A stretch of 55,183 nt of DNA, the filler included, from Bipalium vagum (taxonomy: Eukaryota), in NCBI GenBank assembly GCA_037834085.1. It is 3 parts of 3 records of this genome, joined end to end, with 100 filler letters (N's around TTAATTAATTAA, not from the genome) between each part and the next. Parts side by side here need not be neighbours in the genome. Positions count along the whole stretch, not along the records: positions 16,558 to 32,607 come from JBBMKC010129986.1; 2 more parts are not named here. One strand, written 5' to 3'. Shown here one piece after another: positions 1 through 55,183 of this stretch (its first letter is position 1; every line of letters begins with the position of its first letter). A program made the position numbers and the translations under genes. The notes below the pieces were generated by a model that searched no databases, was not told the origin of the DNA, and was given only the letters and a program-made list of their open reading frames with translations.

Positions 1-1687
1 ACTAAATTTTCGTAAATTATTTAAAATTACTCCTTAGTTACATAATTATCTATTTAAAATAGATAAACAAAAGTGACCCTGGGGTATGAGAACGGAATTT
101 TAACCCTCATTTTATTCATTATATTGTTTATATAATTATAATAACAATTAATGAAAAAAATATATAATGGATATACTTTTGAATTAATTTAACAAAATAA
201 AACACTTTTTTATTAAACATTCTAAAGATAAAGACATAATTAATGCAATTAATAAATTATATAATTTTATATTAACACTAGATGAGAAAGCCATACTTAA
301 TTATGTTCATATTAAGAAAGGTAAAGTTTAAAAAGATAATGTTAAGAAAGATGTAGATAATAAAGATGATGCTAATAAAGAAGATAGAGATAAGAAAATA
401 GAAGAAGTAGAACAATATTTAAAGTCAAATTTATTAAATCTAATAAATAATGAAAAGATATGTAAAAATATATTAACAATCGATACATGCTTAGAAGAAG
501 AATCGAAACTTGTAGATCAATTTAAAAAATATTTACACAATCAAAACCATTTAATAAATAGTACTCTTTTAAATAAAATAAATATTGGTGGTATTTATAA
601 ACATTTACAGTACCTATATCAATCATTTAAGAAATACAAAAATATTTATTGAGTAAGGATATACTTTTCAAAAAATCAGATTTCTATTTTGCATTAAATC
701 TATGTAAACATATATCTCTTAAATATCCAATATTTAGGTTACTATCAATCTCATTATATTACTGTAATTGTAATTTTGCTAAAATTAAAAAATTTATTGA
801 AAAAGATGAAAAGATTTCATAATAGCAGTTTCAATTCCAACAATCCTCCAATAAAAATACTTCCTAATTTTAAATTTGAAACTATAAAAGTATATTTATA
901 TTGTAATTTTTTGATAATGTTTTAATAAATCCTCTAAAACTTTTTTCTCATTAATAAAATTTTCAATTTTTATTTTTTCTAATTGTTGAATCAATGGATT
1001 AGAGGATTCTTCATCATCTTCATAGATGAATTTATTTTGCAAAAAATGGTATCGGACTTTGCCCTCAGTTGAGCTTTACTCATAAATAGGAGCAGTCGGT
1101 TTTAACATCAAAGATGTTCCAGAAACCTCGACTTCGTTTCGTTTTTCTGTATCATAAATTTTCATTGGGTCTTTCTCCTCCATTTTTTAATATCAATTTG
1201 AAACATTCTTCAGAAATTTACATTGTAAAGTATAGAGATGTAGTCTCAGAAAGCTACTTTGTAGTTAATATTAGGATAAAAAGATTTATAAAAATTTCTA
1301 TTTTTTTAATTCATTATCTTTTACAAAACGATGATAAAAAAAAAATTTCATAAACTTTTATATCTCTTGATGAAATTTTTAATTTAATATGACCACTATT
1401 TTCTCTACATTCACTTGAATATTTTTCTTCAGAATTATAATCAAAGTTATATATCTTGTAAGTGAACCTTGTTGTTTCATGATCCAATATCGTAAAAATA
1501 TTATATCCGTTCCTTTATAACTTTTAACATATGTTTTCTGTAAAGGTCTTAGATCAATCATAAAATAATTCCTATAAGAATTATACCAACCGAAAACATG
1601 ATAATTATTTGTTGTTCCAAAATTTACAATATTTTTGTTGTATATTCATTTTTGCCTGCAACTAATATTATTGTAAATTCACTTTTT

Positions 1688-1759
1688 AATAAAGTAGCTC
1701 AGCGGTCAGAAAAGTCCATGCGCATGTGAATGGTCCTGGGTTTAAATCCCAGTATCTAC
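1688..1759 (+). pseudogene. Degenerate tRNA(Ala-like) pseudogene or tRNA-derived SINE head
   Basis: A-box-like GTAGCTCAGCGG and B-box-like GGTTTAAATCC with T-stem CTGGG/CCCAG. The 3' half resembles tRNA-Ala, with CGC at the anticodon position. Acceptor and anticodon stems are broken. Confidence 0.5.
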
Positions 1760-2191
1760 GATTAATTTTCAACTAACAATCATTAAATTAATATTTTAGT
1801 ATTTGCGATATTTTATTATTAATATTATATTATTCTCCTCATCCTCACTTAATTTTTTTTATTTGTGCCTTTGGTAAACTCAAGAAGTTGACGTTTTGTA
1901 ATCTTTCCAAAAATAATAATAATAATTCATAACGTATTCTCCTTTTTAAAGAAAATTATAAATTTTCTCTGAAAGCCACATACTTGTCTTCCTTCTCATG
2001 TAAAATTATCAATAATTCAAAATAACTGAGACAAGATCTGAATGCAAATGATATGATAATTGATTAATTATTAAATCTAAATTCTAATCAAACAATAAAA
2101 TTACTTGAATCAAATTTCCAGGTTTTCTAACGACGGTACTATAGATTAATAATACTATATATAAATTGTTTTCCAATTTTTTTTATAAATA

Positions 2192-3811
2192 TAGTACGAC
2201 ACAAATTTATTTACGCACTCAATGAAATCAATCAAATTTATTTTAATTTAATTTTTAAAATGGTTATATATATTTTATTAATGGTTTAATATAAATACTA
2301 TATCTGAGTACAATTTTCAAAAAAATTACAGGTAAATTTTTTAAGTAAAATCAAATTAAATACAATTTTGTTAAAATAGTCCAATTTATGTTGACACATA
2401 TTTATTTACGCACATATTTTAAAGTTATGTATTTTTATCAATTTTTAACCAATTAATAAATTTTTTGAAACATTAAGAGTAAGTTATGTCTTTTATAAAA
2501 TTTAATAATTTTGTACAGATAATAATTTAATACATGTTTCAGAATTATGCCAAAAGTAAGGTAAATGAGTCAAAATTTTATAGGCATGATTGATGCCTAT
2601 AAAGGATGTGGCAAGTCGAATCGATGGATAGCAAACAAGATTGGAATAAGTGATAAGTAATAAACCATTAAGTATTATTTAAAAAATAAAGGCCAAAAAA
2701 TAGGGAAACGTTGACCAATACCCAAGCTCTCCTCTTCCACAGAGCGTCTTATAATTCGCAATGTCAGTAATAAAGCCACGTCAATCTCAAAATTGAAAAG
2801 AGAAATGAGTTTAAATGTGTCTAGAGAGGCTGTCAGAAGAGTTTTAAAGAAATCGAATATATTCACTTACCGAAAGATGTTGATAAAGCCACCTCCTAAG
2901 GCAGAACATAAAATTAAAAGATCGAATGGGCGAAGAACAAGGTATCAGGGGGTGAAGAATGGAAACATATCATTTGAAGCGACGAAAAAAAGTTTAATTT
3001 AGATGGCCCAGGTGGGTTTGTCTACTATTGGCATGATTTAAGGAAGGATGAGCTAGGTTTTTCTAAGAGGCACGCTGGTGGTGGTTCCCTCATGATTTGG
3101 CCATGCTTTAATTTCTACGGTAAATCAAGTCTTCCCATAGTTTCAGAAAACCAAAATCAATTGGAATATCAGCAACACTTAACAGAACATCTCCTGCCAT
3201 TTTTGAATGATTTCGGTGGAGAGAAATCAGTCTTCCAAAAAGATAACTGTAGATGCCATGTTGCCCGGTCCAGTTTACAGTGGCTGAATAACAGAAATAT
3301 TACAGTTATTCCCAGGCCACCGTATTCCCCGGATCTAAATCCGATAGAAAACATGTGGGGAATTCTTGCCCGCCGTGTTTACGCCGATGGAAATCAATTA
3401 AACACATTTGCTGAGCTGAAATCGACAGTTATTCGTTGTTGGGAAGGCATCGAGAAAAGTATTTTTAGAAAGCCTGGTAAATTATATACCAGATAGAGTT
3501 AATCAAACTATTTATTCACATGGATATTTAACAAAGTTTTAGCAAAAAAATTTTACATATTGTTGTGTTTTATTTTGAATAAAACTTCAAATTATATAAG
3601 TGCGTAAATAAATTTGTGTCGATTTTTTTTACCACCATCCACTTAATCTCGTTACTAAGTTAAAATTTTATAAAGAATTTCATAATAAACATTTGACATT
3701 AGCATGCTAACAGTAATGTATTGATTATAATTACAATTGACCAACTTACCCTCCTATAATCAGACAAAGTTGCACATTTTATTCGTGCGTAAATAAATTT
3801 GTGTCGCTCTG
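2192..3811 (+). mobile_element. Full-length decayed Tc1-superfamily (Tc3-like, DD34E) DNA transposon with IR/DR ends
   Basis: Inverted termini (CGACACAAATTTATTTACGCAC at ~2197 and its reverse complement at ~3785-3806) flanked by TA. Frameshifted transposase ~2547-3540 carries SDEKKFNLDGP, GGGSLMIW, FQKDNCRCH and PPYSPDLNPIENMWG; D-to-E spacing counted as 34. Confidence 0.92.
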
Positions 3812-4067
3812 TATAATACTCATGAAATTTAACAATAATATATATTAAAATATAATTTTTTGCTAGCTCTAAAAATGATATTCTTTTTTTAAATATTTAT
3901 TGATTTAACAAATTTAATTAATTTTTTTGTAAATTTGAAACTTTTGAATTAGAATTTGGTATTTGAATTTTACATTCATTAACTTATAAATATTAAATAA
4001 AAAATAATCTGTTTTTAATTGAATAAAAACGACTTTAAATGAGCAGTAAATTTAAAATTTCAAGTTG

Positions 4068-7000
4068 ATGGCTGATTTAGATGAAATTTCATATATTGAT
4101 ATTACAGATGTTCCAAATTTTTTGCCTGTTTGTAAGAAAGAATCCGTAATAATTAATGGCTCCGGTGCTTTAACATTGTAAGTTTTCACCAAATCATTAT
4201 CAAGTAATGTAAGAATAACTAGATTTGGAATTAACAATAAATTTTGTGAAGAATTTCCAAATGAATTACGAGGAAAACTGGCTCCCGACGAATTTAAATC
4301 CACAATAAAAAAATTAAATTATCAATTAAATAAAACTATGCCCATGAATCTAAAGTGGCTGATATGTGGATGTTTCTTTTGTTGTTGTACTATGGGCTGT
4401 TCATTATGGCCTGTTATTTATTTAAGTAAACGTACAAAACGAGATTTACAAAAATGTATAGATCACGAAAATCACAAGCTTTATAATAAATTGGGACTTA
4501 ACTTATCTGTGGTGAAACAGAAGACATCCGACAGTGCTACAATGATAGAATATGTAAAATTATTATATATTTAATTTCTTATATGAAAAAATATTTCTGA
4601 ATTTTAATAATTTTTAATTTAGGAAATTTATTGCCTTATTTAAAGATAAACAAAAATTGATGTTTACAAATTTTTAATCATTAGAAATTTTAACCTATTT
4701 CAATTTGTATTGTCTCCAGAATTCCTTTTTAACCTTTTATGCAGATACTACAAACTAAAAGATAATTAATTGGTCATTCAATTCTTTTGCAATTTTCACT
4801 CTTGTTTTCATTGAAAATTACCATGATCTAGTTTTTTGTATCTTAAAACCTATTTTTAGTGTAAAGATTCTTTTTTGTATTTTATTATCTTATGGTACTG
4901 AAGAAAATGAAAAGGAATGTTCATTATTAACTCATGCTGAACATTGAAACGATTGATTCTGTTCTGTTAATTTAATTAACATTTTAATAAGTCTTGATCA
5001 ATTAACAGGTTTTGAGCAATCGATTGAAAAAAATAAACCTAATTTGATAAACTGGTAGACCACTATGTAGAGCACCTCGACGATGCATTAAATCTCGACA
5101 AATATTGAAAAAGTTTGCCTGGAAAGTAAGGATGCATCCACCCCATAGCCTGGCACTATCAGATGATCGTTTATTTAGATCTCTGAAGAACTTTAAATGT
5201 GGTTAAGTTCAGTTCTATGCTGGAATATGAAGTACATGGTTAAATTATTCACCAAGAAATTTTTCTGTAGTGGAATAAAGACTGTCTTAAAAATATCAAA
5301 AGATTATCGATGTAAAATGTGCATCGATATGGTTGAAAAAAATACGATTATTCTGATTTTTCTATTCAATCCAATTTTTTTATGAGTTACGAAAATAACT
5401 TTAATATATGAAATATTATATCAGCTTTTCCCCAATCTACACATTTATCAACTCATATATAATGGCATTTACCAATTCATAAATCCAAATTGAGAGTAAA
5501 AAAAAACGATTTAGCTTCACAAGATTTGATTAACTGGGCCAGAAATAAGTTAAGTTGGAAAAGCACTTCACGATTGAATTAAAGAAAAACTTTATCCTAG
5601 CTTCTTATTTAGTTTGACGGGTTTTATTGTAGATTGTGGAGGTAAAGATTGAATTTTTTATTTAATGGCTAAATCAGACCTTTTTCAAGATTTGAAATTT
5701 GCAGTTGAAAATGTATTGGAATGTTGAATAGATCCAGAATTATTCTGTTTAATTAATTTTTAAAAGTACAAAAACGTCATTTATTACTTTTTAGGTATTG
5801 CAATGTGTCCCCCATTGGTTTTTTTTCAAAAACCGGTACCAATCATTTAACTTCGTAAAATTTCTTACTTCAATTTGCGTAACACATTTCCTACGCAAAT
5901 CGAAGTTGATCTGTGTTTAAAATTGTAATATTTTGGTGCTTAGACAAGCTTCATTTTACAATGAAGAGGTTAGTCAAATCGCCTGGTATCATAGTCTGGA
6001 CATCTGTTTATGCTATTGACTTGATTGAACCATATTTCTTTTCCGAAAATGTGACCGATATAAATTACTTGAATATGCTGAAACCTGATTTTTAATCAAT
6101 TACCTCAGTTTCACCAATATTATTTATGCAAAGTGGTTCTCCTGTACATTGGTCTTCAGCAGTTCAAGAATGATTATGATAAATTTTTCCTGGGCAGAAG
6201 GGGACCTATATTTTAGCCACTAAGGTCACCGAACCATACTACATGGACTTTTATTGTGTGGGAAAATATTAAACAGATAGCTTTCTTTCATCGCAAGATT
6301 TAAAACAAAGAATCATTAATGATTTTATCTATGTAAATCGAATTTTGTGAAAAACTTATCTGTTCATGATAGATTATGAAGTTGCAAGGAAGTTAAATGA
6401 GAATATTTTGAAAATAAATTTATGTGGTGTATATCCATTTTTATAAAAAATTTGTAAAGCTATCTAATTAACACCTGTATGTAAAAATCATGTTAGTCCT
6501 TGAAAATCAAAAAATTCATTGTAAAACACTTTTTATTGTTATCTTAAAGCTTATCAAAAAATTAAAACCAGATTTTAAAAATCTTGTGAAATAAGAGAAT
6601 AAATATAATAAGAGAGCAATTAATTTTAATCAGTTATGAGAACAAACATTTAATTTTTTATTTCTTTGTGAAACTATTTTTAGTGTCTTTAATGAAATTT
6701 AGAATCCAATAGACTTTTGATTATATGACTCTTAAATAATCTGATGCATACCTATATATTATTTTTGGTGCTCTCATCTCTTATATTAAATATTTAAATA
6801 ATTTCTAGTCAAGTAATTCATTAACATTTTTATTATTGGAAATGAGTTTTAGCGAGCACTTATTGAATATGACAATGTGTTAATGTTATATATTAAATTA
6901 TATTCATAAACATCTATCTAATTGTTAATCATTCTTCATAAGTTTTTTTAAATGTGCAGAATTTTAAAATTGACTATTTTATTAATTCAAAAATCGATAA

Positions 7001-10000
7001 TTTTTAAAATAAATTTAAGTCTGCAATTATTAAAACTTAAGTTTTGCCATGACAGAAGCACGAATGAGTTTTGTGTTATATATTATGATGAGAGCTTTTC
7101 ACAGCTTCATAAACTTGATCAAATTGCTTATTTATTAAATATATTGATACCTAAATTTTCTTTTATATCACAAGGCTGTGAAAGCGATGAAATTTTTAAT
7201 CAATTTTGTCAATTAAATTCGAATTATCCATTGTCAGAATGTTTTCTGCAAGTCACAATTTCAAGGTTTTGTTCAAATAATGATCATGATACAGAAAATA
7301 GATGATTTGTTTTCAGCGATAGAACGGAGATTTTTTTAAACTGTGAATAAAAGTGGAATATTTCGCAAAATTCTTAATTAATGTCAGCTTTGTATGATTT
7401 TAATTTTTGTCACCGGTTTTCAAATTTATGTTACAAATGAAAAAATATTTGATAAGATGCTTGAAAATATTTATTTTTAAACTGAAATATTGAAATTGTC
7501 CATCACAATTATTTTAATTTTACACATTTAAGCCGGTGAAAAATTGTTTGAAAAGTAATCGGACCCGTTTTATGGCATTTTATTACCAATTAGCTTAGAT
7601 AAGGCTCAGTACTACATTAATGTTGTGTCATGGTAATGGGTCAATATGTTTTATTGAATGAAATAAAATTGTTATAAAGTGTTATCAATTATAAATTTAA
7701 CTAAAATATTTTTAAAAATCCTTCAATAAAAAGATTGAAAATAATAAATCGAAGCTAAACTTTTTTAAAATGTTTTTGAAAAATACTCCATTTAAAATAA
7801 ATAAAAATCCCACTGAACTTTAAATTAGATTTTTTATTTTCTGTCAATAATGGAAATCAATGACACCAGATTTTGTAGACTAAAAAATTAACTATTTTAA
7901 CTGTAAAAAAATTTTTGGAAATATTTAAATTAAAGAGACATTATAAAAATTTTGATGGTGGCTCGTATCCTGGATTCTCAACTTTTGTTGATTGGTCGGT
8001 CACTCTAAATTCGAGAAAGCATTTAAAAATTTCAAACTTTTTATTACCCCAAATTTTTTTGAATATTTAATAAATCATTAATGATTTAAACAAAGCTGAT
8101 TTTTTCAACTCATGAAAATTTTCTAATTCAAAATAAATTTTATTCAGCTTTATTATATTGAGCAGAACAATCGAGAATATCATGAGTCAGAAGAATAATG
8201 TTCCTCTTTTCGTATCCAATTACCTTATTTGACCTTATTTATATTCTGTCACATTTTTATACACCATCAGTCATCAAATTACATCAACAAAGAGTGTGGT
8301 GTTCCGGCCTTTTTGTTGCACAACTTTATATCAATTTAATTAATTTTCACTTAATTTGGACCACTCTCGAGTAGCAGGTCGGTCAAATCTGTAGTTTTCT
8401 CTTTTATCTTAAATTTGGTATTCTACTTATTTCTAAAAAAACCAGTCTTTCAAGCGCTATTTTTTTGACAGTGGTTGTGTATATTATTGTAATTTTCATT
8501 ATAGTACTGTTATTGATACGATCACAATAGGTAATATTAGAGGCTTTTTATTAAATATAAAATTTTTAAAAACTTTCAGTCAACTGAAAAATCAAAAAAC
8601 TATTTATACTTCAGTAATATTGAAATTTAAATATTCTTTTTCCATCGCGAAGACTTAAACAATATTGAAAAAGTATAAGGGATGAATCAATAAATGAAAT
8701 TTTAAAAATATTTTAATACAAAATTATGTCATTTCATTTATGTGACTTTCTTTTTCTTTCATTGTGACTCATTTCTGCCAACATGTTTGCAATTTTAGAA
8801 CATTAAATTTCTTCTATAATTCCTTTATGACCTACATTGAATTCCATGAAGAATTTTAGTTAGGATAGAGAATTAGTATTTAATGTTATGCGATTTACAT
8901 AGATCAAAACATTTGAAACATTCGAGTGTTGTGAGAGGTATATTATCGTGATTAAAAAACCACTATCTTTTCAAATCTTATTTACCATTAAAGTCTTAAA
9001 GTGACGAGATGAACCAAAACCATAATCAATTTATTACTTTTATGGAACAATGGTGTGAATTTTAGAATTAAGAATAAACTTTATCACTATATTAAATGTT
9101 TTATAAAAGGAAAATATCAATCAATAATATAAAGCATGTGTGGTTCTTAATGTAATTTTTAAAGAATGGGTAAATTTTGAAAACTTGAATTTAAAATCCA
9201 TAGGTTATTGGTGTTTTGATTACATTCTAATTAATTCTGTGTAAGAATGTGATTAAAGTGAATCACTAGAATTCAGAATTCTATTTCTCAATAGACATAA
9301 ATGTTAAATTGTTACTAATTGGAAATATAAAATTTTCGGTTTTCTAACTTTTCAATTACAATTAAAATCATTATAAGAATAAATATCATCCATTTTAAAA
9401 AATTACATTTAAAATAAAGTTCTTGTAACTGCACTTCATATCTAAATGCAGATATTTCAGAATCTCTTGGAAGGTTCTTATCCCGTAATCCTTGCTTTAG
9501 TCTATAGAAATCTATGACCCAAAATATCTGTTTTTCTTCGAATTTTTTCTCTGCAATACAAAAAAATTTTTTTAATTTGAAAATCTTTTTTTCCACCACT
9601 TCTTAAGTATTTATGGCATATTGTGTCCATTACAAAAGTCAGTTTGATTTGAGATTTTAAAAGTTGTTTAAAGGTTTTCCGTGGTTTCTATGAAACATTT
9701 TGTATGATTTAGATTTTTCGAAATTAAAATAAAATATTCCTGATTACTGTATGAAGTATATTTTATATTAAGGTAATCAATATGATTGATAAACTAATCA
9801 ATTATATTATAACTTCCATTAATAATAATAATAGTCTATCGGAGATTACTTAATAATTAGTGAGTTTTAAACATTTACATTTAAATTATACAATTTTTTC
9901 AATAAACCTTTTCTTAAGAGTTCTTATTTTTTTGATATTAATATTTTGAATTAGAAACTTCGAAATAATCTTAATCTAATCTCGTTAATTTATTTTTCTC

Positions 10001-10719
10001 TTCAAATTCATTATTTTTTTTAAGTTTAATGAAACTCATATATCCAATAAATAATTGAAAAAAGTTTTATAATCTAATTATGATTTATGGGTATATTTCC
10101 CATTCATAAAAGAAAATTGATTATCAAGACAGTTGGGTTTTGTCTAAATTGAAATTATATTTTTAAAAGTTTATGAATTTTTAAAATAATAATTATCCGT
10201 TTCATAATACACGTAGAATCTTCATTTTCTGATATATAATTAAAAAATTATTCTGAAATCAAGTTTTAAATATTGATATTTTAAATTTTTTGCTTTTAAT
10301 TAATAAATATACAGGATCGTGTAATTATAAAATTTTGATTTCTAATATTTTTATTCTTCTAATGTTTCTCTATTAAATAATGATAATTATAAATATGAAA
10401 AAAAGATTTAAAATGTGAAATGAAATTTGCGATAAAACAAGTTCACTTGAATAAACTAATTTTTTATCACTTCATTAATTCGATTTTATATTAATAACAA
10501 GAAATAAATATTTATCGTTAATCAGCTGAGAACAATTATATTAATGACATAATTATGTGCTAATCATTTTTTACCTTGGAAATTAAAATGAGGAACGAAT
10601 GACACATTGGATTAGTTTTTAAAATTATAATTAAGAAATGTTATATTTTTATCTATGTATTTATTTAGGTATTAAAAATAGATTTCCTTTCAAAATTGGA
10701 TATTTATCGACCCGATTAA
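4068..10719 (+). CDS. CHIC2: Cysteine-rich hydrophobic domain protein (CHIC1/CHIC2 family), 3 exons: 4068-4177, 4223-4553, 10669-10719, 163 aa
   Basis: Spliced translation MADLDEI...GSGALTLFGINNKF..EFP..L.GKLAPDEFK...WLICGCFFCCCTMGCSLWPVIYLSKRT...MIEY|VLKIDFLSKLDIYRPD* follows CHIC2 end to end. GT-AG introns are 45 nt and 6115 nt. Confidence 0.93.
5075..5340 (+). mobile_element. Mariner transposase 3' remnant (intronic)
   Basis: Degenerate HPPHS..LSDDRLFRSLKN and FFCSGIK motifs, typical of the mariner C-terminus. Confidence 0.6.
5790..6480 (+). mobile_element. Tc1/mariner remnant, rosa/DD41D-like (intronic)
   Basis: VW...IEPYFFSENVT..NYLNML, MQSGSPVHWS..V and GPIF*PLRSP motifs with stops. 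Ends in TIR-like ACACCTGTA. Confidence 0.65.
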
Positions 10720-13700
10720 CTATCAATAACGATCATGACACTGATCGACCTCAAAACGTATTTCGTAATAGTAGAGTTCTGTTATGTCAGTTTCCTGATG
10801 TGCATTTCATTAATATTTGTACATATTATTGAAGTTTGTGTAAATACGATATTATTGAAGAATATTGAATACAATTGGTGTAGAAGAAGAAAATCGGTTT
10901 TCCTTATCATTAAAATACACATTGACTTGTCTAATTTGATTTTAAAGAAAATATTTACTTATTTTTAAGAAATATTAACAATAGGAACTTATCAATAAAT
11001 TTTTAAAATCGAGTTTAAGATAATTTTTTAAAATGTTGGTAATATAACGATGAGAATTTATCTAAATTTTTAATTATATCTAATATATAGTTCAAACTCG
11101 TTCATAGTCATTGATTTAAAACTTTGTTAATTTGTCTTGGAATTTAGAAGAAATTGAAAGATTTTATTAAAATCATTGTTTGTATTGTGAGATAAATTAG
11201 ATAAACGAACTATTAATTTAATCATTAGAATCTTGTTAATTTGTGCGAGTTCAATGCATAAAGGATAAAATTTAGGTACTGGTTCAAAACCATATCGTTC
11301 TCGACCATTAGTCATGAAACAAAAAACCTTGTTCTAAATTAGTTTGAAAAAAATACTCATTGTGACATTGAACTTAGAAATTAGCCCGAAAATTCTTGAG
11401 AATCTGTAATGTTTAAAAGAAATAAAACTACGAAGTCCTCTGATAAATTGATTAAGAGATATGAATAAAGTACCAATTAAATGCAATAGTAAAAACAATT
11501 CAAATATCAAATTTAAAAATAAATTTTATTTGTCCCTGCTTTTTCAAATTATTTTTTCGAAATCAAGTTTTTTTTATAATATTTAATTATAAAGGTACTT
11601 TATGATTGGCAGCTTAACTGGCTAATCAGAGACGCTAAAATGAACTGCAAAATAGTATAAGCCAGCGAAAATTCATTATTCTTAGTCCAGAAAATTATTT
11701 TTTTGAAAGGTATTATTTTCACAATAATTTTATTTTGCTGATCACGGTTTTCCCTAATACAACTTTAATTAAACATTGTGTTTGTTGAGACTGCCCGATC
11801 ACTTTGTTGATTTTATGTGACTGCCGAATGTTTCAATTTGTTTGATAGTGACTGTCTGTTGCAGTTCGATTGTTGTAAATAAAAAGGTCTCACTATGATT
11901 TTACTTTTAATTTAATTTTTAGTGTTCGTTTTACTGTTTTTGTTGGAGGATGAGACCGAGCTCATTAGGTAAGTCCAGAGCAACCGACCTGAACAAGAGT
12001 TGCGCCAACAAAATAATGGATTCATTACTATAAAAGAATCTGCTAAAATTTAGTTTGAATTAGTTATAACTTAGACTATGTAGAATGGAAGAGACATAAA
12101 CACACACATTTATGTCAATGGCGATAAACTATCATGGTTGGTCATCTTATTAACCATGTTAGATCTCTAAACTTTCTGGTGCTCGAATGAACTTTGCGAA
12201 ATGCCGATGACACTTTGATTTCTGATAGACTTATAGTAAAGAGGCCTATATCATGGAGATACTATACCAAACAACCATCTTTTCTGAAGGAGAATTCTAA
12301 TACCTCAATCTCAAAGTCACAGTGTCAACAACATATTTAGGTCTTTTTGTAACATCTCTACCAAACTATAAAACAAAAGGTATTTTAATTACAGAATTTA
12401 TGGGAATTGAAGGTACAATTAAAATCTTTTTGATTTATTAGTTTATATTCATAAATTAGTTTATAAAAATATAAAAATGAAAAAATAGAAATAATTGTGA
12501 ACATTATTGAATTATCAATTAACAAAATATATTCATATCAAGTTTACGAATTTGAAAAAAGAATATTAACCATTGAAGAAATAATTCTAAATTAATATAT
12601 TAATTTATAAAAATGAAGAAAAAAAATAAAATTATTATAAAATAATAATTCAAGTTCTAAAAATCATGTTTCTTGAATAGGTTAGTTTTTAATTGTTGCG
12701 TATAAGTAGGTAGTTTTAAGATTTTCAATTTTATTAGTCTTTTAAAAATTCTTAATATGAGCTTTGTTCAACAGGCTTCCTCCTGTTACTATAATACTTG
12801 GGCGTAGTAAAGTATGCTCGTGACTCCTCACTTTTTATAAATCGATGTGTCCGTAGCTCCTATCAACCTTTTCGAATCAAAACACCAACCACAATACCTT
12901 ATCCGCACCCTTAATAACTAAATCAAACTTTTACAATTTTTGGGTTTACCCAAGACACCCCCCGGGAAATATAACTAAGTAAAATTATAGAAAGAGCACA
13001 AATAATAATAATATTATTAATAATTAAAATTAATTGACACTCGAAAAGTAATTTAAAAATTCCCAGAAATTTTATTTTGAAAATACTTAGAAAATAAAAT
13101 AACCCTCTAAGAATAATTTTATTTTTTTAAAAAGCTTAAAAGAGGTATTTTAATAAATATTAAGGATCATAATAAAATAATTTTAAAGAAATTATTTGGG
13201 AATTTCATAATCAATTGCAACTATTTGTTGTTTTCCTGTAATATATCCTCTAATTGATTATCTTCCTTTAAACGAGCTTTCCTTCTTTCATTAACATTAT
13301 GACACTTTCTTTCTAACCCACAATACCCTGAACTTTATAACTTCCACCAACTTCTCCAAGCAATTAAATTATTCTCAAAAACAAGCAATTTCGTATCAGA
13401 AAAATGATAAAGAAAACAATAATAACTAAAATGATAATAATCAATAGAGAAAAAATACAAATGTTAATATATAAAAGTTTCAAAATAACACTAAAGAAAT
13501 TTACAGTGTTAGTAGCAAAAGAAAAATAAAAAACTTGTTACTACTTAAAGTTTAAGGTAACAATATAATGTACATTTAAATTGGAATCTAACTAATTAAT
13601 TGGTGTCTTAAAACTCAGCTCGAACAGCACAACATTTTTTGAAATAACAAGCACAATTCAGACGTTGCAAACAGTCAAACTAATCAAACATCAAGTAATA

Positions 13701-13859
13701 TCAGTGTCTGATAATAAAATAAAAATTTTTTTATAGATAATAAACTTCATCAGTTGATCACTTCTAAACAAACAATGACATCTATAATATAGTTGCAAAG
13801 ATAAGAAAAAAAATTATTGTTAAATCGAATTCAATAAAATTATTCTTAATTTAATAAAT

Positions 13860-14350
13860 TTAAAATTAAAATAAATATTCTCACCAACCCGAGATTCAGC
13901 CAACCTTTGGGATATCAGTTAGACATCTTTTGGTCGTCTAAGGACGACTGAGTTCTATAGGATTGGCACTACATCCTAGAATAATATAAACATTTACTTA
14001 CGTTCTATGGAATTCTTCTTTAGACAATTTGAATCTTGGGGCAATTATTCAACTTTCATTTTCTCTTTTATGGGTAATACTCCAATCCGGTCATTCACCG
14101 GTGCCTCATATAGAAGAGTAATTTAAGAACACTTGAATTTCATTTATTGCTTTGTCTGAGTAACCACTTAATACTCCATATAGCCATTACCTGCATGCAA
14201 TATTATCTGCCTACGAAGGCAAACTCACCCTGATCGGAGCATTAATGAAAAGTCCATTAAGATAGAATTAATGTGTTTGTCCTATTAAATCTAAAAGCCT
14301 GGAATATCTTTTATATTTGTGGAGACTACTCACAGACAAGGAAGCAGAAA
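13860..14350 (-). mobile_element. Possible non-LTR retrotransposon RT remnant
   Basis: Minus-strand LFINAP...S*ADNIAC resembles LFIND...YADDI. Heavily decayed. Confidence 0.3.
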
Positions 14351-16052
14351 AGAATTGATCCAAACTTTAATAAAAACTTGAATTTAACGTTGTGATCCAA
14401 ATCCTTTAATCTTTTACATCTTGTACAAAACCTTAAACAAAACCTGGAATTCAATGTGTAATTTTAGTGATCCTTTTATTCAATGTTGTGAATTTAGTGA
14501 TTCTTTAATCCTTTACAAAATCCTATTATGTAAATTCTTTACAAAACCTTATGCATGTTATTTGGTATAAAGTTTATGTGTAAGTAATTGATAAATCCCG
14601 AGAAAAAAATTAATAAAATATCATTAATATTCATGGAAATAGTAAATAAATTAAAATAATTATAAATTTAGAAATAATGATAAAAATAATTATTAAAAAT
14701 AAAAATATTAACTAAATAACGAAATAAATAAATAAGAAATTACATAAAAAATAAATATATTAAATTTCTATTTCTATAAATAAACATATATAAAAAATAT
14801 TAATATAAATAAAAAAATTTATGAACAACAGGATACACAATAAAAATACCACAGAGCAAAAGAAAATTCTTCGCTATTTATTAATTAGATTGGAATTTTG
14901 GATATTAAATTACGTGCAAAAAGGGACAGTGTGTCAAGTTGTAACCAGATATTTACTACGTTATCACAAGAAATTTTCTCAAACCATCAAAGTACTTCTG
15001 ACAGGCCGGTTTCAGATTGCTGGACCACAGACTACAAAAGTAGACAATTTCAAAAAAGAAAAAGAAGGAAATCAAAAAACGAAGACACCAGAACGTTGTT
15101 TTATCTTACTGACGATAATAAATATTTAATTCGTATTCCAATTTTGGGATATTAAGAAGACAGATACTGTTAATTTTGCAAATCCGAAGTATTTGATCCA
15201 GTATCCATTAATTCTAATAGTAATTATTTTATTTATTTTAATCCAATCATAAATAACAATTTGATTCCAAATTGGATATTGTGGTTGTTAAATAAACTAT
15301 AAAATCTTGAAAATAACTCAGATAGAATAATTGGATAGTTCCCCAATTATTCTATCATTATCAAAATAAAAACCTGTTTTTGTTTTCCCCATATTTTCTT
15401 TTTATTGCCTTCTCTACGACTAGTAGGGTGGAGAGGCACTTGTTTCTTTTGAGGGCTCTTGATGCTAGGTTAGTGAAGAGCGAACTAAATTCTTTCCTAA
15501 AACATATCTCTCCGGGATTTATCAATATAATATCTATATTTTGTTTTATTTGTTCAACAAAGGTGAAAAATATATAATTATAAATTTAATATCGTGTTTT
15601 GATTTGTGTTAGTGAATAATTTTTTTTAAAGTGTTATCGAATCATTTGAGTGTTTTGATCAGTCCAATTTGATTTTTATCACTTGCACAATCATCTAAAT
15701 ACCCAGTCGATTAAAAATAATTAAAATTCATTTTTCTTTAAATCGAACACGAATTTAACACACTCTAAACTCTTCTGATTTAAAAAAAATATAACGAGCC
15801 AAATTAAGTTTTGATTAAATATTCATTCCATTGATTAACACCAAACAAAATCCATTTTACCATTTTAATTCAAAACTTAACATATTAATAAATTAATTAT
15901 TAAGACCGCAAACGGGTTGGAAATGAAATAATAATAGTACTAAAAATAAAATATTTATTTATCATTTTTAAAAAGGATTTAATCTTATCAACGGCGAAGC
16001 TAAACTGCCAAGATTAAATCAAAGTCCACAGGAAGGGACCGATTTGCAATAA

Positions 16053-16210
16053 ATGATCCAAAGAAATGATATTGCAATAAATGGTAATTTATTGAAAGAA
16101 AAGGCAAATGAATTAGCAGAAGAATTAAAAGTTGAAGCTCCCAGAGAAATTGACATGAATTGGATAAATCGATGGAAAGCACAGCATTGCATGATAAGTC
16201 ATAAATTAGA
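16053..16210 (+). mobile_element. pogo/Tigger transposase CENP-B-type HTH fragment
   Basis: IAINGNLLKEKANELAEEL...NWINRWKAQH matches the HTH_Tnp_Tc5 pattern. Confidence 0.75.
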
Positions 16211-16457
16211 TAAAGAGTTCTTCTGTTCACAAAGATACAGTAAGTACATGGAGAAACAATATTGTAATACAACAAACAAAGAAGCTTTAGTGACTTTTGA
16301 TATCATTCAAAAATATTTAAAATTTAATAATAATGTGGAGACTACGACTAACTTCAAAGCCACAAGGAGCAACGTCCCATACTCAAACAATTCCAAATCA
16401 ATCAAACCCATCGGACAATCAATAATTGATTTATTTAAAACTTATAAACTTATATTA

Positions 16458-16557
16458 NNNNNNNNNNNNNNNNNNNNNNNNNNNNNNNNNNNNNNNNNNN
16501 NTTAATTAATTAANNNNNNNNNNNNNNNNNNNNNNNNNNNNNNNNNNNNNNNNNNNN
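16458..16557. other. Assembly gap with artificial TTAATTAATTAA linker
   Basis: 44 N + TTAATTAATTAA + 44 N = 100 nt. The linker has stops in all six frames. Confidence 0.97.
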
Positions 16558-16607
16558 AATCTGTCTTAGTTTTCATTTTTATTAAAAGATATTTAAAAAA
16601 TAAAATA

Positions 16608-16633
16608 GTCAGTTACTTATGAAACACCCTGTA
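16608..16633. mobile_element. Orphan Tc1/mariner terminal inverted repeat
   Basis: The reverse complement reads TACAGGGTGTTTCATAAGTAAC, a typical TA-CAGGGTGT terminus. The partner end is probably lost in the gap. Confidence 0.55.
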
Positions 16634-17696
16634 TTAAGAAAATATTAAGTCACCAGGTGATATTTTAATCCAATATGAACTTTGGGCTCATTAATTATCG
16701 ATTTTTTGCCTGCAAAACAGGTGATTTGACATGGCTGTATTATAGCTAAATTTGTCAAATGAAGAATAATTTGTCGATTTCTTATGTACTCTCATTACGG
16801 AAATCAATGTATATATAGTAGTTATATATTGTACAATGTTATATAGCATTCGTCATAATTATTCTTAATTCTTAAAAGCCTACATAAAAACCTACATGCT
16901 CTTTTTAATGGAAGAACACATAATTATTTTCCTTGCAGTGATTTTTAAGAGTCCGAACAACACTTAAATAATTAACCACCTTTAATTACTCAAACAGGGA
17001 TCATTGCTTATTTTCAGTGCTGTACGAATAAATCAGCTTTTCTTCACCAGTGACGATGTTGAAAATTAAATTTGAACTATCTTCAGTCCATTTTTGGAGC
17101 ATATTTATATTCCTATTTTAAATTCTAAAAACTTTGGTACTATTAATTTTTTATTTATTCAATGGTATTATCAAAACATTTTCATTGTGTTTCTTTTTAA
17201 GCAGACTCCCCCCATTCGGTGTGGGGGATCCTTAACAGAAATCATCGATTTATCAATTTTAAAAGCAGTATACACCTCAAATTAATTAGTAACTAACAGT
17301 GGTAAGAAAGACTCTGTCCGTAAACTGTCAACTTGAATAAAACTGGAAGATCATCATCCTTTGCTCACCTGTAGTTTAAATAACCTTTTGTACCTGAGTT
17401 TGGAACACTGTTGTCATTGTGATAATTAAATCTAATTTTTTAAAAGTGCAGCCTTATTCTTTTTATTTATTCTTTATCATAAGTGATAAATAACAGCAAG
17501 AACTACCTTAGTCAATCTTCATTTTTTACCAAAAAAAATTTTCTTATAAAAGTAAGGTATAATTTTTGTTTTCTAAATCGGAAGAGACGAAGACATTTTT
17601 AAAAAGTTGTTAAAAGTTAAAATCTTTCATAGAAAACAATAATATATATCAGGCATAAACAAGGCTCAAGGTCTCATCTCAAATGTATCCACGGAA

Positions 17697-19450
17697 TTAG
17701 AGGGTCCACGTCGGCAACCCAAATACCACTGCCGACTTGCCAGTCAGATTTTTCAGCTTGATTCTGTCAATGGTGTATTCACTCAGTACGTACGTCGGCA
17801 TAGGAGCAGTGGGAAAATATGTTTCAGATTTCGATAAATGATTCCTTTCTTTTTTCAACCAGCTGGATATTATCTTTACACTGAAGTTGTCTATCTCTCC
17901 ATCAGTGACATCCCACAAAAACCCCATGACAGACGGACAGCCAAAAGTCAAATAATACATTATCATTCCAAAGGTTTCCGATCTGCCTTCCAATATCAAT
18001 CTGGCCGACTGACTGGCCAACAAGAACACGGTCGATTCAGAGGTCGTCATCCTGAGGTTTTTCTGAATGAAATATTTGTAACCTGCACCAACTCCTCGAT
18101 ATCTACACAGAAATTGATCAGGTTCACAATGATTATAGAATAAATAAGATTACATTATCAAATCCTTTTCACCAAGAACCCTTTTGGAATTTAATGAATT
18201 TACTGAACCCCCACTCAAATCTTCCCAATTCATAGCACTTTGAAAAGTTGATATGACCTCGCTATCTTTGAGTCTTTCTGAATGCTCTGGAGTCAGTAGA
18301 TAAGAGGCTACGAATGGATCGACCTCGAAGTTCTTTCTCGAAACAAATGGTTCTGGACTTGACATCTTTCTGTAACGAATCTGATGCAGATGACCAATGA
18401 GACTGGAAACATTTGCCATTCTGGTCATGCAATTTGGTCGGTTTAGGTCTCGAATCAGTAGACACTCCAGGGGCAATCGGCACAGATTCTACAATGAAAA
18501 TTATGACATCATAAAGTGACACCTTTGATAAGTCTCCCTACTCGGTCTGCTATGAGAATTTTCGGTTCACAAACCAGAAAGTTCTGTTCATCCATCATCC
18601 ATTTCAAATCTTCATCTTTGAACCAGTCTGCGCGAATTTGGTTCAACAACGATTCCAACGTCTTGTCCAAATAATTTCGTTGATGCCACCAATGTTCTGG
18701 GTCGTTCTCATTCAAATCTTTCACGGAATCAGACTTCAATCTTTCCAATTTCTCCATCAGTTGCAACCCCTGACAAGAATTTCATCACCACCATAAACAT
18801 TAACATTTCTTTACCGTCTTTCTGAAACCATGAAGAACTCGAGTTTCAATGGTCAGCTTTGATTTGCCTTCAACAGTTATCTTCTGAAATTTGGTAACAA
18901 GTAGAGCTGCACAGTTCCGAGCTCCAAAACAACCTCCATCAGAGTTGTCCAGCAAACTCGATCTGATGGAGCTGATCTTGATTTCGTCAATCATCGAAAA
19001 CTGCAAAACGGTCCAGTTCAATGGCAACAACTCTTCAAGTCCACGCCGCATTTCTTTTTCACTTCTCATGGCAACTTTCATTCTGTCTTCCGTGCCCAGC
19101 CATCTCTCGTTCAAAGTTGACCTTCAAATACGAACATCATCAATCAAACCATGACCCAGACCCACAATCAATGTTACTTCATTGAACATTCCAGTGCATA
19201 TAATTGTCTGAAACCGATACCTACGGCCATGGAAAAATAATAGGCAGCCTTTTCCGGATCATTTGATAAATAATGCAAAGCCAACCTCTGATATACCGGT
19301 CGATGAATGACAGGCACATTGAGGTACTTGAATCTCTCAACATGATCTTCTAAGAACTGGATCAATGATGGAGAATTGGATGATCCAAATTCCTCGACGA
19401 TCGATTTCTCTGAAGTCCATAAAATATAAATATACTGATATGAAACAAGA

Positions 19451-19482
<32 letters not shown>

Positions 19483-21625
19483 CATTATATAGTGTATATA
19501 TTACTACCACTATTACTATAATTATTATTATTTTACCATTTCTGTCAGTTTTCAGCCCAGGAATTGTGGGATTTTCGTATTTTATATATCGGACTTTTTC
19601 CGGTAGATAAATTGTGTGGAAAGTTTCGATATCCTTTAAATTAACCTCAGAACATTCTTTCGCCTAAAAGGAAATTTCAAACAATTTTGAGGAATACCTT
19701 AACAATAAACCTTTATTGCCCTTATCTTATCTTTTCTTTGGTATACGACTGGAGTATAAGGCAAAGGTGCTCTTTGCTTTACTTTGGCAGGGGCAATACA
19801 TACTCTTGTAACTGGAGCGTCGTTCGGCGAGTTTTCTGGTGTTATGAAACTCAAGTTGGTCAGGTTCAGAACTAATTTGATCTCATCCATCTGTAATGCA
19901 AATTAATTTAGATCTTTTTCTCCAAGACTAACGTTTGGCTCATCAAAAATGGTCTCCCATTCTTTCTGTTCCTGGAAACAGGTCTCTTTCTTCTCAATTT
20001 CCCAAATATATGACTTCACCACCTTGAAAATCTCCTGAAGACCCTTTCGAAAGTTTGAATGTGACAAAAAACATTGTTCAAACACCAGCTCCTTTTCTCC
20101 CGTATTAAAAGACTTGATATGAACTGTATTTGAACTGATGACCGTATTGCACTTCCTCACAGGGGTCGTAAAGATAACATTATCGACGGCATTGATGCCA
20201 CAATAATACTCAGTGTCATCCATACGAAGACCTGGTTCATCAAAGCTGGCACAGTCGTTTGACTGAACGTTGTTTTTAATCTGATAAAGCTGGGCATCTC
20301 TGATCGTCAAGTCGGCGATTCGAAGATAAATGAAATCGTTATGCATCATTAACCTCACAGCCTTTTCCGTTCTGGATATTTAATTGATTAATATTGTTCA
20401 TGAAAGCGTGACGTGTAACACAGTATCACTTAATGGGGATTTTTCAATCACACCATATAGGATTATGTCATAAAATAACCTCCTTACTTGCAAGGAACGG
20501 AATATTTCCTGGAATAGAAGAACAATTCGTTTTGAAAGGTCTTCGATTCCTGATCTATTCCCATCAAGGTGTAGAGCTCGGAGAAAATTTCCAATCCCAC
20601 CAACAGAGAGTTGATGTTCATCCACAAATTCATCACATTTTCACCTGAAATCGAAGTCAAATTCAAAAAACGAAAAGAAATCTTCCAAACATTGTTGACT
20701 CTGGATTTTCTCTTTCGCTAATTTTTCTTCCAAAAATTCGATGGACCTCAAGGAAACCTTTCTCATGATGGTAGCGTTTTCCAGGAAGTTGAAGCTGAAA
20801 TTCGGAATGTTACCGAAATTGAAGATCTTCATGTTCAAGATATGTGAATAGTGAGCCAGAGTATTCCTTGCGTTGAAGGCGTCAACGGTACATTTACCAA
20901 AGTACCCTTTGTAGTTGTTCTTCAACTGATTGAGCTCGTCGAACAAAACAGGAAACTATATCAACATAATGGTCAGTTCTGGTAGGAGACGAAATCACCA
21001 AAATACCTCAGGATGACAGCTCTTGAAAATAACTTTGGCGAGTTTCACCATCATCGTTTTGCTGTTCTTTACTTCATTGATATTCTTGGACGGTAAGAAA
21101 CCTTTACATTTGTTCACTGATTCATCAGGAATGACTTGTTTGGAATCATGCACAAAATAGAACAATGTTTCCAGAGCCAATGCATAGTTGTACTCTTCAA
21201 CATTACCGGCAATGTGACACAAGACTCTGTAGTACCTTATCGTTTCCAGTTCTTGGGCAAACTAGAAGAATTTTTATATAAAGAAGAAAACTCTCTTATC
21301 TTACTTTCCCGTGAAGATTGTAAAGAACCATCATTATTCTCACTGATCCCAGACTTTCTTTTATTGTTTCCTTTAAAATATCTCTCTTTTGAGATTTGAT
21401 GATGGAGAACTCTCTGTTGATGTATTCAAAGGCTTTTTCCACGGAATGATTCGTGCAGAGACTTTCGATTTCATTACTCTTGTCCTTGTTCTTCATATGA
21501 TCTTCATATAACTCTGACTAAAGAATACCACAGGTTCGGTAACGTTTAAAACAATGAACAAGTTCACTTACATTGGTTTGTAAAGCAACGAAAAACGATC
21601 TAATATTATAGGCGAGATTTGTCAT
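17697..21625 (-). CDS. ESPL1: Separase (ESP1/ESPL1, peptidase C50) homologue lacking the catalytic dyad. Exons 21625-21572, 21517-21305, 21261-21007, 20955-20691, 20644-20488, 20371-19933, 19890-19711, 19663-19537, 19409-19178, 19121-18815, 18769-18542, 18488-18154, 18102-17697; 1065 aa
   Basis: Consecutive minus-strand ORFs join in frame through 12 GT-AG introns (total CDS 3198 nt). Separase motifs present: LPLNWTVLQFS, WWHQRNYLDKTL, ILIADRNLCRLPLECL, TRMANV, YLLTP, DLIIYRGVGAG, GCPSVMGFLWDVTDGEID, AVVFGLP. The exon 4-6 junctions are less certain. Confidence 0.9.
19451..19480 (+). repeat. (ATT)n microsatellite in a separase intron
   Basis: About 10 ATT units, in the 127-nt intron 19410-19536. 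Confidence 0.9.
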
Positions 21626-22000
21626 ATTAAAGTTTTTTCAGTATATAATTATATAAGATTGTATAAAATAATGGTTTTTTTAAAAAAAAATTAAACAAAT
21701 TTATACGGAATTTTCTTATAAATTAATTTTTAAAAATATTTTTCCTTTCAAACGTAAAAAATTCTGAAATTAAAATATTCATTAAAAATGTTGACTGTAT
21801 TTTTAATATCGTTTGTTTTAATATTTTAATATATTGCTTCAGGTTTAAAATATTAAATTTATGTATAGAATAAATCTTTTTTTTTTACTATAAATTTTAA
21901 AAACAAAGTGTTTATATAAATATTTATATTAATTTATATATTTATTATTTAAATCAGAACTTTGTTAAGCGGTATTTAAAAATCAGAAATTAAATAAAAA

Positions 22001-22200
22001 GATATTGTTCATTCGGATTTCCATTTGTTCCGCTCGATGTAATCCGAGCTTTTTGTGAAGCGGTTCAGTTCCGATGTAGACTTTCAAAAATTCATTGATA
22101 GGTAGATTTCTTCAAAGGAACCACAATTTTTTGGTGAAATCCATTCGTTGCCAAAAAGATGGCCCAATGTCACATCTGTAAATGAAAAATATTTTGACAA
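22001..22200 (+). mobile_element. Mariner transposase 3' remnant
   Basis: DIVHSDFHLFRSM...IHSLPKRWPNV...KYFD. Confidence 0.75.
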
Positions 22201-23256
22201 AATGTTAATAAATAAAACTTTAAAAATGTCTTTTATTTAAAAAGAAAGCCGTAATAACACTAGTACAACTAACAATAAAAATCCAAGAAAGCTACTGAAA
22301 AAGTTTCAGGTTAATTTGTTAACTGGTCAAAATTGATGAAATCGTCTAAAATTTCCAGACAGTTTTGTTTTACCAGGCTAATGTAACGAGGACAGAAGAC
22401 CAGAACTCTATTTATTTTAGAAAATATGAAATTTATTTTGAGAAATTGAGAAAAAAATTTCTCACCTGTTAAATTGAAAAAGAAGCCATGATGATTTAGT
22501 GATATGATGACACTAAAATCAAAAGCAATAAAAAGAAACGATAAAAAGCAAGATGTGGACAAGCGATGGAGGTTCAAAAATTCGCCTGGGCTTTGCCTCT
22601 GTTTCGTGGATGGACGAAAAGTCAATAACACAACCCAGAAAAATTTGTTCAAATAATAAGTATTGTGTAACTTTCCTCTGAAACCAATCGAGTTTCATTT
22701 TTTGAATAACTAATTTCCTAATATCTAGTAATAACCGAGCCATATTTAACAAAAATATTTAGGGTAAAAATCTGTTAAATGTTGTAAATATAATTTTTAC
22801 TTAATAAATAAATAAAACTTGAAAATATATTATATATTTAAATACTGAAAATTACCGAAAAAAAAATTGATAAAAAAATATAATTGAACAATTACAGATT
22901 CTAATAGGATCAAGGATAGTCAATTTAGAGTCCCTGGCTATAGCACCTTCCATTGATGAATAATCGGAATGGCACCGCCACAATAATATAACAAATAATA
23001 AGTTTTTAAAAATTAAAGCAATTAATTTAATTATGGTTTTATCAAAAGAGATCAATAGTGCACATTTGACGACTGATATGTTATAAATATTTAAAATAAT
23101 AAATTAAGTGCTGGGAAAGTTTGTGGAATTCAGTACTTTAAGTAATATTCACATTTTGTAATTGATGTAATCATAAAATTCGAAATTAAATCAATCTAAG
23201 TTATTGAATAAGTCAAAATTAGCGAGCTTTCTTTAAATATGTAAACAATTGAAATA

Positions 23257-24125
23257 TCAGGTTGAGGGAAAGTATTGTCGCTTTTTTATTTAAAAAAATC
23301 AAAAGTCGATAAGTGACTGTAAAAAATTCTATTAATCAAAATATGCACCATTAGCATCTACAACCCTTTGCCAACGTCCTATGAATTTCTTTATACCGTT
23401 TCTGAAGAAGTTCTGGTCACGGGATTCAGTAAAAGAGGCTAAGGTATGTTGAACATCATCCTGATTTTTGAATTGCTTATGTCGTAGGAAATTATCAAGT
23501 GACAGGAATAGATGATAATCTGTGAGAGATATATCTAGGGAATAATAAGGTGGGTGATGTAAAATTTGTAATTCGTTAATTTAACAACGTGCGGCGAGCG
23601 TTATCATGAAAAAGTAAACGGACGCCTGAGCTTGGCAAAGGTAGGGTGGTTTTGCTTCAGTTTTCCATGACAAGCATTGAGTTGACGACAGTATGATTCC
23701 GCTGTGACAGTTTCCAAAAAATTTAAGAAATCATAATGAATAATACCGGCCATAAACCACCAAACCGTTAAAATTACTTTCTTCGGAGTAATTCCTTGCT
23801 TTGCAAATGTGTTTGACTGAGCATCTTTGTCTATCCACTTTACAGAACGTTATGTGTTGTCAAAGGACATCTATTTCTCGCCACAAGTAATAATTTTTTT
23901 CAGTATAGTCTCATTTTTGTTTCTAAGCAAAAAAGAAGAGGTAATGGATAATCGCTAAGTTATGCAATTTTTACTCAATTGATGTGGGATCAATTTTGTA
24001 GTTTTTTTACTTTTCCAATTTTTTTAGGATGATCGCAAACTGTTGTGCTACCTACTCCAAATATATCTGCAAGTACACTAGTTGATTGTTTAGGGGATTG
24101 AACTCGATTTTGGCTTTGGAGCTAT
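23257..24125 (-). mobile_element. 5'-truncated decayed mariner (DD34D-type) element
   Basis: TA + TCAGGTTGAGGGAAAGTATTGTCG terminus. Minus-strand motifs ITCGEK, VWWFMAGIIHYDFL, FHDNAR, HHPPY, DYYLFLSLDNFL and RWQRVVDANGAYFD*. Confidence 0.9.
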
Positions 24126-26169
24126 TATAATATATTAATCACCACGATAAGTCTCTAATAAGTCCAATAACCGAAAAAGAGTTACCAAAAAAACAAATAA
24201 TGATAAAAATAAACACAACTACTGCTATAATGAAAGAGGCGAAAGAAATGATTTCAAAAAAGAGTTTTCGGAAAATAACAAAAAAATAAATAAATTAAAT
24301 AAAGCGATCTCACCAAGAGCGACAAGGGGTCCCCGGGTCGCCCTCTAGGCCCTTCTCAGTTTGCCTAGGGGTTCCTAAGCTCGCTGGGTCCCCTTGTAAA
24401 ATCCGTTTGCATAATAGTAGCGTTGAGAAAAAAATTACTGGAATCGTCCTCTGCCAATACCTTGAAAAAATCTTCTGCAAAAAAATTAATAATATTCTTG
24501 ATTGTCTTTCTGACCGTAGTTTCTGGCCCACTTTCTGGGAATTGCAGTCTCTTTAAATAGTCTTAGAGATTGGTCTACGATCACCAATCCCTAATAGTCA
24601 TTAACTCTATCTCCACACCGAGATAGATTCAGATCAATGCAAATGGAAACCTGCAGTCCATCAGAGAACAACTGTCAGAGAATCCATTAGCCTAATATGT
24701 CGAAATCCCCATGACGGGATTTTGTCATAAGGAAAAATTTTTTATTATTAATAATTAATATTATTATTAATTATTATAATTAATTATTTTAATAATTAAT
24801 TATTTATTATTATTAATTAATAATATTTACCATAATAATAATAATTATTATTATTATTTTGAAAACCAAACCATTTAAAATTTAAGTTATTAAAACACAA
24901 ATTACGTAAATTAGTAAATTGTACAGGGGTTGAACGAACTTTTGGAGAGTGCTGTATTTCAAAGTTCTTCCAGTAACCTCCGTAATGATAAAACTTAGGG
25001 AGCAAATCAAAAATTAAATTAAGCAATTTTAAATTTAATTTTTGGATTACATTTCGTATCACTGACATATCTTTTTGTTTACTAGTGTACTAGTTACTTT
25101 GTATACTAGTGGTAAAAACTTGGACCTTTATTTACGAACTCAAATCTGCTCCTTTCTGATAGTTGGTGTAGTAAATCCACTCAAATATCACTGAGAATAT
25201 TTATATCTGTTATTATAAATACAAATACAAAAGATTCAAACAAAACCAGATTTGTGATCACCAAAAATTATCAAGTTGAAAATATAGCCAATAATAAATT
25301 TCAGCAAAATTCGCGACACTATCAGTAAATACGAAAAGTTATTAAATATCAATCGATGAAAAAAAACGAATTTCAAAAAAAGGTACAATGTAATTAATGC
25401 AAACAATTAAAATTGCAAAAGAAAGACAAGAAAAAACAAAAACACCTTTGACAAAAATGTAAATAACTTTTAAAGGTCTGTTCATCATCCTATCCCGCAG
25501 AGACACCCGAAGTCCTGAGCCACAGAAAAATCTTGCTGTTTCATGTTCTGGTGTAATAACGATAACGTATCAAAGAAAAGTAAACGAATTCTGTTCACAA
25601 ATTTTTTCAGACGATAAAGTTTTTTCAATAATAAACAAATCTTCTGATGATAAAGTTATTTCAACCAAACAAAAAAGATACCTTCAATGTCTTCTTCAAG
25701 GGTTCTTCAACACAAAAATAAACTTTAATATACCCAAAAAATATTTTAAAAAAAACAAATTATTCCTTTACTAGGACTCATTTCCGACCGGGGTCGTCTT
25801 TTATAAATAGAGGCTATATGGAATAGTAAATGTTAATTAAAATTGTACTCTTAGAATTTGGATTAGAGGTACACGTAGAATAAATAAAAATGAAAAATAT
25901 CAATTAAGAAATTCCGTACAAAAAAATAACGAAATTTTAATTTTGATTTATTTCTTTGTATTTTTTATCTTATAAAAACGAGTTGGAAACATGGAGAAAC
26001 ATGATCATTGAAGGTAAATATAGAAGTAACAGCTGTCCAATAAAATCTCTTAATAATGTAATGAGAAAATAAAAGTTTATAAAATCATGTTCATTGATGA
26101 ATACAGTTGTCCTTTTAAGCAATGCTTTTTATAGATTGAATTGATTTATATTTCCGTTTTAGATATTAA

Positions 26170-26480
26170 TCAAATCATTCTTCTCCATGACAAACCCAGA
26201 CAACATGTAGCATTAAGAGCGAATTAAACTTTGATAGAGTTAAAATGGGAAATTTTATCTCATTCGGAATTCTCTCCAGACATTGCTCCAAATGAGTTTC
26301 ATTTATTCCGTTCTATACAAAATAGTCTGTCTGATATACAATTTAGCAATGCTGAAGAGGTGCAGAAAATCGTTAATAACTTCATTCAGTCAAAACCAAA
26401 AGACTTTTCATCGGTGTATTCATCTTTTGCCTGAAAAATGCCAAAAAGTTGTAAATAATGATGGAAAATACTTTGATTAA
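26170..26480 (+). mobile_element. Mariner transposase 3' remnant
   Basis: LLHDKPRQH...WEILSHSEFSPDIAPNEFHLFRSIQN...QKVVNNDGKYFD*. Confidence 0.88.
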
Positions 26481-29400
26481 ATGTAGTGTTATTTGTTTTA
26501 CACACCCCTAATGTATAATACTGGCTTAGAAACAAGAGTTATTAAAGAAACATGTCTAAAAATTGTATGAAGGTGATCACGGAGCTGGTTAAAAGTATAC
26601 TGTTTTGCATATTTCACAAGAAAATGTCTCAAAGTAAACAATATTCCATGCTGCAAAGATACGACAATAAACTACCAGTCGAATGAAATTCAGGAAACTT
26701 TATAAAAAAGAAACAAAAATGTTTGATGAATAAATCATATTTAAATAATTCCTGAAAAGAATCAAAAAAACGAAAAAGGTAAGTCGGCTTTTCATATCTC
26801 ATGAGTTTCATGCTAGCAATAATACCTTGTTTATCTGGAGTCCCAGGGTTTGCTGGTTGGAACTGGTATAGGAAAATCTGAAGAAATACAAAAAATATAG
26901 AAATAAAAACGAAAAACGGAATGTGAAATACTCAAACTCGTCAAAAGGGTCAATTTTATTCTTTAAAAAATAAATAAATATGAAAAGTTTTTATAAAATA
27001 TTATTACTGGTTTGGATATGGTTGAATAATTGAAAAACCAAGTGATATGTGACCAACCATTATCAGAAATATATCAAAAGTGATGGGGTCTGATCATCGG
27101 TTGAGTGTCGGTCGTTATAATCCATTTACTCGTTTCCTGTATTCCTTCTGTTTGAGCATAAATTTTCTGAAATGATAAATTTAGTTCCTGATGTCAGAGA
27201 TTCCCTATCATCTTCTTTTCAACTTACTTTTCTCTATCAACTCCGGACCAGATCAATTGCCTTTAGTATTTCCTTTAATTATGACAAATTGGATAATATC
27301 CTCCAGTTTTTCAGATCAAAATGAGATGGTTCAAGCATAAAGAGGAATTGAGAAATTAATATATTTTCAGTCAGAAAAATATTTTTTATTATCACTTCCA
27401 ATTTATTATTTATTAATATAGTAATAAAATAAAATTGAAATATTATTATTATTGTTATAATTTTCCTTCTGAACCTCTTAGTCGATCATTATTGATTATA
27501 TTTCAGACTCTCAAAATTGGTTTATTGTTAGATCTCAAAGAACATCAAGAAGATCTATTGAAATAAGGTAAGTTCGGTTGAAATAAGCTTTCTTTTAGTT
27601 AAAAAATGTTATTCTGAATATTCAATTATTATGAAAAATCATAAATAATTAAATTATGACAATTGTAACAAAAATTAATCGATTAATTACTAAAATCCAG
27701 GTTAAGAAGAAAACTCAACTTATTTATCAAGGAACCCCCCCATGAATTATTATTTTTGTAAAACCATAATATTGATTACGTAAACGTTGAGTAAGGATGG
27801 TAATATATCATTTTTGATGGAATATCCGTGATAATTTGACTATTAATAAATGACTTCGGCATTATTCCTGGTATGGCTATCGGGTTGGTTATCCTATCGA
27901 ATATTGTATAAGAAGACAATCAAAATTCATTTGCTTGTCTAAAACTGAATCGATTAAGTGTACGTCTAAATTCAGTGATTGTTAACTTTAAATCACGTGT
28001 TCATTCGGAAAGTTCCAAAGTCATTGGAGTCAGATTATATGAGTCATGTAGACAGTATCTGAGCAAAATTTTTCGATGAGTTCGTACTAATGATTATTTG
28101 CACAAAGGATTGTCCTCGGGTCTTGAGCCTGCTTAACTACTAACATGTGAATGGTAAACTTTAAGGGGTACCGAGCAGAAGTTGATTTAAAGTGAATAGT
28201 CTAGTATTATGATTATTTCTAATTTATCCATTTGGTAATTCATTTTTACTCGGAATCCTCCTTTCATCCAAAGTTATTTCATTCTTACAAAATGATTTTG
28301 AAAACAACAGTTTAACTATGTCCTATCATCAACAAGATTTTTGAATTTCCCTCCAAATATTAATGTTATCAAAAGCGACATTAAATAAGAAATTTTTAAT
28401 TCGTATTGAGATTTTCCCGAATTTGATGCATCAGACATGAAAGTTAACTTACAATTCCCCAAATCAAGAGTGCAAAACAATATCTTCCTCAAAATAATTC
28501 CCAAAATATATATCACATTCAAACTTATGGCTTTAGTTTTCTCATCACCTATCAAACATTATCTTCCAGCTCAAAATTACTTCAGTCTACTGAGACCACT
28601 GAAAAATGGTTTTTAAAGACAGCGTATAAATAAAAAACCGAATATTTTTAATCAAAATAAACTTATCACGAAGTTCGTGAACTTTGGTTCATGTACTTCT
28701 TATTCTTGCATTAATAATCAGAAATTCTTAATTTTGTGTCTCACCATAAAGAACAGCTTAACATTTTTTTATATCTGATTAAAAATGTTTCTCTTATATT
28801 CGGTTGTTAACTCTTCAGAAAAATTTCTCAAAGAACCGGATAGAGAAACTACTTTTATGAAAATTTTCATAGCCAGCCAATCAGTCCTGTCGTTGTCTGT
28901 CTAATATTCTGGACAAAATAATTTATTTCCATTAATTTTTGATTCGTCATTAACTGTACATTTCAAGATAAAGTAAACTTAAAATAAATGACTGCTAGAT
29001 TTTCTCAAGTCGAAAAGATTATTAAAATTTAAATAACTAATTAATAATAAGTTTGGAAGGTATGAAAAAATCTTTACAATTCGGTTTATTGCATTTTTAT
29101 GTCAGCATAAATAGTTTTAAAACCTCCATATTTTTCCTTCGGACTCACTTGTGCCAGATAATTAGATCGCATGTAACACCATAACTTAAGATAACAGAAA
29201 AATCAATAAAATTCTTCATATTCAAAATGATGATAAATAAATATTTTCCAGAAACCAAAGGCGCAATTTTTTATTGATAATAACAACAATTTCTTTTTAT
29301 TTCCGTGACGGAAAAACATGAAAAATAGCTCGATCGATAACGATTTTTATATTTGACAAATGTTGATCAATAATACAGTGTGTTCCACATAAATCAATAA

Positions 29401-29634
29401 ATATACATGTTTATATATTTATAATATTTATGTACAGAATTTATTACAAGTAATTATCGATTTTTATCTAAATATATTTATATATATAGAAAGAAACATA
29501 AGGAGAGGAGATGAAGAGAAAAATCTCGACAGACTGAGAAAGAGATAATCGATTGCGATTTCGAATTTCTTACGTGCTCACACGAAGATGACACTGAGAA
29601 AAATCGATAATCAATTAATAAATTAAGAAAAAAA

Positions 29635-30813
29635 TCAATAAAATTTGATGTCGGCATCATCTGAGCCATTTGATTTCTGAGCCAATTTCAAAGCCGCTCT
29701 TTGATTCATCTTGAAAACGGCTATCATTTGCTTCCTTTTTTCGGCGTCGCTCATGGACGATAATGTCCGACACTGTCCTCCTTCTTCCGGATTGACCTGC
29801 ACTGTTTCAGTGACAGCACTGATGGATTTCTTTTTCGGCTGACCATTTTGAACGACTTGTTGATTATTTGGTTTTGTTTGGCAGCAAGAGGAGGAACGAT
29901 CTGACACAACCGAAACAGACTTCTTTCCGGTCCTGTACAGTGGTTGGGATGGTATCGATTTTCTGTTGGCGGTTCTGGTAGGTGTATTTTGTAATGTCGT
30001 GTTCGAATTCCTCTCCTGGAACGGTATCATCTTCCATCCATTAGCCCGAATTCGTTCGACTGTAACAAAGTTTCGATTGATGTCTTCGACCTGACCAAAC
30101 ACCATGTCCCAGAATCCACGCAGGTCCGAACTCAGGGTCGGCAGTTCGTTGTCGTGATTGATGCCGCTGATGTTCTTTTCACAAAGACCCTTGAATTGTA
30201 GCAGTTTTTCAGCTAAGAGCAACTTGGCCTTGCCAACCGTAACCATCAGCTGACCGGACACTGTATGGAGGAACGAAAAAAATAATGTTAAGCGAATGTC
30301 AAGAATAATCTGTAAATGCATACCCTCATCATCCAATTCCAGCAATGAGGCGTCTTCGAGATATTTCTGAACGATATCGATTTTATCGAGAATTTCATGC
30401 TCATGTCGACGGACAATTTCCAAAAAGTAATGACCATCGAACAGACCTTCCTCTCCCTTCTTTTCTCCTACTTCTCCTTTCTGTTCTTCTTTCTCCCGAT
30501 TGGCAACAATCCCATTTTCTTTCGGTCCTTGTTGTTCTATGTTGTGATCGATTTTCACCATTGAACTGAATTCGAGATTTGATTCGTCGTCATCGTTTCC
30601 ATTACCGACAAAATCGAATTCTTTGTTTGAACTTGTGGAAATATTATCGAAATTCAATTTTCCCGTTGGGGTTTGGGACGATTGGTGGTCAAAGGCTCTA
30701 TCTTTGATGCTTGACGAACTCAATTGTTTAGACACGGCTTTGCTTCGAGGGCTGTTATGAGATACGACCAACATTATCATAGAGGATTTTGCTACTAAAG
30801 ATTGGCTGTGTTC
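29635..30813 (-). CDS. GKAP-domain protein (DLGAP/SAPAP/vulcan/HURP family), 3' exons 30813-30324 and 30260-29635; the 5' end is uncertain
   Basis: DGHYFL...VSGQLMVTVGKAKLLLAEKLLQFKGLCEKN...PTLSSDLRGFWDMVFGQVEDINRNF..RANGWK is the GKAP homology domain. A 63-nt GT-AG intron (30323-30261) lies in frame inside the ORF. An acceptor at 30814 suggests upstream exons. Confidence 0.9.
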   Translation of the reverse strand, partial: EHSQSLVAKSSMIMLVVSHNSPRSKAVSKQLSSSSIKDRAFDHQSSQTPTGKLNFDNISTSSNKEFDFVGNGNDDDESNLEFSSMVKIDHNIEQQGPKENGIVANREKEEQKGEVGEKKGEEGLFDGHYFLEIVRRHEHEILDKIDIVQKYLEDASLLELDDEGMHLQIILDIRLTLFFSFLHTVSGQLMVTVGKAKLLLAEKLLQFKGLCEKNISGINHDNELPTLSSDLRGFWDMVFGQVEDINRNFVTVERIRANGWKMIPFQERNSNTTLQNTPTRTANRKSIPSQPLYRTGKKSVSVVSDRSSSCCQTKPNNQQVVQNGQPKKKSISAVTETVQVNPEEGGQCRTLSSMSDAEKRKQMIAVFKMNQRAALKLAQKSNGSDDADIKFY

Positions 30814-31594
30814 CTGAATCGATTAATACTTATTTAGTGTTGAAAAAATCGATAAATTTAAAAAATCCAGAAAATTTATTTAACCGATTTGATTTCAGAA
30901 CAAAATAGAAATCAATTGATAACATGAAAATTATTTTAAAATTTAAACATGTTCAATTAAAGAAAAATTATGGGAAAAATTACCGTTTTGATTTATTGGA
31001 AAAAAGCATAAAAATTTAAACAAAAATTTATTTGGATAGACTTTTTGAATTTATTTGTCAAATTAATTAAATATGTTACATAATTAGTAAAATTTTAAAA
31101 AAACTTATTTACAAAATTAGGATAAAAATTAAAATTATCATTGCAAAATTCTTTCTGTAAATAAATCACATATTTGGGGAAATAATTAATATTCCCAACT
31201 TTTTCAGGAAAATAAACAAAACAAAAATAATAGTTTCATAAAAAAATGAATATAAAAACTATAAAATATAAATTAACAATAATCAGAATAATTGGTGAAA
31301 TTCAAAACTATTACTAAATAATAATAATAATAAAATGAATTCTTAATAAAGTAATAAAAATAAAATCAATACTAATAAATAAATTGCAAAATTACAAAAA
31401 AATCAATTGTAAAAAAGACTTGTCAATATCGTTTTAAATTGATGGAAATAGAAACAGTCGATAATATTAAACTGGTAAGTCGTTTCATAAATCGTTTTTC
31501 AATAACGCATAAAAATAAGAAAAAATACAAGCATACTACAATCAATGAAATCAATTCAGGATGTTTAAATTGTTGACAAGGAATTGATGCTAAG

Positions 31595-31790
31595 ATGATG
31601 AATAATCAACCGACGAGAGACGATTTTCGGTATTGCATTCTTTATGATTTGTGAAAAGGAAAAAAGACTACAGAAACAACTTATAGCATAATTTCAGTTT
31701 ATATAAAAGCACTGGACGCCAGAACATGTCAACGTTGGTTTTCCAGATTTAGGAAAAGAGATTATTTTATTGATGACCGTCCATATTGAT
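31595..31790 (+). mobile_element. Mariner transposase N-terminal HTH remnant
   Basis: FRYCILYDL*KGKKTTE...ALDARTCQRWFSRFRK. Confidence 0.8.
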
Positions 31791-32530
31791 CTGAGCTTCG
31801 ACTATATCCATAAATTCCTTTCACATTCAAAATCCATTTTTTCAATTACTTTGGCTCTTTTAGGATCAGGACCTCTCATTCGATTTAAAATTTGAGAATT
31901 TTTAAAAATTTTGATTTCATAAAATTGTTGAATTTTATTGTAATAAATAATGATCGATTTAAAAATATTCAATCATACAATTGTATTGATATATTAGAGC
32001 GATAACAATGTTCAATTTTTCAACATCAGTATTAAATCTGTGTTAAAATCAATTGAAAATGATTTTTTAAAAATGCTAAAATTTATCTATTTTTAAATGG
32101 TGATAATCTCGCCTTCACAATTTTTGGGGAAATTCTTTGAAAAAATTAAATTTTTTTCAAATATAAAAATTAAATTTCCTATTAAAATAATCGATTGAAA
32201 AATTGAATTTATTCAAAACTTTCTATTGCCGAAAAAGGGTTTCAAAAAAAAAAAGTAAAAATCTAACTCGACTTCTTCGAAATTTTAGATCGCTTGGCCG
32301 TTGGGATTTTCTCAGCTGAAATAAAATTGACGTGAAAACTGAGAGAAATGGATGTTCTATTAACATTTTTAAAGAAAATATTTTTAATTTTTCTAATAGA
32401 AACATTTTATTATACCTCACATCAATTTTTTCCATTAATTTTTTATCAAAAATAAAAATTAACTTTCATGAAAATAATATCATCTTTATTATTGATTTTT
32501 TCATTAAAATTCATTTTATTTTTATTACCA

Positions 32531-32532
<2 letters not shown>

Positions 32533-32585
<53 letters not shown>
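32533..32585 (+). repeat. (ATT)n microsatellite
   Basis: About 17 perfect units next to a gap. Confidence 0.95.
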
Positions 32586-32586
<1 letters not shown>

Positions 32587-32607
32587 TTTATTGTGCTTAT
32601 GTAAGGC

Positions 32608-32707
32608 NNNNNNNNNNNNNNNNNNNNNNNNNNNNNNNNNNNNNNNNNNNNTTAATTAATTAANNNNNNNNNNNNNNNNNNNNNNNNNNNNNNNNNNNNN
32701 NNNNNNN
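32608..32707. other. Assembly gap with artificial TTAATTAATTAA linker
   Basis: Same 100-nt N-linker-N structure as at 16458. Confidence 0.97.
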
Positions 32708-32753
32708 GTTTGTTTGGTCCGACTTATGATATGCTAAGTTTGAAGTTATAAAA

Positions 32754-32781
32754 GATGCATTATTTTTGCACCAACCTAATA
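32754..32781. mobile_element. Mariner terminal inverted repeat (Hsmar1/MADE1-like)
   Basis: The reverse complement TATTAGGTTGGTGCAAAA matches the well-known cecropia-type mariner terminus. Confidence 0.75.
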
Positions 32782-35660
32782 TTTCCCCACCATCTCAATC
32801 ATTCTCTGGTGGCTTCTCCTTGTTACGGGGAGGACAGAATACTAAACCTTTTCCAATACATGTCAGATACTGTCTTCTTTCTTGAAAAGGTGGACCAGGT
32901 GAGGAGGTTGGACCAACTCGAGAGAGCTATAATACTTGAAAATAAATTCCTTTCTCATAACTGTTATATTTTCCTTTTGAAAAAAAACTCCTCATTATCA
33001 ACATATTTAAAACGGGGAACATCGCTCACCCTACCTTTCATTTCCCTTTTATTTCTTTGATCTTTATTATTATGTGAGTTATAAAAACTGCGCCATATTG
33101 GGATAGAAAAAATTTATTTTTCTCCACTAATTAATTATAAAATATTTTAAAAGAAATCTTTTAGTCGTGGAAACAAAACATTAAACGCAGAAATACATTA
33201 TTTGAACTCATTAGCATGGGTATTATTTTTTATATGATAATTTAATAATAATAATAATTTTTGTTTAAATTGATTGACTGTATTATTCGAATGATGAAGA
33301 CATTCAATTCATTGCGATATTTATTTATTTTATTTTTGTTTGAATAAAATTCCGTAAAAGAAGAAAGGGTTTCTTTTTTCGAAATTATTTTTTTTCATTA
33401 AATTTCACCACGACAATTAAATTAATAATTAAAACAATAATAATTACATTTTGAAAGTGGAAATAATAAAAACTGGTTCCAATGACATTTTTATAATTTA
33501 AAATGGCTGTGGAGTTCCTTCTTAATATTTTCCTTTAATAATAACAACTCGTGGTACACGTTTCACAATGATTATTGTTATTAATTGCTCAATATTCCTC
33601 AGTCAATAGAGGAAACAATTTAAACAAACAATTTCTTCAAAATTTCCCTATGAATTGAAAACGAACATTAATCATAATATTCCAATGGTTTACATTTTTC
33701 GTGAACGTTTCCCCCTTTTGCTTTCTGGGGAAATATTTGATATTCATATTGTATCAGAAAATTATTTATTAACCGTTTTTTATAATTTATAATTAATAAC
33801 GTTTTCAAAATAAAATATTAATAATTAAACATTCTTCTTCCTTAAAATTAATAATTATAATTTTTATTATGAATAAAAAGAAAATAATAAAATTATCAAT
33901 ATTTTAATTCTCTGTTCATTTAAGGATATAAAATAATATGTAGTAATATTTTATTTATATATTTTTTGAATGATATTTTTTATTTGATCACAAAGTTTTT
34001 TTTCAAAGGTAGTAATTATTGATATAAACGGAGCAAATCTTCCTCACTGTCTCCGAATAAGTTTTTTCCTTTAGGGTAATAAGATAACATAAGACTCATA
34101 AAATGCAATTTATTTTGTTCCTTTTGAAAATAATATTAAATAATTTAAATTTTAAAAAACAAAATCAATAATACTTTCAATTGATGCGTTTAAACAATAG
34201 CTTTGATAAATGTATATACGAGTATATATCTTTTTGATGTTAAAAGACAATTGTATAAAAACGCTACAAACTTATGTTACAACCTAACATATACTTTTGT
34301 AAATTTGCTTATTTCATGAAATATGGATTTTTAGATAATCAATCATATGATTATTTGATTATTCCTATCGAAGAAATTTGCTTGCTGAGAAAAAATGTTC
34401 AAAAATTATTCACATCTAACGGTGAATCATCAGATGAATTTTGTGAACTGGGAGACCGGTGCTCACATACAGAGAGTGGAACCCATATAGGATCAACTGA
34501 AGAATAAGAAAGTCACAATGAAGTCCAATATAGTTTGGTTTTAATATCATATTTGTATGAATGGATGTGAAGACAAACGTTCAAAGGAAGAATCCATAGG
34601 AAATTTTTCATTTAATAAATATTTAATTTTATAAACATTTTTTAATCATAAGTGTTTGAGTATCAGCCAACATTATCTTTTTATTTGACAACGATGGTGA
34701 AAACATAATAATCCTATTTTTTATTTTTTAATATTTTTTGCTATCATTTCATTTTTATCATTTAATAATAAATAAATAAAATAATTGACAATGCCTTGAA
34801 TTTAAAAATTTTCTTTTTGTAAACGTTTCTCTGCAGACCAAGAAAAAAGAGACAGTAAAAATTAATCTATTGTTTTTTTAAAATAGTTTTTTAAGTGAAA
34901 AATTCAAATTTTTTACTAACGAACCACAAAAACGTCATTAACAAAGGAGCACGATTGCTTATAGGAAATGCTTGAATGTAGTTTGAAAGGTACACATTAA
35001 AAATGGTAACCATTTGACCGAGGTAAAATATAAGGTGTAATTTCTATAAAATGTTACTTTATTAACGGCCATTTCTGCATCGAATTTTTACTGGTGATGA
35101 AATTAAGTGAGATATACGAAAAATAAGCTCAGAAAATCCCGAAAAAGGAAAAATGACCCAGCGGTATCGAAAGGTTTTTATCTTCAATAGTTATAAAATA
35201 ATTTTCTTCATTTTAATTTTTACCGAAATATTATTTCTTCAAGTAAAGGGAAATAAAACTTATTTTGAAAAAATTGGTGATTTAATGTCATCCTTTCCCT
35301 TTAAAAAATTTATGCCGGTTATAAAAAGTTCAATATTAAAACTTTAATAATTCAGGATACGCTTTCCACCTGTTATCACAGCTCTTTAGGATGTGACAGA
35401 ATAATTGGGAATTAAATATCATGGAAAGCATAAATATATAAAAATAAATATTATTTGACATAATTTATTATAAAAAGAAATTATATATCCTCAGGGGGCC
35501 CTTGGTTATTTGAATGAATTCCAAATAGTTTTCAATTTAAACTCAGTTATGCGAAAATGAGACCTGAACATGAATATATGTATTGTTAAGAAAAGTTTTC
35601 CATCTATCTTCATTATGTCTGGTAGAGTCTAGGTACTTCTTAACCTTATTAATATGCCGA

Positions 35661-36077
35661 TTATGAAAGTTTAAGCATTGTTAGCTGCGATAAATCACTT
35701 TTCAGAGTTTCTTTGTCCAATCTGTGCTCCATTAATCGGTCAGCAAACTCCGAGATTCTTTTTACAAACACATCCACATCTTCTTCTCCAAGCTTATAGT
35801 TGAATGCCTTTTTAAGATTCTTCACTCTTGATTTTACTTTCCCAAACGCCTTTCTCATTCGTTCTTCATAATCGGTCTTTGGATCTGTTCACTCATACTT
35901 CTCTCGAAGTTCGTTTTCTATCAATCCTATGACGGCTAATCCTCTAAAGTTTTTGGGTAATCCCAATATGTCGAAATAATCTTTACACTTGTGTAGAAAC
36001 TTATCGACGTCATCTGATCTTCGAAAAAATTCTGGCCTGATTGATTCGGCTAAGAATTCTCTGGTGGTGGTCGTCAA
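35661..36077 (-). mobile_element. Gag-like (LTR retrotransposon capsid) remnant
   Basis: Two ORFs in the same frame separated by one TGA. RPEFF...DVDKFLHKCKDYF resembles a gag N-terminus and is similar to the ORF at 53946-54257. Confidence 0.55.
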
Positions 36078-37998
36078 AATCAGTCATAGTTTGAACAATA
36101 TATTTTTTGAATGCTTTTTAAAACAATAATACTTAAACAACTTTTCCATTCTTAAAAAAATTAATATGTTGTGCCATTAAAAAATTAAAATAAATATACA
36201 AAATTAAATTAAATAAATATTAAAATTAAATTAATTAAAAATATAAATTAGGCACAATATAAAAATTAGAAATCAGTTTAAATACTCACAAGCATGAATT
36301 GGAGTTTAACTTTTAAAGGAAAACCCAAAGTTCTCAAACCCCCGGTACTGGATAATAATTTGAAGACACAGAAAGATGTTGCTAAAGAATGTGGTATTAG
36401 CGATACGGTCATTTCTAATTGGAAGAGGAAAAAGAAATGTTGAAAATGAATAATTAGAAAATGTTACCCTAGAATATTCATCTTGTAATTGAACATATGT
36501 AAATTTAATAAAAACGCTTAATTCGAATTCAACCAAATATGATATAAGGAAAACAAATAGCAACTCTAACAAACAATTCTAAAACGCGAACCAGTTAGTA
36601 ATATCGTGATATCCTACTCATCACTGAATTACAGAATCCAATTATGGAAACCTTTTATCAAATTCTAGGATCATTGAAAATATGTAGGATTAATAATACT
36701 GCTTATTTTCTAAACATCTCGAAAGCCATATTGAGATTCATGGCTCAAGAAGGAATTTATGTTTTGTGTTTTATATAAAATAAATAAATCCTTATTGTCA
36801 CATGTTAAAACCATTTGAGAAAACACCCTGGTTCATACAACTTTTTAATAAATATTTCGACTAATTTACACTTAATAAATTTTCCATGAAATGAAATGCC
36901 CTGTCAATAAATCATTAAGTAAATCCATTAGTCATAATTATTTACAACGTTTTATGTTTAAACTACGACATTAACAGACATCATAAATCATCTCTTCAAT
37001 TTGATTGGTTTCGGATATCTTCACATCCTTGATTGTGTAATATTTTTATTATATGTTAATGTATTTACTTCATAATGGCACCTCTTGGGTACACGGAATA
37101 GGATTGTTATTGATAAAAATATTTTGTTTCAATTAAATTGCACAAGGGTGAAGAAAAATATCTGAATATATTTCTTTTGTAACTTACTCATTTATAATAA
37201 TAATTTCTAAGAAAAAATATTACTGCTTCTAAAATTATATATTTATTAATTATTAAATTACAATCCTCATATTTTCCTTCCGATACCGATATTGTTTTTT
37301 CTAATTTTTGTTTAATATCAATTAGAATACTTCATTTATTCTTCAAGGAGCAACACTGGAACCCTAAGTACTACATTTACAAATTGAGATTATTAAAACG
37401 AGACCCGCTGAAGTGGAATGTTCGCCTAAGAGAATAGTCGGCTTAAGGACAAGATTCACGATTTAGCTGAACGAGTTGAAATCAGACCACATGGTATAAA
37501 AGGACAAAATTGTTTTATTTTACCTACATTGAATTCTCTTAATAATAATTTCTTTTTTTTTAGCTTTATATTTTTGTTTTAATTGACTCCTATTTAGGAA
37601 CAACAAAATTATGAAACGTGAAATAATAATTATTATTATTATTGTATTGCAGATGTAACACTTGTTTTTAGAGAATACTCTTCAATATGAGGAAACATTT
37701 TAATTAAAACAATAATATTCTAAATTAAATTAAATTAATAAAATTAAATTAATATTTACATATCTTCGATATCTGGATTCTGAATAACCTTTAATGATTA
37801 TCGAAGCTTTTCAAAGGCCACTCTTGTCATACAAATACCTTCTCGAGATAAAATGCTGAACTAATCTTCAAAATATATTTTCATTAAACCTTTTAAAGAA
37901 CAAAATTAAAAATAATATTAATTTGCTTACATCAACGAAAGCATTCCATCCAGTTAAGAAGGAAATATTTTTTTCACAATAATTTATATAATAAAAAA

Positions 37999-38131
37999 NN
38001 NNNNNNNNNNNNNNNNNNNNNNNNNNNNNNNNNNNNNNNNNNNNNNNNNNNNNNNNNNNNNNNNNNNNNNNNNNNNNNNNNNNNNNNNNNNNNNNNNNNN
38101 NNNNNNNNNNNNNNNNNNNNNNNNNNNNNNN
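37999..38131. other. Scaffold gap (N run)
   Basis: Run of N without a linker. Confidence 0.98.
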
Positions 38132-39599
38132 CTTTTATAAGAACTCTTATTGCTTAATTTTATACTTTAAATTTTGAAATGTAAATATACTGCAAATTTA
38201 TTACATTAAAAAGGATAAAGTAACTCAGTGGTGGCTATTTTTATTTAAGTCTGACTTTCAGTTTCATTAAGATATTATTATTAATATTGAAAATGAAAAA
38301 ATATTTTTTCATTGAATTAATTATAAAGGATCTGTCTTTTAATTAAGGATGTTACAGGAATATTATAAAAATCTCTCACTGTCAATAGCACATTTTAAGA
38401 TTTCAATGAAAATGTAATAAATATTATTGTTGCGTAATTTATAAATAATTAAAATTATTATTGCTGATAAGTATAAAATTATAAGTTTATATTAATATAT
38501 AAAGATGATTATTGAAATGAGTTTTCCCATCGCTGCATAAATTAATTTCATATTTATAAAATTGAAATAATATTATTCTTTTCAACTGCAAGTTTATCTT
38601 CAGAGCCGCTTCAATAGGCGAACAATATTGCTGTAGGATAGGTTTTTCTGACCCTAACAATTTTTTATAAAAACCATTTTGTAATTAATGTGACAATAAA
38701 GATCTTGTTGGGAACATATCTCCAAATATTACCAATATCACATTTTGATTATATATCATTATAATAAATTGTAACAGATTTGGTAATTGTTGCCAGTCAT
38801 ATATAATTGTCCTGGTACTTTCATATAACCGCTGAATAAATAAAATAAAATAAATCTGTAATATTCTGGTATGAAATTCTTTAAACCTGGTGACAAAACC
38901 CCACCATGAAAGCAGATCTCCTTTTTCGACTTTCTTTTCTCTTAGGAATCTCATTACTATATTCAGATTTACTAAGACAGATGCGTATTTTCGTTTTAAC
39001 CGATTACACGATATTATTAATAAAATATATATTAATAGTATAATTTTTTTGTGAAATTATGTTCAATTATCAAAAAGTATTACTAAAGAGTTATATCTAC
39101 TCTCTATGAAAAGAATCCGGATTAAAATGCCAAATATTATCAAATTGATAAATAAAGGATTGGTATGCTTGACTGTTAATTACCGCTACGATATCTACAC
39201 TTTCAGAATTCATAAAGTCAAGATTAAGTATAATGTTTATTTGATGAAAATAATTAAATAATTGAATAAAAGATTATTTTTATTATTTTTTCTACGTAAA
39301 TAAATTATATAATATTTTATTAACATTAATTTTATTATTTTCTTTTTAAAAGAAAACTTTAAATTTATTAAGAATTATTTGAAACATTATCTTACATTAA
39401 GGATTACATTTTAATATAATACTTTAAAATTATTTTATAATTATCTATAAATTATTTTTCATAATTTAATTTTTATTAAATGTTTATCCTTACAAAGAAA
39501 TTTTCATCTGAAAAAAGAAAAAATATTTATAAATTAATAAAAATTTAGAATGGTAAATTAGAAAATATGTAAAATACATTAAGAGTTATATTATATGAT

Positions 39600-39980
39600 T
39601 GTCACGCAGAAGAAACATTTGTTTTTGTTTGATTGTAAAATATGGTGATTGACAATTAATTTCTTGTTCAATTGTCTCAATAGACTTCTGTATTATTCCA
39701 CAGTATAAGTTTCAGATGATTTTAATAGTTTATAATAATGCTCTCCCTACATGTCAAATCAGATACTCAGAAAGACCTTGTGACCATGAGTATTTCTTTA
39801 TGGCTGTGAAGACTCGTCTGAACTCATATTTGTAACTCTATTTATCTTTTATATCACAATCCCCATTTCTAAAGCTTCTAAACCACTCGCAACATGCACT
39901 CTCGACTATTTTTTCATAATCATAAGTTTTGCAAGTTAATCGTGTTGCTATGAAGATGCTTTGCATTGATGAATATGTAT
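39600..39980 (-). mobile_element. Mariner N-terminal remnant
   Basis: CCEWFRSFRNGDCDIKDK resembles the mariner WFxRFxxGDFD motif. Confidence 0.6.
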
Positions 39981-42039
39981 TTTATCAACTTCCATAATTA
40001 CTGTTTGAAATAATTTCGTTTAAATAAAGGATGAGATCATGCATATCAATTTAATCAATATTGATTTACTAAGCAAATGTTTCCAAACAAAGCGCATATT
40101 TCATAATAATATTTAAAATATCATAAATATGAGTGATGAAAACTTATGCATACCATTAATATCTGATGTTAATTTACCGTTTATTGTTTTAATTTCAATT
40201 TTATTTAATTTGTAATAAAATAAAATTTATAATTATTATTAATTTAATATAATATAAAACAAAATTAATGAAAAAACAAGCAAGAAGAGTGAAAAGATGA
40301 TGAATCTATCCTATGATTTCTGAATCACCCACTTCTTAATTATAAAAACAAGAAATTTTTGTTTAAATTGAGTGAAATAAAAACAATTTTGTCATTTTGC
40401 ATGATAAGATTCTCATTGATACGCTTCATACGAACGAAGTAGTAGAGGAAAGTATGTTTTAAGAAACGCTTTTCTGATTTCTTCTTATTTTGAGATTATT
40501 TCAGCAATCAAATTAAATAAGACTTAAATATAATTTAATAATAAAAGTGTAACAATAATCATTAACATTATTAAGAATAATGATAATAAATAATAATTGC
40601 TTATTAAGACAATATTTAACTAAAATATTTTTATTTTCATCCAATAAAAAATTAGAATTAATAATTGAATCTTAATGTAGTAAAATGTTTAATTTCTAAT
40701 TGATGTTTGTTTTAATTTGTTAAACTTTCGAATTTGGAAATACCATATCTTTCAGAAGCCTAAAAATTATTGGTTCTATTGTAATATTATAAGATTTTTA
40801 GTCAAACTGGGAGAGTTTGAACTGGGTACTGTAAAGTATTTTGTTAAGATTTCGATGTAAATTTAAACTATACAAGAAAATTATGAAACAAGTTTTTGAT
40901 AAGAATTAAAGGTTCTGGAAGACCTTATATTGAAAATTATGAAAACCGTCGAGCAACATTGTCAAAAGCCATTTTCAAACGTTGACCTACGACCTTTGAA
41001 AATTTTAAACTTTTTCATCGGAAAATGTCCTGTCTCATAACAGATAAAGTGATCACGACACCGTCGAAACATCTAAGAACCATATGTGGACATTAATGAA
41101 ATCCGTTTCACATACATTCACTAGCGAAGTAACGTGCAAAAATCAAATGATTTTGATTAAAGTCCAGCAGTAACTGTTTTGAAACATCTCCCTCAGTCTT
41201 GTGAGTTAAACATTAATCATTCAGAATTGTTTCATTTTTGATGTGTACGATCTTGACGTATTTTGGACTACTTAAAAGCAGAAATCTGGTCAACAAATGA
41301 AGAAACAATAACTTTTTTCTTCGATACGAAGTCTCGAATTGTTAACCAAAATTATTTCTTGAAGGGTAGCGACTGTAAATGATACTTATAAATGATTAAT
41401 ATCAACAGTTTATCTTTAACATATTTGAAAAATAAAATTTTTCCATGCTTTTTAATTTTATTTCACAAATCCACTTTTTATGGAAAGAAGTGCGCATAAT
41501 TTCAAAGATAGAAAGTAAAATATTAACATATTACCGAGTAACAGGTAATATAGTATAAGAAATTATAAAATAATTTTCGAAATATCTATGAAGATAAAAC
41601 TCATCAAACTTTCAAAGTCGTGATAGATTTACAAAGTCATGTACGTTATTGTGGTGTGCTATGATTTTTCTATAAATGGTCTATTGACTTTGATTCTTTA
41701 CCTTTTCAAATAAATTAGCTAATACTATGCAACAATGGTTTTACAAAACATTGCAACAATGTGTTCTCAAAACCGATGTGACAGCACAGAAAATGATTCA
41801 AAAAGTTTGTAAATTGATCCAGATGACCTTATCTCGTCGACAAACGATAATTTCAATGACAAAATGTCATAAACCACAAAGTCAATTATTAGATTGTAGC
41901 ATATTTTTTATTGATTTTATTATTTTATGGTTTTGTGGTACATTATCATATTTATTTAATACTAAATACATTTATTTGAAAGATCTTTTTCTACTTTTCA
42001 AATTTCAGTAAAAATATTTATATTGGATTTTATTTTATT

Positions 42040-42300
42040 TAAATTTAACAGCTTTGAAATGTAATAGCAAATTGATCAAAAATCAACCAATCAACATTGC
42101 GTCGAGTAAACAACATTATAAAAAACAAATGAAAGAATAAATGAACCAAAGTCATTATTCTCCATGATAACGCGAAACGCAAACAACAAAAGTTCTCAAA
42201 ATTACAATCAGGTTTTTAAACATCCTTTCTATACCCCAGATAATGGGCCACATATTTCTTTCTTTTTAGGTCGCTGTCTAACCAAATGAAAGGCCTTAAT
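42040..42300 (+). mobile_element. Mariner remnant
   Basis: VIILHDNAK and FRSLSNQMKG motifs. Confidence 0.6.
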
Positions 42301-42847
42301 ATTATATATTTAATTTTCATTAATCGAAGAAATTTTTTTGTTTATTCTTGCGAAGGCATTCTATTACCGACGAAAGTCGAGTTAAAAACACATTACAATT
42401 TACAAAGAACTCTTATTGTAAGAAGATTCAATTGCTTGTTTTGGAAGAAGTGATAATAAGAAGAATTTAGTGTTTATTATTTGAAGTTAGTTCTTATGCC
42501 TTTCTATGCGACAGGGTTTGAATAAATTTTGGTGACTTATGGTTGTATCTAGGAAAACCAAAATGGTATTTTTATTGTGTATATTAGTTTCCCTAAGAAA
42601 GTACTTGATTTTATGTTTTTATTTAGTTGATTTGAGCAATAATATAAGTTATTTCTGCTTAAACGATTTTAATTTATGTTATTTATAATTATTATTTGAC
42701 CACATAGGTATCGTCGGATTATTATAATGATAATTGGTTTGTGTAGATATATAATATTTTTAAAAAGATTTTTACAGAATTCATTGAACTCCACCATTAC
42801 ATATTGATCTATGTTCCTATAGAATCCATATGAATCCTGGATTTTTA

Positions 42848-42917
42848 TTATATTATATTATATTATATTATATTATATTATATTATATTATATTATATTA
42901 TATTATATTATATTATA
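42848..42917 (+). repeat. (TATTA)n pentanucleotide microsatellite
   Basis: About 14 perfect units. Confidence 0.95.
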
Positions 42918-44699
42918 CTCAATCGTTATTATGTCGACGATAATAACCATTAAATAAAAAACAAGATTTAATGTTTCAAATCCATTTGAAGTTGTAATTT
43001 TTTACGACAAATCTCCACATGAACTATGGAAGGCTGATTAGTTGTAATAAATGATAATTACTTTATTTTTATTTCTCAAATAACGATAATATTAATTTGT
43101 TATTTATTTGTTTTATGTCACCATATTTCGATCTTCTTACATAATATAGTTATGAATAATAAAATAACTTTATAAAATTATATTAATAAATAAATTATAT
43201 TACTTCATTTCGACGAACAGCTAATGTTGATACGGTTTTATTAACAATTAAGAGAAAACACAGTGTTAAAAAAAATAATTTTTCAAAAATCGTTAAAACT
43301 AATCACATATAATTAAAAATAAATATTGAAAAATAAATATTCATTTAATTCCATTGATTAATTAAATTCTTAAGAATAGGGAAATATGATAATTTTCCGA
43401 TTTATTAAAACAAATATTTCTTTTTTTGAAACTAGACATTTTCGTGAAAAAATAAAAATATTAGTGGAAAAAAAATAAATTAGTAAATAAGCCAGACTTT
43501 TTCTGTTAATAATTTTAATTATCTTTTATGGATGTTTGACAAAGGCAAGTTTTTTTTTATTATAATATAAATCAATCTAAGAAATGAATTATAAAAGGTA
43601 ATTAAATATTCATGTCAAAATGGCCAAATTTATGTTTTATTAAAATAAATAAATGCCTGAAGCATTTCAGAATTGAGGAAAAGAAATAAATTATTCAACT
43701 GGAATTTTCACATAAATTTATTTCCTTGTAGAGATATGAATGCAATTGAATTAATTTAAATTTGCATTTAATTAATAATTAATAATTGCTATACAAAATA
43801 TTAAAAAAAAAAGAGAGAGAGAGAAGTTTTTTTTTTAATTTCATTTTATTATTAATGAAATTCAACTGAATAAATAAAATTAAATATTCCAAACTTTACA
43901 AACTTAATAATTTTTATATAAATTTATTGAAGAATATTTCTAATTTTTTCTTATTTAATTTCTTATTAAAATTTTATTCTTTTTTCTGATTTTACACATT
44001 TATTTTATTAATTTGGCTTTAGCACATTATTATCGGCAACCCACTGAAAATGAAAAAAGATAATTATTTGATGGAAATAACATTGGATAAATGGGGAAAA
44101 ATATTTATTTAATTTCATTATTTAACAGGTGACATTAACAGCGATTTGTTTGACTTTATATATTATATATTCTATTTTAGCCTAAATATTTTTCAATAAC
44201 AAAATAAAAGTCGTTTATTTTTTTAAGTGAATGTCAAAAGTTCTTCATTTCTCTCGAGCCTTTGAATTTCTTAGAAACCAAAATCCTTTTTGCTCTGGAT
44301 ATTTTACTTATTATTTATATTGTTTAAAATAACCATCTAACTGGACTATCAAAGTCATTTCCTTTTCAGAGAAAAGCAATTTAATAGAACAAATCTAAAT
44401 ATATATAAATATAAATTAAGCATTATTAAAGGAAGAATTTTAATAAATAAAAGGTGGTCATTATTAAAGGTCGAATTAGTCGAAAGATTTGAAATAAACA
44501 AACTTCATTATTTCAGTCATAGAAATATATGGTCCATTTCGAGTACTAAATGAGATCTTAATAATTTTCTCAAGTTTATTAATATTACTGGAACTATGAC
44601 AAGTCAACATGTCAAAATTATTTTCATCTATAAATTTCAAGCTATCAAAATTCATTATGAAGACCTGAAATTGATAGATTAAGTACGCGTTCATGACCA

Positions 44700-45560
44700 T
44701 GTTTCTTCAACGAATATTCAATTCTTCTCCGAAGCTGGTCAAGAATTTCGGCACACTAGCTTTTATCGTAAACGTGACGTTTTAATTCCGACCAAAGTCT
44801 TCGATCAGTGGTAGTTCAGGCATGTTCGCTTGATTGCAATGTTTTGTCACAAAATTATGTTGTTAGACTTCAGGAAATCTTGCGTTTCCTTCGAGTAATG
44901 AGAAGAAGCAAGATCTGGCCAAAACACAATTTCATAGTTTTGTGATACTGAGTAATACACTTTTTCAATTTACTCATGGATGTGGTGATATAGCATTTTG
45001 TATAGATTATCTATCCAAGCCAGTACTTTTGTCTCAAATTTTCCTATTCTATTTATTTTTATTTTGCTAGGCGCTTCTTCAATATTTGATTAATAAAATC
45101 CAGAATTAGCAGCCAGATCGTTGTTTGACAAACGGAAATATGACTCATCCAAAGTCACAATTTTACCACGAAAAGGGTTAACTAACTGGAGACATTTTGG
45201 ACGAGCTAAAGCATGTTGAACTATTCTGTGATTTGGAACCTTATTTTTTTTCATGTATCAAACATCCGTTTTTCTTTTAAAATTTGGCATACATACTGTT
45301 GGGTAACATTGAATTTTGAATCCATTTTTCTTTGCGAAATACCGTGAGTATGATCTATCATTTTCTTCAGGCTCTGTACCGATTTCGGAGGAATTTTTAT
45401 ATCAAAACGGCTACTTCCAGTTTTTTGTTCTGCATTTGTGTGATTTTCCTCTCCTCGAAGAATTTGATATAGTGTAGATTTTGCAGGATTTTCCTTCATG
45501 AAGTGCACAATGATCGCAGATTTCTTGTAAATTTGCAAAGTCGTACTCGCGTTTTTGAAA
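44700..45560 (-). mobile_element. Decayed Tc1-like transposase, DD37E-like
   Basis: KSTLYQIL...GISQRKMDSKFNVTQQYVCQILK HTH, IVTLDESYF..NSGFY and NMPELPLIEDF motifs. Spacing could not be counted. Confidence 0.7.
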
Positions 45561-45939
45561 GGTTTCTTTCTCTTTGATTAATATTTTAATAGTATCTTAA
45601 AAATATATGCAGCTTTGTATTTTTTTTTGTTTATTAATGGATAAATATGGAAATCAAAATAATTGTTTTTAATAATATTTTAAGATGGTCAATAAAGTTA
45701 ATTTTATGTAATGTGGTTAAGAAATTTTGCAGTATTTGGAACATATGATAGTAAGAGAGTGTTAGTAAGAGAGCTACTAAGCCCTTAACATTACCTCTAT
45801 TCCAAGAATATTTGATTTTTCAATAATTGTAGGTATTTGTCTTTTTCCTTTTACCAGTAAGTTGCCATACATAACCAATTTCTTTACACAATTTTCATAA
45901 GATTTAAAAATTTTTCATTTTATTTTTTGGAACTTATCT

Positions 45940-46320
45940 GTATTCAAACATGATTCTTTTTGGTCATCTCTAAGTTCGTGAGCCATCTATATCCTGCCTT
46001 GCTTTGTTAGCACATCTTTAAATGACTGTGTCTATAGTGATTCCTAATTTTGAACTGATCCCACCCAGCGTTTTACAATATTGTTCAATCGATGTTTGTG
46101 TAAGGCAGTCCACAATCGGTCCCCTGATGATCTAGAAGAGTCAGCGAAATCATAATTTCCGACAGTGAATCTGAAAAGCCATCTGAAAATTTCTGGCAAC
46201 TGTATCTCGACAGATTTGGTTAATTGATCTTGCAGCTTTTGGTGCTGCTTTACCAATATGAAATTCTTAAATCATAAAATTGGTCTTCATTCAAAATTTT
46301 CTTTGTCATTTCTACAGACT
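45940..46320 (-). mobile_element. Mariner N-terminal remnant
   Basis: RWLFRFTVGNYDFADSSRS and KQGRI*MAHELRDDQK, a degenerate WVPHEL motif. Confidence 0.7.
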
Positions 46321-47439
46321 TAATACATATTCAACAAATTACTCGAAAAATATTTAATCATGAATCATCTTTCATAAAACCGCCAGAAAACAAATGATTT
46401 TGATATCTTAAAACAACTTATTATTATTTGATTGAATATGAAATATTTAAGAAACAACATTTTTTGCGTCGAACAAATATTTATTTAAAACTGATGATAT
46501 TTTATTTATAAAAATTTATAAAATATTTTTCAGACGAAATTCACTTTGAGAATGTTTCTTCAAATCATTATCGCTTGATTTCGATATTTTTTAAGTATAA
46601 AATATATAAATAAGAGACTTGCAATAAAGTAATTAATGTTATTTTTGTAAATTCATGAGACCTGACAACTGCCGTTATTTCTAGCGGAAAATAGAATACA
46701 GATTGCCAATGTCCACTCACGGTTAGAAATGTTTATTTGACCATAAATTGACATTTATTGATTCGATGTTTTCAAAGGAAAAGATGAGGAAGAAATACAA
46801 AATTTCGAACTGTCTCTGTCTAACATTCTCAATATATTTTTTAATCCATTCTCTTCTGGATAATAAGATGCAATTTAAAACAAAAAACTAACGAAAATTT
46901 ATCTCTGTTTATTATAAATTGATTAATATTTTCTCATTTCACGTTAAAGTTACTTTTAAAAAAATTTTGAATAAAAATTTTTTAAAAATCATTCACGTTT
47001 ATTAATTAAAAAAATAATTTTTAAAAATAAATAAATAAACATGAAGATTGAAAAAACCACAATGCAATTTTCAGCTATATCCGGACATTTAACTTTATTT
47101 AACAAAAATAGGAAAAAGTAATTTCTTTTCCTTAATGTGAAAGATATTTCATTTAATATTTTATTTATTAAGACTGAGTAGGAATTTTGATATTAATATG
47201 ATTAAATTATTTATATTAAAATCATTAATTTAAATTTTTATTCACAATTATAATATATTTTAATCTTATTAAATAAAAAATATTACTTATTTTAGTTTCA
47301 TGAAACAAAGAAAAATTTTATAACATATATATATATAAACATTTTAATTATAAATTAAATTAAAATTTTATTTAATTATAGAAGATTACAATACACTCAA
47401 TTCTCTTTTAATTGCGATTTTGAAGTTATACGGTTTTTT

Positions 47440-47900
47440 TTAAAGGCCGTGAAAAGGTAGAACATCCTAACATACAAATAATTTTTATCCCTCCAAATAC
47501 AACGAGCTTAATTCAACCATTAAATCAGGGGGTTATTTCGGCATTCAAAAAATATTATCTACATTTTCGATAAGCTAGAAACTGAATCAATTACAGTTAC
47601 AAATGTTTGGAAGGATTTTAATATTTTAAACTGTATAAACCATGTTGTATTAGCAATTACTGAATTTAAACCATACACATTAAATGTATGTTAGAAAGAA
47701 GTTTAGCCATAATGCGTATTTAATAAAGATGTACCAAATCAAAAGACAACCATATCATCAGAAATTATTTCACTGACCAAAGCAATTAATGGCGAAGGCT
47801 TTGATTAATTTGACGAAAACGATATTGAAGAATTGCCTGAGGACAAAGCCTTTTGTGACAAAGAAATTTTAGAAAGTTTGGAATTAGATCCTATCGAAAA
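47440..47900 (+). mobile_element. pogo/Tigger DDE_1 transposase remnant
   Basis: IIFIPPNTTSLIQPLNQGVISAFKKYY...WKDFNILNCI. Confidence 0.85.
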
Positions 47901-48027
47901 ACCTTTTGAAGATATATAATATATAATGTGAATATAATTTGAAAGAGAATATTGTGAATAAAAAAATTAATAGAGTTTTTAAGTGTTTTTAACTTTTATA
48001 ATTATTATTATTTTAATGGTCTAACTA

Positions 48028-50200
48028 AGAGGTGGGCAAAATATGACCCACGAATCGCATGTAGGGATATTGAGTTCTGTTCTACCGTTGCAGTTAGGTT
48101 ATTTATGGTCATGATGTGGGTCTCAACCCTAAGTTTTATTTAAAATTAAATACTAAATTCAAAATAGCATATAAAATATTAATATTCCCCTTTTGTAAAA
48201 ATAGGATAAACAAATACTATATATAATTACGTTTTTGTTTTAATATTGAAAATTTAAAATTAAAGTATAAAATTTTTTTTAGAAATAATAATTTTTGTCT
48301 ACATTTGAGTTATATTGCAGAAATTTAAATATTTGACAGCATTTATTTTAACCATGTATTCAACCGAAAAATAACGATTGAGGATGAATGCCGTATTTTC
48401 AATGACGAGTAGAATACTACCGGGTGCGTCGTATAATCGCGGACTATTTTGAATTAGTCAACCTAATCAAACAAAAAAACAGCTCTGCCTATTTGTTGAT
48501 ATTTTTGTGTTGATTGGAATTTGATATATGATTGATTAAAAATTTTTTATAGATTTCATATTTTAGATGAACATAAACGACAAAAGGCAAGTGTTAGTTG
48601 TTTTACTCCAAGCCCAAAAATCTGTAAATGAGATTATAGATATTAAAAGTCTCAAAAACAATGATCTATAAAATTAAATCGAACCTGGCACACTATGGCA
48701 GCGCCTTGAAGCCCAGAAAAGCACGAAAAAGGACAGTAAGAACAAAAAAATTGATTGAAAAAGTCAAAAACAGGATAAGTTATAATCCTGTGAGATCAAT
48801 GCGCAAAATGTGCAATGGAATGAGTATTTCAGAACCTACAATGAGAAGAATTATTAAAGAAGACCTTAATTCAAAATCAAGAGCAATAAGGAAATGCCAG
48901 TTGCTAACTAATTCATTCAAAACCCAGATTAGAGAAATGTAAGAAAATAAGGTCAATGATGAAAAAAATTAAAGGGAAAATCTTGCTCTATTCTGATGAG
49001 AAATATTTCACTGTTGACAAAGTTCAAAACAGTAGAAATGATAGGTACATCACAAATATGCCTGTGAAAGATGTCCCAGATCACATTAAAACATCCCAGT
49101 CATATGATGGTTTTTGGACTGTTGTCATCAGATGGTAAAAAAATGCCTGCAGTATTGTTTGACTAAGGTTTTAAATTAAATACTGAAGATTATCTGAAGA
49201 TTTTACAAGAAAATGTTTTCCCATGGGTTCGAGCCAACTATGACGACATGGGAAAAGTCATTTCTACCCAAGATGGAGCTCCATGTCATATCTCAAAAGC
49301 AACCCAAGTGTCGCTCAAAGAAAATATAAAACTCTGGTATAAATCAATATGACCCCATGGCTCACCTGATCTCAATCCTCTGGATTTCTCAATATGGTCT
49401 TCTGTTCAGACAGACGCCTCCAGAGTACAGCAGTCTAATTAGAAGTCTCTAAAGAAAGCTGTAACGAAGGCATGGAACAATCTATCTCAGGTGTACATTC
49501 TCAAGACTTGCTCCAGATTCAGGTCCAGGGTTCAGGCCGTAATTGATGCTGATGGAGGTCTTTTTGAATAATTGTTTTATGTATGTATAATGTAATAAAA
49601 TATATGTTCATATTTAGTTCTCAATAAAATTTTACTTCATAAATTAAATTTTTATATTTTGCATTTATTTCCGCGATTATACGACGCACCCGGTAAATAC
49701 TCTGTCACTAATGTTTGCATAGAAGCGGTCTGTTGGCTGTCATGAATGTGTATTTAAAGATTACAACGTTAAAAGATACCACCAAACAAGGCATTTAGGA
49801 TTCGGTCAGAATTTTATGACAAAAGCAAATTATTTATTTAATAATTTAAGGAAGTGTAAAACAGTTTTAACGAATATAACACAAAATGCTTCAACCAAAA
49901 CCAGTTTGGTGCTCACCTATAAGAATAGAAAATTGAACAAGCCTTTCCTAACGGTGAGATCATAAAAGAATGCTTATTCGAGGCAATAGATATTATGTTT
50001 CCACAAAAGAGTGTAAAATTTCAAAAAAGAAACTTAGTGAGCCGTGGTGAAATTATAAGCTACGATATATTCTTGATATTTATATGGGTAATAAAGGTTC
50101 ATCTACAGGTAATCGAAGAATTCCTTAGTGCTGCATCACTCAGAGACACAACCACGTGCAAGGATTTGATCAATGTTGTTGAGAACTGCCGTTAGAGAGG
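48028..50200 (+). mobile_element. Decayed hAT (Buster/SPIN/Charlie-like) element, interrupted by a maT-like insertion
   Basis: Left end AGAGGTGGGCAAAATATGACCC. N-terminal EDECRIFNDE*NT continues after the insertion as KY..TN...AVC..CHE..FKDYNVKR.H...H. Later motifs KPFPNGEIIKECL and EEFLSAASLRDTTTCKD. Confidence 0.8.
48420..49693 (+). mobile_element. Full-length maT/DD37D-like transposon with a mutated transposase
   Basis: Perfect 24-bp TIR CCGGGTGCGTCGTATAATCGCGGA at both ends with TA target duplication. Transposase ~48568-49571 carries YSDEKYF, QNSRNDR, QDGAPCH and SPDLNPLDFSIW. Confidence 0.95.
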
Positions 50201-53200
50201 GTGCTTTGAAGTTAGTGAATAATAAAATTTAAAAAAAGAATATGCTAAAATTCAGATAATTATCATTTTTGATCATTTCAGATGTTAAGAGGTAGTCTTA
50301 GTTAAAAATGTTTCTCTCAAATTCTTCGTAAACTTTTTAATCAAGCGCTTTTTGATTTTTTTTATATATTTTGTTTTTATTATTGAATAAAAGAGAATCG
50401 ATATGAACATGTAAAAAAAAATTAAAGTATGATAAATCACATTATTGATCTTTCCACAACATCCTATGCCCGTCTAAAAAATTTGAGGACCACTTAAAAT
50501 CGCATCATAATATTGAAATAAAAATGCTTTTTAAAAAAATTATTATTTTAAATATTTATTCGAAATAATATCATTGGAAAATATCACAAAAAATGTTATT
50601 ATTTTGTTTGGAAAAAATTTTTTAAAATTTTTTTAAAAATGCGATAAAACTCAATTATAAAACAGAGGAAGAGAGAAAGGGAAAAAATATTTTAATAATA
50701 AAAAAATAATTTTAAAAAAATGAGCTTCAATGGTAATCATAAATCAATTTAGTATTTAACTCATTATAAATAAAATATTATTAAATCAAAAAGCAGGGTC
50801 TTTGACAGAAATGTCAAAACTTTGAAATTAGAAACAAAAGCAAAACAAAATTCTTTGACAAATTAAATTGACACAAAATAATTTTTACTGTTTTATTTTC
50901 CATATACACGATCTTTATAATTTATTAATGAAATTCGTGATTAGGAGCCATCACATTTATGATAAATAATCATCTCCGATACTTTTATTCTCAAAATTGG
51001 TCTGGGAACTCAAGATACATTTCTACCAACAATCGACGATGGGAATTCATCCTCTTATTTATCAAAATTGATAAGTATTTTTGAAATCTTGTGACAGCAG
51101 ACTAAATGAAATTAGCTTTCTCAAATCAATAATTGAATAATAAATTAGGCATTCCGTACAACTTGGTTGCCTTCAAGCCTCCGGTTTTCTGAACTGTGAA
51201 AGCTGTACTTTTACAAGATGACCTATGTATCCTGGTACAAGTCAGTATACCCCAGTTATTAGGCCAGTAATCAGACCCGAAAACAACAGGTTTCAGGGTT
51301 TCGAAGATGTTAAGCTGTCATCTCTGTGACGATTCTGTAAGGACATTTTTGCTAAGCATTTTTGGTGAAAAAAAGAAAAGATTTTATAATAAATGATTGT
51401 AAAGCTCCTAATAATACAACTTCGGGTTAATATCAAGCAAAGGGTTTTTCTGATTATTTTCTGAAATATTTTCTGATAAAAATATTTCAGTTATATATTT
51501 TAAATTTTAATTAATTAATTAATTTTAAATAATAACATAAAAATAAATTAATAATTAATATAAAATATTTTTTAAAAAAACATTTTAATAAATTTTTAAA
51601 AAATAATTTTAGTACATTTTTAATACATTTTTTATACATTTCAAATAATTTTTTAATAATTTTATAATAAAGTAATAATGGTTTAAAAAATAATTAATAC
51701 GAAATTAGTTAAATTTTATTAAATTAAACTTTATTTATTACTCTTAAATTAAATGTTATACAAAAAATTTCTTTATCATTGTTAATACTTTTATGAAAAA
51801 CGACTTAAAATGTGTTCCATTTTTATTCCAAATATTTAATTAATTTTATTATTTCATCTTTTCAGTATTAATTTTGATAAAAATAATATTAAAAAATTTA
51901 ACAATTCCACTAAAAACTTTAATGAATTTTAAATATATTTTTTAGAGTTAAGAATTATTTTTATTTTTATTAAATTAATTTTAAATGTGACATTTGTCAT
52001 TGGTTGAAAAGTTTTTATTTAATTATTTCTTTTTCTAATTAAAAACTTTTTTTGAAATGAATATTTAATTACCAATAACCGATAATGAATAAATATCAAT
52101 AATTAAAAATCAAATCATTTTTTCATACGAAAGGAAGAAATTTGAATAAAATATTATTAACATATTATTAATTCAATTAATTTCTAATATTTTTTCTCAG
52201 AAACATTTTCAATATGACAATGACTCTATAGTATATATATATATATATATTTAAACTTATCATAATTGAATTAAATTAATCATTGGCTTATTGAATAATT
52301 ATTAATCCAATAGTTTTATAAACAAAAAAATTTTTAATTAACATTAGTTAATTAATAATAATTAATCAAAAATTATTTTAAAATAATAATTGTATACTAT
52401 AATTTGATTAATTTAGTTATTAATTAATTAATTATTTATATTAAAAAAAATCAAAATTAGTTAACTCAAGCTTTTTTTTAAAAAAGCTACAATAAGTATA
52501 ATTTTAAAAAGCTTTGTTCAAATCAATTTCTTAAAACCATTTTAATATTTTATATTTAATTTTTAAAATTGTAATTTCAAATAATTTTATTATTCTTTAT
52601 TTATTTTTAAAAATATTTTCTGTGAACCCTTGAAAAATTAATTAAGTTTGTTCTATTATTTTCATTACTTAATATTTATATTCTACTGGCTACATTAATA
52701 TATATTCAAATATATTAAAAATAATTCTTTATTTTCTATATATTTTTTATCTTTTCACTCGTTTAAATTCATAATACTTAATTTACCAATACAGAAGTAA
52801 GTGATATTTTTAATAGAAGTAACAACAGGAATATAACTGTTATGTTCCAAAAAATGATAAAAATGGGGTTAAAAATATCAATATTGGACTTTAGATAACT
52901 TAGCAAGATTCACTGAAACTAAAGGATTTTTGGAGTTTAAATGTGGAACAAAGTTTGAAAATAGGGTAAAGACTATGCACAATCAAATCGATAAAAGTGG
53001 CAATAAAAATAAAAATCAAAACCTTTTTAATACTTCTATTTCTGTATTCAATTAAGAGGTAACAAAATAATTAATAAAAAGTCAAAGGCTTACAAACAAT
53101 CCTTTCACAACTACCTAGTAATCTGTGGAAAAGCCGTGGGACAATTTACCAACTTAACGGCTGTGTAAATTGTAAAAAGAATAAGAGAAGAACAAGAAAA

Positions 53201-53945
53201 TATTAAAAATAAAGATAAATAATCCTAGTATCAATGAACTAGTGATTATTAGAATGATGATTTAAAAATTTTTGTGGATTAAAGTTTTATAAAAATTTCC
53301 AAGAGTGAAAATTAATAATGATAATAATAGCAATTACTTAATTCCTGAATTGCATAAGCACTTTGATATTGAAATTTGATAGGAGTCCTTGGAATGATAA
53401 TTGTGTCTAGTCACAATAGTTGACTTTAATATTTATATCGATTATTTGACTAAATCCTACTTTGTTTATGCAAGATCCTAGACTTCCTATTGTCTGGATT
53501 TTTTATAAAATTTTGGTGCATGCTTCTTTTAAATGTCATCGGGGTTATATAATTAAAATATATTGTTTTAATTATTTTTAATATTTTGTTTTTTTCTTAT
53601 TTTTATTATAGTAATTTTTATTTTAATAATTTTTCAAAATATTTATCTGTTATTTTTAAAATAACATAATGTTTCTATCTATAAATAATCATATTTTTAT
53701 GTTAATACTGACAATAATATCAGCAATAATAATAATAATAATTATTATTATTATCATATAATTTTTATAATGGTTTTATTTTAAAAATTAGAGGTTTTTA
53801 TTGTGTATAAAAAGTATATAATACCCATCAAGTTCATAAAAATTAAAATCAATCATAGAATGTTTTTCAGTTTTTTCGCAGTCTCCACAAAACTTAATAT
53901 CCCAACGCCAGATTTAACATTTCCATCATTTTTGTAGTACCAACA

Positions 53946-54257
53946 TTAAACACTCCAAATATAACAATTTTTTAAAGAAAATTCATACTTTTCTACTAAA
54001 TCTAAGTCTAATAGACAATAGATCAAGGTTTCCCTTCTTTTCACTGCTGTCTTTTTCACCTTTAAGTATCTTATGCACCGCGCGATGCATTTTTCAACAT
54101 CGTCACCCTTAAAGAACGTTTTTGGTTGGAAACGTTCAGTGATTGGATCCGAGTCGGTGATGACTGCCATGTTAATATCAATCGGTTTATAATCAGAATT
54201 AGAAGTCATCTTTTCAATATATTTATTAAGTGAATAAGAAAAATAATATTTAAACAA
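53946..54257 (-). mobile_element. Gag-like remnant, paralogous to 35889-36077
   Basis: FQPKTFFKGDDVEKCIARCIRYL...LLDLDLVEKYE aligns by eye with IRPEFFRRSDDVDKFLHKCKDYF...LIENELREKYE. Confidence 0.5.
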
Positions 54258-55124
54258 ATTTTCTCACACCAGGAAAATCCTTTTTATTACATTTTTAAAA
54301 TAAATTTATTTCAAAATTTCATTCATGCATTTTAAATATTTTAAAATAATTTAAAAATTCCAGAGGTTTAATAATTTTGCGGTGTTTTGACATTATAATT
54401 TGATGATTGTTATTTCAATTTTACTTGGGTGGTTTTAAAAGTTTGCGAAATGAAGCATAAAGAAAATTTGTATAACCACGCTATCATATTTATCGTACTA
54501 AAACTACATTACCAATATTAATAAAATTAAAAACTGATATATTTTTTTACTAATTTATTTATAATAAAATCAATAATTCCTTTTTTTTCTTTTAAAAAAC
54601 TTTAATTTTATTTTTTAATCTTTTAATAATTGATGGTTGGTTACAGTTATAAATATTTCATACAAATCGATAATTATATTTTTTTCATTATTAATTTGAT
54701 TTAGCTATAAACTCCTTTTTCTCTTGTGATTATTTAATAATTCTAAACTAAATATTATTTTTATACTTTTACAATATGGATGTGCAGTCTTAAATTATTA
54801 AACATATTACTTCATTTTTATAATTTTTTGTAAATAAATAAAGATTATACATTTGTATTTATGATTTTGTTTTTAATTTAAACTAATTTATATATATATA
54901 TATATGTTTATTTATATATAAAATGAAAAACTGAAGGTATATCTGCAAAAATAATTTAAATTACATTATAAAAATAAATATAAGGATAATGAAATGAATT
55001 GAAGTGATTTTTAATTATTTGCAAATTTTGAATAATTTTAGGTTTATTAATTAATTTTAATAATTAAATTGATTTAATAAACTTTTATTAAATCAATTAA
55101 TTAATTTTAATAGAATCAATTATT

Positions 55125-55137
55125 TATTATTATTATG

Positions 55138-55183
<46 letters not shown>
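55125..55183 (+). repeat. (ATT)n microsatellite at the window end
   Basis: Near-perfect ATT array. Confidence 0.95.

Follow-up and report, generated by a model that had tools for sequence, protein, structure and literature searches.

The genome of Bipalium vagum holds an intact gene for a separase homologue in which both residues of the catalytic dyad have been replaced, and the encoded protein has probably lost its activity as a cysteine protease of clan CD. Separase is the protease that frees chromosomes at cell division; it is normally a single and essential protein with an invariant dyad. The gene lies in a window of 55,183 nucleotides, which is the whole stretch of DNA analysed (three parts of assembly GCA_037834085.1 joined end to end, with positions 16,558 to 32,607 taken from JBBMKC010129986.1), and its features are collected in Table 1. 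An earlier reading of this DNA, made from the sequence alone, had proposed an open frame of 13 exons and 1065 residues, a 51-nt intron at 18153-18103, homology to separase and replacement of both catalytic residues 26 codons apart. All four proposals are borne out by the results given below. On balance, we favour the view that the gene encodes a selectively maintained, catalytically dead separase which would act as a binder or scaffold, probably beside a second, active separase gene.

Table 1. Features of the separase gene of B. vagum, in positions of the window.
Feature	Position	Strand	Basis
Whole separase gene, 13 exons	17697..21625	minus	Script-checked gene model
Exon 1	21625-21572	minus	Gene model
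Exon 2	21517-21305	minus	Gene model
Exon 3	21261-21007	minus	Gene model
Exon 4	20955-20691	minus	Gene model
Exon 5, N-terminal helical region	20488..20644	minus	Colinear match to flatworm separases only
Exon 6	20371-19933	minus	Gene model
Exon 7	19890-19711	minus	Gene model
Exon 8	19663-19537	minus	Gene model
Exon 9	19409-19178	minus	Gene model
Exon 10	19121-18815	minus	Gene model
Exon 11, start of C50 region, ends ...PKILIADR	18542..18769	minus	Pfam PF03568 and tblastn
Exon 12, N-terminal half of protease domain	18154..18488	minus	Pfam PF03568 and tblastn
Intron 12, 51 nt, GTAATC...TGTAG	18103..18153	minus	GT..AG, splits ATA codon (AT|A)
Exon 13, C-terminal half of caspase-like protease domain, both former catalytic positions	17697..18102	minus	Pfam PF03568 and PDB
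Thr, ACT, for Asn of LNP motif (Asn in 93% of homologues)	18291..18293	minus	Conservation table
Lys, AAA, at column with Thr in 96% of homologues	18267..18269	minus	Conservation table
Val, GTT, at catalytic-His position (human H2003)	18090..18092	minus	Translation and alignments
Ala-Ser, GCC AGT, for invariant Gly-Cys (Cys = human C2029)	18012..18017	minus	Translation and alignments
Asp, GAC, residue 71 of exon 13, human D2070 equivalent	17889..17891	minus	Retained

The homology was established with sequence searches that were all run exon by exon. Exons 11 to 13 match segments of the Pfam family Peptidase_C50 (PF03568) in colinear order, with exon 11 covering profile positions 54-96 (E 6.4e-5), exon 12 positions 226-323 and exon 13 positions 326-395 of 395 (E 2.2e-14; 53.9 bits against a cut-off of 27.8). 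Exon 13 further matches the solved human, yeast and fungal separase chains of the PDB (phmmer, E 3.5e-13 to 1.3e-7). The databases hold only two relatives, referred to here as L001 and L002. In tblastn searches, exon 11 matched exon 11 of L001 (E 1.5e-21), while exon 12 matched L002 (E 5e-13) as well as flatworm separases. Exons 10-11 matched residues about 920-1180 of flatworm separases, and exon 5 matched, colinearly and in no other group, residues about 250-400 of those from Schistosoma, Echinococcus, Clonorchis and Calicophoron (E 1e-6 to 4e-5). Most N-terminal exons gave no detectable separase match with tblastn, as is usual for such a poorly conserved region. Compared with the separases of MEROPS family C50 (human ESPL1, yeast Esp1, and those of Schistosoma and Echinococcus), the caspase-like domain is colinear, as is the N-terminal helical region in comparison with flatworm separases. 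At 1065 residues the protein is shorter than the flatworm (1321-1470) and vertebrate (about 2100) separases. An Atlas search returned only the generic separase/CHAT neighbourhood.

The full gene model comprises 1065 codons and a TAA stop (3198 nt). A script check found no internal stop and no frameshift, and showed all 12 introns (42-127 nt) to be GT..AG with consistent phases, so that none of the marks of a conventional pseudogene (stops, frameshifts, lost splice sites) occurs across the 13 exons and 12 introns. The GC content is 0.40 in exons and 0.29 in introns. Intron 12 carries an in-frame TAA and must therefore be spliced out; L002 has an intron at the matching position and in the matching phase. 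The acceptor and donor positions of exon 11 are common to L001. Upstream of exon 12, a 32-nt intron (18520-18489) was dropped in favour of a 53-nt one (18541-18489), because the donor of L001 lies directly after the homologous ...DR codon and because the longer intron spaces ILxxDR-xxxxLPxE without gaps, as other separases have it; this choice also yields 1065 codons, as in the sequence-only reading. In the surroundings, the GKAP neighbour of the separase gene gave one MetaClust match, and Rfam returned no match in 16558-32607.

Translated over 17697-18101, exon 13 reads YRGVGAGYKYF...VFLLASQSARLILEG, with 26 codons from the Val (18092-18090) to the Ser (AGT, 18014-18012). When 152 homologues were aligned with MAFFT, His stood at the Val column in 140/143 and Cys at the Ser column in 150/151, while the column before the Ser, which is Ala in this gene, is Gly in 151/151. 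By phmmer against the PDB, residues 1-130 of the query align to residues 2000-2116 of human separase, which equates Val with H2003 and Ser with C2029 provided that the first 30 residues of the human alignment are ungapped; the yeast separase chain aligns to the exon 13 query without gaps. Active separases, which are cysteine peptidases of clan CD, carry the dyad motif His-Gly ... (Ala/Gly/Ser/Thr)-Cys (PMC7804941), from which this gene departs by reading Val-Gly ... Ala-Ser at the dyad columns. Of 874 database matches, the best 150 include no further sequence with both dyad residues replaced, and four deviate at a single catalytic column: one is a 177-residue fragment with Tyr for Cys, and the other three are fragments with a residue other than His at the His column, within poorly aligned N-terminal ends. 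A relocated dyad was also considered and rejected, as there is no His close to the site in exon 13, whose sole Cys is the conserved, non-catalytic Cys of the GCP motif.

Of the 32 exon 13 columns with a conservation of 80% or more, this gene keeps 25, and its private losses are the H, G and C only. In exon 12, where columns with a conservation of 90% or more were considered, it has privately lost the N, L and T of YYxLNPxxxLxxT, which reads SYLLTPEHSERLK here, and LPLE stands for LPWE. LNP is thus LTP, with the Asn kept in L002, and the conserved Leu and Thr are Glu and Lys, with the Thr kept in both relatives. The gene retains the other separase motifs, namely R-x-P, LWDVTD-x-EID, GCP and GLP, and the conserved W. 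In human separase, D2070 contacts the P1 arginine of the substrate, as does T1961, and both belong with G2002 to the S1 pocket in which this arginine sits (PMC12609080). The Asp equivalent to D2070, numbered by the offset of the phmmer alignment to human separase, is unchanged in this gene, L001 and L002 and is 99% conserved across homologues. The column now holding Lys is the probable equivalent of T1961, a pairing supported by a gap-free count back from the conserved Trp, whereas an alternative alignment with two indels places Ser 76 there instead. Mapped by sequence alignment only, the S1 pocket would hence keep the equivalents of D2070 and G2002 and probably have Lys for T1961; the G-A-G-x-K loop adjoining the former His position is kept as well. 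Because the probable T1961 equivalent is Lys and other pocket-proximal residues have changed, a role purely as a substrate trap appears less clear-cut than the sequence-only reading implied.

The closest relative, L001, is 68% identical in the best-matched part and 62% identical over the whole last exon. Protein-homologue searches with the last exon and with P0003 returned P0001 as the sole sequence besides the query and no further relatives, and scanning metagenomes with an alignment of the three sequences gave no match. Both L001 and L002 read GHG...GCQS with the dyad intact, which indicates that the loss of the dyad in this gene is derived. The His codon is CAC in both relatives and GTT here (three base differences), while the Gly-Cys codons are GGT TGT in L001 and GGT TGC in L002 against GCC AGT here (two differences for Gly and 1-2 for Cys). 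AT-bias was rejected as the cause of the substitutions, since CAC->GTT, GGT->GCC and TGC->CGA are not AT-driven. Against L001, pS is 0.79, with synonymous sites saturated, and pN is 0.28. Judged by the multi-base codon differences and the saturated synonymous sites, the dyad was probably lost long ago, provided that the relatives have kept the ancestral codons and that selection did not drive the changes rapidly. Further, there are 24 private amino-acid changes in this gene against 4 in L001 (p = 1.8e-4), and the maximum-likelihood end branch is 0.63 for this gene against 0 for L001, with the whole of the protein change since the two parted assigned to the branch of this gene. Such acceleration is typical of a copy freed from its original function, but a decaying copy would show the same.

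It is therefore necessary to weigh whether a duplicate separase is turning into a pseudogene, with constraint relaxed and the frame still open for lack of time, which we regard as unlikely. Apart from the strongly accelerated branch, this explanation would account for the loss of six near-invariant residues; transposon remnants abound in the region, no RNA run contains the stretch, and an apparent frameshift in exon 12 of the L001 contig hints that the gene lineage may be dispensable. However, the exon-13 branch amounts to about 0.2 non-synonymous changes per site, which under neutrality would close the frame: under simulated neutral substitution it stayed open in 4.5% of trials at 2% and in 0.05% at 5%. 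Retention of canonical splice sites in all 12 introns and up to three base changes per catalytic codon also speak against decay, as does the confinement of private losses to active-site motifs with fold columns kept, where random decay predicts otherwise. A mariner transposase 2 kb from the gene is already broken, and set beside it, the intact separase frame counts for maintenance. Collectively, a dismantled active site, retained fold residues, multi-base changes in the catalytic codons and an open 3.2-kb reading frame argue for maintenance rather than decay. As in pseudoenzymes, the gene is intact and the fold-defining residues remain, while the catalytic residues are gone.

Of the maintained dead separase put forward in the sequence-only reading, the homology, the loss of the dyad and the intact frame stand as observations, and the way in which the residues have changed speaks for maintenance; we infer maintenance after the loss of catalysis, the status of a paralogue and a mode of action by binding. 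According to the reading we favour, the change from His-Gly...Gly-Cys to Val-Gly...Ala-Ser, together with the further pocket-proximal changes, would have abolished proteolysis, and selection would nevertheless have kept the protein folded. It would then most likely serve, without catalysis, to scaffold or bind proteins that normally dock on separase (for instance a kinase complex, a kleisin or an inhibitor resembling securin), and a second, active separase gene would most likely coexist elsewhere in the genome.

It is very unlikely that this gene is instead the organism's only separase, with chromatids released by another route (such as cohesin removal without proteolysis, or a different protease) or cohesin cleaved via a relocated nucleophile. 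There is no second C50-like sequence and no alternative or duplicated catalytic exon in 16558-32607, and in one run no contig except a short stray match (17942 onward) resembles 17650-19439 at at least 90% identity. This stray contig was rejected as a paralogue, its loose end, once reverse-complemented and translated in frame with the gene, reading F-E-H-E-T-P-N-R-F-stop and not GCPSV; by its sequence, it is a short AT-rich chance match. The S1 pocket Asp and the loop by the former His, both kept, would also suit a sole copy or a relocated nucleophile. However, the search for a second copy covered 16 kb of the genome, the nearest relatives keep the dyad, the absence of a nearby His speaks against a relocated nucleophile, and the rate asymmetry of 24 to 4 would be expected of a redundant copy rather than of a single gene that is essential. 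To our knowledge, no eukaryote studied can do without proteolysis by separase, which also counts against a sole dead copy.

An artefact is scarcely credible, whether it came from a mistake in the assembly or consensus, from a minor haplotype, or from editing of the RNA back to His and Cys: although the check was made in one run and as contigs, which drop rare variants, a Logan contig of depth 23 from the sole public run containing the stretch covers 17650-19439 with no differing letter, restoring the residues of the relatives would take several base differences in three codons plus changes in exon 12, and known editing (A-to-I, C-to-U) is unable to make GTT a His codon. The run is probably the assembly's own sample and hence not independent support.

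Separases made protease-dead in the laboratory trap cohesin as potent dominant negatives, and they retain non-proteolytic signalling roles. One such engineered separase folds and binds substrate, and in vivo it is a dominant-negative substrate trap (10.1101/069906); human C2029S separase forms stable substrate complexes (PMC12609080). The kleisin is bound stably by proteins of this kind. The change of Cys to Ser at the nucleophile is common to the present gene and to these engineered forms (C. elegans SEP-1 PD and human C2029S). In contrast to them, the present protein is natural and has also lost the His and pocket-proximal residues, and substrate binding may be altered. Among the pseudo-proteases of clan CD and other clans, c-FLIP(L), a pseudo-caspase, and the iRhoms have likewise lost catalysis, kept the fold and regulate by binding (PMC7586951). 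They resemble the present gene as protease paralogues without catalytic residues, but neither derives from separase. In the literature searched, no natural separase without catalytic residues, whether as pseudo-separase, separase paralogue or separase-like protein, was found.

A more far-reaching and quite doubtful proposal is that the protein might be a built-in brake on cohesin cleavage, for example as a substrate trap or as a securin-like competitor, or in the extreme case the only separase of the lineage. As a brake, it would be expressed at a particular division and block or delay chromosome separation, for example at a meiotic division skipped in asexual or parthenogenetic flatworm reproduction. 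The spindle-checkpoint genes MAD1 and MAD2 are reportedly missing from planarian genomes. Were the gene the sole separase, anaphase would take place without separase proteolysis. A dead separase kept by selection would be a natural experiment on the functions of separase other than cleavage, and could bring to light a further level at which chromosome separation is controlled in this lineage.

The gene at 17697-21625 on the minus strand is a separase. In searches that took each exon separately, exon 13 matches the Pfam Peptidase_C50 family (PF03568) with an E-value of 2.2e-14 and 53.9 bits (cut-off, 27.8 bits) at profile positions 326-395, and exons 12 (226-323) and 11 (54-96) match the same profile in colinear order. 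When exon 13 was compared with 1.84 billion representatives in a full HMMER scan, 874 proteins came out at E <= 0.001; about 30 of these were checked by name or source, and all were separases from across the eukaryotes or unnamed contig fragments. Full-length separase matches, compared by tblastn with the piece carrying the gene (16558-32607), gave further colinear matches in exons 10-11. For exon 5, the sole matches are to flatworm separases, in their N-terminal region (Schistosoma, Echinococcus, Clonorchis and Calicophoron). As tblastn found no second C50-like sequence in 16558-32607, the piece is without an alternative catalytic exon.

Rebuilt one exon after another, the gene has 13 exons and 12 introns, and a script check showed it to be identical to the 13-exon, 1065-residue model of the sequence-only reading. 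The coding total is 3198 nt (1065 codons and a TAA) without internal stops, and all 12 introns are GT...AG, both by script check of the model. Intron length ranges from 42 to 127 nt, with ten of the 12 at 42-56 nt, in an AT-rich genome with introns of ~50 nt; the phases are consistent (split codons TGT, AAA, GAG, AAG and ATA). G+C content falls from 40% in exons to 29% in introns, the flanks having 24-28%, and the contrast between exons and introns is as expected for a genuine exon-intron structure. A contig of depth 23 from X1, the sole public run containing this stretch, spans 17650-19439 with no differing base. Since the run is probably from the same sample as the assembly and contigs hide rare variants, a consensus slip is excluded, and the confirmation is not independent. 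Intron 8 (127 nt) holds an (AAT)n/(ATT)n microsatellite at 19440-19493, where the public-run contigs break and which 16 short records match at 90-95%. Over 19660-21650, which takes in two thirds of the gene from its 5' end, contig cover in X1 is near zero, bar a depth-1 record at ~20398; a filter drops records, so this gap does not count as a finding. In X1, 99% of the sampled words of the whole stretch occur, and the N-terminal exons are without read-level confirmation.

Exon 13 starts YRGVGAGYKYF, followed by VFLLASQSARLILEG. Aligned by MAFFT with 150 database matches and the exons of two relatives, it has Val in a column that is His in 140 of 143 aligned sequences, and Ser where 150 of 151 have Cys; immediately before the Ser, the window has Ala and 151 of 151 have Gly. 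The claim that both catalytic residues are replaced is thus borne out, and the codons GTT (18092-18090) and AGT (18014-18012) had been placed correctly, 26 codons apart. Against PDB chains (phmmer), exon 13 aligns without gaps to yeast Esp1 (YIGHGGGEQY...FLLGCSSAAM) and with a single one-residue gap to Chaetomium thermophilum separase. Query residues 1-130 align to human separase 2000-2116; provided that the first 30 residues align without a gap, Val 4 is equated with H2003 and Ser 30 with C2029, the catalytic pair named in PMC12609080.

The searched collections contain only two close relatives, each a short Logan contig. The closer one, L001 (SRR21676451), shares 68% identity where exon 13 matches best and 62% across the entire exon, and reads YCGHGAG...LVGCQSAR; L002 (SRR33002330), 39% identical, reads YCGHGSG...LIGCQSAR and has TYYILNPDG. 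Judged by conservation, the active site of the window's gene is dismantled and its scaffold preserved, the damage being confined to the active site. Exon 13 has 32 columns with conservation of 80% or more; 25 of them are kept in the window, 28 in L001 and 23 in L002. Private to the window are only the losses of the His, Gly and Cys, and its remaining four differences are common to both relatives. LWDVTD, EID, GCP, Trp, L..L.G and FGLP are retained, together with the G-A-G loop that follows the His position and a Lys that stands for R2008. The human counterpart of the retained EID Asp (17891-17889) is D2070, a residue that forms a hydrogen bond with the P1 arginine of the substrate (PMC12609080). 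When exon 12 was aligned with 115 homologues, three residues in columns conserved to 90% or more proved to be lost in the window alone, all in one stretch (Table). The Thr lost to Lys is the probable equivalent of human T1961, a further contact of the P1 arginine (PMC12609080), by an ungapped count from a conserved Trp; the mapping is only probable because an alternative alignment with two extra indels puts Ser there.

Table. Exon-12 replacements and neighbouring features in the piece
Feature	Position	Strand	Remark
Asn to Thr	18293-18291	-	exon 12, YYxLNPxxxLxxT stretch
Leu to Glu			exon 12, YYxLNPxxxLxxT stretch
Thr to Lys	18269-18267	-	exon 12, YYxLNPxxxLxxT stretch
Mariner-type transposase remnant, decayed	23335-23849	-	23607-23849 matches PF01359 Transposase_1, E 1.2e-20
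Second mariner-type remnant, more degraded	26228-26477	+	SPDIAPNEFHLF motif present
Single-exon ORF, GKAP domain	29638-30780	-	PF03359, E 3.4e-16

Both relatives encode the His, Gly and Cys as CAC, GGT and TGT or TGC; the window's GTT is 3 bases away, its GCC 2 and its AGT 1-2. Two nearby Cys codons are each altered by two bases too. If the relatives' codons are taken as ancestral, the loss of the catalytic residues is derived and old. Over 278 codons, window and L001 differ with pS 0.79 (saturated) and pN 0.28. When L002 serves as outgroup, private amino-acid changes number 24 in the window and 4 in L001 (binomial p = 1.8e-4); the end branches of the two in a quick maximum-likelihood tree are 0.63 and 0, and their changes per non-synonymous site in exon 13 ~0.22 and 0.04 (arithmetic from three-way dN distances). 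In this tree, of ~140 columns, the three sequences form a clade (SH-aLRT 99), with neodermatan flatworm separases as sister (82) and Macrostomum next (88). This placement, the flatworm-only matches of exon 5 and the AT-rich genome with its short introns suggest a flatworm as the source. L001 (387-720) keeps His and Cys. Its penultimate exon, from which some ten residues and the strand YYxLNP are missing, can be read only with a 1-nt frameshift between ...AEPVDPQ and ADITIEFQETEDAV; either the contig is in error here or the copy is damaged in that species. In L002 (403-828) the dyad and YYILNP are intact, but LWSVDS replaces the LWDVTD found in 89-99% of separases, and the C-terminal stretch, LLQMMTCLSPIVFGLP, is unusual.

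The main rival explanation, a dying separase duplicate, would fit the accelerated branch and the absence of expression data. However, neither the targeted pattern of loss nor the open frame fits it, and we consider it unlikely. In simulations with substitutions only, a 1065-codon frame stayed open in 4.5% of trials at 2% change, 0.05% at 5% and 0 of 2000 at 10%; indels and the 24 splice-site dinucleotides make survival rarer still, so that the frame could not have survived the window's branch were it neutral. Further, at least six base changes in three catalytic codons chosen a priori mean that these sites were free to change for longer than a neutral gene survives. With the relatives' codons again assumed ancestral, the gene is read as maintained. 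The active-site changes could have been driven by selection instead of drift, which would itself imply function; an estimate of omega for the window branch alone would need closer orthologues. That this is the organism's sole separase, working without proteolysis, concerns a genome of which 16 kb were seen; it contradicts all existing knowledge of separase and the conserved dyad of the nearest relatives, and is improbable. An artefact or RNA editing would require many coordinated base differences and is hardly credible.

Around the gene, the mariner transposase 2 kb upstream is already split, a further ground for reading the separase as maintained, with stops separating its 23607-23849 part from the C-terminal part at 23335-23580, and the second remnant has no Pfam match. 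The GKAP ORF, which lies 8 kb from the separase gene, has 381 residues from its ATG in an open stretch of 395. Databases yielded a single relative of it, an unnamed MetaClust protein (296 residues, 38% identity). The ORF may encode a DLGAP5/HURP-like spindle protein. Long trinucleotide repeats at the piece's right edge (32400-32607) read as poly-Leu and poly-Tyr runs.

No natural inactive separase was found in the full texts searched, where no paper speaks of a separase paralogue, a pseudo-separase or a separase-like protein and 'inactive separase' denotes laboratory mutants, and none of the 150 best of the 874 database matches has both catalytic residues replaced. Among these 150, the only other nucleophile replacement is in P0067, a JGI metagenome fragment of 177 aa that keeps GHG and has Tyr for the catalytic Cys (LLGYSSAS); three fragments carry a residue other than His in the His column, in badly aligned N-terminal ends. 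We rate the window's gene as a pseudo-protease derived from separase, a natural form new to the literature searched.

In C. elegans, a separase engineered to be protease-dead acts as a dominant negative, and its defect is rescued by depletion of the cohesin substrate; the authors interpret it as trapping substrate and recall non-proteolytic signalling roles of separase (10.1101/069906). Human C2029S separase forms stable complexes with SCC1 (PMC12609080). Unlike these, the window's Cys-to-Ser change is natural and is accompanied by His-to-Val. As protease-dead separases bind substrate or are read as trapping it, and the natural form keeps the scaffold, it would, by analogy, most plausibly act by binding. 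The Thr-to-Lys and other changes alter the pocket, so we do not commit to kleisin trapping specifically; a securin-like inhibitor or other partner docking on the retained surfaces would be equally possible. A redundant copy freed from its ancestral job would account for the extreme asymmetry in rate, and the favoured reading is hence a paralogue beside an active separase encoded by a putative second gene.
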